Shown here: piece after piece, positions 1-64,000 of the stretch
Numbering within the stretch: the stretch's first letter is position 1
Layout of the letters: each line of letters opens with the position of its first letter
Source: Thermococcus sp.
GTDB taxonomy: Archaea; Methanobacteriota_B; Thermococci; Thermococcales; Thermococcaceae
Reading direction: 5' to 3'
DNA length: 64,000 nt
Assembly: GCF_027052235.1 (NCBI RefSeq)
Contig: NZ_JALUFF010000081.1
Coordinates: 5,136-69,135, forward strand
Position numbers and translations under genes: made by a program
Notes under the pieces: model-generated
What the model saw: only the letters and a program-made list of their open reading frames with translations
What the model was told of the DNA's origin: nothing
Database searches by the model: none

Positions 1-1
1 A

Positions 2-2146
2 GGCCCCTGGGGGTTTCAGATAAGGCTTTTCCACCCCCTCGGCCTCTGGATGACCCCCGCTTACCTCCACAAGTTCTTCTCCATCTTCGGCCTCTCACTC
101 TACAACTCCTTCAGGATAACCCCCGTAATCTTCGGTGTCCTGACGGTTGCCTTCGCATACCTCTCCATCCTAAAACTTTACGGCAAAAGAACGGCCTTTC
201 TTTCGGGATTTTTCCTCGCGGTGAGCTTTGGCCACGTCTTCCGCTCGATGGCAGGCTACTACCGCGGGGACAACTACATGCTCTTCTGGTACAGCGTGGC
301 GCTTTTTGGAACGGCACTCGCACTCTCAAAGAAAAATCCGCGCTGGAGGTACAGGCAACTAGTTCTTTACCTGATTCCAGCGTTCTCAACAGGTCTCGCT
401 GCTGCATTCTGGCAGGCCTACTACCCGATATTCGCTCTAGTATTGGCTAATGCCATTTTGCTGGGAATCGGGGCCTTTCTCATCAAGAGAGACCGCTACA
501 TAATTGACGGACTGACTTTGGCGGGAGGAACGGCAATCGGGGCACTCCTCGCCAACCAGATAGGCGCCACTCTCGGCTATGGGATGGTGGGTTACAACCG
601 CTGGATCGCTAAAAAGCTCGCCGAGCAACTAGGAATTCACTTCGGTACAATAAAGGACGTTTTCCTTATATTCTACCTCAAATACGCCCTCCCCGTTGCA
701 CTTTTCGCCCTGCTGGCCCTTCTCATCATCTCAAAGTTCGTGAAGGAGCCGAAACAACGGCTCGCTATAATCGGTGCCGGAACGGCGCTCTTCCTGTGGC
801 TGGGATTTACCTACTTCGACAGGTTCCTGAACGCATTCCTCGGGCTGTTCTCCAGCAACCCCATACTTGAGACCCAGAGGATGTCCTTCAGGGCTTGGTG
901 GGAGGCTTACGGGGTTACGGGTCTGCTCTTTCCACTCTTCTTCCTCCGCTTTAGAAAGCCCAAGATAGCCGATTTTCTGCTTCTTGGAACGCTCACTGTT
1001 CTCCTTCCAATGGCCCTGATCTGGACGCGTTTCCTCTTCATAGCCTCCCTCGGAGTTGCACTTGCCTCGGGTATAGGACTCGTTGAGCTTTACGACCTCT
1101 CGGATTCCCTCGTGAGGAACATCGGGAAAGCTAAGTTAAAGAGGGCCATGTCTTTAATATTGCTTCTCTTTGTGATTGGAACGCCAGCAGTCGCGACCTA
1201 TCAGGGGTTTAAGACCTCACTATCTGTTAAGCCGTTCATGAACCCCTACTGGGAGAACGCGCTCAAATACCTCGGGAACCATTCAAACGTAAACGACGTG
1301 GTTATAACGTGGTGGGATCAGGGCCACTGGGTAACCTATTACTCCATGCGCGCCCCTGTCGCCCAGGGAGAGCCGAGCAAGTGGGTGGCAATGTACTACC
1401 TGGGCCTAAAAAAGGACTCCGAGCTGATGAATCTTGGCGTGGACTACGTGATAGTCTCCTACGATACAGTGTTAAAGTTTGGCTCGGTTGTTGAGACTGC
1501 CGGAGCTCCAGAGGACTACGTCCTCATCCCCCTGTACGGAAGAGAGTCCTATGGAAGTATGCTCGTGTTCTCAAACGGCCCCTACTCCCTGATGGCTGTT
1601 CCCGGGAAGATATGGAACGTCAAGGTTAACATCGCCGGGAGGGTTCTGAGCCCCGAAAGGGCCTTCGTCGAGAGGGGCAAAGTTATCAGCGAGGTTCAGC
1701 TTTCATCCCAGGGGGTCCCAGGCCTCTACGCTTACATCAACCTGAACTATGGTTATGCCGTGATAATGAATCCTAAGGCCTTCAGAACCCCCTTGGCGAG
1801 GCTCATGTTCACCGATGAGTATCCCAAGAACTACAGGCTGGTTTACTCAGACGGAGGTATTGTAAAAATTTTCCGCTTCATCCATCCGAACGTTGTGGTT
1901 GAGCAGGGAAACGGTTCCATCGTGCTGAGGTTCGAGAACGACACGGGAACTTCACTCGGCATACTCGGCTTTCTCGACAACGGGACTCTGGTCTACAAAA
2001 AGTGGTTCAACGTTAAGGGTAAGGACGAGTTTATCCTGCCCGAGAACCTCAATGGGAGTGTGGTCGTCAGATACACCTACACCAAGAAGGGACTAGTTCT
2101 AGACAGGGGCATTTTCAGGATTGACGACGTTCTGGGGACCGGTTAG
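2..2146 (+). CDS. aglB: Oligosaccharyltransferase AglB/STT3 family, 5'-truncated by the window edge
   Basis: Frame is open from position 2 (GPWGFQIRLFHPLGLWM...); many TM helices then a soluble C-terminal domain with WWDQGHW (WWDYG-type motif) and a downstream D-x-x-x-K element. Confidence 0.8.
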   Translation, partial: GPWGFQIRLFHPLGLWMTPAYLHKFFSIFGLSLYNSFRITPVIFGVLTVAFAYLSILKLYGKRTAFLSGFFLAVSFGHVFRSMAGYYRGDNYMLFWYSVALFGTALALSKKNPRWRYRQLVLYLIPAFSTGLAAAFWQAYYPIFALVLANAILLGIGAFLIKRDRYIIDGLTLAGGTAIGALLANQIGATLGYGMVGYNRWIAKKLAEQLGIHFGTIKDVFLIFYLKYALPVALFALLALLIISKFVKEPKQRLAIIGAGTALFLWLGFTYFDRFLNAFLGLFSSNPILETQRMSFRAWWEAYGVTGLLFPLFFLRFRKPKIADFLLLGTLTVLLPMALIWTRFLFIASLGVALASGIGLVELYDLSDSLVRNIGKAKLKRAMSLILLLFVIGTPAVATYQGFKTSLSVKPFMNPYWENALKYLGNHSNVNDVVITWWDQGHWVTYYSMRAPVAQGEPSKWVAMYYLGLKKDSELMNLGVDYVIVSYDTVLKFGSVVETAGAPEDYVLIPLYGRESYGSMLVFSNGPYSLMAVPGKIWNVKVNIAGRVLSPERAFVERGKVISEVQLSSQGVPGLYAYINLNYGYAVIMNPKAFRTPLARLMFTDEYPKNYRLVYSDGGIVKIFRFIHPNVVVEQGNGSIVLRFENDTGTSLGILGFLDNGTLVYKKWFNVKGKDEFILPENLNGSVVVRYTYTKKGLVLDRGIFRIDDVLGTG

Positions 2147-2215
2147 CATCCCGAAACCCTTATTAATCTTCCCGAGTGGTATCCGTAGGTGTATTTAAAG
2201 CCAGAGGTGATCGGA

Positions 2216-2431
2216 ATGGAGGAGCTCGTTGAGATTAAGATACCGAAGAGCCTTTATGATAGGATAAAAGAGCACGTCGAGGGAACTGGCTTCGAAAGCG
2301 TAGATGAGTACGTCACCTACGTCCTCCGGGAAGTTCTCGCGAACCTTGAGGAGGAAGAGGAGGAAGTTTTCAGTGAGGAGGAAGAAGAGAAGGTCAAGGA
2401 GCGTCTCAGGGCCCTCGGCTACCTCGACTGA
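2216..2431 (+). CDS. CopG/ribbon-helix-helix protein with acidic tail ending ERLRALGYLD
   Basis: RBS GAGGTGA before ATG 2216; VEIKIPKSLYDRIKEH RHH pattern. Confidence 0.75.
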   Translation: MEELVEIKIPKSLYDRIKEHVEGTGFESVDEYVTYVLREVLANLEEEEEEVFSEEEEEKVKERLRALGYLD

Positions 2432-2452
2432 TTTCTTTTTTAGGTGGTGGAA

Positions 2453-3592
2453 ATGGTCTCAAAGCCCCATGGCGGAAAGCTTGTAAGGAGAATAGTTGCT
2501 GAAAGAACCCGCGAGAGGATTCTCAGCGAGCAGGAGGAATACCCCAAGGTGGATATAGACCACGGGAGGGCGATAGACCTTGAGAACATCGCCCACGGTG
2601 TTTACTCCCCTCTCAAAGGCTTCCTGACGAGCGACGACTTCCAAAGTGTTCTTGACAGCATGCGCCTGAGCAACGACTTACCATGGACGATTCCGATAGT
2701 CCTCGACGTGAAAAGGCCCAACTTTGACGAGGGGGACGCCGTTCTGCTCTACTACGACGGCCTCCCGATAGCGAGGATGCACGTCGAGGAGATTTACACC
2801 TATGACAAGAGGGAGTTCGCGATCAAGGTATTCAAGACCGATGACATAAACCATCCGGGCGTTGCCCGGGTAATGGGAATGGGTGACTATCTGGTTGGCG
2901 GTGAGATAGAGCTCCTCAACGAGGTTCCAAACCCCTTCGCGAAGTACACCCTTAGGCCGGTCGAGACTAGGGTGCTCTTCAAGGAGCTCGGCTGGAAGAC
3001 GATAGTCGCTTTTCAGACGAGGAACGTTCCTCACCTCGGCCACGAGTACGTCCAGAAAGCGGCTTTAACCTTCGTTGACGGCCTCTTCGTTAACCCCGTC
3101 CTCGGAAGGAAGAAGAAGGGCGACTACAAGGACGAGGTCATAATAAAGGCTTACGAAGCTTTGTTCAGGCATTATTATCCAAGGGACGCTGCGACTCTCG
3201 CGACGGTTCGCTACGAGATGCGCTATGCCGGGCCTAGAGAGGCAATCCACCACGCTATAATGAGGAAGAACATGGGTGCAACGCATTTCATCGTCGGGAG
3301 AGATCACGCTGGCGTTGGCGACTACTACGGGCCATATGAAGCATGGGACATGTTTGACAACTTCCCAGACCTCGGCATAACGCCGATGTTCATCAGGGAG
3401 GCCTTCTACTGCAAGAAGTGCGGGGGAATGGTCAACGCGAAGATATGTCCCCACAGTGAGGAGTTCCACGTCCACATAAGCGGAACAAAGCTGAGGAAGA
3501 TGATTATGGCCGGGGAGCAACCACCGGAGTACATGATGAGGCCCGAGGTTTATGAAGTAGTCAGGAGCTTCGAGAATCCGTTCGTGGAGTGA
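2453..3592 (+). CDS. sat: Sulfate adenylyltransferase (ATP sulfurylase)
   Basis: QTRNVPHLGHE (QxRN..HxGH), VGRDHAG, Zn-site CKKC...C...H; start KPHGGKLV. Confidence 0.97.
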   Translation: MVSKPHGGKLVRRIVAERTRERILSEQEEYPKVDIDHGRAIDLENIAHGVYSPLKGFLTSDDFQSVLDSMRLSNDLPWTIPIVLDVKRPNFDEGDAVLLYYDGLPIARMHVEEIYTYDKREFAIKVFKTDDINHPGVARVMGMGDYLVGGEIELLNEVPNPFAKYTLRPVETRVLFKELGWKTIVAFQTRNVPHLGHEYVQKAALTFVDGLFVNPVLGRKKKGDYKDEVIIKAYEALFRHYYPRDAATLATVRYEMRYAGPREAIHHAIMRKNMGATHFIVGRDHAGVGDYYGPYEAWDMFDNFPDLGITPMFIREAFYCKKCGGMVNAKICPHSEEFHVHISGTKLRKMIMAGEQPPEYMMRPEVYEVVRSFENPFVE

Positions 3593-3626
3593 GTATTATC
3601 CGGCCTTCTCGTTTTAATTCTAAACG

Positions 3627-4682
3627 GTGTTCGGAATGAAGGTTGAGAGTGGCATAGCGGACGTAATTGAAAGTTTCGGCAGGAAGGCAGAAAATGATGC
3701 TCTCAAAGAGTTCCTAACCGAGAGGGCTGGGTTAGAGAAAGCCGGCATGCACCTCATAGTTCACCACTGGGATACGGACGGGATAACCTCAGCGGCGCTT
3801 CTCGTGAAGGCCCTTAAACTGAAGGAGTTCACGAACATGACGGCACCGATAGGCGACTTCAGGTTTGACGAGAGAATATGGAACGCTATCGAGAAGGCCA
3901 ATATACTCTACGTCCTCGACTTCAACGTGCCGAACGAGGTCGAGAGGGTGAGAATTCCGACGCTCTTCATAGACCACCACAATCAGGGAAGGATTAAGAA
4001 CCCGCTCGTGGGGCAGGTCAATCCTTCTCTTAAGGGCGAATACTATCCGTCATGCTCGCTCGTCGTCTCGGAGTATTTCAACGTCTTCAACGCGTGGAGC
4101 GCCCTCGGCGCCGTTGGAGACATCGGCGAGAAGGCTTTCGAGCTGGATGTTGTTAGGAAGCTCCTCAAGAAAGAAGGCCTATCGCAGTCGGAAGCCCTAA
4201 GGCTGGTGGAACTAATAGACTCCAACTACATCGCGATGGACAGAAAAGCGGTGGAGGATGCAGTAAGGGTTCTCCTTGAGAACAATACTAAAGACCTCCT
4301 CGAATACGAGCCTTGGCTCAAGAAAGCGGAAGCGATAAGAGAGGCCATAGAAAAAGCCCTCTCGGATGCCGAGGAGAGGAACGGCTTTGCCTTTGTGGAA
4401 TTTGAGAGTCCCTTCAACATCATCTCAAAGGTCGCGAGAAAGCTCGTCTGGGAGTTAAACTACCGTGGAGCCATTGTTGTCAATGAGAACTTCCACGGAA
4501 AGGCCCAGATGTACTTCAGGATCTCCCCGGAAGAGGCCGAGAGGATAGATATGGAGGGGATTATCGCCAGGCTTAAAGCCTTAGGCACGAACTCCGGGGG
4601 GAAGAGGGAAGTTGTAGGTTGCGTCTGCGGGAGGAATAAAATCAGGAATGCGCTCAGAATCATTGAGGAATATCTGGGGTGA
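3627..4682 (+). CDS. DHH-family phosphoesterase (candidate pAp phosphatase)
   Basis: HHWDTDG, VLDF, IDHH and C-terminal SGG motifs; the pAp role is inferred from context. Confidence 0.8.
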   Translation: MFGMKVESGIADVIESFGRKAENDALKEFLTERAGLEKAGMHLIVHHWDTDGITSAALLVKALKLKEFTNMTAPIGDFRFDERIWNAIEKANILYVLDFNVPNEVERVRIPTLFIDHHNQGRIKNPLVGQVNPSLKGEYYPSCSLVVSEYFNVFNAWSALGAVGDIGEKAFELDVVRKLLKKEGLSQSEALRLVELIDSNYIAMDRKAVEDAVRVLLENNTKDLLEYEPWLKKAEAIREAIEKALSDAEERNGFAFVEFESPFNIISKVARKLVWELNYRGAIVVNENFHGKAQMYFRISPEEAERIDMEGIIARLKALGTNSGGKREVVGCVCGRNKIRNALRIIEEYLG

Positions 4683-6118
4683 GTGTTATGGAGTTTGAGA
4701 GGAAGGTTAGGGAAGGTATGGCCGAAACAAAGAAGCTCTTCGTTATAGGTCTCGATTCCGCTCCGCCGGAGCTGCTCTTCGGAAAGTTCTACGACGAACT
4801 GCCAAACATGAGGAGGCTCATCGAGCGCTCCATCCACGGGCCGATGAAGACGGGGATTCCCGCGATAACGATTCCGATGTGGATGGTCATGGTTACAGGG
4901 AAGACACCGGGCGAGCTCGGTCTCTACGGCTTCAGACACAGGAAGGGCTACAGCTACACGGAATACTGGATTGCCCACAGTAAAAAGGTGAAGGAACCGA
5001 CCCTGTGGGATCATCTTGGCGAAACGGGGAGGAAATCGATAATAGTCGGCGTCCCGCCGACCTATCCGCCGAAGCCGATCAAAGGCCACCTCGTCAGCTG
5101 CTTCATAACGCCCGATGCCAGCGTTGACTACACCTACCCTAAGGAGCTTAAGGGGGAGATTGAGCGTTTGGTTGGCGAGTACATCTTCGACGTCCCGTTC
5201 AGGAAAGAGGCCAAAGATGAAGTTAAGGAAGGCCTCTGGGAGATGACGGAGAAGAGGTTTGAGGTCATCAGATACCTCCTCCAAGAGAAGGACTGGGACT
5301 ACTTCCACTTCGTCGAGATAGGCTTGGATAGAGTTCACCACGCCTTCTGGAGATACTTCGACCCCAACCACCACCTCTATCCGGGAAAAGGAAACAAGTA
5401 CGAGACCGTCATTCCAGACTACTGGAAGCTCCTAGACAAAGAAATTGGAAAGACGCTAAAGCTGATAGACCTAGACGAAACCGCTGTCATGATAGTCTCT
5501 GACCACGGAATCAAGGGGATGCACGGCAACTTCGCCGTCAACCAGTGGCTCGCCGAGGAGGGCCTGCTGAAGATGAGGAACCCTGAGGTTCTGCACGATG
5601 GTAAGGTGAAGCGCTTCGAGCAGGTAAAGATTGACTGGAAGGAGACGACAGCATGGGGCTGGGGAGGCTACTACTCAAGGATCTTCCTCAACGTGAAGGG
5701 CAGGGAACTCTTCGGGAAAGTTCCCAAGAGCAAATTCGAAGAAGTTAGGGACGAGGTTGCCGAGCTTATACGCTCCATAAGGGGGCCGAACGGCGAGAAG
5801 TGGGACAACCGTGTTTACTATCCCGAGGACATCTATCCCGTCACAAGGGGCAGCAAGCCGGACATAATGGTCTACTTCGACAACCTGAACTGGCGCGCGG
5901 CAGGAACCGTTGGGCATCCAACCAACTACCTGCCGGAGAACGACACCGGCCCGGACGACGCCAACCACTCCGAGGTTGGGGTCTTCTCCCTCTACCTGCC
6001 CGGGCTGGATGAGGAGAAGGGGACACAGCTCACAATCTATGACGTTGCTCCAACAGTGCTCACCCTCTTCGGCCTGAGGGAGAAGGCTGAAGAGCTCAGA
6101 GGGAGGAGTATCCTCTAA
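4679..6118 (+). CDS. Alkaline-phosphatase superfamily, type I phosphodiesterase/nucleotide pyrophosphatase-like
   Basis: IGLDS, PAITIPMW (Thr nucleophile), DRVHH, VSDHG, DVAPT...GRSIL. Confidence 0.88.
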   Translation: MSVMEFERKVREGMAETKKLFVIGLDSAPPELLFGKFYDELPNMRRLIERSIHGPMKTGIPAITIPMWMVMVTGKTPGELGLYGFRHRKGYSYTEYWIAHSKKVKEPTLWDHLGETGRKSIIVGVPPTYPPKPIKGHLVSCFITPDASVDYTYPKELKGEIERLVGEYIFDVPFRKEAKDEVKEGLWEMTEKRFEVIRYLLQEKDWDYFHFVEIGLDRVHHAFWRYFDPNHHLYPGKGNKYETVIPDYWKLLDKEIGKTLKLIDLDETAVMIVSDHGIKGMHGNFAVNQWLAEEGLLKMRNPEVLHDGKVKRFEQVKIDWKETTAWGWGGYYSRIFLNVKGRELFGKVPKSKFEEVRDEVAELIRSIRGPNGEKWDNRVYYPEDIYPVTRGSKPDIMVYFDNLNWRAAGTVGHPTNYLPENDTGPDDANHSEVGVFSLYLPGLDEEKGTQLTIYDVAPTVLTLFGLREKAEELRGRSIL

Positions 6119-6133
6119 GCTCTAGGTCTCAAG

Positions 6134-6394
6134 GTGAATGCGATGGAAATTAGGTTCATTCCCCATGCACTGGAGAGACTTAGGGAAAGGAGAATACCAA
6201 AAGAACTCATAGAAGAAACGCTCTCAAGCCCTGACACTGTTTTAGAGGGATACTGCGGCAGGAGAGTCGCTCAGAAACACCTAAACGGTAAACTGATAAG
6301 GGTTATCTACGAAGAGGAAACGGATGGGGTGTTAGTAGTTATTACAGCCTACGTAACGTCAAAAGTCAAAAAACATGGAGGTGAGGAAAGGTGA
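6134..6394 (+). CDS. DUF4258-type (RelE-like) toxin
   Basis: HALERLRERRI...IRVIYEE...VITAY pattern; 4-nt overlap with the next gene. Confidence 0.75.
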   Translation: MNAMEIRFIPHALERLRERRIPKELIEETLSSPDTVLEGYCGRRVAQKHLNGKLIRVIYEEETDGVLVVITAYVTSKVKKHGGEER

Positions 6395-6606
6395 GGATAT
6401 CCTACGATCCCAAGCACGATGTCATGTACATAAAGTTCTCCGACGCAAAGATTGTCGAGACCATTGAGGTAGAAGAAGGTGTGATAATAGACTACGGCGA
6501 GAACGGGGAGATAGTAGGCATAGAAATAATCAACGCCTCTATGAGAACTCATTCGTATCCTTTAAACGAAATAACTGTGAAGATCGAAGAGGCCACAGTC
6601 CATTAA
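6391..6606 (+). CDS. DUF2283-type antitoxin partner
   Basis: ISYDPKHDVMYI...IIDYGENGEIVGIEII signature. Confidence 0.8.
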   Translation: MRISYDPKHDVMYIKFSDAKIVETIEVEEGVIIDYGENGEIVGIEIINASMRTHSYPLNEITVKIEEATVH

Positions 6607-6637
6607 TGCTTGGCAATCATCGAACGGAGGGGATGAG

Positions 6638-7183
6638 ATGACTGGGCACAAAAGCCTCGAAAAGGGCTTTACAATCTGGCTCACAGGGCCGAGCGGGGCG
6701 GGGAAGACGACCTTAGCCGTAAAGCTGGCAAAAAGACTAAGGGAAATGGGCTACCGCGTCGAGATACTCGATGGCGATACGATAAGAAAAACCCTCTACC
6801 CAAACCTGGGCTTTTCAAAGGAAGCCAGGGAGATGCACAACAGGGTTGTAATCCATATGGCCAAGCTCCTCAGCAGGAACGGCGTCATAGCGATAGTTTC
6901 GCTAATCTCGCCATACAAAGCCGTCAGAGAATACGCGAGAAAAGAGATAGGAGACTTCATCGAGGTCTACGTTTACGCTCCCCTGGAGGTCAGGATAAAG
7001 CGCGACCCGAAAGGGCTCTACGCGAAAGCGTTAAGGGGCGAGATAAAAGGATTAACTGGCTACGACGGCGTTTATGAGGAACCTGAAAACCCGGAAGTTG
7101 AAGTAGACTCCTCAAGGATGACTCCAGAGGAGGAAGTTGAGGCAGTCATAGCAAAGGCCCGCGAGCTGGGCTACCTGCCTTGA
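6638..7183 (+). CDS. cysC: Adenylyl-sulfate kinase
   Basis: IWLTGPSGAGKTT P-loop, LDGD, DPKGLY, YEEPENPE. Confidence 0.96.
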   Translation: MTGHKSLEKGFTIWLTGPSGAGKTTLAVKLAKRLREMGYRVEILDGDTIRKTLYPNLGFSKEAREMHNRVVIHMAKLLSRNGVIAIVSLISPYKAVREYARKEIGDFIEVYVYAPLEVRIKRDPKGLYAKALRGEIKGLTGYDGVYEEPENPEVEVDSSRMTPEEEVEAVIAKARELGYLP

Positions 7184-7201
7184 ACCTACGGGGGGAGGGC
7201 G

Positions 7202-7939
7202 TTGGATCCAACCTTTATCGGGCTGGGCTTTCTGGTGGGCTTCCTCGTCGGCCTCACCGGCGTCGGCGGCGGTGCTTTAATGACGCCTTCCCTTATATTC
7301 CTCGGTGTCGAGCCCGTTGTAGCGGTGGGTACCGACCTTCTTTATGCAACGGTTACGAGGATCTTCGGGGTACTCTTTCACGGAAGGAAGTGCGGGATAA
7401 GGTACGACATAGCACTGAGGCTCTTCGCCGGGAGCGTTCCCGCGGTGATTCTAGGTGGACTGCTCCTCCGCTGGATAGACAAGGAAGTCCTCAACGAGTA
7501 CCTCACGGTTCTCCTCGGGACTATCCTGATAACAAGCGCAATTTTGGGACTCCTCAAAGGGGAAATCCATGTCCCGATAAGACCGAGGTGGGCTTACGTT
7601 TATCTCCTCGGATTCATCGTGGGTTTAACCGTCCAGTTCACATCCGTTGGGGCAGGGGTGATAGTGAGCTTCACGCTGATGAATATCGCCCGGTTAGAGC
7701 CCAGAGATGTCGTTGGCGTGACTATAGTTTATGGTTTGGCACTTTCTGGACTGAGTTTCCTCAACTACGCCGGTCTTAACGGTGTTGACTACGGTCTGGC
7801 TTTTCTCCTAATTCTGGGAACAATTCCCGGGGTTTACCTCGGGACTCATGTTAACAGGAATTCTACGGGAGAGAAACTCAAACGGGCGATAAACGTTATA
7901 GTTCTGGTGATTGGGCTTCTGATAGTGTTTAAGGGATAA
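7202..7939 (+). CDS. TSUP/TauE-SafE family sulfite/sulfur-compound exporter
   Basis: GLTGVGGGALMTP, AVGTDL, second repeat SVGAG; hydrophobic. Confidence 0.88.
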   Translation: MDPTFIGLGFLVGFLVGLTGVGGGALMTPSLIFLGVEPVVAVGTDLLYATVTRIFGVLFHGRKCGIRYDIALRLFAGSVPAVILGGLLLRWIDKEVLNEYLTVLLGTILITSAILGLLKGEIHVPIRPRWAYVYLLGFIVGLTVQFTSVGAGVIVSFTLMNIARLEPRDVVGVTIVYGLALSGLSFLNYAGLNGVDYGLAFLLILGTIPGVYLGTHVNRNSTGEKLKRAINVIVLVIGLLIVFKG

Positions 7940-7970
7940 AAAGAAAACAAATCACACAATTTATTTTACC

Positions 7971-7986
7971 GAAAACTTTTTAAATA
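7971..7986 (+). promoter_or_regulatory. BRE/TATA promoter of the tRNA pair
   Basis: GAAAAC-TTTTTAAATA about 25 nt upstream of the tRNA-Glu 5' end. Confidence 0.7.
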
Positions 7987-8011
7987 CTCTCTCAGTCCTA
8001 ATCCCGGAAGC

Positions 8012-8089
8012 GCCCGGGTGGTGTAGCCCGGTCAATCATGCGGGACTCTCGATCCCGCGACCCGGGTTCAAATCCCGGCCCGGGCACCA
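8012..8089 (+). tRNA. tRNA-Glu(CTC)
   Basis: Acceptor GCCCGGG/CCCGGGC, anticodon arm CGGGA-CTCTCGA-TCCCG, GTTCAAATC T-loop, encoded CCA. Confidence 0.96.
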
Positions 8090-8099
8090 AACTTCTCCT

Positions 8100-8177
8100 G
8101 GGCCCGTGGCTCAGCCTGGTCAGAGCGCCCGCCTGATAAGCGGGAGGTCCGGGGTTCGAAGCCCCGCGGGCCCACCA
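8100..8177 (+). tRNA. tRNA-Ile(GAT)
   Basis: Acceptor GGGCCCG/CGGGCCC, anticodon arm CCCGC-CTGATAA-GCGGG, GTTCGAA T-loop, encoded CCA. Confidence 0.96.
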
Positions 8178-8182
8178 GAAAA

Positions 8183-8472
8183 CAAACTTTTGCCGAGCAA
8201 AAGTTTGATCAAGGTTCGTGGTTCTCTTTGATAATGCCAAAGCGCGAGTTGATTCCTTTCACGAGCTGTTTTGAGAGTGAATTCCCCCACTATTGCCCTC
8301 TCAAGGAGTTCTCTTTCCTCACACTCCGGGCGTCGATTAAAGTTGAACTCCCAATAAAAAGCGAATTAACAAGGAGAATCCAAGATTCATTCCAGCGTTT
8401 TTAAATGGAATCCCCTTAAACTGGTAGTTTAAGAAGAACCACAAACTTTTGGTGAAGCTTTTTCCAAAAAAG
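8183..8472. repeat. About 290-bp non-coding, hairpin-bounded element (possible MITE or IS200/IS605 remnant)
   Basis: 10-bp stem CAAACTTTTG-CCGAG-CAAAAGTTTG at 8183-8207; ACAAACTTTTG repeated at 8182 and 8441; 8-bp stem at 8415-8433. Confidence 0.45.
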
Positions 8473-8480
8473 ACAGAACC

Positions 8481-8981
8481 CTACCGCCTTCTCCTCAGGA
8501 ATTCACCGATGTCGGTGACGTTGAGGATGAACTTTTTCTTGCTCTCAGGGTTTATCCTGCCTATGCCGAGGATTATTCCGTTCTCGTCGTATATCACGAG
8601 CTTCTTCGTTCCCTGCCAGTTATAAGAGCGCACACCGCTTCTCGGAACGTCCTTCCCGGTGGTGAAGAGAAAGCCCGCCTTTGAAGTTAGGACTGCATAG
8701 TTCTTCTCAACATTAACGAAGTAGAAGAACTCAACGTTGGGATAGAACTTCTCGACGAGGTTGTCAATCTTTATCGTGCCGACAAATGTGCCGTAGGCGT
8801 AGGGCTTGAGCTTAAGCCTCTCTATCTCCTTCCATAGCCTCTCATTCACCGCATAAACGTCCCTAAAGCGACCCTCAACGACGGCGAAGGTGTGATGCAT
8901 GAGCTCGCCGTACTTCTCGGCCTCCCTAAGAATGAGGTCGTACTCCCAGGCTGAGGCCCTTCTATACCTTAACCCCTCCAT
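8481..8981 (-). CDS. PUA-domain / NIP7-like RNA-binding protein
   Basis: FLFTTGKDV...[14 protein letters not shown]...TDIGEFLRR resembles the PUA C-terminus. Confidence 0.65.
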
Positions 8982-9021
8982 CGACCCGGATTGGGTGAGA
9001 AGCTTAAAAGCTTATTCGGTG

Positions 9022-9519
9022 TCAGTGGTTGTAGTAGCCTTCAACGGCCCACTGGGCGACGGACGTTGAGAAAAGGGCCGATATCAGGAGGAGTATAACC
9101 GCCAAAGCCGACAGCCAGAGCTCAAGGCCCTCAACCCTCCTGAGAACCAGAATCCCGAGGAGAGATGAAAGCGTCCACGTGAGGAGGAAGGCTATGATGA
9201 ACCACTCGGGCCTTCCTGAGCCGAGGCCGAGAATACTGGCCCCCATCAGGGAACCAAGGACACCAGCGGTGAAGTAGGTGTATCCAAGTGCCCTCCCCCT
9301 GCCGGTCTTCTCGGGAACCGTGAGGTAGAAAAGGCTCGCTATCCCAAGGAGGAAGTAAATGACGACCAGATAGGGCCCCGTCCAGTCGAGTCTCTTGTAG
9401 AAGGGTCTTGGGATGAAGGAATCGGCTATTATGAAGCCCGGAAAGCCCATCCCAAACATGTTGAAGAGGGCCTGAAAGATGAAAATTCCTGCTAGAATCT
9501 TGTCCCTCACAGGCATCAC
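9022..9519 (-). CDS. Hypothetical membrane protein (about 5 TM)
   Basis: Hydrophobic ORF co-oriented with its neighbours. Confidence 0.7.
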   Translation of the reverse strand: MMPVRDKILAGIFIFQALFNMFGMGFPGFIIADSFIPRPFYKRLDWTGPYLVVIYFLLGIASLFYLTVPEKTGRGRALGYTYFTAGVLGSLMGASILGLGSGRPEWFIIAFLLTWTLSSLLGILVLRRVEGLELWLSALAVILLLISALFSTSVAQWAVEGYYNH

Positions 9520-9539
9520 GGTGCCAGATAACGGAATCC

Positions 9540-10061
9540 CTAAATATAGCTTTCGCCATCGTTGATCAACCTCACGAGGCCGTCCATGTCGGTCTCCTTG
9601 AGCTCCTTCTCGAACTCGATGCCGAGTTCAGCTATTTCCTCCGGCGTTATCGTCGTTTCTGGTCCTTCGGCGTTTATCCCCGGACAGCTCTCGTCGTAGT
9701 AGAGCCACAGTGTTTGGCCTTTGTACTCAAAGGGCCTCTCGCCCTCGATGCCGAGCGGTTTCCGCGAGACCATGAAGGGATAAATCCTGCATATGAGTGG
9801 CCTCACCGAGTGAATCCTGCACTTCCCTGTTTCCGGGTCGTGAAAGACGCAACCGAGATCCCATTCTCGTATTGACATAACGAAGCGGATTTTGTCACCT
9901 TCGACCGAGAACGTAACGAAGTCCTGGGGGTCATGACCCTTCCGCGCGATTCTCTCAATATCCCTTAATGTCAGGTAGACGTGCCTCCCGCGGCAGCAGT
10001 CGAGGCAGAAAAGGCACCTAAATCCTACTGGCTTCGTGAACGGCCTTGGTCTGAAGCGCAT
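9540..10061 (-). CDS. YkgJ-family Fe-S/Zn cysteine-cluster protein
   Basis: CLFCLDCC...CVFH...CRIHSVRPLICRIYPF. Confidence 0.88.
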   Translation of the reverse strand: MRFRPRPFTKPVGFRCLFCLDCCRGRHVYLTLRDIERIARKGHDPQDFVTFSVEGDKIRFVMSIREWDLGCVFHDPETGKCRIHSVRPLICRIYPFMVSRKPLGIEGERPFEYKGQTLWLYYDESCPGINAEGPETTITPEEIAELGIEFEKELKETDMDGLVRLINDGESYI

Positions 10062-10176
10062 AGTCCAAAATCGGAGGGGACACTTATAAATCTGCCGAAA
10101 TTTTAGTTACTTCTACACAGAAAACTTTTTAAAGATGTTAAAATTACCTTAGGTAAAAATAAGGAGGTGAACAAAG

Positions 10177-10743
10177 ATGCCTTACGGGGAAGTTGGAAAG
10201 AACTGGGTATGGATGCTGGGTCTAGGAATAATATTCACAACCCTGGGCTTTGCCGGCCTGATGATACTGCCCCTCCTCACAATAACAAGCGTGGCAATAT
10301 TCGGAGCGTTTATGCTCGTTGCCGGTACACTTCAGTTCCTCCAGGGACTTACGAAGGCAAGAGAATGGAAGAGCAGAACCCTGCACGTCCTGATGGGGGC
10401 CATCTATGTCCTAGCGGGTATCGCCACAATGGAGAACCCACTCCTTGCCACAGCGGTCCTAACCCTCATCCTAGGGGTGTCCTTAATAGTTATTGGGGCA
10501 CTGAGGATTGCAGTGGCATTTCAGAACACCAACATTAACCAGTGGATGCTCGTGAGCATCTCTGGAGTCATAACGATGCTCTTGGGTGTGCTTATAGTCC
10601 TCCAGTGGCCCTGGTCAAGCCTCTGGGCGGTTGGGCTCTTCGTGTCCGTTGACCTGATAATGAGCGGGCTTAACTTCATTGCGATAGCTTTAAGTGCAAA
10701 AACGGAGTACACCAAAGAACAGAGAAATCCATCCGGGGGGTGA
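10177..10743 (+). CDS. HdeD/DUF308 family membrane protein
   Basis: KNWVWMLGLGII...WPWSSLWAVGLFVSVDLIMSG; RBS GGAGGTGA. Confidence 0.85.
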   Translation: MPYGEVGKNWVWMLGLGIIFTTLGFAGLMILPLLTITSVAIFGAFMLVAGTLQFLQGLTKAREWKSRTLHVLMGAIYVLAGIATMENPLLATAVLTLILGVSLIVIGALRIAVAFQNTNINQWMLVSISGVITMLLGVLIVLQWPWSSLWAVGLFVSVDLIMSGLNFIAIALSAKTEYTKEQRNPSGG

Positions 10744-10749
10744 AGCCCA

Positions 10750-11523
10750 CTGATAGCCCTCGTTTCCCTTATTTTGGTTATAACGCTCTCAATGATCATC
10801 GTCAGAATAGGGGCGATAGCCCTTGAAATGACCGGCCTATCCAAGGACGTCGCCTCGTTTCAGGCACAGTCGGCTTTCTCGGGTACGGGCTTCACGACGA
10901 GCGAGAGTGAATACGTCGTCTCTCACCCTGTCAGGAGGAAGATAATCAGGATTCTAATATTTCTGGGGAGCGCGGGGATTACTTCTGCCGTAGCCACACT
11001 CGTTCTGACCTTCGCCGGCAGGAGCAGGAACGAGGCTATCACCTCAATATTAATCCTCAGCCTGAGCCTGCTCATCCTTTACCTCATCTTTACATCCAAG
11101 AGGATTGAACGCTGGATGAGGAGATGGATAAAGCGCTTTTTAGCTAAAGCTTTCCCCCAGCTTAGGGTTTACGACTACAGCCAGCTCCTCGGCATAACGA
11201 GAGGATATTCCATATCCCAGATAAAGGTCAGAAAAAGGAGCTGGCTCGCAAACAAGAGTCTAAGGGAGCTTGAACTCGACAAAGAAGGGATCCTTGTGCT
11301 TGGGATATACCGCAAGACAGAGAAAGGTGAGGTTTACCTTGGCGCGCCAAAAGGGGACACTGTCATACTTCCCGGAGACATTCTTGTATGCTACGGGCCA
11401 GAAGAAGCCCTATTAAGGCTCTCCCAGAGGGTTAAAGGGAGAAAGGGTGACCTGGAGCACGAAGAGGCTGTCAAGAAAGCGGAATTAAGAAAGACAGAGG
11501 AGGAAATGATGGCAACGGCTTAA
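10750..11523 (+). CDS. Membrane protein with C-terminal TrkA-C (RCK_C) domain; probable CTG start
   Basis: FQAQSAFSGTGFTTSESE motif, RCK_C region LVLGIYR...GDILVCYG; frame open to CTG 10750, which follows RBS GGGGTGA. Confidence 0.8.
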   Translation: MIALVSLILVITLSMIIVRIGAIALEMTGLSKDVASFQAQSAFSGTGFTTSESEYVVSHPVRRKIIRILIFLGSAGITSAVATLVLTFAGRSRNEAITSILILSLSLLILYLIFTSKRIERWMRRWIKRFLAKAFPQLRVYDYSQLLGITRGYSISQIKVRKRSWLANKSLRELELDKEGILVLGIYRKTEKGEVYLGAPKGDTVILPGDILVCYGPEEALLRLSQRVKGRKGDLEHEEAVKKAELRKTEEEMMATA

Positions 11524-13289
11524 GTGTTCAGATGCGCATCGAACTCCCCGCTCTTTTTGTAGTCCGCGTAACTTTTATCGAGCCTTTTCGCGACGTAGGG
11601 GCCGTTCTTTCTGTAGCCGAACTTGCGGTAGTACTCTCTAACTCCAACTCCACTTATTACGAGCATTTTCTTGACCTCGAACTCTTCGCGAGCTATCCTC
11701 TCGGCCTCGCTCAAGAGCTCCCTGCCGTAACCGCGGTGCTGCCACTCATACCTCGGTTTCCCGCCTATTGGCACGAGCGGGCCGTAAACATGGAGCTCCC
11801 TGACTATGGCTGAAGGACAGCAGTTTATCTCCTTCCTGTGGGCTTTCTCGCTCGGAATCCTCAGACGGAGAAAGCCAATGAGGACGTCGTTTTTCACGTC
11901 TTCAAAGCTGAGGAAGATTTCCCTCCCGCCAGCCGCATCGTAGTCCTCGCGGAGGAGCTCTATGTGCTCCACCTCGGGCTCAACTCCAAACTTCTGCATC
12001 TGGTGGCCGACTTCTCTAAACCGTATCTCCCTTGGCCTTATACCGCGTTTAATCAGCTCGTTGAAGACGAGCTGGCCGAGGTTCGAGTGCTTAACTCCAG
12101 CGACTATGAGCTTCGCAGGGATGTCGCGCTGGATTCTCATCACTCTGACCCATTTGGGAAAATACTTGTAGGCCTCGACGAGAAGCTCAACGGCTTCCTC
12201 GGTAGTGTAGGGCCTGTACTTTCCGGCCTTGTACCACGCGTAAAGGGGTGCATCAGCAGTCACAAGCGTCGGGTAAATCTTGAGCATGTCAGGCCTGAAG
12301 CGGGAATCCTCGAATATCGTCCTGAAGGTGTAGAGATCTCTCTCGAAGTTGCTCCCGGGCAAACCGGGCATTATGTGGTAGTTGATTTTAAGACCAGCGT
12401 CCCTCAAAAGCTGGGTGGCCTTAACTATCTCCTCAACTCCGTGGCCCCTCTTCGTTCTCTCGTGGATGAAGTTGAAAATCGTCTGGACGCCCAGCTCCAC
12501 CCTCGTGGTTCCAAAGCGGAGCATCCTGTCTATCTGCCTCTCAAAGGCCCAGTCTGGCCTTGTTTCTATAGTTAAACCGACCATCCTGACTCTGGCTTTC
12601 TCGTTCTTCCTCTGCTCGTCCTCAAGGTAGTAGTATGGCTTCCTGTGGGTTCTCCCCCATGCTTCCCTGAACTTGGGGTCTTCCTGCAAAACGGAGGTAT
12701 CTCCCTTGACTATCAGCCTGACGAGCTTGTCCTCAAGGTTCTCTATGTCCCTGAAGTACGGGAAGTCGTTCATCGCCTTGAAAGCGCACTTGACGTACCA
12801 CTCCTGGTAATCGAGGTCAACGGCTGGAAACGTTCCCCCCTGGATTATCACCTCGACCTTGTCGACGTCGTGGCCTATGTCGGTGAGCTGTTTAAGGCGA
12901 CGCATCATGATGATGTAAGGATGATAGGCGCTCTGAACGGCCCTTAAAGCTGAAGGTTCTTTCCCGGTGTAGCTCTGGGGAGAACCGACGCTCGGCCCGC
13001 CGGGGCAGTAGATGCAGCGCCCGTGAGGGCAGGGGAACGGCTTTGTCATCATCGCAACTACCGCGACTCCGCTTATGGTTCTGGTAGGTTTTCTCTTTAG
13101 GAGATCCCTAAAGCGCTCGCGCTCCTCCTCTGGAATGGCCTTCAGTATGTCGGAGTTACCTGGAATCTTCGACAGGTGATACTTCCTAGAAACGACTATC
13201 TTGTAGCGGTTGAGCTCCTCTCTGCTCTTTATCTCGCCAGCTAAAACGGCTCTCGCTATCTCCTCGACCGCCTTCTCAAACTCGCCCAT
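11520..13289 (-). CDS. elp3: tRNA U34 modifying radical SAM/GNAT enzyme Elp3
   Basis: CPHGRCIYCPGG, GLTIETRPD, RELHVYG, WQHRGYG acetyl-CoA motif. Confidence 0.96.
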   Translation of the reverse strand: MGEFEKAVEEIARAVLAGEIKSREELNRYKIVVSRKYHLSKIPGNSDILKAIPEEERERFRDLLKRKPTRTISGVAVVAMMTKPFPCPHGRCIYCPGGPSVGSPQSYTGKEPSALRAVQSAYHPYIIMMRRLKQLTDIGHDVDKVEVIIQGGTFPAVDLDYQEWYVKCAFKAMNDFPYFRDIENLEDKLVRLIVKGDTSVLQEDPKFREAWGRTHRKPYYYLEDEQRKNEKARVRMVGLTIETRPDWAFERQIDRMLRFGTTRVELGVQTIFNFIHERTKRGHGVEEIVKATQLLRDAGLKINYHIMPGLPGSNFERDLYTFRTIFEDSRFRPDMLKIYPTLVTADAPLYAWYKAGKYRPYTTEEAVELLVEAYKYFPKWVRVMRIQRDIPAKLIVAGVKHSNLGQLVFNELIKRGIRPREIRFREVGHQMQKFGVEPEVEHIELLREDYDAAGGREIFLSFEDVKNDVLIGFLRLRIPSEKAHRKEINCCPSAIVRELHVYGPLVPIGGKPRYEWQHRGYGRELLSEAERIAREEFEVKKMLVISGVGVREYYRKFGYRKNGPYVAKRLDKSYADYKKSGEFDAHLNT

Positions 13290-13352
13290 AACGACACCTC
13301 TCGCTCGATGTAGGGCTGGGTTTTAAAAGGGTTTGCCGGTGAACAAAGTTTA

Positions 13353-13369
13353 TATTCACTTAGTGAATA
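13353..13369. promoter_or_regulatory. Perfect palindrome TATTCAC-TTA-GTGAATA, candidate operator
   Basis: Directly downstream of TATA (AAAGTTTATAT) and upstream of the ATPase start; extra half-site at 13379-13385. Confidence 0.5.
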
Positions 13370-13387
13370 ATTCAGTTGGTGAATAAA

Positions 13388-14791
13388 ATGCGCTTCGTGG
13401 ACAGGGAGCGGGAGATTGAATTGCTGGAGAAAGCCCGAGAACGCTCCCGAAAAAAGCTGTACACTGTGGCGATCTACGGTCTTAGGAGAGTCGGAAAAAC
13501 GAGACTTCTGCGCGAGTTTTTAAGGAAGGGAGACCTCTACTTCTTCGTCAACAGGGGGAAAAGCTCCCCCTCCCTTTTGAGAGAATATTCTGAGATACTA
13601 AAAGAGAAGGGAGTGCTCGGGAAGAGGGAGGAACTGAAGGGTTGGAATGACTTCTTTGAAGTCCTGTTCGAGCGCTTCGAGGGAACAATTGCCTTCGACG
13701 AGTTTCAGGACTTCCGTTTCGTCGAACCGGCCGTTTATCCAACCCTTCAGCGTTTCATAGATGAAAACGAGAACAGAAAAAACCTTCTGATGGTATTTAC
13801 AGGTTCAACGGTTGGAATGATGGAGAAGCTGTTCAAGGACTCAAAGGAGCCGCTCTATGGAAGGATAAAAAGGGAGCTCCACCTTGAACCCCTCGACATC
13901 GGGGGGAGCTACGAGATGGCAAAAGAACTTCGGATTGAGAACATCGATGATTTCATAGTTCTACATTCAGTCTTTGGAGGCTTTCCCCGGTACTGGGTGG
14001 CGATTGAAGACGAGGGGCTAGAGGGCGAGAACGCGGAAAGAATTCTTGAGGAGCTTATATTTTCGTATTCAGCTCCCCTCGAAGAGGAAGTTCCAAGAAT
14101 ACTCTCACTGGAGTTCGGGAAGCGCTCCGGGCTTTATTACGATATCCTTGAAGCCATAGCCAACGGGGCAACTTCGCCGGCCAAGATAGCGGGCTATTTA
14201 AACAGAAAAGAGACATCAATAACGAGGCAACTCCACGAGCTCGTGAACTACTTCAAGCTGGTTGACTACGACAGAGCACTCCTCGGAAAGGGGAGCATTC
14301 TTTACATCAAGCACCCGTTCCTGAACTTCTGGTTCAGGTTCATCCACCCGAGGCTGAGCGAGTATGAACTAAAGAGGGAAAAGCTGTGGGAGGACGTCAA
14401 GAGAAACCTTTCCGACTACGTTGGAAAAAGGTTCGACTTCACCTGCCGTGAACTCCTAAGGCTCGCCGAGGATCAGATTCCTTTTAAGCCTGTGGTCGTG
14501 GGGAGGCACTGGGGCCACTACCGCGAGAGTGGGAGGAGAAGAGTTTATGAGATTGACATCGTAGCCCTTGACGCCGAAAGAAAACGAGCACTCTTCGGGG
14601 AGTGCAAATGGAGAAAGCGGGCGCAGGACGGGGAGAAGCTCCTTAAAGAACTAAAGGAGAAGGTGGAATTAACGGGCTGGAAGGGTGAAGTTCACTACCT
14701 CATCATCGCGAGAAAGCTCAAGAACATACCGGAAAACGTTATAGTCCTCGATGAAGAGAAAATCAAAAACCTGCTGGAGGGTGGAAGATGA
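13388..14791 (+). CDS. Archaeal ATPase with wHTH and C-terminal DUF234-type PD-(D/E)XK domain
   Basis: FVDREREI, GLRRVGKT Walker A, FDEFQ Walker B, EIDIVA...GECKW. Confidence 0.9.
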   Translation: MRFVDREREIELLEKARERSRKKLYTVAIYGLRRVGKTRLLREFLRKGDLYFFVNRGKSSPSLLREYSEILKEKGVLGKREELKGWNDFFEVLFERFEGTIAFDEFQDFRFVEPAVYPTLQRFIDENENRKNLLMVFTGSTVGMMEKLFKDSKEPLYGRIKRELHLEPLDIGGSYEMAKELRIENIDDFIVLHSVFGGFPRYWVAIEDEGLEGENAERILEELIFSYSAPLEEEVPRILSLEFGKRSGLYYDILEAIANGATSPAKIAGYLNRKETSITRQLHELVNYFKLVDYDRALLGKGSILYIKHPFLNFWFRFIHPRLSEYELKREKLWEDVKRNLSDYVGKRFDFTCRELLRLAEDQIPFKPVVVGRHWGHYRESGRRRVYEIDIVALDAERKRALFGECKWRKRAQDGEKLLKELKEKVELTGWKGEVHYLIIARKLKNIPENVIVLDEEKIKNLLEGGR

Positions 14792-15540
14792 ACCGCGACG
14801 AACTCGTTGCCTTCCTCGACGATTACCTCCAGGTTTCGGCCTACTCTGACAAGTCCAGCAACGGCCTCCAGATCGAAGGAAAGGAAGAAGTCGAGCGCGT
14901 TGCATTTGCCGTTGATACAACGCTGAGAACAATCGGAATGGCCGCTAAAGGGAAGACCGACATGCTGGTTGTGCACCACGGCATGATATGGGGCGGGTTG
15001 AACTACGTAACGGGGATACACTACAAGCGCTTAAAGGCCCTTTTCGAGAACGGGATAAACCTCTACGTTGCCCACCTCCCACTGGATGCCCACCCAGAGG
15101 TCGGGAACAACGTTGGACTTTTGAGGCTCCTCGACCTTGAGCCAAAGGGCCCCTTCGGAGAGTACAAGGGCCTCTCCATAGGCTTCTGGGGGGAGTTTAA
15201 GGAGGCACAGCCAATCGAGAAGGTGGCCCAGATAATAGCGGAGAAGCTCGATACGACCGTTAAGACCTACGAGTTCGGGAAGCGCGAGATTAAAACCGTT
15301 GGAGCGGTCAGTGGGGCCGGGGCGTTCGCACTTGAAGAGGCGTGGAGGAAGGGGATTGACCTGCTCATAACCGGTGAGTTTGGCCACGCGGATTATCTGA
15401 CGGCGATCGACCTTCCCCAGAGCGTCCTCGTTGCGGGCCACTACAAGACTGAGACGCTGGGCGTTAAGGCCCTCATGGAGCTTTTGAAGGAGCGCTTTGG
15501 GCTTGACGTGTTCTTCATAGACGAGCCGACAGGGCTTTGA
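14788..15540 (+). CDS. Nif3-like dinuclear metal-centre protein
   Basis: NGLQIEG, VVHHG, HLPLDAHPEVGNN, GHYKTE. Confidence 0.93.
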   Translation: MNRDELVAFLDDYLQVSAYSDKSSNGLQIEGKEEVERVAFAVDTTLRTIGMAAKGKTDMLVVHHGMIWGGLNYVTGIHYKRLKALFENGINLYVAHLPLDAHPEVGNNVGLLRLLDLEPKGPFGEYKGLSIGFWGEFKEAQPIEKVAQIIAEKLDTTVKTYEFGKREIKTVGAVSGAGAFALEEAWRKGIDLLITGEFGHADYLTAIDLPQSVLVAGHYKTETLGVKALMELLKERFGLDVFFIDEPTGL

Positions 15541-15880
15541 GCTCCCCCATAACTTCTTTTTCTTTCAAAATCCTCAACACCATTCCAATTTCGTCGGCGT
15601 AGTCCATAATCCAGCCCGGCTTTGAGTTGAGGTTGGAAACTACCCAGAGCTCGGAAAAGCCGGCTCGGTGAGCCTTGACAACGTCGTAGAGAAGCCTCTG
15701 AGGAAACCACTTGAAAGATGCCTCCAGCTCGATGGCGAGGAGCTTCTCTCCATCCTTAAGAATCGCAACGTCTATCCTCGTGCCGTCTCCTGTCCTGTAC
15801 TCGGGAACGGCCTTCAGGCCAAGTTGCTCTGAGAGCGCGATGATTTCCCGCGTTAGGGTTTTGACCTTGATTTTGGACAC
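15515..15880 (-). CDS. Hypothetical protein with a PD-(D/E)XK-like motif
   Basis: PEY...RIDVAI...AIELE spacing; RBS-like AGGTG and GTG start. Confidence 0.6.
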   Translation of the reverse strand: MSKIKVKTLTREIIALSEQLGLKAVPEYRTGDGTRIDVAILKDGEKLLAIELEASFKWFPQRLLYDVVKAHRAGFSELWVVSNLNSKPGWIMDYADEIGMVLRILKEKEVMGELKALSARL

Positions 15881-15910
15881 CTAATAAAAAAGGAGAGTTG
15901 GGGTTAAAAA

Positions 15911-16837
15911 CTACTCGACGAGTTTCAGGAATATTTCCTCTAGGCTTGGCTCTTTGACCTGCATGGTGAGTATTTTCGCCCCCTGCAAAGCCACGAGATC
16001 ATGCAACTCCTCCCTAACATCCTCAGGAGCAACGACACGATATTTGTTCTCACCAAGGGGAGTCACGTTCCATTTAGCGGAACTCCAATCTACGGGCCTG
16101 TTTGTCTCAATGATTATTGTGTAACCCGCTTTCCTCAGGAACTCGCGCTTAATGTTCTCAATGCTGTCCTCTAATCGGAGTTTGCCTCTGACAATCACTC
16201 CAACAGTATCGCAGACCTCTTCCACGTGAGCCAGAATGTGGCTTGAGAAGAAGACAGTTTTGCCGGCCTTTCTCTGCTCCCTAATAATCTCCTTGAACTC
16301 TGCAATGCCCTTGGGGTCAAGACCGCTCATCGGCTCGTCGAGGATCAAAAGCTCGGGGTCATTGATCAAGGCCTGAGCGAGGAGGAGCCTCTGTCTCATT
16401 CCCTTCGAGAACTTGCCCACCTTCTTGTTCCTTACATCCTTGAGACCGACGAGGTCAAGGAGCTCGTTAATCCTCCTCCCCCTCTCGGCCTTCGGGATTT
16501 TAAACGCATCAGCGATTATATCCAGCGTTTGAGCTGGCGTTAGGAAATCCCAAAGAGTGGCGTTCTCGGGCATGTAACCAATTCTGGCCTTAACCTTGAC
16601 TAGTTTAGCCTCGTTAAACTCCCCGTCCCTGAAGACCTCCTCGCCGAAAAGCTCTATTCTCCCCTCCTGAGGAAAGATGAGGCCAAGGGTGCTGAGAATC
16701 GTCGTGCTCTTGCCTGCACCGTTTGGGCCGAGGAAACCGTAAACCTGACCCGACTTAACCTCAAGATTCAATCCATCCAAGGCCCTAACGTCCTTGTAAA
16801 CCTTAACGAGGTTCTCAATCCTGAGCATCACCATCAC
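15911..16837 (-). CDS. ABC exporter ATP-binding subunit
   Basis: GPNGAGKST, FSKGMRQR, LILDEP, SSH. Confidence 0.95.
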   Translation of the reverse strand: MMVMLRIENLVKVYKDVRALDGLNLEVKSGQVYGFLGPNGAGKSTTILSTLGLIFPQEGRIELFGEEVFRDGEFNEAKLVKVKARIGYMPENATLWDFLTPAQTLDIIADAFKIPKAERGRRINELLDLVGLKDVRNKKVGKFSKGMRQRLLLAQALINDPELLILDEPMSGLDPKGIAEFKEIIREQRKAGKTVFFSSHILAHVEEVCDTVGVIVRGKLRLEDSIENIKREFLRKAGYTIIIETNRPVDWSSAKWNVTPLGENKYRVVAPEDVREELHDLVALQGAKILTMQVKEPSLEEIFLKLVE

Positions 16838-17754
16838 CTCAAGTCCATCCTCCTGAACCTGATGAGGGCCAGCACGAGGTAAACGGGGATAAGACCCGCT
16901 ATAACTCCAGTTTGAGCTGGATTCTGTGAGAGGGCATGCTTAACCCCAAGGTATTCGACGGTATACGTGCCGTCGGGGCTGAACTTCGTCGTTTCCACGT
17001 CTTTGATAACGTCCAGCATGAGCACCTGCGGGACGTAGAAGAGGTACTTCAGGTGATACTCCCTGTAAAGCTCGTCGAGGCGCTCCTGATAGGCCGTTCT
17101 CTGCTCGGGGGAGAGCTTCGCGAAGTCTCCCCTCTCGTGGAGCCCGAACTCCTTATCGACCCTGTCCTCCGCCCATCTATCAACGATCTGAGGGGCCACA
17201 AGACCCGTGAGGAAAAATATAACAAGAGCCAGCCCCAAAGCGGTGTTGGAGGAGCGGACGAAGGTCGAAATGAGTAAACCCAGCGCTAAAAGCTGGAGCA
17301 TGGCCAGGAGAACCAAACCGTTGGCCAGCGTAAGGTCCGAGACGAGTTTTCCGCTGAGGGAGAGGCCGTAATGCTCTGTTATGGCAAAGGAGAGAAGAGT
17401 TGCGAAGACCATCGCAACCACTATGCTGACGCTCTGGCCAAGGAACTTGCCGAGCAGGTAGGAAACCCTACCAAGGGGCTTGCTTAAGGCCACCCTGATG
17501 GTTCCGTTTTCAAGGTCGGAGTTAATCCCCGTCGCTCCAGCCATGAGGGCGTATACTCCTATGAAGAGGAACGCACTGACGGCTATGTAGCCGATTAGGC
17601 TCGTCAGGAGGACTCCCTGGGGATCAGAGGCCCCTTCGAGGTTGTCCTTTACCTCCCTGAAGGCCATTGCGTAGATCAGCAAAATCAAAACCAGTATCAG
17701 CCAGAACTTCTTCGTTCGAAGGCCTTTCTTCATCTCAAGCTCAAACCCCCACAT
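16834..17754 (-). CDS. ABC-2 type permease
   Basis: ENGTIRVALSKPLGR...GKF, C-terminal FRRMDLR. Confidence 0.9.
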   Translation of the reverse strand: MWGFELEMKKGLRTKKFWLILVLILLIYAMAFREVKDNLEGASDPQGVLLTSLIGYIAVSAFLFIGVYALMAGATGINSDLENGTIRVALSKPLGRVSYLLGKFLGQSVSIVVAMVFATLLSFAITEHYGLSLSGKLVSDLTLANGLVLLAMLQLLALGLLISTFVRSSNTALGLALVIFFLTGLVAPQIVDRWAEDRVDKEFGLHERGDFAKLSPEQRTAYQERLDELYREYHLKYLFYVPQVLMLDVIKDVETTKFSPDGTYTVEYLGVKHALSQNPAQTGVIAGLIPVYLVLALIRFRRMDLR

Positions 17755-17758
17755 GCTA

Positions 17759-19276
17759 TCACCTCAGGTCTGCTCTCCTAAACCTTAGCCACGTAATGGT
17801 CAAGTAAGCAAACGTTGGAATGATCAGCATGCCCAGGTTACTTTCATGGTTTAAAATCTTATCTATCCCAGCAGGAGGAAGATTGCGCTTCTGAGAGAGC
17901 GCAGAGCTAAGGGCAACGTACTGAACCGAGGGAGCTGGGACGTACAGTGCCCTCCGGGCGAGCTCTCCCGAGTGCCCAAACGTAGTTACAAAGGCTATTG
18001 GGACTACAAAGCCCAGCAAGAAGGCGAGAACCAGCGAGAGGAGAAGTGCCTTTCTCCCCCTCATGAAGGCCGAGAGAAGGTAGCCGAGGGCCAGATACTG
18101 GAGGAGCGAGAGGAAAAGGAGGGAACCAAAGGCAAGGCCGAGTTCGAGGGTTCTACCTAAGGGAGCACCTAAGTGCAGGGCGTAGGCAACGATAAGGGCC
18201 GCGTAGAAAGCAGTTCCAATGAAGACCGCGAGGGTATCGCTGAGGAGCGTTCCCAGGAAAAAGTCTCTCCTCTTCATCGGCTTGCTCAGGAGAACCCTGA
18301 CGGTGCCGTTCTCAATTGCCGAGCCGATCGAGAGCGCCCCGAAGGGCAGAACCACGAAGGGCAAGAAAACGCCGTTCAGGGCCGAGATTACGGCATTCAA
18401 AAGGCCCGGAATACCGAAATCTGAGTGGTAATCCCCGAGCATGGTAAAGTTAAAGAATGCTGTCATGGTGGTCAGAGCGAGGAAAGCAATGAAGCGCCTG
18501 CTCTGAAGGCTCAGCCCGAGGAAAACGCCGTAAAGCCCGCGGGGGGAGAAGGAAAAACCAGGGACAGCAATAGACTCAGGACCCCTCAACTCCCTCCTCC
18601 GGAAGGCTTCCATCCCGACGAGCGACAGAAGAACGAAAACAGCCAAAAGTTGTCCAACGGCCTTATGGGAGACAGAAACGCTCTCGCCGATTGAAACAGC
18701 CCTCTCAAGGTAAACCGTCGGAATGAACGAGTAATCGGATTTTCCGAGGAGAAGGAGAACAACGAACGCCCCAAGCCCGAGGAAGACCCCGGAATCTCGG
18801 GAAGTAGCGAGGGGGATTAGGAGCAGGGCGATTCCAACAACGCCGACCAGCGAGAGCGAAAGGGCAAGGGAGCCTACGAGATAGTCTTTAACTTCGAAGC
18901 TGTGGGCTAGCATTGCAAGCGCTCCCGAGAGTGCAATCCCTAGGGTGAAAATTAGAGCAAGCTTTAACCCCTCGAAGGCCCAGCTTAGGAAATAGCGCCT
19001 CCTCGTGAGGGGCTTTGAGACCATCAAGATGACGCTCCCCCTCTCGAAGTCCGAGCCGAAGCGCGGGAGGAGAATTATTAACAGGACTGGTATGAAGAGG
19101 AACTTGATGAAATTCGGAAGCCATTTGACGAGCAAGTCGGCGGTTATCAGGTGACCGAGCACTTCGGAGGATATGTTGGGATAGTGAGTGGTAAATCTGG
19201 AAACGTCTATCTCGACCGCTATGGCCGGGAAGAGGAACATTACAAAGATTGTAGAGGAGTTTACTTGTTTTTTCAC
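17759..19276 (-). CDS. Tandem (two-domain) ABC-2 type permease
   Basis: Two copies of the E.G.....SKP..R motif and of the F.R.(D/E)LR ending; RBS GGAGGGTG before GTG 19276. Confidence 0.85.
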   Translation of the reverse strand: MKKQVNSSTIFVMFLFPAIAVEIDVSRFTTHYPNISSEVLGHLITADLLVKWLPNFIKFLFIPVLLIILLPRFGSDFERGSVILMVSKPLTRRRYFLSWAFEGLKLALIFTLGIALSGALAMLAHSFEVKDYLVGSLALSLSLVGVVGIALLLIPLATSRDSGVFLGLGAFVVLLLLGKSDYSFIPTVYLERAVSIGESVSVSHKAVGQLLAVFVLLSLVGMEAFRRRELRGPESIAVPGFSFSPRGLYGVFLGLSLQSRRFIAFLALTTMTAFFNFTMLGDYHSDFGIPGLLNAVISALNGVFLPFVVLPFGALSIGSAIENGTVRVLLSKPMKRRDFFLGTLLSDTLAVFIGTAFYAALIVAYALHLGAPLGRTLELGLAFGSLLFLSLLQYLALGYLLSAFMRGRKALLLSLVLAFLLGFVVPIAFVTTFGHSGELARRALYVPAPSVQYVALSSALSQKRNLPPAGIDKILNHESNLGMLIIPTFAYLTITWLRFRRADLR

Positions 19277-19327
19277 AGTACCACCCTCCGAGAGCTAGCT
19301 AATAATTTAAATAATAAACCTGCTCCA

Positions 19328-19348
19328 CAAAGAAATAATAAAAAAGCG
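19328..19348 (-). terminator. Oligo-T terminator after the precursor peptide genes
   Basis: Minus strand CGCTTTTTTATTATTTCTTTG begins 7 nt after the TGA of precursor B. Confidence 0.55.
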
Positions 19349-19354
19349 AGTGTG

Positions 19355-19534
19355 TCAAATATCAATCACTTGGCAATCAGGATCTCCTCCCCAGTCCCAG
19401 AAGCATCCGGTGTCTGTCATCTCACAGCCTTCTCCAAATGCACACTCAATGTAGCAGTTGTCACTGTTGCAGTTGTCACTAGTTATGCATAGAGGTTCAA
19501 TTGGATTGATATTCTTGGTTAACTTCTTGAACAT
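19355..19534 (-). CDS. Cys-rich RiPP precursor B, 59 aa: MFKKLTKNINPIEPLCITSDNCNSDNCYIECAFGEGCEMTDTGCFWDWGGDPDCQVIDI
   Basis: Translated by hand (below the ORF-track cutoff); RBS GGAGGTGA 6 nt before ATG; 7 Cys; leader shared with precursor A; downstream of an rSAM/SPASM gene. Confidence 0.9.
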   Translation of the reverse strand: MFKKLTKNINPIEPLCITSDNCNSDNCYIECAFGEGCEMTDTGCFWDWGGDPDCQVIDI

Positions 19535-19548
19535 TTTCTTTCACCTCC

Positions 19549-19689
19549 TTATACATCTATAATTGTACACGGGCTTTCTGAGGTGCAAATATCTATCAAC
19601 AGACAACTTAGGTCTCTAGAACCACAGTCAATATCAACAAAGCACTGTGGCTCCACCGGGTTGCCACCTGCGTTCAACTTCTTAAACAC
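19549..19689 (-). CDS. Cys-rich RiPP precursor A, 46 aa: MFKKLNAGGNPVEPQCFVDIDCGSRDLSCLLIDICTSESPCTIIDV
   Basis: Translated by hand; RBS GGAGGTGA 6 nt before GTG; 8-nt overlap with the 3' end of the rSAM gene; 5 Cys. Confidence 0.9.
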   Translation of the reverse strand: MFKKLNAGGNPVEPQCFVDIDCGSRDLSCLLIDICTSESPCTIIDV

Positions 19690-21133
19690 CTGCTATCACC
19701 TCCTTTGGTTTTTGGGTTTTGGCCTCATCGGACTCCTCGGCCCTCACCCCTCCCAGGGGTGAGCGTGAGAAGACCTTATTCAACCAGTCTTCGTCAAGAT
19801 TCGAGTAAAGCCAGGAACCCCACCTCACGAGAGCAAACATATAGGAGCAGTGGAACTCGTCGGGGAGAAACACGTCACCGTTGTAGTAGTGGTTGTTGTA
19901 TATACAGCCACCGCCGCAGTAAGCCCTTATCGGGCAGCTCGAACACTTTGGTCTCTTGTCCACAGTATGGTGAAGGATCTTCTGAATGAACTCGTTCTCC
20001 CACCTGAAATCATCAACGTGACCAACCACAAATTTTTCCATTCCAACGAACCTGTGGCAGGGATACATCTTCCCGTCCGCCGAAACCCCGAAGTAGCTCC
20101 TGGCAACACCACAGGGATAATGGCGGTAGGTGCCGGAGTAAATCATGTGAACCATCTCACGGAGCTTTGTGTAAACGATTCCTTTCTCCTTGTAGTGTTC
20201 AAGCTCGTCCTTCGCTATCTTTTCGAGGGCAGATTCAACGAGTTTAGCATGCTTCTCAGTCAGTGGTGTACTTGTGGTAGCTGGCTCAAGATGAACGCTC
20301 CTGAAACCAAAATCAACGAAGAATCTGTAAATCTCATAGTATCTATCAAGCTGCTCTGGCAGAACCGTTGCGCGGATGCTAACCTTAACGCCACGCTCAA
20401 GCATCTTCTCTGCATTCCTCGCTACAACATCAAAGGTTGGATATCCCCCACGTAGAGGTCTGTTGTTATTTTGAATGTCTCTAGGGCCATCAAAGCTTAG
20501 AGTCACCGTGAAGTTGTTCTCAAGGAAAAAGTCAATGACCTTCTCTGTGACGAGATAACCGTTGGTTGTTATGCTGAAGGTAACAACTTTATCGTGTTCT
20601 TTAGCCTTCTCTTTTGCATATTGAACCAGCTCCCGAATCAGCGGAAAGTTCAACAAAGGTTCGCCACCAAAGAACTGAATGTTAACGACCTTCTTCCCCT
20701 CTCTCATTAGCAGGTCAATGGCCTTTTTAGCAACTTCTGGACTCATTCTAGTATTGGGAGTGTGGTAAGTACCGCCATCACCATAACAGTAAACACAAGC
20801 AAAGTTGCAGTCTTCCATGACGTTAAGGGAAATGGACGAAATCTTGGATTTTATGATTCCGAGATATGGCTTTACGGGTGGCTTAGATTCATAGAATACG
20901 CGACGGAGATCTTCATCAGATTTAATCTCCTTTATCAAAGAATCCCAGTCAGATGTAGAGTATTCCTTTACAAAACGATCCTTGCCATCACCCCAGCCCA
21001 ACTCTGCCACAAACCTGCAGAAGTCATAGGTTTTCTTATCGACCTCAAATAGGGTTCCTGTAGGTGAATGCAGAACAAAGTACTTGCCACCAACGTGGAA
21101 GGTGTGCAATTCCGGTCTCACGTCACCAGACAT
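19682..21133 (-). CDS. Radical SAM/SPASM peptide maturase with N-terminal RRE-like domain (ranthipeptide-synthase type)
   Basis: CNFACVYC, FFGGEPLL, SITTNG, SPASM CG...YPCHRF...CSSCPIRAYCGGGC...C; N-terminal LHTFHVGGKYFVLHSPTGTLFEVD resembles a PqqD/RRE domain. Confidence 0.92.
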   Translation of the reverse strand: MSGDVRPELHTFHVGGKYFVLHSPTGTLFEVDKKTYDFCRFVAELGWGDGKDRFVKEYSTSDWDSLIKEIKSDEDLRRVFYESKPPVKPYLGIIKSKISSISLNVMEDCNFACVYCYGDGGTYHTPNTRMSPEVAKKAIDLLMREGKKVVNIQFFGGEPLLNFPLIRELVQYAKEKAKEHDKVVTFSITTNGYLVTEKVIDFFLENNFTVTLSFDGPRDIQNNNRPLRGGYPTFDVVARNAEKMLERGVKVSIRATVLPEQLDRYYEIYRFFVDFGFRSVHLEPATTSTPLTEKHAKLVESALEKIAKDELEHYKEKGIVYTKLREMVHMIYSGTYRHYPCGVARSYFGVSADGKMYPCHRFVGMEKFVVGHVDDFRWENEFIQKILHHTVDKRPKCSSCPIRAYCGGGCIYNNHYYNGDVFLPDEFHCSYMFALVRWGSWLYSNLDEDWLNKVFSRSPLGGVRAEESDEAKTQKPKEVIAGV

Positions 21134-21143
21134 TGTACTCTAA

Positions 21144-21188
21144 CACCTCCGAAAAAAAAAACTGTAGTTAATGTTTATAAGATTTTCT
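21144..21188 (-). promoter_or_regulatory. Own promoter and RBS of the rSAM gene, containing a T10 tract
   Basis: Minus strand AGAAAATC-TTATAAAC (21173-21188), T10 (21152-21161), GGAGGTG (21144-21150). Confidence 0.6.
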
Positions 21189-21212
21189 ATTCATTTGTAA
21201 AACAATAGAGTA

Positions 21213-22211
21213 TTAAAGTTTTTCTACTCTATCAAAACGACCAAAAATAATCAAAAACACATCCCCAAGTGATAGTTCTTCAACTCTAATCTGCATGGCA
21301 CCCTTTGAGGATAAAACCCTCACGAACTCATCCACCTCATTGATTTTAAGATAGGCCGTGACATGAGTGTAGTTCCCTTTGGTAAGACACCGAGCCATAT
21401 GCCATCTGTTGCATTCAACTTTTCCCTTCACAATCGCACTGACCTTTTTATCAACTGGAACCCTGAGCTTCCTGCTTATCTCCTCAGGCTTTCCCTCAAG
21501 GATGGGCCTCTTGTTGAAGAGTAGAACCCTGTCACTCAGCTTCTCTGCCTCCTGAAGGTCGTGGGTGGTGAGGATAACAGTCGTTCCAAAGTCCTGAACG
21601 AGGGTCATTATTGCGTCATGTATCTCGCTCTTGGTTATCACATCGAGAAAAACCGTCGGCTCGTCGAGTATGAGGTACTTCGGCCTGACCACTAGTGCGG
21701 AGGCGATGTAAACCTTCTGCTTCATTCCGGCCGAGAGCTTCTGGTACCATTCGTTCCTCTTCTCCCACAGGTTCAGCAGTTTGAGGGCGTACTCTATGCG
21801 TTCCCCCATCTCAGCCTCGGGAACCTTCCACAGCCTCGCGATGAACTGAAGGTTCCTGTAAACGCTCAGGCGCCACTGGAATACCCCCCACATGTCCCTC
21901 TCGCCAGTGAAAACCGTGAACATCTCCCTCGCAACTTTGCCGTGCTCCCTAAAGCTGTCGTGGCCGTCGATGAGCAGTTTTCCAGAACTCGGCTCAAGCA
22001 GGCCGTTGGCGATTTTACAGAGGGTCGTCTTTCCCGCACCGTTGGGACCGAGGAGGCCGAATATCTCCCCCTCCCTCACCTGAAAGCTAAGATTCACGAG
22101 GGCCGGAATCTCCTCCCTGGGTCTTCCGAGAAAATCACGGAGACTGTCCAGATCGAAGAAGCCCCCAAAAGGAGGTGGATAGTACTTGGTCAGGTTAACT
22201 GCCTCAATCAT
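21213..22211 (-). CDS. ABC exporter ATP-binding subunit
   Basis: GPNGAGKTT, LSAGMKQK, LILDEP, LTTH. Confidence 0.95.
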   Translation of the reverse strand: MIEAVNLTKYYPPPFGGFFDLDSLRDFLGRPREEIPALVNLSFQVREGEIFGLLGPNGAGKTTLCKIANGLLEPSSGKLLIDGHDSFREHGKVAREMFTVFTGERDMWGVFQWRLSVYRNLQFIARLWKVPEAEMGERIEYALKLLNLWEKRNEWYQKLSAGMKQKVYIASALVVRPKYLILDEPTVFLDVITKSEIHDAIMTLVQDFGTTVILTTHDLQEAEKLSDRVLLFNKRPILEGKPEEISRKLRVPVDKKVSAIVKGKVECNRWHMARCLTKGNYTHVTAYLKINEVDEFVRVLSSKGAMQIRVEELSLGDVFLIIFGRFDRVEKL

Positions 22212-22220
22212 CCAACCACC

Positions 22221-23018
22221 TCACACGTGACCCAATGTGCCAAGCTGCATCGCCTTTCTAACGCCCCACCTAAACGTGGCGATTCCTACTAAAAACATAA
22301 TACCGGTAGTTAGGATAAGGTTCACAAAACTCGGCCAGATTTGAGACACTGAATAGCCCCCGCCCATCGTCAGCCTGGCCATCTCAAGAATGTACCTCTC
22401 GGGGTGTATCTTGGAAATAGGCTGGAGCCACCAGGGGAGCGCGTCGGGCGGGAAGTAAAGACCGCTCACGAGCTGGGAGGTGAGGTTGAGGAACCAGTTT
22501 ACAGGATCCTGCCTCGCTTTAGTGGCAGTCCGAAAGCCCGCCGAAAAAAGTTCGAGGGCAAATGTGAGGGTGAAGCCAGCAAGGATAACTAGCAGGGCAC
22601 CGAGGTTGAGGTGAATAACTAAGCCGTAGAAGAGAACGAAGACTACCGTTATTAGGCCCATTATCATAAGGCTCCAGACGACATTCCAGGCATTTATTCC
22701 TACAAAGACCGCTACCATTCCAGCGGGGGAGGCATATAGCATCGGAAAGCTCCTCCCAATCAGGAGCTTGGAAAGGCTACCGCGCGGAAGGAATATTATG
22801 TTGTGCACGATGAAGCCTATCAGAAAGAACTGAAGGAAAGAGTTAGTTCCGTACTGCTCGATGTTCGCGTTTATGGTCACCAAACTGGCGAATATTCCCA
22901 TGACTGCAACCTGGATTAGAAGGCCTATCAGGTAGCTTACCACGTCCCAGCGGTAGCTGAAAAAGACCTCTCTCTGAACATTGAAGAACTCCCGGACTAT
23001 TTTAACACCGTCCCTCAT
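22221..23018 (-). CDS. ABC-2 type permease
   Basis: About 6 TM; SGLYFPPDALPWWLQPISKIHP motif. Confidence 0.88.
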   Translation of the reverse strand: MRDGVKIVREFFNVQREVFFSYRWDVVSYLIGLLIQVAVMGIFASLVTINANIEQYGTNSFLQFFLIGFIVHNIIFLPRGSLSKLLIGRSFPMLYASPAGMVAVFVGINAWNVVWSLMIMGLITVVFVLFYGLVIHLNLGALLVILAGFTLTFALELFSAGFRTATKARQDPVNWFLNLTSQLVSGLYFPPDALPWWLQPISKIHPERYILEMARLTMGGGYSVSQIWPSFVNLILTTGIMFLVGIATFRWGVRKAMQLGTLGHV

Positions 23019-23122
23019 TCCAACCAGTCAACGTTAGAATAGAGAATTTAAAAGAATATCGCATATCTACCTCGCTCTATTGGTGGGCAAGGCTTTCAGA
23101 AAAAATGTAAATTCGCAGGCAA

Positions 23123-25876
23123 TCAGCCGAGCCTCTTCTTCACCTCTTCAATGGCTTCCTCAGCTTTCAGCGGGTTCTTTATCCTTCCCTGGGCAAGCTC
23201 TTTCCTTCCGCCGCCACCGCCGCCTGCAACGGAGGTTATTACTCTAGCGAGCTCTCCCGCTTTGAGGTCAAGGCCATCGCCAACTGCAACGACGAAGTGG
23301 CCCTCTCTGGTGATGAGAACTACCACGCGCTTATCTTTCCTGAGCTTGTTTGCAGCTTCACGGAGGTCATCTATTGTTCTCCCGACCACCTTGCCGATGA
23401 ACTCTATTTCGCCAACCCTCTCGACTTCATTCTCAAGCTCATAGACGAGGAGCTTCGCCAGCTCTTTCCTCAGCTTCTCGGCTTCTTTCTTGGCCTGCTT
23501 CCACTCGTTAAAGAACCTCTCCGCCGTCTCCGGAACTTTCTCCGGGGGAACGCGGAATATCTCGGCGGTCTTCTTGAGTATTCTCTCGGTCTCCTGCATC
23601 CAGTTTACGGCAGCTTCTCCAGCGGCAAAGATAATCCTCTCCACGCCATCCTGTATGCGCTCCGTCCTCAGAATCTTTATCGGCCCGATAAGGCCGGTGT
23701 TGGGCAGATGCGTTCCACCACAGGCCTGAACGTCCCAGTCCTCTATCCTGAGAACCCTGATAACCCTTCCGGGGACGACTCCACCCTGATATAAGCGGAA
23801 GCCGTACTTCTGCTCCGCCTCCGTCCTCGGGAGCCACTCCCAAGTGACCTTCCTGTTCTCCATCACAACTCTGTTGGAAAGGCGCTCTATCTCCCTCAGC
23901 TCCTCCTCGGTTATGCGCTTGTAGTGGGATATATCTAGGCGGGCCCAGTCGGTGTGGAGCTGTGAACCGGCCTGCCAGACGTGTTTTCCGAGAACCCTGA
24001 CGAGTGCGCCCATAAGGACGTGGGTTCCGGTGTGGTGACGCATGTGCTGGATTCTCCTGTCCCAGTTGAGCCTTCCGTGAACCTTAGTCCCTTCCTTGAA
24101 GAGCTCCGGTCTCTCGACTTTGTGCAGGATGACCTTTCCGACCTTCTGGACGTTTGTGACCTTGACTTCCTCACCGTTGACAACCAGAACACCGGTGTCG
24201 TAGGGCTGGCCTCCACCTTCCGGATAGAAGGCCGTCTTATCCAACACGACCCAATCATCGATTACCCTGAGGACATTAGCATCGAACTCCTTCATGAAAG
24301 GGTCCTCGTAGTAGAGCGTCCTCGTGTCGGGTAAATCCTTGACTAGTTCGAAGTCCACCACATATTCTCCTGCCGTCTTTTTCTCGGTCTTCTCGGCCTG
24401 CTTGGCGACGAGAGTGTAGAAGTTGTCGGGTATGTGAACCTTGATTCCCTCCTTCTGAGCAACCTCAGCCACTATCTCAGGGGTTAAGCCGTGGCTCTCG
24501 TAGAATAGAATGAGCTTCTCCAGCGGGAGCTCGTTAATTCCCCTCTTCTTGAGCTTCGCTATCTCGCGCTTCACAAGGTCGCTTCCCCTCTTCAGCGTAT
24601 CCTGGTAGCGCTTCTCCTCGACGTTGATTATGTCAAGGATTACATCCTCCATCTCCTTGAACTCGGGGAACGTTGGCGAGAGCTCCTTTATGTGCATCGC
24701 AACTATCTCGCTCAGCGGAATCTCAAGGCCGAGCTCTCTAAGATGTCTTATGCTCTTCCTTATGAGGAGCCTTGCGAGATAACCCGCTTTGACGTTTGAG
24801 GGGATCACCCCATCAGCGAGCATAAAGGTTAAAGCTTTGGTATGGTCCGCTATGGCGTAGATGAGCTCGTAGGGCCTCACAGCTTTCTCAAGCTCCTCGA
24901 CGCTTATGCCAACGCGCTTTGCCACCTGCTCCCTCAGATAGCGCAAATCCCCCATGTCCTCGATGTCAAACATCCCAGCTAATCTGGAGTTCTCCATCAG
25001 GATTCTCCCGTCTATCTTCTCCACACCGGCCATCTTCTTGAGGGGTTCAATGACGTAGCCTAAGACAGCGTCGTAAGCCGTTGGAGTGCCATGGCTCATC
25101 CATACTAAACGCTCAAGACCGTAGCCGGTGTCGACGACCTTTGTCTCCATCGGAACGTACTTTTCACCCTTTATCTCAACCACCTGGCTCGGGTCGGCGT
25201 TTTCTGGGGCCTTCTTGTACTGCATGAAGACGAGCGTAGCCACCTCAAGACCGCGGTAGAGCACCTCGAAAGCCGGACCAGCGTTTCCTCCGCCGGCCCA
25301 CGGGTTTTCCTTGAAGGTTATGTCCTCTGCCTTCATTTTGAGCTCCTTGGTGAAGAACTCAAAAGCTAATTCAACAGTCTCGTCCATCCAGTATATCGGC
25401 TTGCCCGGGTAGTTGAAGGCATGATGCGCCATCATCTCGAATATCGTGAAGTGCCTGCCGGTTATTCCGACGTTGTCTATATCCGTAAACCTTATCGAGG
25501 GCTGGCTTATGGTGAGCGGGTTTGCAGGTGGGTCTGCTTCACCGCTTATGACCCAGGGCTGGAAGTCCATTATGCTGGCTCCAACGAGTAAAACATCGTC
25601 CCTCCATCTCGGCAGAACCGGGTAGCGCTTAACCCTACCATGACCGTGCTTCTCGAAGAAGCTCAGGAACTTTTCACGCATCTCATCTAGGGTGTACTTC
25701 TTCGGTATCCCGGGCTTTCCTATGAACTGATACTCGTCACAGGGCGGGTCTCCACAGGTCTCTCTCTCGGGATCGAGCGTCCAGAAGTACTTGCCACACT
25801 TCGGACAGCGCTTCCTAATCCATCCCTCTTCCCTAAACATCCTGGTAGTCATGTCCATGCTCATGAGAACCACCAC
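23123..25876 (-). CDS. alaS: Alanine--tRNA ligase
   Basis: [36 protein letters not shown] editing site, GGGGG C-Ala motif. Confidence 0.98.
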
Positions 25877-25922
25877 CTTTTCCAGTTAAAACTAAGAACA
25901 GGGAGAACCTAATTAAGGTTTT

Positions 25923-26219
25923 CTAATCCCTTATGTCCGGTCCAAGGTCAAGGTCAACATCTTCGAACTTCTCCCCGTCAACCACAACAACCGGGAGGTT
26001 CAACCTCTTAAGGAGTTCCAGTATGGCGTCCTGTCTGCGCTTGAGCATCTCAACCTTGTGCCTCAGGTTCGCGTTTTCGACGCTCAGGTCGGTGGCTTCC
26101 TCAACCTTCATCCTAAGCTGCATCCTGAGCTCAATAAGTTCATCCTCAAGCTCCCTGATGGAGCGTTCGAGCCTGTCTATCTCCTCTATGTATTCCCGAC
26201 ACAGCCTTTCCTTTATCAT
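25923..26219 (-). CDS. Hypothetical coiled-coil protein
   Basis: Heptad-rich E/L/R sequence, co-oriented with alaS. Confidence 0.7.
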   Translation of the reverse strand: MIKERLCREYIEEIDRLERSIRELEDELIELRMQLRMKVEEATDLSVENANLRHKVEMLKRRQDAILELLKRLNLPVVVVDGEKFEDVDLDLGPDIRD

Positions 26220-26220
26220 A

Positions 26221-26282
26221 CCGGTCAGCCCCGCGAAACATCCTCATCAATCAGGGGGCTCCAGACTCATCATCCCAACCGG
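26221..26282 (-). ncRNA. Box C/D guide sRNA candidate
   Basis: Minus strand: C ATGATGA (26273-26267), guide GTCTGGAGCCCC, D' CTGA, C' TTGATGA, guide GGATGTTTCGCGGGG, D CTGA (26228-26225), CCGG termini; TATA AAGTATAAA upstream. Confidence 0.85.
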
Positions 26283-26348
26283 GTTCTTATGGAGTCATTT
26301 ATACTTTGCCCCACAAAACCTTTAAAAACTCGCGTGCTATGATGAGCG

Positions 26349-26897
26349 GTGTTATCCATGAGACACCAGCTAAAATACATCCTTGTACTTGTTCTTGGCC
26401 TAGTAGCTATCTCCCTTCAGGCTCAGGCCTCGGCAACCTCCCTCAGTACAGACCACTGGGAGTTCACCTACGCCGCCACCTACTACTTTGACGCGACCTT
26501 CTACGGCCACTACGTCTACTTCCCCGACTGGGCACAGGAGCATGTCTGGAACCGGCACGTGCTCGGATATGACATGGACTACAAGTACGAGACTACCTTC
26601 TATCCCCTCGGCCAGCACGTCAAGGGTCGCCACCTTCCCGAGACAATGGACGGCTATGACATGGTCTACCTAATCGAGGATACCATAGAATACGGTGATG
26701 CCCGCTTCCACGGTGACAAAGTTGTGATAACCTACTACCTTCCCTACTGGGAGTACCGTGAATATGGAATAAGCAGGATGAAGGTCGTCCTTGAAAGGGA
26801 ATACTACCGGGGCTACACCTACTACGAGGTCATAACGGCCTATCCAGTATCAGGGCCGGACGTTGCAGTCTACGAGGACGGGCACTGGGTAAATTAA
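26349..26897 (+). CDS. Secreted Tyr-rich protein with a possible BECR/RelE-like RNase pattern
   Basis: N-terminal signal peptide ending AQA-SA; EHVWNRH...TTF...KVVLE...VITAYP. Confidence 0.7.
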   Translation: MLSMRHQLKYILVLVLGLVAISLQAQASATSLSTDHWEFTYAATYYFDATFYGHYVYFPDWAQEHVWNRHVLGYDMDYKYETTFYPLGQHVKGRHLPETMDGYDMVYLIEDTIEYGDARFHGDKVVITYYLPYWEYREYGISRMKVVLEREYYRGYTYYEVITAYPVSGPDVAVYEDGHWVN

Positions 26898-28211
26898 TCA
26901 GAGGCCAAGGCGCTCGGCAATCTCCTCAACGACCCTTTCAATTTCCACCGCCTTCTGTTCACCGCTCTCCATGTCCCTGACGGTTACCTTGCCTCCTTCG
27001 AGGTCTCTCTTTCCTATGAGGACGACGAAGGGAACGCCGAGTCTTCCAGCGTAGTCAAGGGCCTTCCTGAGCTTTCTACCTATAAGCTCAACATCCGCCT
27101 CAATGCCGGCCTCCCTTAGGGCCGTAACGACCTCTATAGCAACTTTCCTAACGACCCTCTCCTGACCTATCGGGATGACGTAAACCTCAGGTTTGAGCTT
27201 CGGCTCAGGGATCAGGCCCCTCCATTCGAGTATTGGGATTAGCCTTTCAAGGCCTATGGCGAAACCCGTTGCTGGAGTTGGCTTCCCCCCAAAGACCTCT
27301 ATCAGGTTGTCGTACCTTCCGCCACCGCCAATGGAGCCTATGCCGAGGTCGTTCGGGGCTATTGCCTCGAAGACTACACTCGTGTAGTAGTCGAAACCGC
27401 GCGCTATTCCGAGGTCAATCCTTATCCACTTGGAGACGCCGTAAGCATCGAGAAGGTCAACGAGTTCGTAGAGCCTTTCTATCTCCTTCTTGGCTTCCTC
27501 GCTCCCGAAGAGCTCTTCCGCCATCGGGAGAACTTCATCAGGCTTCCCTTTGATTTCAACCAGCGAGAGAACCCTTTCAAGGCCTTCATCGCTCAGCCCG
27601 AACTCTTTTAACGCCCCGATAAAATCCTCCCTTGAGAGCTTGTCCTTCTTGTCTATGAGCCTCATGAGGCCTATGTCGTCCCCAACGCCAAGCATCTTGG
27701 CGAACTCGTCGAGGAGAACGCGGTCGCCGATGTTGACCGTGAAGTCCTCCAAACCCGTCGCGAGGTAGCTCTCAACGAAGAGCGCTATAACCTCGGCATC
27801 GGCTTCAACCTTATCGCTCCCGATGAGCTCAACCCCCGCCTGCCAGAACTCCCTAAAGCGGCCGCTCTGCGGTTCCTCATACCTGAACATGTTGGCTATG
27901 TAGTACCACTTCACCGGTTTCGGCGCGTTCTGGAACCTGTTGACATAGAGCCTCGCAACGCTTGAGGTCATGTCAGGCCTCAGCGAGACGTCCCTCCCGC
28001 CTTTATCGAGGAAGGCGTAGAGCTGTTTAACGACCTCCTCACCGCTCCTCAGCCTGAAGAGGTCGGTGTACTCGAAGGTCGGCGTGAGAACCTCGCGGAA
28101 GTTGTAGCGCTCGAAGGTCTCGCGTATCCTCTCGAATACCCACCTTCTCTTCGCCATCTCCTCTGGTAAAAAGTCCCTCGTTCCCTTAACCCGCTCAAGT
28201 CTCATTTCCAT
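26898..28211 (-). CDS. hisS: Histidine--tRNA ligase
   Basis: KGTRDF, LRPDMT, FRYEEPQSGRFREFWQAGVE, RGFDYYT, GGGRYD. Confidence 0.98.
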   Translation of the reverse strand: MEMRLERVKGTRDFLPEEMAKRRWVFERIRETFERYNFREVLTPTFEYTDLFRLRSGEEVVKQLYAFLDKGGRDVSLRPDMTSSVARLYVNRFQNAPKPVKWYYIANMFRYEEPQSGRFREFWQAGVELIGSDKVEADAEVIALFVESYLATGLEDFTVNIGDRVLLDEFAKMLGVGDDIGLMRLIDKKDKLSREDFIGALKEFGLSDEGLERVLSLVEIKGKPDEVLPMAEELFGSEEAKKEIERLYELVDLLDAYGVSKWIRIDLGIARGFDYYTSVVFEAIAPNDLGIGSIGGGGRYDNLIEVFGGKPTPATGFAIGLERLIPILEWRGLIPEPKLKPEVYVIPIGQERVVRKVAIEVVTALREAGIEADVELIGRKLRKALDYAGRLGVPFVVLIGKRDLEGGKVTVRDMESGEQKAVEIERVVEEIAERLGL

Positions 28212-28244
28212 CCCCCAAATAAAGGCTCTCCGAAGGTTAAAAGC

Positions 28245-28862
28245 TTACCCTCCGGCCGTCATCATGAGCAGATATATCCCAATAACGCCCTCCACCATCA
28301 TCTGAGCACCAATCGCCATTATGAAGAGACCGATTATCCTTATCGTGACGCTGAGGAAAGTCTTGTTGACCGATTTCATCATGTAGAGAGCCACGAACAT
28401 CGAGATGGCCACAGTTGCTATCGCTATGGCCGTTGCCGAGAGGGAAACGGTGTAGCCGTATTCAGCGGTCAGGGTTATAACAGCCGTTATGGCAGCTGGG
28501 CCAGCTATGAGGGGCATCGCAACGGGAACCGCCGCTAGAGCCAGTATATCCTTCTCCCTCCTCAGGGTGAACATTCCACCGCTCTCAAGGGCCTCAAGGC
28601 CAATCTTGAAGAGGACGAAGCCCCCGGCAACTTTCAGGGCGTTGATGTCAATGTGGAATATGTCCTGCAGGATTATCTGGCCTGCAACTGCAAAACTCGC
28701 GAGAAGGAGGAAGCCTATGAGGTTGGCCCTTACGATGAGGGCCTTTATGTCCTCTATCCCGAAGTCCTCGCGGAGAAAGGTGACGAGGAGTATTTTGTCG
28801 CTCGGGTCTATCATGATGAGCATGAGCAACGCCGAACTCAGTATCGTGGAGAGCTCGCTCAT
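28245..28862 (-). CDS. MarC-family membrane protein
   Basis: [36 protein letters not shown]. Confidence 0.9.
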
Positions 28863-28908
28863 GTTCGGAAGTGCCGAAACAACCTTAAAAAGCTATGCTA
28901 ACTCCAAA

Positions 28909-28965
28909 GGGCGATGACGAAACCGGCACTGGCTGAGATGTGATGAGTACCCGGTTGGCCGAGCC
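28909..28965 (+). ncRNA. Box C/D guide sRNA candidate
   Basis: C ATGACGA (28914-20), guide AACCGGCACTGG, D' CTGA, C' GTGATGA, guide GTACCCGGTTGG, D CCGA, GGC/GCC terminal stem; TATA CCTTAAAAAG at 28883-92. Confidence 0.75.
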
Positions 28966-28967
28966 TT

Positions 28968-30119
28968 CTACTCCCTTGAGAAAGCCCACTTCAGGAGGAA
29001 GGGCGTTACAACGGTCGTCACTATCACCATCGTCACTGGAATCGCGAATGTCCCGCTGTCGAAGACGCCCTCGTCCAGAGCCACGTTGGCCATTATCAGA
29101 GCCACTTCCATACGCGGTATCATACCGATGCCGACCTGAAGGGCCTCAACGGGCTTGAACCTGGAAACGAAGGCACCGAAGCCACATCCGAATATCTTGC
29201 CCACTATCGCCAGAAGGGAGTAAACGAGGGCGAACGTTCCTGCATGCATGAGAACCCTCACGTCGCTCTCGATTCCTATGCTCACGAGAAAAATCGGAAT
29301 GAAGAGGGAATAGCCTATGGTCATGAACTTCCTGTCAATCTCCCTCGCCTCCTCCGTACTGGCCACGAGGAGTCCCGCCAGATAAGCGCCCGTTATGCCT
29401 GCTATCTGAAACTGCTCGGCAAGGTAGGCAAAGATAAGCATTATAGCTATCGCGAAGGCCGTCACAGTCTCGGGAAGGCTTATCATCTCCGAGAGCTTGA
29501 GCGTTTCCTTGACGGCCGGGTTTCCTATCAGGAGGCCGATGATGAAGTAAAGCCCAACTTCGCCGAGGATTATGAGGAGGTCTTTCATATAGACGCTCCC
29601 GCGAGTGTTTATGCCAACCAGTATCGTGAGCACGATTATGCCGAGGACGTCGTCAACGACGGCAGCAGCCAAGATAGTCGTCCCAACCTTCGTGCGGAGC
29701 TTCTTCAACTCCATCAGAATACTTGTGGTCAGGCCAACGCTTGTGGCCGTTAGAACACCGCCGAGGAACATCGCCTGTATGCCTGAGAAACCCCAAACCA
29801 TCGCCCCAACGTAGCCGAGGATAAAGGGCGTCAGAACCCCGAGGGAGGCAACTATAAAAGCGGGAATGCCAACGTGCTTGAACTCCTCGACGTCGGTCTC
29901 AAGGCCCGCTAGAAAGAGCAGCATGACGACACCAAGGTCTGCGAGGAGCTTGACGCCCTCGTCGTAGCCGACGAGGTTGAGAATGGAGGGCCCTATTATT
30001 ATCCCGCCAATCAGCTGGCCGAGGGCAGCCGGGAAACCGAGGCGAACGGTGATGTAGCCGAAGAGCTTCGCAACTATTAGTATCAGCGCCAGCTCGAGGA
30101 ACACGTCCATGATTATCAT
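28968..30119 (-). CDS. CPA2 cation:proton antiporter (NapA-like)
   Basis: LFLAGLETD, ATSVG, AAVVDD, GMIPRMEV. Confidence 0.92.
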   Translation of the reverse strand: MIIMDVFLELALILIVAKLFGYITVRLGFPAALGQLIGGIIIGPSILNLVGYDEGVKLLADLGVVMLLFLAGLETDVEEFKHVGIPAFIVASLGVLTPFILGYVGAMVWGFSGIQAMFLGGVLTATSVGLTTSILMELKKLRTKVGTTILAAAVVDDVLGIIVLTILVGINTRGSVYMKDLLIILGEVGLYFIIGLLIGNPAVKETLKLSEMISLPETVTAFAIAIMLIFAYLAEQFQIAGITGAYLAGLLVASTEEAREIDRKFMTIGYSLFIPIFLVSIGIESDVRVLMHAGTFALVYSLLAIVGKIFGCGFGAFVSRFKPVEALQVGIGMIPRMEVALIMANVALDEGVFDSGTFAIPVTMVIVTTVVTPFLLKWAFSRE

Positions 30120-30131
30120 CCCGCTTGGCCT

Positions 30132-30698
30132 TTAAGACGAAACGATCCTTATCAGCCTTATTATGTCTTTAACCTCAAGGATGCCGTGAACCTTGTTCTC
30201 ATCGTCTACAACCGGGAGGTGGTGCTTTCCAGTTTCTAGCATCAGCTTTATCGCCCTGCCGAGATCGTCGTCAATCCCTATAGTTATCGGACGTCTCACC
30301 ATTATGTCCTCCACCCGGGAGGCACGGTTTATCGAGTACTTCTTGAGGAGGTTCACCCCCACCACCGTGTACCTCTTTGGGGGCTCGAAGAACCTGAGGA
30401 TGTCCTTCATCGTGATGAACCCGAGAAGTCTTCCCTCCTCATCCACAACAACTGCCGAGGTTTCCTCCCCCCGGAGGCTCTGGATCAGGACGCTCAGTGA
30501 ATCACTCGGAGAAACCCTGAGGAAGTCCCTGTCCATAACTATCCTAACCGGAACCTTGGAGACGTAGCGTATGTTGTGGCTCAGCTCTTCCTTCCGCCGG
30601 AGCTGAATCATTCTGCGCTTGCTGTGGGTTATGTGGGCCTTTCCAGCTTTGCTGGCCTTTCCAGCCAAGACAGTCCCGGATGGCTCCATAGCACTCAC
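30132..30698 (-). CDS. Tandem CBS-domain protein
   Basis: VVVDEEGRLLGFITMKD and LPVVDDENKVHGIL. Confidence 0.88.
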   Translation of the reverse strand: MSAMEPSGTVLAGKASKAGKAHITHSKRRMIQLRRKEELSHNIRYVSKVPVRIVMDRDFLRVSPSDSLSVLIQSLRGEETSAVVVDEEGRLLGFITMKDILRFFEPPKRYTVVGVNLLKKYSINRASRVEDIMVRRPITIGIDDDLGRAIKLMLETGKHHLPVVDDENKVHGILEVKDIIRLIRIVSS

Positions 30699-30848
30699 TA
30701 ATAAGGATATTTCCCCTCAGCGTGTTTAAGTGTTTCGACAGGTTTTTGACATTAAAAGGTCAAAAGTTTCGGAAAAACTGGACAAAATTAAACATTTTTA
30801 TGCCAAAAATTTTTTAAGGGCCAGCCCATAGACCTTGGCAAGGGAAAT

Positions 30849-32309
30849 ATGGTTTCTGGAAACGGAAAAGCCTATGACGTTGTGATTGTAGGTGCCGGCC
30901 CTGCGGGACTTTTCGCGGCCTACGAGCTCTCGGAAAGGAGTGATTTTAGTGTTCTGGTGATAGACGAGGGGGGAGACGTTGATCAAAGGGCCTGCCCGAT
31001 GTACGAGCTCGGCTACTGCATAGGCTGTCAGCCGTGCCACATAATGAGCGGTGTCGGAGGAGCGGGTGGCCTAAGCGACGGGACGATAAACCTCAGGCCG
31101 GACATTGGAGGCGATTTAAGCGAGCTAACTGGCGATGAGAACTACGCCTGGCAACTAGTATGGGAGGTTGACCGGATTTTCTTGAGGCACAAAGCCCCGA
31201 GAAACCTTTTCAGGGGCAATCCCGAGCAGGTTAAATACTGGGAGCAGAGGGCGGCGCAGGCCGGTGTTAAGTTCATCCCGATAATCCAGAGGCACATCGG
31301 CTCCGACAGGACGCCCGAGGTTATAGGCGACATCAAGAGGCACCTTGAGAGCAAAGGAGTGAAGTTCCTCCTCTGGACTAAGGCTCTGGAGTTCGGCCGG
31401 GGATGGGTTAAAGTTAAGCGGGGAAAGGACGTCTTCGAGGTCAGAGCAAAATACATAATCGTCGCACCCGGAAGGGGAGGAGCGGAGTGGTTCCACGACG
31501 TCGCCAAAAGGATAGGCCTGAAGGCAAGGCACGGGCCCATTGACGTTGGAGTTAGGGTTGAGGTTCCGGCAATAGTTATGGACCCGATAACGAGCATAAA
31601 CCACGACCCCAAGTTCCACATCTACACCGACACCTACGACGACTTCGTGAGAACTTTCTGCACAAACCCCAACGGCTTCGTCGTTGAGGAGCGCTACGAC
31701 GGCTACGTTGGCGTTAACGGCCACTCAATGCACGAGAAGAAGAGCAACAACACTAACTTCGCCTTCCTGAGCAGGATTGAACTTACCGAGCCGGTGGAAG
31801 ACACCACAGCCTACGGCAGGAGCATAGCACAGCTGGCAACTACCATAGGGGGAGGAAAGCCGATAATCCAGAGGCTTGGCGATCTCAGGAGGGGGAGGAG
31901 GAGCACCTGGGCGAGGATAAGGAGGAGCGACGTCGAGCCAACACTTAGGCACGTGACTCCGGGGGACATAGCGATGGCACTGCCACACCGCGTCGTCACA
32001 AACATTATAGAGGGCCTTGAGAAGCTCGACAGGGTTCTGCCGGGAGTAGCGAGCGACCACACACTTCTCTACGCGCCGGAGATAAAGTACTACGCGATGA
32101 AAGTTGAGGTTAATGAGAACCTCGAAACGAGCATCGAGAACATCTTCGCGGCCGGCGATGGCGCTGGTTTAAGCAGGGACATCGTTAATGCCGCGGCAAC
32201 CGGCCTCTTGGCGGCAAGGGGAATACTCAAGAAGGAAGGACTATACACGGAGAGGGACTTCAGAAGGCCGGAGAACTGGAAGGAGAAGGTTGAGGGGATG
32301 GAAGCGTGA
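30849..32309 (+). CDS. NAD(P)/FAD-dependent oxidoreductase
   Basis: IVGAGPAG, GVGGAGGLSDG, DVGVRVE, AAGDGAG. Confidence 0.9.
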   Translation: MVSGNGKAYDVVIVGAGPAGLFAAYELSERSDFSVLVIDEGGDVDQRACPMYELGYCIGCQPCHIMSGVGGAGGLSDGTINLRPDIGGDLSELTGDENYAWQLVWEVDRIFLRHKAPRNLFRGNPEQVKYWEQRAAQAGVKFIPIIQRHIGSDRTPEVIGDIKRHLESKGVKFLLWTKALEFGRGWVKVKRGKDVFEVRAKYIIVAPGRGGAEWFHDVAKRIGLKARHGPIDVGVRVEVPAIVMDPITSINHDPKFHIYTDTYDDFVRTFCTNPNGFVVEERYDGYVGVNGHSMHEKKSNNTNFAFLSRIELTEPVEDTTAYGRSIAQLATTIGGGKPIIQRLGDLRRGRRSTWARIRRSDVEPTLRHVTPGDIAMALPHRVVTNIIEGLEKLDRVLPGVASDHTLLYAPEIKYYAMKVEVNENLETSIENIFAAGDGAGLSRDIVNAAATGLLAARGILKKEGLYTERDFRRPENWKEKVEGMEA

Positions 32310-32452
32310 ATCTGACTTCATGGAAAGGGCGTTGTAATCCTTTACTTCTTATTACATTTGATTGTTTTGGAACTTTTTGTTTGTTTTAAGAGTGTTTATT
32401 TAACCACAAAATTTTTATATGTTAATTAACTACTCAAAATTGGTGATTCCTT

Positions 32453-33424
32453 ATGTCGAAGCTTGGTTTGTGGTGGGTTCGGTGGAATGGTTCTGACTAC
32501 GAGTCGAGGATGACTGTCGGAAATAGAAAAGCCACCGTTGAGGACTTCAGGGAGAGGGGTTTTGACAGGATTGTTGTTCTCAGCGGAGAAGGGAGGGGGA
32601 TTAAGTACAGCGGACCATTCTATAATTCGGGATACAACGATGGAAGGGAATTTGCAAGATGGGTATCCAACCACATATACGGGATGCCATTGTATATAAC
32701 AATACCCTTTAGCCGCCCCGAGGGATTTCCACGGGATCAAGTGCAGATACCGTTTGAGTACTCTGGCGTGAACTCATACTACAAGGGCTGGATTGATGGT
32801 GTTCTAAGCGTTGACAACACTGACCTTAATGGATTCTACTGGAGTTACGAGAGTTGCCTTCAGACTACCTCTCACGATGAAGCTCACGTTACAAAGGAGT
32901 TCATCCAGTACATGAGCAACTACATTCGTAATCATGACCAAGAATTAATTTGGATTCCCACCATTGGAGACAGGACTATGGATCAGATAAAGACTTTCTG
33001 TGCTATCCCCACTCTTGCGGGGTATTTTAATCACGTGTTTGTTCAGCCCCATTATTACCAAACTACCAAACTGAGTGATGGGAGTGATTACACATTCCAA
33101 GAACTTGCGTGTCGTGTGGAATGGATGGCCAGCAAAGGCCTTTCCATCGAAATGGAGGCTGACAACAGTATAATTGGTGAAAAAAGCAACTGTGCATACT
33201 GTAAAAGTATTCAAGGTACCTGGGAAGGCGATCATTTCAAAGAAAAAGTTGGATGCGATGAGAACCCGACCTCAGAAACAGAAGAAGAGTGCATTAACCG
33301 TGCATGTGATTATTACAGAGCAATTACAGAAGTAAATCCGAGTGCATTCTCAACGAAAGCCTACTACTTCGGTACAGACCTAAGAGTCGTTGACAGGGTG
33401 AGATCAAAATGTCCAGACTGGTAA
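32453..33424 (+). CDS. DUF4855-like putative glycoside-hydrolase-fold protein
   Basis: GFYWSYE, VFVQPHYY, GLSIEMEAD motifs; AT-rich coding. Confidence 0.65.
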   Translation: MSKLGLWWVRWNGSDYESRMTVGNRKATVEDFRERGFDRIVVLSGEGRGIKYSGPFYNSGYNDGREFARWVSNHIYGMPLYITIPFSRPEGFPRDQVQIPFEYSGVNSYYKGWIDGVLSVDNTDLNGFYWSYESCLQTTSHDEAHVTKEFIQYMSNYIRNHDQELIWIPTIGDRTMDQIKTFCAIPTLAGYFNHVFVQPHYYQTTKLSDGSDYTFQELACRVEWMASKGLSIEMEADNSIIGEKSNCAYCKSIQGTWEGDHFKEKVGCDENPTSETEEECINRACDYYRAITEVNPSAFSTKAYYFGTDLRVVDRVRSKCPDW

Positions 33425-34359
33425 TCCCCATCTTCCTCCTTCTTTTTCTTTCCGCTTCAGTCTCTGCGTATCCTTATGTTAAAGCGCCCGGCGGCCTTTA
33501 TGAAGTTCAGTATTCCGTTCTCTCAAACGGAACCGGGGCATTAATTCACCTCTCGATCCTTCAGTGGGGAATTGACTGTGGAATGACCGACTGCTGGCCG
33601 GCCGTCTTTTACGGTCATGAATACCTCCTTTACTTCAACGGCTCCCACCTCTACCTCCTGAATTTCACACCCGTGCTGAGAACACCCTACGTGGAATATA
33701 AAGGGGCGAGCTTTCTAAATGGGAGCTGGTACATTGAGGTTAAGTATTCCAATGATGAAATTGATAGGTTTTACCGGCTTGACATCAGACATTTCTGTAT
33801 TGAGCCTGCTAACGTTAGTTGGCTCTGGCTTCCAAAGGGGAACGTCAGCGACTCCATATACGGCTGGAAGATTGAGTTGCAGTCGCTGGGTCCCGGTGAG
33901 TGGAGCCACACGAACGTTAGCGACATCTGGATTGCTCTGAATAGAAATGTGAGCAGTTGGTCCCCTGGTCCGGTAACACTGGTGAACTCGAGCGTTTTCC
34001 CTGTCTACTTCACTCTTAAAAAAGACAATAACACGAGGAAGATTGCCATAATCTACGTCAATACAACCAACAACTCCAAAGGATTGATAGAAGGCTTCTG
34101 GTTTCCTAAGAGTGTTAAAATCGTAAATGTAACAGTCTGCAAGTCAACTGTCCCTCAAGAGAATATCACTTTGAACGAAACCAAGACTCAAACGTCTGCC
34201 CAGGGGAGCATCACTCGTTCTTCCACGAACACCATTGAAAAAACGAACAAAACATCGCCCTCACCTCAAACTTCCAGCAAAAAGAGCATTTGCGGACCCG
34301 GACTGATAGTGATTATTGTGGTGGGCACTGTGTTTTTTGTTAGGACGAGACGAGGTTAG
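33409..34359 (+). CDS. CGP-CTERM-anchored surface glycoprotein
   Basis: Signal peptide, many NxS/T sequons, S/T-rich linker, ICGPGLIVIIVVGTVFFVRTRRG tail. Confidence 0.88.
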   Translation: MSRLVIPIFLLLFLSASVSAYPYVKAPGGLYEVQYSVLSNGTGALIHLSILQWGIDCGMTDCWPAVFYGHEYLLYFNGSHLYLLNFTPVLRTPYVEYKGASFLNGSWYIEVKYSNDEIDRFYRLDIRHFCIEPANVSWLWLPKGNVSDSIYGWKIELQSLGPGEWSHTNVSDIWIALNRNVSSWSPGPVTLVNSSVFPVYFTLKKDNNTRKIAIIYVNTTNNSKGLIEGFWFPKSVKIVNVTVCKSTVPQENITLNETKTQTSAQGSITRSSTNTIEKTNKTSPSPQTSSKKSICGPGLIVIIVVGTVFFVRTRRG

Positions 34360-34417
34360 GTCAGCCGGAAGGTTAACGTTAAAAGCCCCCTTTCTCCCCT
34401 ATTTCAGGTGGAGAAAA

Positions 34418-35344
34418 ATGCCCGTGAAATGTAAGTTCTGCGATAAACCAGCCTTCATCAAGCTCCATTACCCAAAAATGTACCTCTGCGAGGAGCACTT
34501 CACAGAGTACTTTGAGAGAAAGGTGAAGCGAACCATCGAACGCTACAAGATGCTCAAGCCGGACGAGAGGGTTCTGGTCGTCGTCTCGGGCGGAAAGGAT
34601 TCAGCGGTTACCGCCTACGTCCTCAAAAAGTTCGGCTACAACACGGAGTGCCTACATATAAACCTCGGGATAGGCGAGTACAGCGAGAAGGGCGAGAGCT
34701 ATGCGAAAAGGCAGTGCGAGAAGATTGGAGCGCCCCTCCACATCGTCCGTGTGAAGGAACTGTTTGGTTATGGCATAGGTGAGGTCAGGACGAGAAGACC
34801 GACGTGCTCCTACTGCGGTCTAACCAAGCGCTACATCTTCAACAAGTTCGCCTACGACAACGGATTTGATGTCATTGCCACGGGGCACAACCTCGACGAC
34901 GAGGCGAGCTTCATATTCAACAACATAATGAACTGGAACACGCAGTATTTGGCAAAGCAGGGACCGGTCACCCCCTCAGCCTTCAACGGCAAGCTGGTGA
35001 AGAAGGTTAAACCGCTTTATGAGGTCACGGAGCGGGAGGTTGTCGCCTACGCTCTGGCGAACGGAATAGAGTACGAGATAGATGAGTGCCCGCACGCGAG
35101 GGGAGCCACAACGCTGGAGTGGAAGGCAATACTAAACGAAATGGAGGAGAAGAGGCCCGGAACTAAAATCAACTTCGTCAAGGGCTATCTGAGGAAGAAA
35201 TACCTCTTCGAGGCCGAGCTGGAGAAGACTGAACTCAGGGAATGCAAAGTTTGCGGAATGCCGTCGAGCGGAGAAGTTTGCTCGTTCTGCAGGTTCTGGG
35301 GGCTTGAGAAGCCGATAGACTTTAGAGTGAAGCCCAAAAGTTGA
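34418..35344 (+). CDS. ttuA: tRNA 2-thiolation enzyme TtuA/Ncs6 family
   Basis: CKFC N-terminus, SGGKDS PP-loop, CSYC, TGHNLDD, C-terminal CKVC...CSFC. Confidence 0.88.
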   Translation: MPVKCKFCDKPAFIKLHYPKMYLCEEHFTEYFERKVKRTIERYKMLKPDERVLVVVSGGKDSAVTAYVLKKFGYNTECLHINLGIGEYSEKGESYAKRQCEKIGAPLHIVRVKELFGYGIGEVRTRRPTCSYCGLTKRYIFNKFAYDNGFDVIATGHNLDDEASFIFNNIMNWNTQYLAKQGPVTPSAFNGKLVKKVKPLYEVTEREVVAYALANGIEYEIDECPHARGATTLEWKAILNEMEEKRPGTKINFVKGYLRKKYLFEAELEKTELRECKVCGMPSSGEVCSFCRFWGLEKPIDFRVKPKS

Positions 35345-35414
35345 AGTTTTACATACCTTTAACGCAACTGATTTAAATTTCTCGTGCCAACTATCTGGTA
35401 AGGGGTGTTACACA

Positions 35415-36074
35415 ATGGGGCTTAGGGAAGTTGCTCTGATCAAGATATGGGAGGAGATAAAACCCGGAGAAACGGTTCTCTTCGAGAGGACAGGAGAGGG
35501 CGACTTAACGCTCGGCCTGTATCATACCCTGACATGGGCAAAGGAGATGGGGTTCAGGGTCGTTATCGTTGATGTGCTCAATACCTACGCAACGCTTGCC
35601 ACAAAAGCCGTTCTTTCGGGTTTTGAGAGCGAGCTTTTCCAGAAGGTAGAGGTAATAAAAGTCGGGGGCACAAAAGTGATCGGAGAAATCGTTGCTTACA
35701 TAACCGAAATTTCAGAACCTACCATACTCACGAAGAAGTTTAAAGAGGCCTATAGGAGGATACTTGAAAACACGGAAGAGCGAATTCTCGCGATAGCGGT
35801 TGGCCTTGAGAAGCTCTTTCTGGTGTCCAACATGAGCCCCCGCGGGATTCAGATTATAGTTGATCACCTATCCGAATACGTGGGAAGACCCGAAAGACTG
35901 GGAGTCTACTTACTAAAGCGGGACATTCTCTCGGGAGAAAAGGAGTTTGTGATAAAGCTCCTTGAGGACATAGCGACCACGGTTATCAGAACTGAGAAAA
36001 GGGGACGGATGACCGAGTTCCACATAATAAAGTCTCTGAACAAGGAGCTGGAGGGTGTCCTGATAAGGGTGTAA
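35415..36074 (+). CDS. DUF257 family (RecA/KaiC-like) protein
   Basis: IKPGETVLFE, GLEKLF, LEDIATTVI patterns. Confidence 0.7.
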   Translation: MGLREVALIKIWEEIKPGETVLFERTGEGDLTLGLYHTLTWAKEMGFRVVIVDVLNTYATLATKAVLSGFESELFQKVEVIKVGGTKVIGEIVAYITEISEPTILTKKFKEAYRRILENTEERILAIAVGLEKLFLVSNMSPRGIQIIVDHLSEYVGRPERLGVYLLKRDILSGEKEFVIKLLEDIATTVIRTEKRGRMTEFHIIKSLNKELEGVLIRV

Positions 36075-36081
36075 AAAAGCA

Positions 36082-38049
36082 TCAAAGCTCCCTAAAGCGG
36101 AGCCTGAAGCGTAGCTCCTCCTCCAGCGGGAACAGCAAAGTATAGCTGACGCCCTGCTGGATGAAGTCCCAGCCTGCCTCGCTCTGGCTGAGAGTTTTTA
36201 TCGGGTACTTCCACACCCTAGCCTTCCTGTCGAGCTCTATCCTTGCCCTGCCAATGCCGTAGGGGTCGTTGACCTCAAAGCTCTCGGCCTCGAATTCAGC
36301 CGGTTCTTCCATGACGCTGTGGACGGCTAAGTTGAGCTCGACCCCGAAGAGGGCTTTAGCATCGCTCCTTACGGTGTAGTCAACGACGAGGCCATCTTCG
36401 CTTATCCTGACTGACTTCTCGACACGGGCTGGCTTTTTGGCAACAGTCCCGTCCCTCTCAAGGGTCACTCCGTTCTCAAAGAGGCTGAAGTCGTAGGGCC
36501 CGGTGAGGAAGTCCCCAAGCTCCAGATAGCGGTTGAGCCTGTACTCGTCGAGGGTCGTCTCCGGCTCTATGAAGTGGTCCTGGAGGATGGCCCTCAGGTG
36601 GTTGTCGTATGCTAGCTCACGCCTTATCTCGTCGGGAATCTGCTTTCCGAGCTCGTGTATGCTGGCAACGCCCTCGTCGCCCTCCTCCTCCGGTGTCGCA
36701 GCCTCTGGAACCTCGTGGTAGTGCTCCCATCTTCTAGCCAAAACGTCGTTGTAGTTGACGGCCTTTCTCTTTGAGCTGAACTCGAAGAGCGCCCCACCGT
36801 AGGCAGGCTTGAATACTGCATAGAAGTTTTCGTTCTCCAGGAAAACCTCTTCCCTGCCATCGAAGTCTATGTCCCTAACGAAGCTTCCAGTGGAAACGAA
36901 GGTGTTGGCCTTTATGATGTTCTCCCACACGGCCCTTCTTAAGTGCGGTAGGTAAACTCCGCCGAAGACGCCGTGCCAGTAGGCGTCGTTGCACTGGGCC
37001 TTGAAGACGAACTTCCTCGCTTCAGGGTTCTCTCTAGTGAGTTTGCTCACCATCAGCATTCTCTTGTGCATGTAGTTGCTCTCCGGGTACTTGAAGAAGA
37101 AGTTCTTCCAGATGCCACCGCGGACAAAAACCCTGTACTTCTCGAACTTTTTCTCCCTCTTGAGCTCCTCGACGAACTCAACGAAGAGCTTCGCCTGCTT
37201 TGCAGGCAAAGACCACTCGCTCATCTCGAAGTAGGAAGCTATCGGGAGGTAGACGAGGCCCTTCGGCCTGAAGCGGGAAAGATACTCGGAGTAAAGCATC
37301 AGGTTAATTCTCTCATCGCTTGAAAGTCTGTCAAAGAACTCCTTAAGCCAGCCCTTCTCGTAGACCCACTCATAGGTTCCCGGCCAGACGCCGAACTTCT
37401 CGCCGTCGTCGTGAAATACAGCCACCTTGCTCTCGTCGCCGTCCTCAAGGCTGTGGAGGTACTCAAGTGTCTTCTCAACCGGGCGGAAGGGGATGAGATA
37501 GCGGAGCTTCTCATCAATCGGGAAGACCGCTATGACCTCTCCACCGTCCTCGGTGTAGTAGGGCCAGAAGAGTTCTTCCTTAGATAAGCCCGCGCTCATG
37601 AAGTGGTAATCGTCAACTATGACGTACTCTATTCCAGCAGCGCGGAGGCTCTTCACCAGCTCTGGCTGCCAGACGCGCTCGGTGAGCCATACCCCCTTGG
37701 CATCGTAGCCGAGCTTTTTGGCAAAGTCCTTCAGCAGGTTTATCTGCTCTATCCTGTCCTCCTTTGGTATTGATGCCAAAACCGGCTCGTAGAATCCAGC
37801 GACCACTATCTCAAGCTGACCCCTCTTAACGAGTGACCGGAGGAGGTCGATGTGCTCCGGCCTGTTTTCCGCTATCCACTCAAGGAGCGGGCCCGAGTAG
37901 TGCACGGCAACCTTCATGTTGGGATAATTCTCCAGCGTCTCCATGAAGGACCTGTAGGACCTTTCGTAAGCGCTCTCCATTACCCATCCGAAATTGCCAA
38001 GGGGCTGATGGTTGTGTATTCCGAAGATGAAGTTCACCATTACGACCAC
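36082..38049 (-). CDS. 4-alpha-glucanotransferase, GH57
   Basis: HNHQP, WLTERVW (nucleophile Glu), DDGEKFG (acid/base Asp), AQCNDAYWHG. Confidence 0.95.
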   Translation of the reverse strand: MVVMVNFIFGIHNHQPLGNFGWVMESAYERSYRSFMETLENYPNMKVAVHYSGPLLEWIAENRPEHIDLLRSLVKRGQLEIVVAGFYEPVLASIPKEDRIEQINLLKDFAKKLGYDAKGVWLTERVWQPELVKSLRAAGIEYVIVDDYHFMSAGLSKEELFWPYYTEDGGEVIAVFPIDEKLRYLIPFRPVEKTLEYLHSLEDGDESKVAVFHDDGEKFGVWPGTYEWVYEKGWLKEFFDRLSSDERINLMLYSEYLSRFRPKGLVYLPIASYFEMSEWSLPAKQAKLFVEFVEELKREKKFEKYRVFVRGGIWKNFFFKYPESNYMHKRMLMVSKLTRENPEARKFVFKAQCNDAYWHGVFGGVYLPHLRRAVWENIIKANTFVSTGSFVRDIDFDGREEVFLENENFYAVFKPAYGGALFEFSSKRKAVNYNDVLARRWEHYHEVPEAATPEEEGDEGVASIHELGKQIPDEIRRELAYDNHLRAILQDHFIEPETTLDEYRLNRYLELGDFLTGPYDFSLFENGVTLERDGTVAKKPARVEKSVRISEDGLVVDYTVRSDAKALFGVELNLAVHSVMEEPAEFEAESFEVNDPYGIGRARIELDRKARVWKYPIKTLSQSEAGWDFIQQGVSYTLLFPLEEELRFRLRFREL

Positions 38050-38059
38050 CCACAGATGT

Positions 38060-38076
38060 TATCACTGGGGGTGATA
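38060..38076. promoter_or_regulatory. Thermococcales glycolytic motif (TGM, TrmBL1/Tgr site)
   Basis: Exact TATCAC-TGGGG-GTGATA, downstream of the minus-strand TATA of the GH57 gene. Confidence 0.9.
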
Positions 38077-38110
38077 TGACTGGAAAGGCATATAAACCTT
38101 TCCACCATAT

Positions 38111-38127
38111 AATCACCACCGGTGAAT
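38111..38127. promoter_or_regulatory. Degenerate TGM for the divergent secreted protein
   Basis: AATCAC-CACCG-GTGAAT, downstream of the plus-strand TATA CATATAAA (38089-96). Confidence 0.65.
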
Positions 38128-38156
38128 TCAAAACACCCTCAATGAAGGGATAACGG

Positions 38157-41100
38157 GTGGTTGTGATGAAGAAAGCGGTGGCAACCTTTTTGGCCCTGGT
38201 TCTCCTGTTGAGCCTTTTACCCGCGACCAAGTTCGCCAGCGCGAGGGAAGGTTCGAAGATAATCGACGGAAATCTGAACGACTGGACACCCTCTGACCTC
38301 GTTGCAATCGGCAGGGACAACGGGCAGGCAGGGGCAAACCTCGGAAAGCTCTACGTTGCTTGGGATGACCAGTACCTCTACATAGCGGTAGAGACCAACA
38401 ACACCGCCAGCTGGGACGTTGCATACGGTTTCGGAATAGACGTTGACCCCGGTGCCGGAACCGGCTACAACGGAACCAGCGACGCGTGGGGAAGGAAGGT
38501 CGGCTTCACCAGCGGCTTCGGCCTTGAGTACGAACTCTACTTCTGGTGGAGCGGAAGTTCGGGAATGGGCACGGACAACTTCATAACGTGGACTGGAAGC
38601 GGATGGGACTACAAGAGCCTCGCGGATGTTGGGGCGAAGTTCGCTTACACCGGCGACACCTCAACGGGCCTCAAAACCCTTGAGATAGCAATTCCCTGGT
38701 CTGCCATAGGCGGAATGCCCAAGAAAGTGGCCGTAATGTCGTGGATTACCGGCAGTGGCGGTTCTGCCGTTGACAGCCTCCCCGTTGGCCCGGCAATAAA
38801 CTACTCGGACATAGGTTCCGAGTGGGGAGACACCGACGTTTTCTCCAACATGGCCGTCGTTGCGGTCGGCCCGAAGACCATAGACGGCAACCTGAGCGAC
38901 TGGAGCGGTACTGAGCTCGTTGCTGAAGACGTCAACGGGACTGGAGTTCCGGGAGGAAACCTGACCAAGTTCTACGTCTCCTGGGACAAGAACTACCTCT
39001 ACCTTGCGATAGAGACCAACAACACCGCCAACTGGGGAATGGCCTACGGCTTTGGAATCGACGTTGACCCCGGAACGGGGAACGGCTACACCTCTGGCGG
39101 GGACGCCTGGGGAAGGAGCATCGAGTTCGGAAACGGCTTTGCCGTTGACTACGAGGTCTACTTCTGGTGGGACGACAGCAGTGCCTCGATAACAGCCGCC
39201 CAGCTCAACACCTATAACGGTGGTTGGGATTACCCGAGCCTTGAGAGCAAGGGCGGAAAGTACGCCTACACGGGCGACTCAAGCAGGGGACTTAAGACCC
39301 TTGAGGTGGCCATTCCCTGGTCTGCCATAGGCGGAAAGCCGAAGAGCTTCGCCGTTTCCGCGTGGATTACAGGGGGAAGTGGCTCGGCCGTTGACGTACT
39401 CCCGCAGGAGAGCGTTGCGAGGGACAGCGGTGACGAGTGGAGCGACACCGACGTCATAACCGAGATGTCAACACTCAGCATCTTCATACCTGCCCCTGAG
39501 CTGGTTCCTCTCCTTGAAGGTCCGACCGTCGTTGGCCTCAACAGGGTGGCCCACTACACCCTCACGGTCAAGAACCTGGGTTCTCTCACCGCCGAGAACT
39601 TCAGCGTTGTCGTCTACGTTGACAACACAACCTTCGGTGAGTGGAACCTCACCCTCGGCCCGAGCGAGGAGAAGGTCATCCCCTTCAACCTCACCTTCAG
39701 CCAGCTCGGCGATCACGAGATTAGGGCCGTCGTCGACCCCGACAACAGGATAAGCGAGGTCGACGAGACCAACAACGTGGCGGTTCTCAACGTTCAGGTC
39801 ATATGGGTCGGGAAGGTAGACGTCGACGGAAGCCCGGACGACTGGCCCAAGTGGACGCTTAAGGACAACACCTTCCTCGTCCAGAACGGCTACTTCATCT
39901 GGAAGGATGCAATGAACGACCAGAGGCACGACAAAGACCCATACCTTCCGGGCAGGAGCTCAGCCCACGCGGACCTCACAGAGGTTGGCGTCAGCAAGGA
40001 CGATAAGTACGTCTACTTCCTCTTCGAGTTCCAGAACATGAGCAACATCAAGATAGGGCAGAACGGGGCAACGCTCATAGCGGTTCCCATCGACTTCAAG
40101 AAGGGCGGTAGCAACGAGTTCGCCGCGGAGCTCGACACACTCACAGCCATAAGCTGGGACCTTCAGTTCGTGGTCAACCTCGGCGGTGATGAGCACAAAG
40201 GCGAGACGAGCGTCGTCGTTACACCGGGGACGAGCGTTAAGTCGCTCTTCTACATCCTCATGCCAGACGGGAGCATGATAACGCCGGAAGGTGCGCTGAT
40301 GGGTGTTGACCTCTCGAAGAACACCGTCGAGGTTAGACTACCCCTCTCGCTCTTCGAAGGCCACACCGAGTTCAAGTTCCAGGTCGCGACGGGCTTCAGC
40401 TACGGCCCAGCCGTCTGGAACTTCGGAAACGACTTCGCCAACGACAACATACCTGACGTCGTTGACACCGTAAGCCCCGGTCCGACGCTTAACGCCTTCA
40501 CAAACAACGTCCTCGACTACTACGTCGAGATAAAGATGAACAACGTCGTGGAGAGCGCCAAGGTGACGACGATTGAGGAAGAGAGGCGCCAGCTGGCCCG
40601 GGACACTTTCTTTGCCATAGCCAAGTACTACTCGCCGAAGAGATTCGAGCAGAACTACAAGACCTACCTCAGGCTGATGCAGGAGATAGAGAAGTACAAG
40701 CCCTCGGGAAGCACCGCCGAGGAGCTGGAGAAGATAAACTCCGAGGTAGAGAAGCTTAGGCTCAGGTACGAGCTCGGAATGAAGTACCTCGAACAGTACG
40801 GAACCCTCACCGGAGCTATAAGGATATACAGCGCGAACCTTGACCTCAGCCGTATAATCAGAAGACTCCAGAGCATCCTCAAGGCCCTCCAGAGCGGTGA
40901 GCTTGAGAAGAAGAAGCACATGGAGGAGCTCGCCAAGAAGCTCACCAAGAACATCGACGGCAACCTCGACGACTGGAACGTCCAGCCGGTGGCGGTCGAT
41001 GAGAAGAACTTTGGACAGGACGGTGCAGACCTGAAGGCCCTTTACGTCGACTACGACGACAACTTCCTCTACATAGCCCTGACGACCAACAACAAGGCCT

Positions 41101-41570
41101 CGTGGAGGATTGCCTACGGAATAGCCCTCGACTACAAGGACGGTGGCTACACCACCGGACAGGACAGCTGGGGCAAGAAGATGAGCTTCACCAGGGGAAT
41201 AGATGCGGAGCTGTACTTCTTCTGGAACGGGGAGTTCTTCGGAAGCCCGGGAACAGACAACATAACGACCGCCCAGATAGCCATCTGGAACGGTGAAGGC
41301 TGGGACTACGAGGATCTCAAGTGGGTTGGCTTCTACGCCTACACCGGAGGAAGCAACGGACTGCAGACGCTTGAGATAGCGATTCCGTGGAGTGCCCTCG
41401 GAGGAAAGCCGGCAGAGGTCTCGCTCGTCGCCTACATCACCGGACAGGGAGTCGGCGACTCCGCGGTCGATGCCCTCCCGGACCAGCCTGCAATCCACGA
41501 CAAGGACCCAGGTCAGGAGTGGACAGATGCAGATGAGTTCACGAACTTCGTGACCGTTTCGATTTCCTGA
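38157..41570 (+). CDS. Large secreted protein with repeated DOMON/CBM9-like modules and a CARDB domain; probable starch-binding protein
   Basis: Signal peptide; three IDGNL.DW...LEIAIPWSA.GG modules, one divergent VDVDGSPDDW module, CARDB motif VDPDNRISEVDETNN, helical linker. Confidence 0.75.
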   Translation: MVVMKKAVATFLALVLLLSLLPATKFASAREGSKIIDGNLNDWTPSDLVAIGRDNGQAGANLGKLYVAWDDQYLYIAVETNNTASWDVAYGFGIDVDPGAGTGYNGTSDAWGRKVGFTSGFGLEYELYFWWSGSSGMGTDNFITWTGSGWDYKSLADVGAKFAYTGDTSTGLKTLEIAIPWSAIGGMPKKVAVMSWITGSGGSAVDSLPVGPAINYSDIGSEWGDTDVFSNMAVVAVGPKTIDGNLSDWSGTELVAEDVNGTGVPGGNLTKFYVSWDKNYLYLAIETNNTANWGMAYGFGIDVDPGTGNGYTSGGDAWGRSIEFGNGFAVDYEVYFWWDDSSASITAAQLNTYNGGWDYPSLESKGGKYAYTGDSSRGLKTLEVAIPWSAIGGKPKSFAVSAWITGGSGSAVDVLPQESVARDSGDEWSDTDVITEMSTLSIFIPAPELVPLLEGPTVVGLNRVAHYTLTVKNLGSLTAENFSVVVYVDNTTFGEWNLTLGPSEEKVIPFNLTFSQLGDHEIRAVVDPDNRISEVDETNNVAVLNVQVIWVGKVDVDGSPDDWPKWTLKDNTFLVQNGYFIWKDAMNDQRHDKDPYLPGRSSAHADLTEVGVSKDDKYVYFLFEFQNMSNIKIGQNGATLIAVPIDFKKGGSNEFAAELDTLTAISWDLQFVVNLGGDEHKGETSVVVTPGTSVKSLFYILMPDGSMITPEGALMGVDLSKNTVEVRLPLSLFEGHTEFKFQVATGFSYGPAVWNFGNDFANDNIPDVVDTVSPGPTLNAFTNNVLDYYVEIKMNNVVESAKVTTIEEERRQLARDTFFAIAKYYSPKRFEQNYKTYLRLMQEIEKYKPSGSTAEELEKINSEVEKLRLRYELGMKYLEQYGTLTGAIRIYSANLDLSRIIRRLQSILKALQSGELEKKKHMEELAKKLTKNIDGNLDDWNVQPVAVDEKNFGQDGADLKALYVDYDDNFLYIALTTNNKASWRIAYGIALDYKDGGYTTGQDSWGKKMSFTRGIDAELYFFWNGEFFGSPGTDNITTAQIAIWNGEGWDYEDLKWVGFYAYTGGSNGLQTLEIAIPWSALGGKPAEVSLVAYITGQGVGDSAVDALPDQPAIHDKDPGQEWTDADEFTNFVTVSIS

Positions 41571-41586
41571 CCCCCTCTCTCTTTTC

Positions 41587-42210
41587 TCAGAGGAGTGAGA
41601 GCAGGTAGAGGGTAAGCGCGACGGCCAGCTGGTTCGAGAAGTTGTCATCGGGCGGGAGGTTGTAGAACTCGACAACAGTACCGGCCAGAGAACCTATAAG
41701 CGCCCCCAGCGGGCCCACAAGGGGGATCAGTATCGCAAGTCCTGTGAGAAAGTATGCGAGACTTCCCTCAACGCTTTTCCCGTTTGAAAAGCGGTGCCTT
41801 CCATGGCTTTTGCCGATTATAGCGGCAAGGGCATCGCCGAGCGTCGCGAGGGCTATTGCCCCGACGGCTATCCTCGTGGAAAAGAAGTAGACCACGATGA
41901 AGGATGCAGCTGCAAAGTATATATGGGCCGCGACGCGCTCCCTCTCGTGGGGCCTCGTTATCTCGTCTATGTGCCTCTCAAGCCTTTCCACGTGCTCCGC
42001 AAGTTCAGGAGGGGCGTAGAGATGCAGCCTCCTGAGGACTTCCTCACGCCATCCCTCTATAACCCTGAAGGGCTCCAGAGCAACGAAGACCGCAAAGGCC
42101 GTGCCAACGAATATCAGCGTCGCGTTCCTGCCCAGGAGGAGGTAGATTATCGGAACTGTAAGGCCTGTCAGATGGAGGGCCTTGCGCTTAAGTTCGCTTT
42201 TCATGCTCAC
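41587..42210 (-). CDS. Dolichol/phytol-kinase (cytidylyltransferase-like) membrane protein
   Basis: RKALHL, LGDALAAIIGK, GKSVEGS, DDNF. Confidence 0.85.
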   Translation of the reverse strand: MSMKSELKRKALHLTGLTVPIIYLLLGRNATLIFVGTAFAVFVALEPFRVIEGWREEVLRRLHLYAPPELAEHVERLERHIDEITRPHERERVAAHIYFAAASFIVVYFFSTRIAVGAIALATLGDALAAIIGKSHGRHRFSNGKSVEGSLAYFLTGLAILIPLVGPLGALIGSLAGTVVEFYNLPPDDNFSNQLAVALTLYLLSLL

Positions 42211-42877
42211 GCCTTATCACCTCCAGAGCCTCAAGGAGGTTCCCAACAACGTAGTCGGCGAAGCGACTCTTTCTGGAGCGGTAGTAGCCCCGCCTTACGA
42301 GTATCGTTGTTGCCCCGATTGACTTCCCGCCCCTCATGTCGGTCTCGTCCCTGTCACCTATAACATAGACCTCCTCATCCGGAAACCTCTCCAGGGCCAG
42401 CCGAAAGTTGTAGTCTTCGAGCTTGCTGTGACCGGTTTCGCCGCTTATTATAACCCCGTCAAGGTAATCACCTATGCCGAGGAACTCTATCTTCCTCCTC
42501 TGCCACCGGGTTGAGGAGTCGGTTATCAGGACTATTCTGGCTCCAAGCTCCTTCAGGCCCCTGAGGAATGGGATGGAATCGGGGTAGAGGCGGAGGTGTT
42601 TGAAGAACAGCTCCTCTATTTTCTGCGAGAAGTAGCTCACATCTTCCTCACTTACGTCGCCGTAAACCCTCCTCAGGATGAGCCCGACGAGCTCCTCAAA
42701 GTCGAGCATGTGGGCCTTTTCGCTTCCCTCAAGCTCCCTGAATTTACCAGTAAGGACGTAGAGAACGGCCCTCACCTTACCCCTCCTGAGAAAGGTGGGG
42801 ATTGACGCGAGTATCGTCCTCTTTCCTGCCTCCCATGTGTTGCAGAGGGTGTCGTCGAGGTCAAGGAGGACGAGCAT
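42188..42877 (-). CDS. HAD-superfamily hydrolase
   Basis: DLDDT motif I, ITDS, K, GDRDETD. Confidence 0.9.
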   Translation of the reverse strand: MLVLLDLDDTLCNTWEAGKRTILASIPTFLRRGKVRAVLYVLTGKFRELEGSEKAHMLDFEELVGLILRRVYGDVSEEDVSYFSQKIEELFFKHLRLYPDSIPFLRGLKELGARIVLITDSSTRWQRRKIEFLGIGDYLDGVIISGETGHSKLEDYNFRLALERFPDEEVYVIGDRDETDMRGGKSIGATTILVRRGYYRSRKSRFADYVVGNLLEALEVIRREHEKRT

Positions 42878-42949
42878 GATAGCTTCTCTCCCGGGAAGCT
42901 TTAAACCCTTCCGGTGGGAAAGCTTAAAAATAACCGGCTGAAGGGAAGA

Positions 42950-43195
42950 ATGATGAGGGGGGAAGAACTCATACTGGCCGGCATGGCTCTGATATTCACT
43001 GGCTTTCTCCTAATATTCATTGGAACGCTCCTCTCGGCCACCGGGGAGGCCGAGGTCGAGGGCGGAGGAGTCATAATGATAGGCCCAATCCCGATAGTCT
43101 TCGGAACCGGAAGGGGAGTAACGATAGCAATGATCCTCGCGGTTGTTCTGATGGCCCTCTGGATAGTAGGTGCTCTCCTAGCTAGGAGGGGATGA
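42950..43195 (+). CDS. DUF131/TIGR00304-type small membrane protein
   Basis: EGGGVIMIGPIPIVFGT signature. Confidence 0.85.
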   Translation: MMRGEELILAGMALIFTGFLLIFIGTLLSATGEAEVEGGGVIMIGPIPIVFGTGRGVTIAMILAVVLMALWIVGALLARRG

Positions 43196-43196
43196 C

Positions 43197-44375
43197 GTGG
43201 AGTTCCTTGCATCGCTGGCGATTCTCCTCGTCGTTGCAAAGAGCCTGGAATGGCTCTTCGAGAAGTTCGAGATTCATCCCATAATAGCCCACGTGCTAAC
43301 AGGTATAACCCTCGGCCCCTTCCTGCTGGGCATCATAGAGCCGAGTGAAGGGCTTGAGGTTCTAGCGGAGTTCGGTCTCATAATGATGATGCTCTACATG
43401 GGGCTGACGAGCAACTTCTCGGCGATAGCCCAGAACACGAAGAAAGCCATCGTTGTCGCCTCCCTGGGCGTTGCGTTCTCCTTCATCTTTGGCTTTCTCA
43501 CGGTCTACCTCTTCGGCAAGGGTCTGGCGGCAGCCATATTCGTCGGGGCCACACTCGGGAACACCGCCATAGAGGTCACAAGTGGCGTGCTCGTGAGGGA
43601 GAGGGTGAAAAGAGAAGTTTCGTCGATACTCATGGGAGCTGCCTTTGTTGACGACATCATAGCGGTCTATCTCATCGGCATAATCACGGGCATGAGCAGG
43701 GGAAGTCTTAACCCCGTTTCCTTCGGGGTGCTGACGGTAAAGATAATAGCCTTCATAGTGGCCACTTTACTCGTCTCAGAGCTCGTCTTCAAGCGCTCCC
43801 AGAGGTTCTACGCGATAGTAAGAAACCTCAACATCTTTTTCACCTTCACCCTCATACTCACCTTTACCCTCGCCATACTGGCCGAGTGGGTCGGCCTGAA
43901 CCAGATAATTGGGGCTTATCTGGCCGGTCTCACGATAAGCAGGCTGAGGGAGAGGAAAGACCCGCTGGTGATCACTAGGATAAAACTCAACGAGCTGATA
44001 GAAGACCTTCAGATTGTTCTAACGGAGTTTTTCATTCCCCTTTTCTTCATCTACGTGGGTCTTGAGTTCAACCCACCCCTTACAACCCTCAGTCTGAGCT
44101 TCATAATTCTCCTCTACGCCTCGGCAGTTCTGGGGAAGCTCCTCGGCTGTGGACTCGGGGCAAAGCTCTTCGGCCTGAGCTGGAGGGACTCCACACTCAT
44201 AGGAATCGGCATGGGTGGCAGGGGAAGCCTTGAGATGGCAATCCTGACTTTTGGACTGAGGAACGGGATAATAGACCAGGTGGTTTTCGCAAGTGTTATC
44301 ATGGTTTCGATGCTCACGGCACTGACAACGCCAATATTCTTCAGGGCGTACATAGAAAGGGCCTTAAAGGGGTGA
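43197..44375 (+). CDS. CPA2 cation:proton antiporter
   Basis: AAFVDD, FIYVGL, GRGSLE; about 12 TM. Confidence 0.9.
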   Translation: MEFLASLAILLVVAKSLEWLFEKFEIHPIIAHVLTGITLGPFLLGIIEPSEGLEVLAEFGLIMMMLYMGLTSNFSAIAQNTKKAIVVASLGVAFSFIFGFLTVYLFGKGLAAAIFVGATLGNTAIEVTSGVLVRERVKREVSSILMGAAFVDDIIAVYLIGIITGMSRGSLNPVSFGVLTVKIIAFIVATLLVSELVFKRSQRFYAIVRNLNIFFTFTLILTFTLAILAEWVGLNQIIGAYLAGLTISRLRERKDPLVITRIKLNELIEDLQIVLTEFFIPLFFIYVGLEFNPPLTTLSLSFIILLYASAVLGKLLGCGLGAKLFGLSWRDSTLIGIGMGGRGSLEMAILTFGLRNGIIDQVVFASVIMVSMLTALTTPIFFRAYIERALKG

Positions 44376-44398
44376 GGAGGACGACCGTCGGTGGAAGG

Positions 44399-45553
44399 AT
44401 GTTTCCGGAGAGGGGAAGCGGAGAGGATGAAGTGCTGAGGGAACTGGAGGAGAAGACTAAGGAAGACCTGACCTTCGACTCGGGCAAGATTTTAGGTTCC
44501 ATGTGCACCTACCCGCATCCTCTAGCCATCAAAGTTGTTACGATGTACATAGACAGGAACCTCGGAGACCCCGGTTTACACGTCGGGAGCCATGAGATTG
44601 AGAGAGAAGCCGTTGAGATGCTGGCAAACCTCCTCGGCCTTGAGAAAGGCTACGGCCACATAGTCTCTGGAGGAACCGAGGCGAACATTTTAGCTGTAAG
44701 AGCCTTCAGAAACCTGAGCGATGCTGAAAAGCCGGAGCTCATCCTTCCGGAGAGCGCCCACTTCTCCTTCATAAAAGCTGGAGAGATGCTCGGCGTTAAG
44801 CTAGTCTGGGCGAAGCTTAACGATGACTACACCGTCAACGTGAAGGACGTGGAGGAAAAGATTACGGACAACACGATAGGCATCGTAGGCATAGCGGGAA
44901 CGACAGGTTTGGGCGTTGTCGATGACATTCCCGCCCTGAGCGACCTCGCCTTGGACTATGACATCCCCCTCCACGTGGATGCTGCCTTCGGTGGCTTCGT
45001 GATTCCCTTCGCCAAGGCCCTCGGCTACAATATCCCGGATTTTGACTTCAGGCTGAAGGGTGTCAAGAGCATAACGATAGACCCCCACAAGATGGGTATG
45101 GTGCCGATCCCAGCAGGAGGAATAATCTTCCGCGAGAGGAAATACCTTGAGGCGATAAGCGTCCTCGCACCCTATTTGGCTGGGGGAAAGATATGGCAGG
45201 CTACAATAACGGGAACGAGGCCCGGAGCAAATGCTTTAGCGGTCTGGGCAATGATAAAGCACCTCGGCTTCGAGGGCTACAAGAAGATAGTGAGAACGGC
45301 AATGGAGCTCAGCAGATGGTTCGCGGGCGAGCTTAAGAAAATCCCCGGAGTTCACCTTATCCGCGAGCCAGTCCTGAACATTGTCTCATTCTCGACAAAA
45401 AACCTTGAGGAGGTCGAGAGGGAACTGAAAGAACGTGGCTGGGGCATAAGCGCTCACAGGGGCTATATCAGGATAGTCATGATGCCCCACGTGAGAAAAG
45501 AACATTTAGAGGAGTTTTTGAGGGATTTAAAGGAGACCATGGAGCGTTTGTGA
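44399..45553 (+). CDS. mfnA: PLP-dependent tyrosine/aspartate decarboxylase MfnA
   Basis: SGGTEAN, HVDAAFGG, IDPHKMG, TITGTRPG. Confidence 0.93.
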   Translation: MFPERGSGEDEVLRELEEKTKEDLTFDSGKILGSMCTYPHPLAIKVVTMYIDRNLGDPGLHVGSHEIEREAVEMLANLLGLEKGYGHIVSGGTEANILAVRAFRNLSDAEKPELILPESAHFSFIKAGEMLGVKLVWAKLNDDYTVNVKDVEEKITDNTIGIVGIAGTTGLGVVDDIPALSDLALDYDIPLHVDAAFGGFVIPFAKALGYNIPDFDFRLKGVKSITIDPHKMGMVPIPAGGIIFRERKYLEAISVLAPYLAGGKIWQATITGTRPGANALAVWAMIKHLGFEGYKKIVRTAMELSRWFAGELKKIPGVHLIREPVLNIVSFSTKNLEEVERELKERGWGISAHRGYIRIVMMPHVRKEHLEEFLRDLKETMERL

Positions 45554-45593
45554 GTCAACACCATACATCCGTCAAAAAAATAAAGAAAGGGCA

Positions 45594-48500
45594 TCACTCT
45601 TTTCTTGCTTCCCTTCCATTCCTGAAGAGTGGCCACCACGCCTTCTCTCCGAAGAGGCTCATGAAAGCTGGCCCTATGAAGTATACCGCCATCGTCGCCG
45701 TCAGGAGTATTCCGGTTGCGAGTGCAAAGCCCATCTCCCTCGTTCCCCACGTGCTGCTGAGCATCAGTGCCCCGTAGGTGCTCGCCAGAACCACCGCTAG
45801 GCCTATGACGAGCTTGTCCATGGTTCCCGCCGCAACTATGAGCGACTCGTCGGGCTTCCTCCTCTCGAACTCGTCCCTTGCCTTGACGAGGTAGAAGCTG
45901 TTGTAATCTATGCCGACTCCCATGAGCACGACGAAGACCATCAGCGGCAGGAACCACATAACCTGCTGGTTGAAGACCCTCTCGAAGAGCCACGTCGAGA
46001 CCCAGATGCTCGTCATAACGCCGAGGAAGATGGTTATCATTGTTGAAGCCACCGCCGGCAGTCCCTTGAGCGTCGGTATCAGCGATAGGAACATGAGCAC
46101 CAGAGCCACTGGGATTATCCTGTGCCAGAAGATGTCGTTTATCCTGTCCGCCAAATCCATCGAGAGTGCCGCTCCTCCTCCGACCAAGCCAGCCTTTATC
46201 CTCGGGTTCTTCTCTGCCAGTCCCCTGACGTAGGCCCTAAGTTCTTTCACGAACTCCCTAGCTTCTCTGTCCGTTGGCCTGTAAACGGTCTCGACCTGAA
46301 TCAGCACCTTGTCGCCCTTTGATGAGATGAACCTGTCCCCTCCAAGGGCTTTCACAGCCGAAAGGGTTAAATTGCTGACCGGTTCTCCATAGGGCCTCGT
46401 TGGTGAATAGACTGCCTTAACTCCCTTCATCGAGGCTATATGAGCCGTTATCTCGTCTATGAGCTTGAGGTCGTCGTCGGTTATATTGCCGTTGAACTCA
46501 ATTACCACGTAGTTGGGCGACATGAGCGAGGCCCCGAGCTTCTCCTCGCTGAGCGTCATGAACTTGAGCGTGTCACTGTCCTTCGGCAGGAACAGCGTTA
46601 AGTCGTGGGTTCCCTTGAAGTTCAGGAAGTTGTAGGTTGCTGGCGTCGCGATGAGGAGCGCTATCAGGAGGACGACCTTGGCGTGCCTGATGACCCACTC
46701 GGCAATCTTGCTCCTCTCGTGGACGTCCATTGTGCTCACATGCCTTATATGCCTCGGCCACCAGAACCAGCTCTTGTCCCCTATCAGCGCGGTTATTGCT
46801 GGAATGAAGGTCAAACTAGCTAGAAGCACCGTGATTACCGCGAGCGGAGCTATTATGCCCATCTGCTGGAATATCGGGAACTCCCAAGCTAAAACGAAGC
46901 TCGCGAAGGCTATTATGTCGGTGAAAGCGCTGGCCAAAACGGCATCCTTGGCCCTCTTCAATGCCTCAGCGACGGCCTTCTCGTGGTCGTAGCCTTCAGC
47001 CACGTACTCCTTAAAGCGGTGGACGTAGTAGGTCGAGTAGTCAATTCCGAGACCGAGGGCGGTAGTTATCGTCAGCATCTGCGCCCAGCTCCCGATGTTC
47101 AGGATTCCTCCCTTCGCTAGCAGGTAGGCTATTCCCAGGGCGGTCAAAGCGGAAGTTGCGACACCCGTAAACGGCAGGAAGGTCGCGAGCAGGGCCATTC
47201 CCATGAGGATGAAGAGGACTACCAACGCCATTATCATGCTGGCTTTTGTCGTTGTGGCGTTGTCCCTCTTGCCGTACTCTGTCATCTCGTGCATCTGAAT
47301 CGCGGTTCCTCCGAGGGCTCCGTCAGCCTTGGGGAAGTACTGTCTGAACTCCTTAAGGGCTATCCTTTTGACGATGGTGGCGTTTCCTGCCCGGTACTTG
47401 TAGGGGTCGTCGCTCGGTCCCGGCCTTCCGCGCGGGACGAAGGTTATGAGCATCGTGGTGTTGTCACCGCTCTTGAGCATGCTTAAGTAGACACCCGCCT
47501 TCTCCTTCACCGTCGGGAAGAGTTCCTCAGCTAACGGCTTGACGTCGGTGGGGGTTATCCTGTCGGGCTCGTCCTTAAACTTGAAGGCGATGTCAACGAG
47601 TTGTGAGGCGTTGAAGGTGATCTTTATGCCGTAGGGGTTGCTGTTTGCGTAGGAGACCACGAAAGACTTCACAGTTTCCTTGACGAGCTTCTCTATATCC
47701 CCATCGCTCATCGGGTAGTTCTTAACGACTGTCTCGGTGACGTTGAGGAAGAGTGCCTTGAACTCCTCTGGAACACTCGCCTTGCTCATCTTTTCTTTGA
47801 CTCCCTGGAGGAAGATGTCCTCGGCGAGTTTCCTTGGGTCTGCTCCCTCGTAGAGCTTTCTCACAATCTCCGAGACGTTGAAGTTTGCCCCGCCACTCCC
47901 CGAAGCCAGCGCCGAGACGACCTTCACCGTTGCCTCCTCAAGCTTCTCACCGCTGAGTATTCCCTCGGGGTCTTCGGTGGCGGTTTTGACTATTAGCCCG
48001 GCCACATCGCTGGCGTTCGGGAGACCGGCCCTGGAGAGCTCCTCCGTAAGGCCTTCCTTCAGGATTTCAATGGCGGTTCCGTTGAGAGCCTCCTCGTCGC
48101 CGTTGCTCTCGTAGATTGCTCTCAGTGCTTTCTCGTCGATGTTGATGCCTGCCTTTGCCGTTACCTCCTTAAGGACGGAAACCGTGGCGTTTTCGAGGAG
48201 CGAGGGATTCGTCGAGAGAACACCCGTGGCATTTTCGTCGTGAGCCATAACCGTATCAACTATCAGTGGGGCTAACTGAGAGGCCTCGCTTGAGAGGTTT
48301 TCCTCTATGCCCGCGAGGAGAATGCTCCTCTCAAGCTCCTTCGTTGGGCCCACCACCAGAAGCTCCATCAGGACTTCCTTCGCGTTCGGGAGCTTTGAGA
48401 TGGGGTTGTTTGGAGCGTTGCCCATGAGCGAGAGAGCGACCTCAACTGTGGCGTTTTCTACGGCTTCAGCGCCCGGGTTGGGTCCGAGTGAAATTGCCGT

Positions 48501-49706
48501 CTCGACTATTCTGGAGAAGGTCTTTGCATCGAGCGTCCCAAATCCCTCGACCTCGACCGTCTGGTTGCTCCGGGCTATCACCTCTGGAAGGCTCTGGAGG
48601 GCGGAGGTAGCTATCTCTGATACAGCGCTCTTCAGTTGGTCGGGAGCCATGGCCTGAAGGGCGTACCCGCTTCCGGCCTTTTCGTCAAAGGTCTTAACCC
48701 TGAGGTAGAAGGTCGTTCCATATGTCTCAACGAGTGAAGCCTGCTCCTTAGGAGAACCAGCTTTTACGATGCTTTCGGTGACGTTTGCCAGGAAAGTATC
48801 CGTTATCGCCCCGTTCCCAGCGCTGGCGTAGATTGGATAAACCGAGTTGAAGACAGCGTAAACGAATTCGGGGGTCGTTCCCGTTTTTTGGGCTATATCC
48901 TGCGCCTCGGCCTGAGTGAGACTTCCCCTGTCGTAGGCCCCGCTTGCGAGGATGGCCTTGTGAACGGCTATCACTCCCATGTATGTCTTTCCGTAGGTCG
49001 AGTTCAGCGTGTACAGTCCATGGTTGAGCTCAGCCAGCGTGGAGTTGAGGGACTTGAGCATCTCCGCCGTTGAAGTGAGGTTCCTGTGAAGGGCAACGTA
49101 GGCGGTATCCGTCCGGTTCAGCGCGTTTCTAAGGAGAACCGTCTGGTTGTAGAGTGCTGTAACGTTCCCCTTTAAGGCGAGGTAACCCTTCGCCGTGCCT
49201 ACGAGGGCATTCTTAACCATTTCCGTCGTGTTGTCGAGCCGGTAGGTCATCTCAAGGAGCCTTCCAAAGCCCTCGTTGCTCTGCACTGCAGTCGAGTAGA
49301 GAACCCCCGTTAGGTTTGCCGTCATTCTGGTGAGGTTGAGGGTTAAATCGTAGGTCATGTTCCAGAGCTCGTTAATAGCGTCGTAGTACGAGGTCACGTT
49401 GTCCGCGTATTTGCCCTCCACCCTGTTCTTGAAGGAGTAGTAAGCTTTTTTGGCCCTCTCGTCATTGACGTTTACGTTCGTGATAATGAGATAGGTGGTG
49501 TTTTCGTTCTGAGCTTTGGAAAACTCCTCGGACATGATATCCTGAACCTTTATGGACTCTATCTTATGAGAGACCATCTGCTCCTCGCTGTAGTTAGTGA
49601 CCTCGCCCAGCTTCGCCGCGAGCGGTGCCATGAGGATTATGACTACAATCCATGCGAGGAGCACGAGCTTCGCGTGCTTGGCTATCCAATCGTTCCAAGC
49701 CATCAC
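45594..49706 (-). CDS. MMPL/RND-family transporter with a very large extracytoplasmic domain
   Basis: Two GLGIDY / GVGIDY RND motifs, about 12 TM, long helical ectodomain rich in NxS/T. Confidence 0.9.
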   Translation of the reverse strand: MMAWNDWIAKHAKLVLLAWIVVIILMAPLAAKLGEVTNYSEEQMVSHKIESIKVQDIMSEEFSKAQNENTTYLIITNVNVNDERAKKAYYSFKNRVEGKYADNVTSYYDAINELWNMTYDLTLNLTRMTANLTGVLYSTAVQSNEGFGRLLEMTYRLDNTTEMVKNALVGTAKGYLALKGNVTALYNQTVLLRNALNRTDTAYVALHRNLTSTAEMLKSLNSTLAELNHGLYTLNSTYGKTYMGVIAVHKAILASGAYDRGSLTQAEAQDIAQKTGTTPEFVYAVFNSVYPIYASAGNGAITDTFLANVTESIVKAGSPKEQASLVETYGTTFYLRVKTFDEKAGSGYALQAMAPDQLKSAVSEIATSALQSLPEVIARSNQTVEVEGFGTLDAKTFSRIVETAISLGPNPGAEAVENATVEVALSLMGNAPNNPISKLPNAKEVLMELLVVGPTKELERSILLAGIEENLSSEASQLAPLIVDTVMAHDENATGVLSTNPSLLENATVSVLKEVTAKAGINIDEKALRAIYESNGDEEALNGTAIEILKEGLTEELSRAGLPNASDVAGLIVKTATEDPEGILSGEKLEEATVKVVSALASGSGGANFNVSEIVRKLYEGADPRKLAEDIFLQGVKEKMSKASVPEEFKALFLNVTETVVKNYPMSDGDIEKLVKETVKSFVVSYANSNPYGIKITFNASQLVDIAFKFKDEPDRITPTDVKPLAEELFPTVKEKAGVYLSMLKSGDNTTMLITFVPRGRPGPSDDPYKYRAGNATIVKRIALKEFRQYFPKADGALGGTAIQMHEMTEYGKRDNATTTKASMIMALVVLFILMGMALLATFLPFTGVATSALTALGIAYLLAKGGILNIGSWAQMLTITTALGLGIDYSTYYVHRFKEYVAEGYDHEKAVAEALKRAKDAVLASAFTDIIAFASFVLAWEFPIFQQMGIIAPLAVITVLLASLTFIPAITALIGDKSWFWWPRHIRHVSTMDVHERSKIAEWVIRHAKVVLLIALLIATPATYNFLNFKGTHDLTLFLPKDSDTLKFMTLSEEKLGASLMSPNYVVIEFNGNITDDDLKLIDEITAHIASMKGVKAVYSPTRPYGEPVSNLTLSAVKALGGDRFISSKGDKVLIQVETVYRPTDREAREFVKELRAYVRGLAEKNPRIKAGLVGGGAALSMDLADRINDIFWHRIIPVALVLMFLSLIPTLKGLPAVASTMITIFLGVMTSIWVSTWLFERVFNQQVMWFLPLMVFVVLMGVGIDYNSFYLVKARDEFERRKPDESLIVAAGTMDKLVIGLAVVLASTYGALMLSSTWGTREMGFALATGILLTATMAVYFIGPAFMSLFGEKAWWPLFRNGREARKE

Positions 49707-49835
49707 GACACCCCCAAAGCCTTTTAAACGGTTGCCACCAATATGTCAACTGTAAATCTGTCTTATCCAGATATGTTTAATTCAGACATATATGGGTTGG
49801 GTGAACTTTATAAGCCTTTCGCCGGTGGTGGGAAC

Positions 49836-50333
49836 ATGCCGGACTCAAGCCTCATCAGAAATCTGTTCACGGTCCCAATGAAGAACCTCATACTCTTGAT
49901 CATAGGCCTGAAGGGGGAAGCCCACGGCTACGAGATTCTTAAGGAGATAGAGAAGATAACCTTCGGCAACTGGAAGCCCAGCCATGGAAACCTTTACACC
50001 ATGCTAAACAAGCTGGCCGAAGAAGGTTTGATAGAGCCGAGGGAGGAATACCGGGGGAAGAGGCGCGTTGTGAGGTACGCCCTTACCGAGAAGGGGTGGC
50101 TCTACCTGAGGGAAGCCAACGAGCTCGCCCTCAAGTCCCTTTACCTGGCCGTTCAATATCATGAGAGACTCCGCGAGAAGCTCAGGGAGATGGGCTACGG
50201 AAAGGAGATACCCGCGGAGGCAATAGGGGAGTACATAAAGCTCCTCGACGGCATCATTGACATTCTGGAAGAGAAAAAACGGGAGCTTGAAGAAATCAAG
50301 AGGAGAAAAGAGCTCAGAGGAACGGGTTCCTGA
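49836..50333 (+). CDS. PadR-family transcriptional regulator
   Basis: [19 protein letters not shown]...GLI...YALTEKG. Confidence 0.92.
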
Positions 50334-51606
50334 ACTTCTTGCCCGGATAGACCGCTATTCCCTCAAGCTCCTCTTCAATCCTTATGAGCTGGTTGTACTT
50401 GGCGTTTCTGTCGCTCCTCGCTGGAGCACCGGTCTTTATCTGGCCCGCGTTGAGGGCAACCGCTATGTCGGCTATGGTTGAGTCCTCTGTCTCTCCCGAG
50501 CGGTGCGACACAACGACGCCGTAGCCTGCCCTGAAGGCGGTGTAGGCAGCGTCTATTGCCTCGCTCAGCGTTCCTATCTGGTTGACCTTGAGGAGGAGCG
50601 CGTTGGCGGCGCCCATCTCTATGCCCTTCCTTATCCTCTTCGGGTTGGTGACAAAGAGGTCGTCGCCGACTATCTGTATCTTCTTCCCGAGTTCCTTCGT
50701 TATCATGACGAAGCCTTCCCAGTCCTCCTCGTGGAACGGATCCTCAATGGAAACTATCGGATAAGTCGAGACGAGCTCCTTGTAGAGCTCCAAAAGCTCG
50801 CCCCTGTCGTACTCCTTTCCAGCAACGACGTACTTGCCTAGCTCTTCGTTAAAGAACTCGCTCGATGCAGGGTCGAGGGCAAAGGCTATTTCGTCGCCGG
50901 GTTTGTAGCCGGCCTCCTCTATAGCTTGGATGAGCAGTTCAAGGGGCTCGTGCGGTTCCTTCAGGGGTGGTGCAAATCCGCCTTCGTCGCCGACGTTTAC
51001 GGCGTTCTTACCGTAGAGCTCGGCGATTACCTTCTTGAGGACGTGGTAGGTCTCGCTGACCCAGCGGATGCCCTCCCTGAAGGAGTCGGCTCCAACGGGC
51101 ATTATCATGAACTCCTGGAAGTCGAGCTCGTTGCCCGCGTGAACGCCACCGTTTATGACGTTGCTCATGGGAACGGGCATGATGTAAGCGTTGGTTCCGC
51201 CGATGTACTGGTAGAGGGGCAGACCGAGAGCGTTCGCTGCTGCCTTTGCAACCGCTAAGGAAACGCCGAGGATAGCGTTGGCACCGAGGTTGCTCTTGTT
51301 CTCGGTACCGTCGAGCTCAAGCATTAGCATATCAATGTCCCTCTGCCATGTGACGTCCATTCCTATGATTTCCGGTGCGATTATCTTGTTGACGTTCTCA
51401 ACGGCCCTCCTTACCCCCTTCCCGTGGTAGCGCTTCCCGCCGTCGCGGAGCTCAAGTGCTTCGTGGGTTCCAGTGCTTGCGCCACTAGGAACCGCTGCTC
51501 TACCCATGCTTATCGGCGTGTAAACCTCGACTTCAACGGTTGGGTTGCCCCTGCTGTCGAGTATCTCTCTCGCTACAACGTTCGTTATCTCGAACGGGTT
51601 CTCCAT
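50314..51606 (-). CDS. eno: Enolase
   Basis: [42 protein letters not shown]. Confidence 0.98.
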
Positions 51607-51609
51607 GCT

Positions 51610-51626
51610 AATCACCTCGGGTGATA
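51610..51626. promoter_or_regulatory. TGM overlapping the enolase RBS
   Basis: AATCAC-CTCGG-GTGATA. Confidence 0.75.
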
Positions 51627-51678
51627 TTCAGTGCCCTCAATATAAAGTTGGCGATTCGCTTTTAAGGGGCCGTGCCAA

Positions 51679-52011
51679 GTGCGTAACATGAAGTGGAAGA
51701 GAAAACTCAGGGATGAGGGGTACATCGAAGTCGATGGGTTCAGGATAGAACTCTCCCTTGATAACACGTTTCTCGACCTCGACTACATCCCCAGAATAAT
51801 CGTCTACGACGAAGAGACTTCCCGCTGGTACGTCTTAAGGAACCCCATACCCAAAGGAAAAACCCTTGAGGAGGGCTGGGATAACGCCGTTGAGGTTCTT
51901 GAGGCAATCGCTAGGGGAGATGTCGAGCCAATTCTGGGGAACGATGAAGTAGGGAAGCGCCTCAGAAAGGCGCTCCTCAACCTCCACAAAAATGGACAAG
52001 ACATCCCCTAA
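51679..52011 (+). CDS. Hypothetical protein
   Basis: Fills the gap between eno and deoC; normal codon usage; no family recognised. Confidence 0.7.
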   Translation: MRNMKWKRKLRDEGYIEVDGFRIELSLDNTFLDLDYIPRIIVYDEETSRWYVLRNPIPKGKTLEEGWDNAVEVLEAIARGDVEPILGNDEVGKRLRKALLNLHKNGQDIP

Positions 52012-52128
52012 TATGTGTTTTTCTTACCCCAATTTCCATATCAGCAACCCCAAATTTCACGGAATCTCCCCCACTTTTGGGCGGAAACCCTAATAACATC
52101 CTTAAACGGACGTTAATTGGGGATGTAA

Positions 52129-52803
52129 ATGAGTGAGCGGATTGATATAGCTAAATACATTGATCATACCAATTTGAAGCCCTACGCCACAAAAGATGAC
52201 ATAATACGCCTCTGTGATGAGGCCATAAAGTACGGTTTCTACGCAGTCTGCGTCAACCCCTACCGCGTTAAGCTCGCCAAGGAATACCTGCACGAGAGAA
52301 AAGCGGACGTCAAGGTGGCGAGCGTCATAGGCTTCCCGCTCGGGGCAACTCCGACTGAGGTCAAGGTCTTCGAGGCCAAGAAAGCCCTTGAAGATGGTGC
52401 CGACGAGCTCGACATGGTCATAAACATAGGTGCGCTCAAGGACGGGGACTACGACTACGTGGAGAAAGACATTGAGGAGGTAGTAAAGGTCGCCCACGAG
52501 AAAGGCGCAAAGGTCAAGGTCATAATCGAGACCTGCTACCTGACGGAGGAGGAGAAAGTCAAGGCCTGCGAACTCGCTAAAGAAGCCGGGGCCGACTTCG
52601 TGAAGACCTCAACCGGCTTTGGAACCGGGGGAGCGACGGTAGAGGACGTCAGGCTGATGAGGAAGGTCGTCGGGCCGGACATGGGTGTTAAGGCAGCTGG
52701 TGGCATAAGGACCTACGAGCAGGCTTTGGCAATGATAAAGGCCGGTGCCAACAGGATTGGGACGTCGAGCGGTGTGAGGATTGTCGAAGGTGCTCCAAAA
52801 TGA
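52129..52803 (+). CDS. deoC: Deoxyribose-phosphate aldolase
   Basis: [35 protein letters not shown]. Confidence 0.97.
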
Positions 52804-53087
52804 TCGAGATTAAGGTTCTCATAGAAAAAGCCATTGAAGAGCTTGAACAGGACGGCATGAATCCGGACATAATCCTTGCCGGCCCGGGTTTCCTTGAGCA
52901 CGCCAGAGACGCTCTCAGGGAGTTTAAAGGGCTGAAAATATACAGGATTGAGGAGCTTGGATACGATGCAGTGATAGCCGACTCCCACTACTTGGGCCAG
53001 ATAAAGAAGGCCTCCTACAGGGTCTCTGTGGAGCCCCTGCTTGAGGAGAGGGACGTTTGGGAGCAGATTGAGAAGCTAACAGTCTAA
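52800..53087 (+). CDS. DUF1884 / family-4 (A-domain-only) encapsulin-like protein
   Basis: 95 aa, NPDIILAGP...[13 protein letters not shown]; overlaps the deoC stop, matching the known deoC-linked class. Confidence 0.7.
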
Positions 53088-53665
53088 AGGGTCTCCTCCA
53101 GCCCGATGTATCTCTTCTTTATGCTCCCGCTCAGGGCGGTGCCGAGCAGCATTCCAGTCGTTACCTCGGTTAGGACCGTGGAGGTCAGCCTGAGGGCTTC
53201 ACTTAGTCCTCCGCTCCAGTATCCAAAGGCCACGATGACAGCGGTCGCAACTAGTCCCCCTGAGACACCACCGAGGATCAGGGCCGAAAATCCTTCACCA
53301 TTCCTTGCCACCCAGCCCGTCATGAGGCCCTCAAGGGAGCGGGCAACCACGATAACGGGAATGAGATAGGGACTTCCAGTCAGAAAGGCGAGAGCCGCAC
53401 CGGCCCCTGAAAGGGCCCCGATTGCCGGCCCGAAGGTCATGGCAACGAACATAACCCCAACGTCCACGAGGGTCACCTTCCCCAGGGCCGTCTCGATTCC
53501 AATGAGCGCGAGGGAGGGAGGAATAGCCAGTGCCAGAAGCGTCCCCAGGAGAAGCCTGCGGAAGCTCTTCACCTCCCTCCTCTTCACCCACACGTAGATG
53601 ACGAAGGCGAGCACGAGGGCAAGCGGGGAATATGGGAGATACTCAACTGCCTCCATCTTGCGCAC
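53084..53665 (-). CDS. ECF transporter S-component
   Basis: [20 protein letters not shown]...[10 protein letters not shown]. Confidence 0.75.
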
Positions 53666-53695
53666 CGTAAAAAGTAGGGAAAGGGGTTAAAAACC

Positions 53696-55033
53696 TCACC
53701 CGAGGGAGGCCTTCAGGGCCTCCTCGAAAATCTCCATGGCAACGTCTATTTCTTCCTTCGTGACGATGAGCGGTGGAATGAAGCGTATGCTGTTGTCGCC
53801 ACACCCGAGGAGGACGAGACCGCGCTTCGCTGATTCTTTGACAATTCTGTCCCTCAGCTCTGGATAGCGCTCCTTGGTGTCCTTGCTCTTGACTATCTCT
53901 ATCGCCTGCGCGAGTCCAATTCCCCTCGCGTCACCGATTACCTCGTAGTCCTCCTTGAACTCTTCAAGGTACTTGTGGAGGTAGTCCCCGACTTCCCTGA
54001 CGTGCGGGAGGAGCTCCTTCACGATCTCGACGACCTCTATTCCAGCGGCTATAGCGACGGGGTTGCCTCCAAAGGTCGTCGCGTGCCTTCCGGGCTTGTC
54101 AAAGCTTATCTCCTTCCTGTGGACGACTCCAGCTAAAGGAAGCCCACCGCCTATTGCCTTTCCGAACTGGATTAAATCTGGGGCAACTCCGAAGTTCTCA
54201 ATCGCCCAGAAGGTTCCCGTCCTTCCTATTCCCATCTGAACCTCGTCGTCCGCTAAGAGAATTCCGTACTCGTTGGCGAACTTCTTGAGCTCCTTGAAGA
54301 AGTTCTTCGGCGGAACGACGTAGCCACCCTCACCCTGTATCGGCTCGAAGAATATCGCGCCCACCTCGTGGGGCGGAACGTGCCTGAAGACATACTCCTC
54401 TATGAAGTCGAGAACCCTGTTGATGAGCTCGTCGGGCTCGTCGTAGCCGTCTATACCCCAGGCGTTCCTGTAGGGGTTCGGGTAGGGGACGTGCTCAACG
54501 CCCGGCATCGTCGGGAAGAAGCGCTCCTGCTGAACCCACTTGCTGGCGGTTAAACTAAGAACCGCCTGAGTCCTTCCGTGAAAGGCATGGTAGAAGGCTA
54601 TGAACCTCTTCCTTCCGGTTCCGTACTTCACGAGCTTCATAGCTGCCTCGTTGGCCTCGGCACCGCTGTTGCCGTAAACGACCTTCTTTTCGAAGTCCCC
54701 TGGAGAGAGCTCTATGAGCTTTTCAGCCAGAACGACAGCGTTCTCGTAGAAGAAGTCGGTGAGGGAGTAGTGGGTGAACTTCTCGGCCTGCCTCTTTATC
54801 GCCTCGATTACCCTCGGGTGCGCGTGTCCGACGTTCATCACCGCAACGCCACTCGCGAAGTCGTAGAAGACGTTCCCGTCAACGTCGTATACCCTTATCC
54901 CCTCCCCGTGGTCTATGACTATCGGGAGGTTCTCGGGGTCTTGCGTTGTAGTCGCGAGGTACTTGAAGTTCCTCTCTATGACTTCCCTTGCCTTAGGACC
55001 TGGGAGTTCTTTGACGCTCGGTCTAACCACCAT
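53696..55033 (-). CDS. Class-III PLP aminotransferase (ornithine/lysine omega-aminotransferase type)
   Basis: [39 protein letters not shown]; likely true start MVVRP at 55033. Confidence 0.92.
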
Positions 55034-55177
55034 GAGGATCACCGGAGGGAAAATCGGAGTCCCGCTATATAACTCTATGTTCATCAATGAACATTTTTGG
55101 CTGAAAAATTTTCGAGAAACTAATGGAAAGGGTGAGTCTTTAGGGCGATTTCCACCCCTGATACTGCCGGAAACTAT

Positions 55178-55615
55178 TTGAGGTGTGAATGCAAAGGACA
55201 GCCAGCAGTGTTTGGGTGCCCTCCTATGGTTGGTGAAGTTACCCTTGAGACACATCAGAACGCACACATCCTCAAGCTTCTCCTCCTCTTGAGGCTCTTC
55301 CTGAGGTTTTTCGCCTTCGCGTATCCCCTCTATCTAACGGTCATGTACAACTTCTGGGTCTTTGAGAGGCTTTCAATGAACCTCTGGATTGGCTACGTAG
55401 CTTTTATGGCCATTCTGGAACTCGTTCTCGTTTTCTCGGCTGGCAGGGCATTCTCAACGCCTCTCCTCAGGGTTTACGTTATCATTGCAATTGTTATGGA
55501 GTTCCCCTTCTCTCTTTTGGGAATGAGGATTTCTACAATGCTCCCCTTTCTCCTCTGGATGTCCCTCTGGTACGGTTCACTCGCTCTCATAGCCGTTCTC
55601 GCCCTCAGGTCTTAA
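55178..55615 (+). CDS. Hypothetical membrane protein (start uncertain)
   Basis: About 4 hydrophobic segments; fills an intergenic gap. Confidence 0.55.
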
Positions 55616-55702
55616 GGTCTGTCGCGGGTAGGGAACTCCCAACGTCTAACTTTTCTGGGTAAGACTTATATCTCTCGTTGTTGAAATCAAAACGGTGGTT
55701 TC

Positions 55703-55954
55703 ATGTCATGCGAGGAGCTTGAGGGGCTCGTAAAGAAAATCGCCCTAGCCCTTGTCCTGCTCTTCGTCTCGGGCTTTTCGGTTCTCTATTATACCATCAG
55801 AACTGTCGCCTGTTATTCAACGGACCTGTGCTCTAGGGCATACTTGTATGAAAACAATGGTATCTACAACCTCGACATGCTCGCCATTTTCTTCGTCATT
55901 TCAGCCCTCTTCATAGCTTTCCTAGCCTACATCTCCTCCAGACTGGAAGGGTAG
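55703..55954 (+). CDS. Small 2-TM hypothetical protein
   Basis: Two TM helices around a C...C loop; upstream TATA CTTATAT and RBS GGTGG. Confidence 0.65.
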   Translation: MSCEELEGLVKKIALALVLLFVSGFSVLYYTIRTVACYSTDLCSRAYLYENNGIYNLDMLAIFFVISALFIAFLAYISSRLEG

Positions 55955-55994
55955 CCTTTTATCCTTCCTGCCCAAATATCAACCGGTGGTGCCC

Positions 55995-57437
55995 ATGCGC
56001 ATCGAGGACGTCTACATCTGGGACATCAACGCGAAGTGGCTCGGAATTTCACCGCTCCAGCTCATGGAGAACGCGGGCTCTGGGGTTGCGAGGGTCATTG
56101 AAGAGCGCTTCGGCAAAGGTTTGAAGGTGGCGGTTTTCTCGGGAACTGGCAACAACGGTGGCGACGGTTTCGTTACCGCTCGGCATCTCAGCTTCGACAA
56201 CGAGGTTACCCTCTTTCTTGTCGGCGAAGAAGCGAAGATAAGGAGCGAGGAAGCTCGGCACAACTGGGAGATTCTGAAGGGCCTCGACTTCTTGGAAATC
56301 AGAGTCCTCAAGGACTCCTTCTACGTAAGGTCGCTCGACCTCTCTGGCTTTGACGTCATCGTGGATGCCCTCCTCGGGGCCGGGACGAGGGGAGAGCCGA
56401 GAGAACCGATACGCTCGGCCATCGAGAAGATAAACGAGTACGCTGGAAAGGCTAAGATAGTCAGCATCGACCTTCCGAGCGGCTACCCCTCCCAAACCCG
56501 CGTTAAAGCGGACTTCGCGGTAACTTTCCAGTGGGACAAGGAAGAGTACGAGGGTTTTGAGCGAATTGTGGTTAAAATAGGCTATCCGGGGGAGCTTCAC
56601 CACCTCGTTGGGCCGGGGGATGCGAAGTTCGCGCTGAGAAAGAAAGGCCAGCACAAGGGCCAGAACGGAAAGCTACTAGTTATAGGCGGTAGCGAGGACT
56701 ACTTCGGGGCACCTTACCTCGCCTCCAAGTCGGCTTCCTACATCGTTGACCTCGTTTATCTAGCCATGCCCGAGTATTCAGCTGGAAGGATAAGCGACCC
56801 TGACCTGATCCTCCGCCCGGTCGAGGGGAGGAACTTCACTCGGGAGCACGTCGATTACCTGATAGAACTCGCCGAAAAGGCAGATGCAGTCATCATCGGC
56901 CCGGGCCTTGGCCTCAGGGATGAAACCAAAGCCTTCGTAAGGGAGTTCGTGAAGCGCTGTGCTAAGCCAATGGTGATAGACGCCGACGGGCTGAAGGCGG
57001 TTGCCGAGGATTTAAGCGTTCTAAATGGAAAGACCTTCGTCCTAACTCCCCACGCGGGCGAGTTCAAGGCCCTCTTTGGAGCGAAGCCTGAGGGTTCGCT
57101 GGCGGAGAAAGCGAAACTCGTGATGGAGAAGGCAGTTGAAATAGGCGGTGTGATACTCCTCAAGGGACCCTACGACGTCATAAGCGACGGGAAGACGTGG
57201 AAGTACAACAAAACCGGGAACAGGGGCATGACTACCGGAGGAACCGGGGATGTCTTGGCTGGCCTCGTTGGTGCTTTACTGGCCCTCGGTAATGAACCCC
57301 TAAGGTCTGCAAGCGTTGGTGCCTTCCTGAACGGCCTCGCTGGAGATATGGTGAAGGAAGAACTCGGGGAGAACTTCACCGCGCTGGAGGTTGCTAAAAA
57401 GGTTCCAAAGGCCGTGAGGTGGGTGGAGGAGTTCTGA
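55995..57437 (+). CDS. nnr: Bifunctional NAD(P)H-hydrate epimerase/dehydratase
   Basis: LMENAG, GNNGGDG, IGPGLG, DADG, LTPHAGEF, GGTGDVLAG. Confidence 0.95.
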   Translation: MRIEDVYIWDINAKWLGISPLQLMENAGSGVARVIEERFGKGLKVAVFSGTGNNGGDGFVTARHLSFDNEVTLFLVGEEAKIRSEEARHNWEILKGLDFLEIRVLKDSFYVRSLDLSGFDVIVDALLGAGTRGEPREPIRSAIEKINEYAGKAKIVSIDLPSGYPSQTRVKADFAVTFQWDKEEYEGFERIVVKIGYPGELHHLVGPGDAKFALRKKGQHKGQNGKLLVIGGSEDYFGAPYLASKSASYIVDLVYLAMPEYSAGRISDPDLILRPVEGRNFTREHVDYLIELAEKADAVIIGPGLGLRDETKAFVREFVKRCAKPMVIDADGLKAVAEDLSVLNGKTFVLTPHAGEFKALFGAKPEGSLAEKAKLVMEKAVEIGGVILLKGPYDVISDGKTWKYNKTGNRGMTTGGTGDVLAGLVGALLALGNEPLRSASVGAFLNGLAGDMVKEELGENFTALEVAKKVPKAVRWVEEF

Positions 57438-58613
57438 TTATTCCACCTTCCAGAGGAGAATGGTTATCCCAAGCAGAGGGACACTGTAGGCCAGTGAGTA
57501 TAGTGAATGACTCACCGTAAATAGCACTATCATGGCTAGGTACATCACTAGCAGGTGCTCTTTTTCTCTGGAAGAGTAGTACAGATTTGTTGCCAGCAAT
57601 TTTCCGAGGGCAAGAATGAGAAGAGAGGTGACCCAGAATAGGACTTCCGAACCTCTCGTTAAGAGATAATAAGAGACCGGTACTATGTACGGGGCGATAA
57701 TCAACGGGATTAGGGCTTTTTTGCCTGCTTCGGCTCCTCTGCTTATAATACTCACTGCCTCCATCAATACCCACAAGGTTAACGAGAGCACTACCCCGAC
57801 TACATCGCTGTTGGATCCGTATTTTGTTGCTGTTATCATGAGGAACCACAGTAGGGCCGTGAAAATTGGTTTCCAAGTCTTTTGATCTCTTTTGTAAGCA
57901 AAAACGTGAATTGCCGCGATTGGGATTAAGAGAATAAGAGAGGGGATATCTGGAGGCCAATATCCGTATTTTAGATCCCACTGGAGACCACTTCCGATTC
58001 TTGCTATGCAAACCCCTACAAATCCTGAAAATGTAGCCAAAACTAGAGGCCCATCGATGGCATCTCCCTTGGAGGATATTTTTACTATGCCCAAGTAGAT
58101 TGCAAGGAACAGCAGGTACAGCAGTGTATCTCTGATGGGGCCCCATGCATCTTCTTTAATAGCTACTTGGGTTGAAATGGGACGGGACACGTTGTCGATT
58201 TCCACGGTGATTAAGTATTCCCTGCCCCCAAATTTGTCTATGTAGTTACCTATCACGGGCTTTCCGAAATAGTGATCGGCCATTTCATTATCGAACGTTA
58301 GAGTTATGATTATTGACCCTTTCACGTTGTGGGGATTAAGATTGAGCGAGGGGGACGGTACGGTTACGGTTCCCGGAGGTGGTCCGAGGGGCCATATCTC
58401 TTTGTTATTGAGATACACTCTCTTGAGTTTAAGGATGACCGTGTCGTTTGGATTGAGAAGTTTTAGATTTATATCACAAATCATAGGCTTGCCTATTTCT
58501 ACTGGGTTTGATATGCAGTGCATATCCCCGGTTACCTTGTCCGCTTTGGTTGGTGGGGCGAGCAAAACGACGAAAGCCAAGATAATGAGGATAAAGACGA
58601 GCGCTTTGTTCAT
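57438..58613 (-). CDS. Hypothetical membrane protein: signal peptide, beta-rich ectodomain, about 8 TM
   Basis: AT-rich ORF; hydropathy read by eye. Confidence 0.7.
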   Translation of the reverse strand: MNKALVFILIILAFVVLLAPPTKADKVTGDMHCISNPVEIGKPMICDINLKLLNPNDTVILKLKRVYLNNKEIWPLGPPPGTVTVPSPSLNLNPHNVKGSIIITLTFDNEMADHYFGKPVIGNYIDKFGGREYLITVEIDNVSRPISTQVAIKEDAWGPIRDTLLYLLFLAIYLGIVKISSKGDAIDGPLVLATFSGFVGVCIARIGSGLQWDLKYGYWPPDIPSLILLIPIAAIHVFAYKRDQKTWKPIFTALLWFLMITATKYGSNSDVVGVVLSLTLWVLMEAVSIISRGAEAGKKALIPLIIAPYIVPVSYYLLTRGSEVLFWVTSLLILALGKLLATNLYYSSREKEHLLVMYLAMIVLFTVSHSLYSLAYSVPLLGITILLWKVE

Positions 58614-58778
58614 TCTTATCCCCTGGTGGATTTAACTTAATGGAGTATCAATACTATGCTTGTTCATCGTATCTTTTTGAGTATTTAAGCTTTATGATGG
58701 TAGTTGGAGTTTGTATTCCCACAAGAGAAAAGTGCTAGATTTGCTGGAAGGTTTTGGAAAGATTTAAAAGAATATGGC

Positions 58779-60164
58779 TCACCCAACCCCGCAGTAGCTC
58801 CAGACGGAGTATCCGTATCCCCCGTTGGCCGGGTCGTAGGCTGGAGCCTCAAGGTAGACCCAGCCGTCCGAGTTGACCCACTTGTCAACCCAGCCGCCGA
58901 GGTTGCCGGTGTACTCGTGGATGCACGAGCCGGCGAACTTCGGGACGTGGACCCACTTTCCAACCCTGCTTGAGCCGAGGTTGATGTAGGTTATAAGCCC
59001 TGGCTTGTCGCCGTAGCCGTTCCTGACGAAGATGAGCTCGTCGTTATCGTAGTAGACTATACTCGTGCTCCCTCCGGCGAGGTGGTCGTGTATCCAGATG
59101 AGGTTCTTGAGCCTGTCCTTGTTGAGCCACTCCTCGTAGTCGCGGTAGAATATGACCGGCTGGCCCTCGTAGGTGAGGATGAAGGCGTAAGCTGGATACT
59201 TGTTCCAGATTATGTCCGTGTCGTGGTTGGCGACGAAGGTAACCGCCTTGAAGGGGTCGCGGGAAACGACCGTTTGACCGTTCTGGAGGGCTGAGACGAG
59301 GGCGGGAATATTATTGTTGTCGAAGGCCTCGTCCATCTTGTAGTAGAGCGGGAAGTCGAAGACCTTGGCTCCACTCGAGTAGGCCCAGTTGAGGAGGGCG
59401 TCAACGTTCGTGTCCCAGTATTCTCCAACTGCCCATCCTCCCCACCAGTTCAGCCAGTCCTTGACGACCCAGGCTCCGTAGCCCTTGACGTAGTCGAAGC
59501 GCCACGCGTCGATGCCAATGCTCCTCAGATAAGCAGCATAGCTTTCACTGCTTGCCCATAGCCAGTGCTGGTCCCAGCTTTTGGCATGGCATATGTCCGG
59601 ATAACCGCCGAAGGTTCCCTCATCGCAGCAGTGCAGGTCGTTTGGATGGAAGTCGAGATAGTTGGCGGTGTATTTGCCCGATGCAACCTTAGAGAAGTCC
59701 GTCCACGTGTAGTCGCCAACGAAGGGGTTCCACTCCCTGTCTCCGCCGGAGCGGTGGTTTATCACTATGTCGGCTATGACCTTTATCCCGTAGGCGTGGG
59801 CGGTGTTTATCATGTCAATCAATTCCTGCTTTGAGCCAAAGCGTGTCTCGACGGTTCCCTTCTGGTAGTATTCTCCCAGGTCAAAGAAGTCGTAGGGGTC
59901 GTAGCCCATTGAGTAGCCTCCGCTGGCTCCCTTCTCCGGAGGCGGAATCCATATGGCCGAGATTCCGGCGTCGTACCACTCCGGAATCTTCTCCTTTATA
60001 GTGTCCCACCAGATTCCACCGCCTGGAACGTCCCAGTAGAAGGCCTGCATTATGACCCCGCCGTCTTCGAGGCTGGAATACTTGGCCCCGCTGACCGGTG
60101 TCGTTGTCATGCCGATCGCCAGAAAGAGAAGCAACAAAACCACGAGGGCTTTTTTGGCACCCAT
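58779..60164 (-). CDS. amyA: Extracellular alpha-amylase, GH13
   Basis: Signal peptide; [35 protein letters not shown]. Confidence 0.96.
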
Positions 60165-60208
60165 CCACGAACACCCCTGCTCATAGCCATGCACGGATTC
60201 TCAACTTG

Positions 60209-60225
60209 TATCACTGATGGTGAAA
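60209..60225. promoter_or_regulatory. TGM of the alpha-amylase promoter
   Basis: TATCAC-TGATG-GTGAAA immediately downstream of the minus-strand TATA TTAAATA. Confidence 0.8.
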
Positions 60226-60290
60226 TATTTAAGCTTTGCTATCAATGTTCATTGGAAGACATTAAAGTACGCCAACTGAAAAGCCCCAAG

Positions 60291-60848
60291 TCAAATGTTC
60301 ATTATCCTTCTGACTTCTCTTGATTTTTCACAGAGATCGCAGCTCTGAATGAAAACGAGCATGTTGAGAAGGTGGAAAAGCTCCACCTCGCTTAACTCTA
60401 TCTCAGCCTGGGAGACCTTCTTTAGAACCGGTTGAGAGCGTTTCTCTATCTCATCCAGAACCTCCTTGGCTAGTTCGACCAGCTTCGCCCTGTCCCGTAT
60501 CTCGAAACCGGCCTTCTCCATTATCCGAACGAGCCTATCAGCCTCCACCTGAAGGTAGGCCTGTCTGAATTTCTCTATGCTCTCATCAGGGTCCGCCTTT
60601 ATGAGGAAGAGCCTTGCCGTCCTGCCGTATATCCTCTCGTTGCCTTCAACGCTTATCTCCTCAACGAGGCCCGCCCTCTCAAGAACCTTCACGTGCCGGT
60701 ATATCGTCGTTCTGTCCTTTCCAAGGGCAAGGCTGAGCTCCCCGATGCTCATCGGGCTCTTTCTGAGGAGCTGGAGGATTCTGAAGCGCGTATCATCGGA
60801 GAGTACCTTAACCCTCTCGGGCTCGGTTATTATGATGACCTCCTTCAA
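60291..60848 (-). CDS. ArsR-type winged-helix regulator
   Basis: LSDDTRFRILQLL...TTIYRHVKVLERAGLV. Confidence 0.88.
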   Translation of the reverse strand: MKEVIIITEPERVKVLSDDTRFRILQLLRKSPMSIGELSLALGKDRTTIYRHVKVLERAGLVEEISVEGNERIYGRTARLFLIKADPDESIEKFRQAYLQVEADRLVRIMEKAGFEIRDRAKLVELAKEVLDEIEKRSQPVLKKVSQAEIELSEVELFHLLNMLVFIQSCDLCEKSREVRRIMNI

Positions 60849-60851
60849 AAC

Positions 60852-61154
60852 TCACTCCTCCAGCTTGTCCTGTGGGGTTTCTTCTTCCTCGATGATTTTC
60901 CTTCCGGCGGCGACCATGTCTATGCTGTGAACTACGCCACCGAACTCCTCTATAGTTCTGACTATCTCGTCGTAGTCGAGGTTGTCCCCGACTATGGTTA
61001 TCTTGACGTTCTCAGTTTCCTTGTCTATCTCGACGAGGGTTATGTTTACCCCCTCAACCCCCTCAAGCTCGCTCAAGCCGAGGGCCAGCTCCGTCACTAT
61101 CGGCTGGTGGGGCTTTAAAACGTCAAGAACCAAGAGCCTTATTCCCTTTGCCAT
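60852..61154 (-). CDS. DUF211 family protein
   Basis: RLLVLDVLKPH...GGVVHSIDMVAAG. Confidence 0.85.
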   Translation of the reverse strand: MAKGIRLLVLDVLKPHQPIVTELALGLSELEGVEGVNITLVEIDKETENVKITIVGDNLDYDEIVRTIEEFGGVVHSIDMVAAGRKIIEEEETPQDKLEE

Positions 61155-61159
61155 TCCCC

Positions 61160-61741
61160 TCACCGCTCTATTCCGAGTATCTCACCCAGCCTGCGGACGA
61201 GGGATATGAACTCCTCATCACGGCCCATCCTGGCCATGGCGAGCCATTCGATGGCATGAATTATGTCCTCGTCCGAGAAGTCCTTCAGTTTCTCCTCGTT
61301 GGCCTCTATCTCCTTCGATATCTCAGTCTTGTACTCGTGCTCCTTCTCAAGGAGCCTGTCCATAACGTCCAGCAGTTCCTCCTCGTCGAATTCATAGCCT
61401 AAGGCCTTGAATATCTCAAGCTTCGTCTTCAGCTTTGAGCGGGCGAAGTAGCGGAGCTCCTCGTCGCCGAGGTAGAGGTTGATATAGAACGCATCCGCTG
61501 TTCTGCCGTAGTACTTCTCCACGAGGTTGCCCTTCATCTCAGTCCTCTTGACCTCAACCAAACCCGCCTCCTTGAGCTTCTCGATGTGGTGGTATATCGT
61601 CTGGGGGGTCTTCCCGAGTATCTCGCTGAGCTGGGAAATCGTCATTTCCCTGTTCCTAAGGAGGGCCAGTATCTTCCTTCTCGTATCCTCAAGCATGAGT
61701 TTTATCACTTTCGGGTCTGTGATTACCTTAACTTTGGTCAT
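61160..61741 (-). CDS. ArsR-type winged-helix regulator
   Basis: LEDTRRKIL...PQTIYHHIEKLKEAGLV...YYGRTA. Confidence 0.88.
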   Translation of the reverse strand: MTKVKVITDPKVIKLMLEDTRRKILALLRNREMTISQLSEILGKTPQTIYHHIEKLKEAGLVEVKRTEMKGNLVEKYYGRTADAFYINLYLGDEELRYFARSKLKTKLEIFKALGYEFDEEELLDVMDRLLEKEHEYKTEISKEIEANEEKLKDFSDEDIIHAIEWLAMARMGRDEEFISLVRRLGEILGIER

Positions 61742-61754
61742 CTGTCCCACCCCA

Positions 61755-61785
61755 TTTTAACGTTCTAATGTGATTTTTAACGTTC
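61755..61785. promoter_or_regulatory. Direct repeat TTTTAACGTTC x2, 20-bp period (candidate operator)
   Basis: Copies at 61755-65 and 61775-85, between the TATA and the start of the wHTH operon. Confidence 0.55.
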
Positions 61786-61915
61786 ATCAGCATTTAACCT
61801 TTTCTCTCCCACAAAAGTTTATATATGTAAAGGTCAGGCCGGTTAATGAGCGGGATAAAAAGTCCATCGGGAACGCTTAAATAGGCCTTCCCGAAAAAAC
61901 TTCGGAGGTGATAGG

Positions 61916-63325
61916 ATGGAAAGACCGAACCTCGACTTCCTGTTCTATCCGAGAAGTGTCGCGGTCATAGGAGCATCCCACGTCCCCGGAAAGGTCGGCA
62001 ACGCAATAATGCGCTCCATAACGCTCCGCTTTGGCGGAAAGGTCTACGCCGTCAACGTCAAGGGCGGCGAGATAGAGGTCAACGGGAGGAAGTTCAAGGT
62101 TTACAGAAGCATAAAGGAGGTTCCCGACGAGGTCGACGTCGCAGTTATAGCGGTTCCGGCGAAGTTCGTGCCGGATGTTATAGACGAGTGCGGTGAGAAG
62201 GGCGTTAAAGGCGCCGTTGTCATAAGCGCGGGCTTTAAGGAGGCCGGGAGGGCCGATTTAGAGGAAGAACTCGTCAGAAGGGCCAAGAAGTGGGGCATCC
62301 GCGTCGTCGGTCCGAACTGTTTGGGAGTTACCAATCTTGAGAACGGCTTCGACTGCAACTTCAACCCGCCGGAGAGGCAGGCGAGACCACCTTTCGGGAA
62401 GGTCGCCTTCATGAGCCAGAGCGGTGCCTTTGGCGCGGCAATCCTCGACTGGGCCGCCAGAGAAAAGATAGGCATGAGCAAGTTCATCAGCCTCGGCAAC
62501 ATGGCCGATTTGGACGAGAGCGACTTCATGGCCTACCTCGGCGACGACCCCAAGACGGGTGTCATAACCGGCTACATCGAGGGCGTTAAGGACGGGAGGA
62601 AGTTCTTCAACACCGCTAAGGAGGTCACCCTCAAGAAGCCGGTCGTTATACTCAAGAGCGGAAGAACCGAGGCCGGAGCTAAGGCGGCAGCTTCCCACAC
62701 CGGTTCGCTCGCCGGTGCCTACAGGATTTATCAGGCGGCCTTCGAGCAGACCGGTGTCTTAGAGGCGAAAAGCATGAGACAGCTCTTCAACTACGCCAAG
62801 GCTTTGGCCATGCAGAGGCCAGCAAAGGGCAACCGAGTGGCTATAGTTACCAACGGCGGCGGCGCCGGCGTCATGATGAGCGATGGTCTGCTTGAGCGTG
62901 GAATGAAGCTCGCCGAGCTGAGCGAGGAAACTATAGAGAAGTTTAAGCGGGACATCGAGGCAGGAAAGCTCCCGGAGCACATGAGCTATAAGAATCCGAT
63001 TGATGTCATCGGCGATGCCCCATCGAGCAGGTATGAGATAGCCATGCGCTACGCTTTGGAGGACGAAAACGTTGACGTTCTCGTCGTTATAGCGCTCTTC
63101 CAGAGTCCGGCTCTCGACGAGGGCATCGTTGAGGCCATGGAGAGAATGAAGGCCTACGGCAAGCCGATGGTCTTCATAGCGCCAGGTGGAGACTACCCGC
63201 ACAAGATGGCCAGGAACATCGAGATGAAGGGGATTCCAGTTTACGAGACCGTTGAAGACGGCGTCGATGGGGTCTACGCCCTCGTTAAATACGGCGAATG
63301 GCTGAGGGAAAACGGGAGGCTTTGA
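61916..63325 (+). CDS. acdA: ADP-forming acyl-CoA synthetase, alpha subunit
   Basis: SVAVIGAS, VGPNCLG, SQSGA, AAASHTGSLAG (phospho-His), NPIDV. Confidence 0.93.
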   Translation: MERPNLDFLFYPRSVAVIGASHVPGKVGNAIMRSITLRFGGKVYAVNVKGGEIEVNGRKFKVYRSIKEVPDEVDVAVIAVPAKFVPDVIDECGEKGVKGAVVISAGFKEAGRADLEEELVRRAKKWGIRVVGPNCLGVTNLENGFDCNFNPPERQARPPFGKVAFMSQSGAFGAAILDWAAREKIGMSKFISLGNMADLDESDFMAYLGDDPKTGVITGYIEGVKDGRKFFNTAKEVTLKKPVVILKSGRTEAGAKAAASHTGSLAGAYRIYQAAFEQTGVLEAKSMRQLFNYAKALAMQRPAKGNRVAIVTNGGGAGVMMSDGLLERGMKLAELSEETIEKFKRDIEAGKLPEHMSYKNPIDVIGDAPSSRYEIAMRYALEDENVDVLVVIALFQSPALDEGIVEAMERMKAYGKPMVFIAPGGDYPHKMARNIEMKGIPVYETVEDGVDGVYALVKYGEWLRENGRL

Positions 63326-63337
63326 GCCCCATTTTCT

Positions 63338-63775
63338 TCATTTCTGCAGTATCTGGAGCCCGACTACCCTTTTGAAGTCGTCATCGAACGTGGCGATTTT
63401 TTCTATGCCATAGAACTCGCAGGTGGCCGCTATGAGTGCGTCGTTTGGGAGGAGGTGATATTTCTCAATCACGTTCTTCGAGCGGCTAACTATCTCTGCA
63501 TTGAGGTCAAGGGTGCTGAAGAGTGACAGTAACTCAAAAACTGGTTCCAAGTCGATTTTGGAGAGCACGTGTGGCTTTTTCTTTATCTCATAGGATTTCA
63601 TTCCAGTGCTTGCCTTTATGTAGAAAAAGAGAACCTCAGATGCCACTATTGGATTTATAAATCCCCTGATTTTGCTGTCTTCGACGTCTCTGATCAGTTT
63701 TTTAGCCTCTTCTATGCCGCCGAGGTGGTATATGAGGACGTTGGAGTCAAAGAAAACGTTGTCCTTACCACTCAT
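63338..63775 (-). CDS. vapC: VapC PIN-domain toxin
   Basis: FFDSNVLI, LLPNDALIAA, ATFDDDF. Confidence 0.9.
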   Translation of the reverse strand: MSGKDNVFFDSNVLIYHLGGIEEAKKLIRDVEDSKIRGFINPIVASEVLFFYIKASTGMKSYEIKKKPHVLSKIDLEPVFELLSLFSTLDLNAEIVSRSKNVIEKYHLLPNDALIAATCEFYGIEKIATFDDDFKRVVGLQILQK

Positions 63776-63956
63776 CTTCAATCTCCTCAATAATCCTGTC
63801 AATATCCTTTTTGCTGAGCTTTACAACCCCGAACGTCCTCTCGGAAATTCTCCTTGGGATTATCTTCACCCTGACCTCGCTTCCCTCAGGGATCTTCAGC
63901 CTCTTCTTGGGCTTCAGTACGCCGTTTTCGTAAACGGCATCGACGATGACTTCCAT
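63765..63956 (-). CDS. DUF104/AF2212-type antitoxin (VapB)
   Basis: VDAVYENGVLKPKKRLKIPEG signature; overlaps the vapC start. Confidence 0.88.
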   Translation of the reverse strand: MEVIVDAVYENGVLKPKKRLKIPEGSEVRVKIIPRRISERTFGVVKLSKKDIDRIIEEIEDEW

Positions 63957-64000
63957 CCTCCCACCGTTTTTGAGTTGGCGTTGATGTTTGATAAGGATTT

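Follow-up and report, generated by a model that had tools for sequence, protein, structure and literature searches.

A candidate archaeal relative of the freyrasin system: a small Cys/Asp-rich precursor gene overlapping a radical-SAM maturase gene in Thermococcus

From its sequence and by analogy, the locus described here is very probably related to the freyrasin (PapA/PapB) system of bacteria, as an uncharacterised archaeal system of the ranthipeptide kind. It lies in a window of 64,000 nucleotides from Thermococcus sp., this being the whole stretch of DNA that was analysed. We estimate a probability of about 0.7 that the small gene termed precursor A is translated as a RiPP precursor and that its product is stapled by the adjacent radical-SAM (rSAM)/SPASM enzyme into five non-overlapping Cys-Asp/Glu thioether rings. 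In-line Cys-to-Asp thioethers, with an expected net mass change of −10 Da, are the best reading of the precursor A sequence in the light of the known enzymes. The features of the locus are collected in Table 1.

Table 1. Features of the precursor/maturase locus (window coordinates)
Feature	Position	Strand	Description
Precursor A	19549..19689	minus	46 aa, GTG start, TAA stop; previously unannotated
Precursor A leader (residues 1-14)	19689-19648	minus	MFKKLNAGGNPVEP
Precursor A core (residues 15-46)	19647-19552	minus	
Precursor A stop codon	19551-19549	minus	
Shine-Dalgarno of precursor A	19696..19703	minus	GGAGGTGA; within final rSAM codons
Precursor B	19355..19534	minus	59 aa, 7 Cys, ATG at 19534; second putative substrate, same leader
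Shine-Dalgarno of precursor B	19541..19548	minus	GGAGGTGA; 6-nt spacer to ATG
T-rich tract	19329..19345	minus	TTTTTTATTATTTCTTT; 3′ of precursor B
RRE-radical SAM-SPASM peptide maturase	19682..21133	minus	483 aa; NCBIfam, Pfam
Intergenic region	21134..21212	minus	TATA-like CTTATAAAC, T10 run, GGAGGTG ahead of rSAM ATG
ABC transporter ATPase	21213..22211	minus	upstream transporter; Pfam ABC_tran, NCBIfam DrrA-like; syntenic in orthologous loci
ABC-2 type permease	22221..23018	minus	upstream transporter, first gene of the cluster; Pfam ABC2_membrane
Double ABC-2 membrane protein	17759..19276	minus	505 aa; downstream transporter; Pfam ABC2_membrane_2, residues 286-504
ABC-2 permease	16834..17754	minus	downstream transporter; Pfam ABC2_membrane_2, 2e-55
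ABC ATPase, DrrA/GldA-like	15911..16837	minus	downstream transporter

Precursor A and the Cys/acid rule

The minus-strand frame 19689-19549 translates to MFKKLNAGGNPVEPQCFVDIDCGSRDLSCLLIDICTSESPCTIIDV. The preliminary description had noted periodic cysteines at intervals of 6, 7, 6 and 6, and the translation bears this out, with Cys at positions 16, 22, 29, 35 and 41. Its assignment of CX3D to three of them (C22-D26, C29-D33 and C41-D45) and of CX2D/E to the other two (C16-D19 and C35-E38) is likewise found in the sequence, placing the acids at +3 (D19), +4 (D26), +4 (D33), +3 (E38) and +4 (D45); C16 has an additional acid, D21, at +5. Both precursors end in C-x-x-I-D-(V/I), as had been described, with CTIIDV in A and CQVIDI in B. 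A downstream acid is present for all five Cys of A and for all seven of B. When the 32-residue core of A was shuffled, 13 of 200,000 shuffles (about 7e-5) placed an Asp or Glu at +3 or +4 of every Cys and ahead of the following one, and the same rule applied to the core of precursor B was obeyed in 1 of 200,000.

Orthologous loci carry further precursors of this type, whose conservation is treated below. Across 17 distinct Thermococcaceae cores, an acid occurs at +3 from Cys in 48% (z = 7), at +4 in 41% (z = 5) and at position −2 of the next Cys in 63% (z = 11, the strongest single positional signal), z-scores that overstate independence as the sequences are mutually related; the argument for a rule rests on its persistence while the cores diverged. 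As read from these alignments, the repeat unit is C-x(2-3)-D-x, CX2D and CX3D being of similar frequency in the family.

The rule was also counted over 29 peptides from two archaeal subfamilies, comprising 193 Cys. The enzymes of the second subfamily are 36–39% identical to the maturase and are encoded at loci in GCA_015665585.1 and GCA_964411315.1, where the gene order is precursors, two membrane proteins, an ABC ATPase and then the rSAM gene. These loci were assigned to archaea because their neighbours include SepF, Hjc, Pelota and Cas6 I-A, and their peptides, which begin with a related leader, M(H)MKKLNG...PLC, obey the Cys/acid rule as well. Over the whole set, 190 of the 193 Cys are followed by an acid ahead of the next Cys, and the peptide C-terminus falls 0–3 residues past the last acid. 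In 28 of the 29 peptides an acid follows the last Cys at +3/+4, whereas only 3 of the 29 have one at −2 of the first Cys; because of this asymmetry, each Cys is taken to pair with a downstream rather than an upstream acid.

The chain of non-overlapping rings proposed for precursor A is thus supported by the Cys/acid rule, by an N-to-C polarity like that of PapB and by the PapB/QhpD-type active-site profile of the maturase described below, although the chemistry itself is reasoned by analogy. PapB links Cys to an Asp or Glu located C-terminal of the Cys and accepts CX0-6D substrates (PMC9413430, PMC12373016), and it accepts Glu in place of Asp (PMC9413430). Since PapB tolerates 0–6 spacer residues as well as Glu, the natural mixture of CX2D, CX3D and CX2E is chemically plausible.

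In the mechanism that we propose, translation of precursor A would be coupled to that of the maturase through the overlapping GTG/TAA and the Shine-Dalgarno (SD) sequence lying in the disordered tail of the enzyme. Residues 1-14, the leader, would dock on the N-terminal RRE domain of the maturase, which would then act as PapB does on PapA and QhpD on QhpC. The predicted topology is of five consecutive rings, C16-D19 (or D21), C22-D26, C29-D33, C35-E38 and C41-D45, and each thioether would lower the mass by 2 Da. The product would be a compact, very acidic, heat-stable peptide, and precursor B would be processed in the same way as A.

The main competing explanation keeps the thioether rings and changes their connectivity, to nested or interleaved rings (as partly in freyrasin), to D-x-C links or to alpha-carbon (sactionine) links. 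The −2 signal described above speaks for it, as do an Asp at −2 of 119 of the 164 non-first Cys of the 29 peptides, the two candidate acceptors of C16, D19 and D21, and the fact that PapB forms both in-line and nested links (PMC9413430). Within precursor A itself, however, an acid stands at −2 of only one of the four non-first Cys, against an acid at +3/+4 of all five, and the opposite behaviour of first and last Cys across the 29 peptides also argues against links to the preceding Asp. The active-site profile of the maturase is moreover unlike that of a sactisynthase-like AlbA homologue. Other connectivities are therefore considered unlikely, and in-line rings from each Cys to its downstream acid are preferred.

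The maturase

Pfam identified Radical_SAM, Fer4_12 and SPASM domains in the maturase. The CX3CX2C motif of the radical-SAM domain corresponds to C109/C113/C116 and the SPASM domain has seven Cys (C341, C359, C397, C400, C406, C410 and C429); all of these are invariant in 77 homologues and align with the Cys of CteB. The thioether synthase CteB is also the closest solved structure by sequence (4e-59 over maturase residues 9-441), in an alignment that takes in CX3CX2C and all of the auxiliary-cluster Cys. The AlphaFold (AF2) model of the maturase has a mean pLDDT of 90.9, and a Foldseek search with it returned CteB first (TM 0.78–0.89) and anSME second. In this model residues 9-81 form, at high pLDDT, three strands (9-31) followed by three helices (33-81); this N-terminal domain, at whose first residue the CteB alignments begin, is on the modelled fold an RRE.

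The six positions in proximity to the catalytic site were defined on CteB as F112, F152, T186, S210, H363 and Q364 (PMC10288494). Their counterparts in the maturase are Y117, F155, T189, S213, H360 and R361, giving the profile YFTSHR, which is common to PapB, a QhpD-family enzyme and nif11-type maturases. CteB and six SCIFF maturases read FFTSHQ, and a Thermococcus AlbA-like enzyme reads YYITWA. Because nif11-type maturases share it, YFTSHR is not specific to the Asp/Glu linkage. Taken together, the seven-Cys SPASM domain, the predicted RRE and the YFTSHR profile place the maturase by its features with the ranthisynthase group (QhpD-like, PMC10288494).

The top NCBIfam hit of the maturase is the PapB model NF047865, at 288.9 bits against a cutoff of 340. 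As evidence for PapB identity this hit was rejected, since true SCIFF, QhpD and nif11 maturases score alike on the same model (250–293 bits), and the score was taken to represent superfamily background. A profile search of genome contigs with the rSAM alignment gave, among the matches listed, only distant bacterial loci of the SCIFF, nif11 and QhpD types, and the labelled reference enzymes for the phylogeny were in part drawn from these loci. In the resulting IQ-TREE phylogeny of 55 proteins, whose root is uncertain as the AlbA-like outgroup sits on a very long branch, the maturase and its orthologues fall in an archaeal clade with SH-aLRT support of 95–100. This clade, the Thermococcus paralogues and the sister archaeal family described above all lie outside a supported (95) group containing PapB, SCIFF, QhpD and nif11 enzymes. 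Thus, by score and by tree, the maturase falls outside the curated PapB family, whilst appearing PapB-like in function.

This placement bears on the possibility that the enzyme carries out a different rSAM reaction, such as epimerisation, C-C or C-O cross-linking or anSME-like Cys oxidation, with the Cys/Asp pattern serving some other end, for example metal binding. The maturase falls in no curated family, its branch is separate from every characterised clade, and anSME is its second-best structural match, all of which would suit such a reaction. Nevertheless, it is the thioether synthase CteB that gives the full-length match taking in the RRE, the maturase retains all seven SPASM Cys together with PapB/QhpD-type proximity residues, and the strict provision of one acid per Cys is what Cys-to-Asp pairing predicts. 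We regard a different reaction as improbable, and the formation of Cys-Asp/Glu thioethers as the better account of this enzyme and its substrates.

Conservation, gene context and possible role

Orthologues of the rSAM gene (68–89% identity) were found in 9 of 97 Thermococcaceae genomes, and all nine carry 1–3 small Cys/Asp-rich ORFs directly 3′ of it. Among cultured carriers of the cluster is Thermococcus celericrescens, with an enzyme of 89% identity. The small ORFs begin MF(K/R)KL(N/T) and have the conserved leader MFKKLN..NPVEP; A-type copies have NPVEP in common just ahead of the first Cys. The cores of the ORFs are almost wholly different. A profile HMM was built from the Thermococcaceae peptides and used in a six-frame search of all 97 genomes. 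It matched in exactly the nine genomes with the rSAM gene, always beside the enzyme, and beyond these gave one orphan copy, in a genome (G040) without an orthologous enzyme, and one broken fragment. The precursor B orthologue is the third precursor of another genome, G016.

At the nucleotide level, comparison with three orthologous loci gave 85–95% identity over the 3′ end of the rSAM gene and the leader, falling to about 35%, a random level, at the leader/core junction near 19641-19645, the site of Cys16 (the drop was located to the 30-nt bin after 19641). Identity recovers only at the next gene 3′ of the cores. The possibility that hypervariability extends into the double ABC-2 permease was rejected, since that protein is evenly about 73% identical; the breakdown of the nucleotide alignment past the cores is due to indels. 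Two metagenomic homologues (P0001 and P0122) are 85% identical to A, with conservative changes only and with all Cys and acids kept. A conserved leader, a hypervariable core and apparent purifying selection within an allele are, as read from these alignments, the classical signature of a RiPP precursor. The earlier proposal that the ORF is a precursor is therefore upheld, such ORFs always directly following the enzyme at orthologous loci with their leaders conserved and their cores variable, and we conclude from the comparative evidence that the precursor A gene is real.

The start signals agree with this. The rSAM ORF ends AAG GAG GTG ATA GCA GGT GTT TAA, encoding KEVIAGV and the stop, and the precursor A GTG, at 19689, lies 6 nt past GGAGGTGA and makes an 8-nt overlap with the rSAM stop. 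That the ribosome-binding site and GTG are embedded in the last codons of the rSAM gene, as first described, is thus confirmed in the sequence. In the window, GGAGGTGA occurs 9 times against 2.8 expected, and two of the nine precede A and B. The 3′ end of 16S rRNA, with its anti-SD, was looked for in the draft genome and was not found, so SD complementarity rests on the general form of archaeal 16S 3′ ends and on the enrichment of GGAGGTGA. In the orthologous loci the first-position precursors all start with GTG, after GGAGG(TGAT) within the enzyme tail. The translational coupling to the maturase that had been suggested gains from the retention of this arrangement, with the overlap of the rSAM end, in all close orthologues. 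The related suggestion, that the rSAM tail is shaped by the ribosome-binding site, also holds: in orthologues of 68–69% identity GGAGGTGAT is read in another frame, as Gly-Gly-Asp and not Lys-Glu-Val-Ile, and the tail (residues 459-483) is predicted by AF2 to be disordered.

The same observations weigh on the remaining alternatives. The peptides might be unmodified, binding metals or forming disulfide bonds, with the rSAM enzyme acting elsewhere; Cys/Asp-rich sequences can indeed bind metals, and G040 keeps a precursor without an orthologous enzyme. Against this stand the strict adjacency and co-occurrence of enzyme and precursor in nine of nine genomes, the overlap of the precursor start with the enzyme stop, and the pairing of a RiPP-like conserved leader and variable core with a maturase that has a predicted RRE, so that unmodified peptides seem very improbable. 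That precursor A is an untranslated chance frame 3′ of the rSAM gene is hardly credible: the ORF is missing from almost all gene calls and, among 5.8 billion predicted protein clusters, only 9 of its family have been called, none of them named, but frame, start, SD and leader are kept though the core DNA has diverged to random, such frames are also conserved in the second archaeal subfamily with its different gene order, and the shuffle test gave 13 in 200,000. A translated precursor stapled by the adjacent enzyme remains the preferred reading.

Two ABC systems bracket the rSAM gene and the precursors, in an eight-gene order that is conserved in orthologous loci. The upstream ABC-2 permease is syntenic and 93–95% identical in these loci, while the downstream ABC-2 membrane proteins diverge faster, at 69–74% identity for the 505-aa double protein and 76–77% for the permease at 16834..17754 (69–77% overall). 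The G+C content of the rSAM/precursor segment is 0.40–0.44, versus about 0.53. By-eye reading suggests that the intergenic region 21134..21212 may hold a promoter for rSAM-A-B, and that the TTTTTTATTATTTCTTT tract may be an archaeal oligo-T terminator. No leader peptidase gene is encoded in the cluster, and no model was matched in Pfam and NCBIfam searches of both precursors. Export of the product, protection of the producer or both are the probable tasks of the flanking ABC systems.

The patchy distribution (9/97), the hypervariable cores, the lower G+C and the faster divergence of the downstream ABC-2 proteins suggest, speculatively, a role in antagonism or signalling with a matching transporter. 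A more specific version, which we hold only tentatively and think rather doubtful, is that the cluster is a strain-variable weapon or signal: the product would be a hyperthermostable, multi-ring Cys-Asp thioether archaeocin. Recombination in the conserved rSAM-tail/leader segment would swap its core cassettes among Thermococcus strains, and the faster-evolving downstream ABC-2 proteins would act as matching immunity or export functions. Were this so, hyperthermophilic archaea would have yielded their first short thioether RiPP natural product, through an enzyme whose native activity at 80 degrees C or above would cover rings of four as well as five residues.

To our knowledge, there is no characterised radical-SAM RiPP from the Thermococcales. 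No paper pairing a ranthipeptide with Thermococcus was found in the literature. Ranthipeptide-type clusters figure, uncharacterised, in survey listings of archaeal RiPP classes (PMC12144867), and we found one experimentally characterised archaeal ranthionine-forming enzyme, which acts on a large protein (PMC13692751). The locus would offer the first compact, testable enzyme/substrate pair of the thioether-peptide kind in a hyperthermophilic archaeon, consisting of one enzyme and a 46-residue peptide. PapB is under development as a general peptide-stapling catalyst (PMC9413430, PMC12373016), and a hyperthermophile homologue that would naturally deal with two ring sizes and many different cores could serve as a sturdier, possibly thermostable, stapling tool. 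The hypervariable cores and patchy distribution may provide an entry to peptide-mediated competition or signalling among hyperthermophilic archaea. The precursor genes are invisible to standard annotation.

Relation to known systems

Bioinformatic work has reported subtilosin-like sboA/albA loci, which are radical-SAM RiPP candidates, in two members of the same genus, Thermococcus celer and T. nautili (bioRxiv 10.64898/2026.07.27.741052). The AlbA-like enzyme that we found in two Thermococcus genomes (L025/L026), about 31% identical over the core and used as the tree outgroup, may be this reported system. It is separate from the locus described here, with the AlbA-like profile YYITWA and an unrelated precursor. 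A sactipeptide (AlbA-like) system was rejected for the present locus, as the active-site profile differs and the precursor is an in-line repeat in place of a hairpin with a Cys half ahead of an acceptor half.

For CrpC of Methanococcus voltae (TIGR04463), an archaeal rSAM enzyme, the formation of ranthionine links has been demonstrated by experiment (PMC13692751). Like the Thermococcus maturase it is an archaeal SPASM rSAM enzyme with an RRE, and its substrates are Cys-rich with a common N-terminal recognition region. However, the maturase scores only 85 bits on TIGR04463, and CrpA is a large repeat protein, not a 46-aa peptide.

The SCIFF system CteB/CteA (thermocellin; TIGR03974; PDB 5WGG/5WHY) provides the best full-length structure match, including the RRE, and has the same cluster-binding Cys. 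A SCIFF system was nevertheless rejected: the maturase scores 247.3 bits against a cutoff of 425, the precursors lack the SCIFF motif, and the proximity residues differ (FFTSHQ in the SCIFF enzymes).

Among characterised enzymes, the two that bond Cys to the Asp beta-carbon or the Glu gamma-carbon are PapB and QhpD. With the help of an RRE and a leader, QhpD forms thioethers from Cys to Asp (beta-carbon) and from Cys to Glu (gamma-carbon) (PMC13692751), and the QhpD/QhpC system (TIGR03906) resembles the present one in its YFTSHR profile. It differs in that the maturase reaches 273 bits against a cutoff of 453, and in that the QhpD substrate is an enzyme subunit and not a free peptide; the neighbours of the Thermococcus genes are ABC transporters, with no dehydrogenase genes.

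The freyrasin system PapA/PapB of Paenibacillus polymyxa was compared in the same manner. The small ORF ahead of papB in the P. polymyxa contig is MLKQINVIAGVKEPVRAYGCTRSDFCLFCDTSDYCKNCDRNDLCIKGDE. The PapA leader (MLKQINVIAGVKEP...C...D) can be set in register with the Thermococcus leader at M1, hydrophobic residue 2, K3, N6 and E13-P14, on the pattern M-hydrophobic-K-x-hydrophobic-N...EP. The Asn of PapA has been proposed as an RRE contact (PMC9413430); some members of the precursor family have T or G in place of N6. A profile comparison of the precursor family with PapA by hhalign gave an E value of 3e-4 but a probability of 39%, and BLASTP gave E = 1.4, which is not significant. The differences from PapA/PapB are several. 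The enzymes are only about 32% identical, and the Thermococcus maturase lies outside the PapB clade and below the cutoff; the PapA core has uniform, partly overlapping CX3D units, whereas the Thermococcus core mixes CX2D and CX3D with a one-residue spacer and no overlap; and the Thermococcus precursor is downstream of the enzyme gene and overlaps it, with 1–3 hypervariable precursors per locus and an archaeal host. What the two systems share is an RRE-rSAM-SPASM enzyme with an identical YFTSHR profile, a short precursor, some 50 aa long, with a core built of successive Cys that each have an Asp after them, and a locus with an ABC-2 set, a second ABC exporter and no peptidase.

Divergence of the flanking transporters and core cassettes

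The two ABC systems flanking the window cluster were compared with those at three orthologous loci. Identity is 69-77% for the downstream ABC-2 membrane proteins, 93-95% for the upstream permease and 83-89% for the ATPases. The downstream transporter may co-vary with the peptide cores. At the 68% orthologous locus L136 (G096:C5), both ABC systems are retained, but nothing there matched the fused double permease.

At L003, in genome G016, a 138-nt direct repeat (83% identity) has copied the rSAM gene's final ∼100 nt, together with the leader, ahead of a third precursor, which is the orthologue of window precursor B. This arrangement suggests that new core cassettes are captured via recombination within the conserved rSAM-tail/leader segment.

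In the window itself, the G+C content dips to 0.40-0.44, versus about 0.52-0.55 in the surroundings. The low stretches take in the precursors, the rSAM gene's 5' half and, in the upstream ATPase gene, the 3' end, which is consistent with a foreign origin of this segment.

Positions of the features, each numbered within its own locus or within the window
Locus	Feature	Position	Strand
Window	downstream ABC transporter	15911-19276	
Window	upstream ABC transporter	21213-23018	
Window	low G+C	19200-19600	
Window	low G+C	20400-21600	
L003 (G016:C25)	first repeat copy	644-781	
L003 (G016:C25)	second repeat copy	1465-1602	
L113 (G040:C44)	orphan precursor	1477-1665	minus
L131 (G055:C46)	weak precursor-profile match	546-665	

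Orphan and probably decayed precursors

The orphan precursor at L113, MFRRLNKGSYDVQPECWLSDSC...CDLDPF, adjoins a 428-aa ABC-2-like membrane protein. The orthologous rSAM is absent from its genome, G040; a peptide-permease-like gene occupies the expected enzyme position, and an upstream fragment resembles the N-terminus of the double permease. The additional match at L131 contains an in-frame TGA and is probably a decayed precursor copy.

Other rSAM systems

Thermococcus genomes G018, G023, G017 and G016 (L010, L021, L022 and L023, respectively) encode a paralogue of the rSAM/SPASM system (38-42% identity), and three genomes hold both systems. The overlapping precursor that belongs to this second system, MEFEVVNPGDKTK...CGVLD..CPFPED..CWWPED..CYRPE, likewise places D/E at +4/+5 of each Cys.

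Metagenome-assembled archaeal contigs yielded a sister family (L030, L031, L137, L138 and L139), two loci of which lie in one genome. Its one to three precursors per locus, M(H)MKKLNG..PLCWIDxC...CWIYDSC..DY.PPCKFIDRCGMD, stand upstream of the genes for two membrane proteins, for an ABC ATPase and for the rSAM enzyme.

L025 and L026 (G043 and G018) encode a 428-aa AlbA-like rSAM enzyme, then a 391-aa membrane protein. The active-site profile of this enzyme, YYITWA, is unlike the ranthisynthase type, and these loci may be the subtilosin-like locus described in Thermococcus (bioRxiv 10.64898/2026.07.27.741052).
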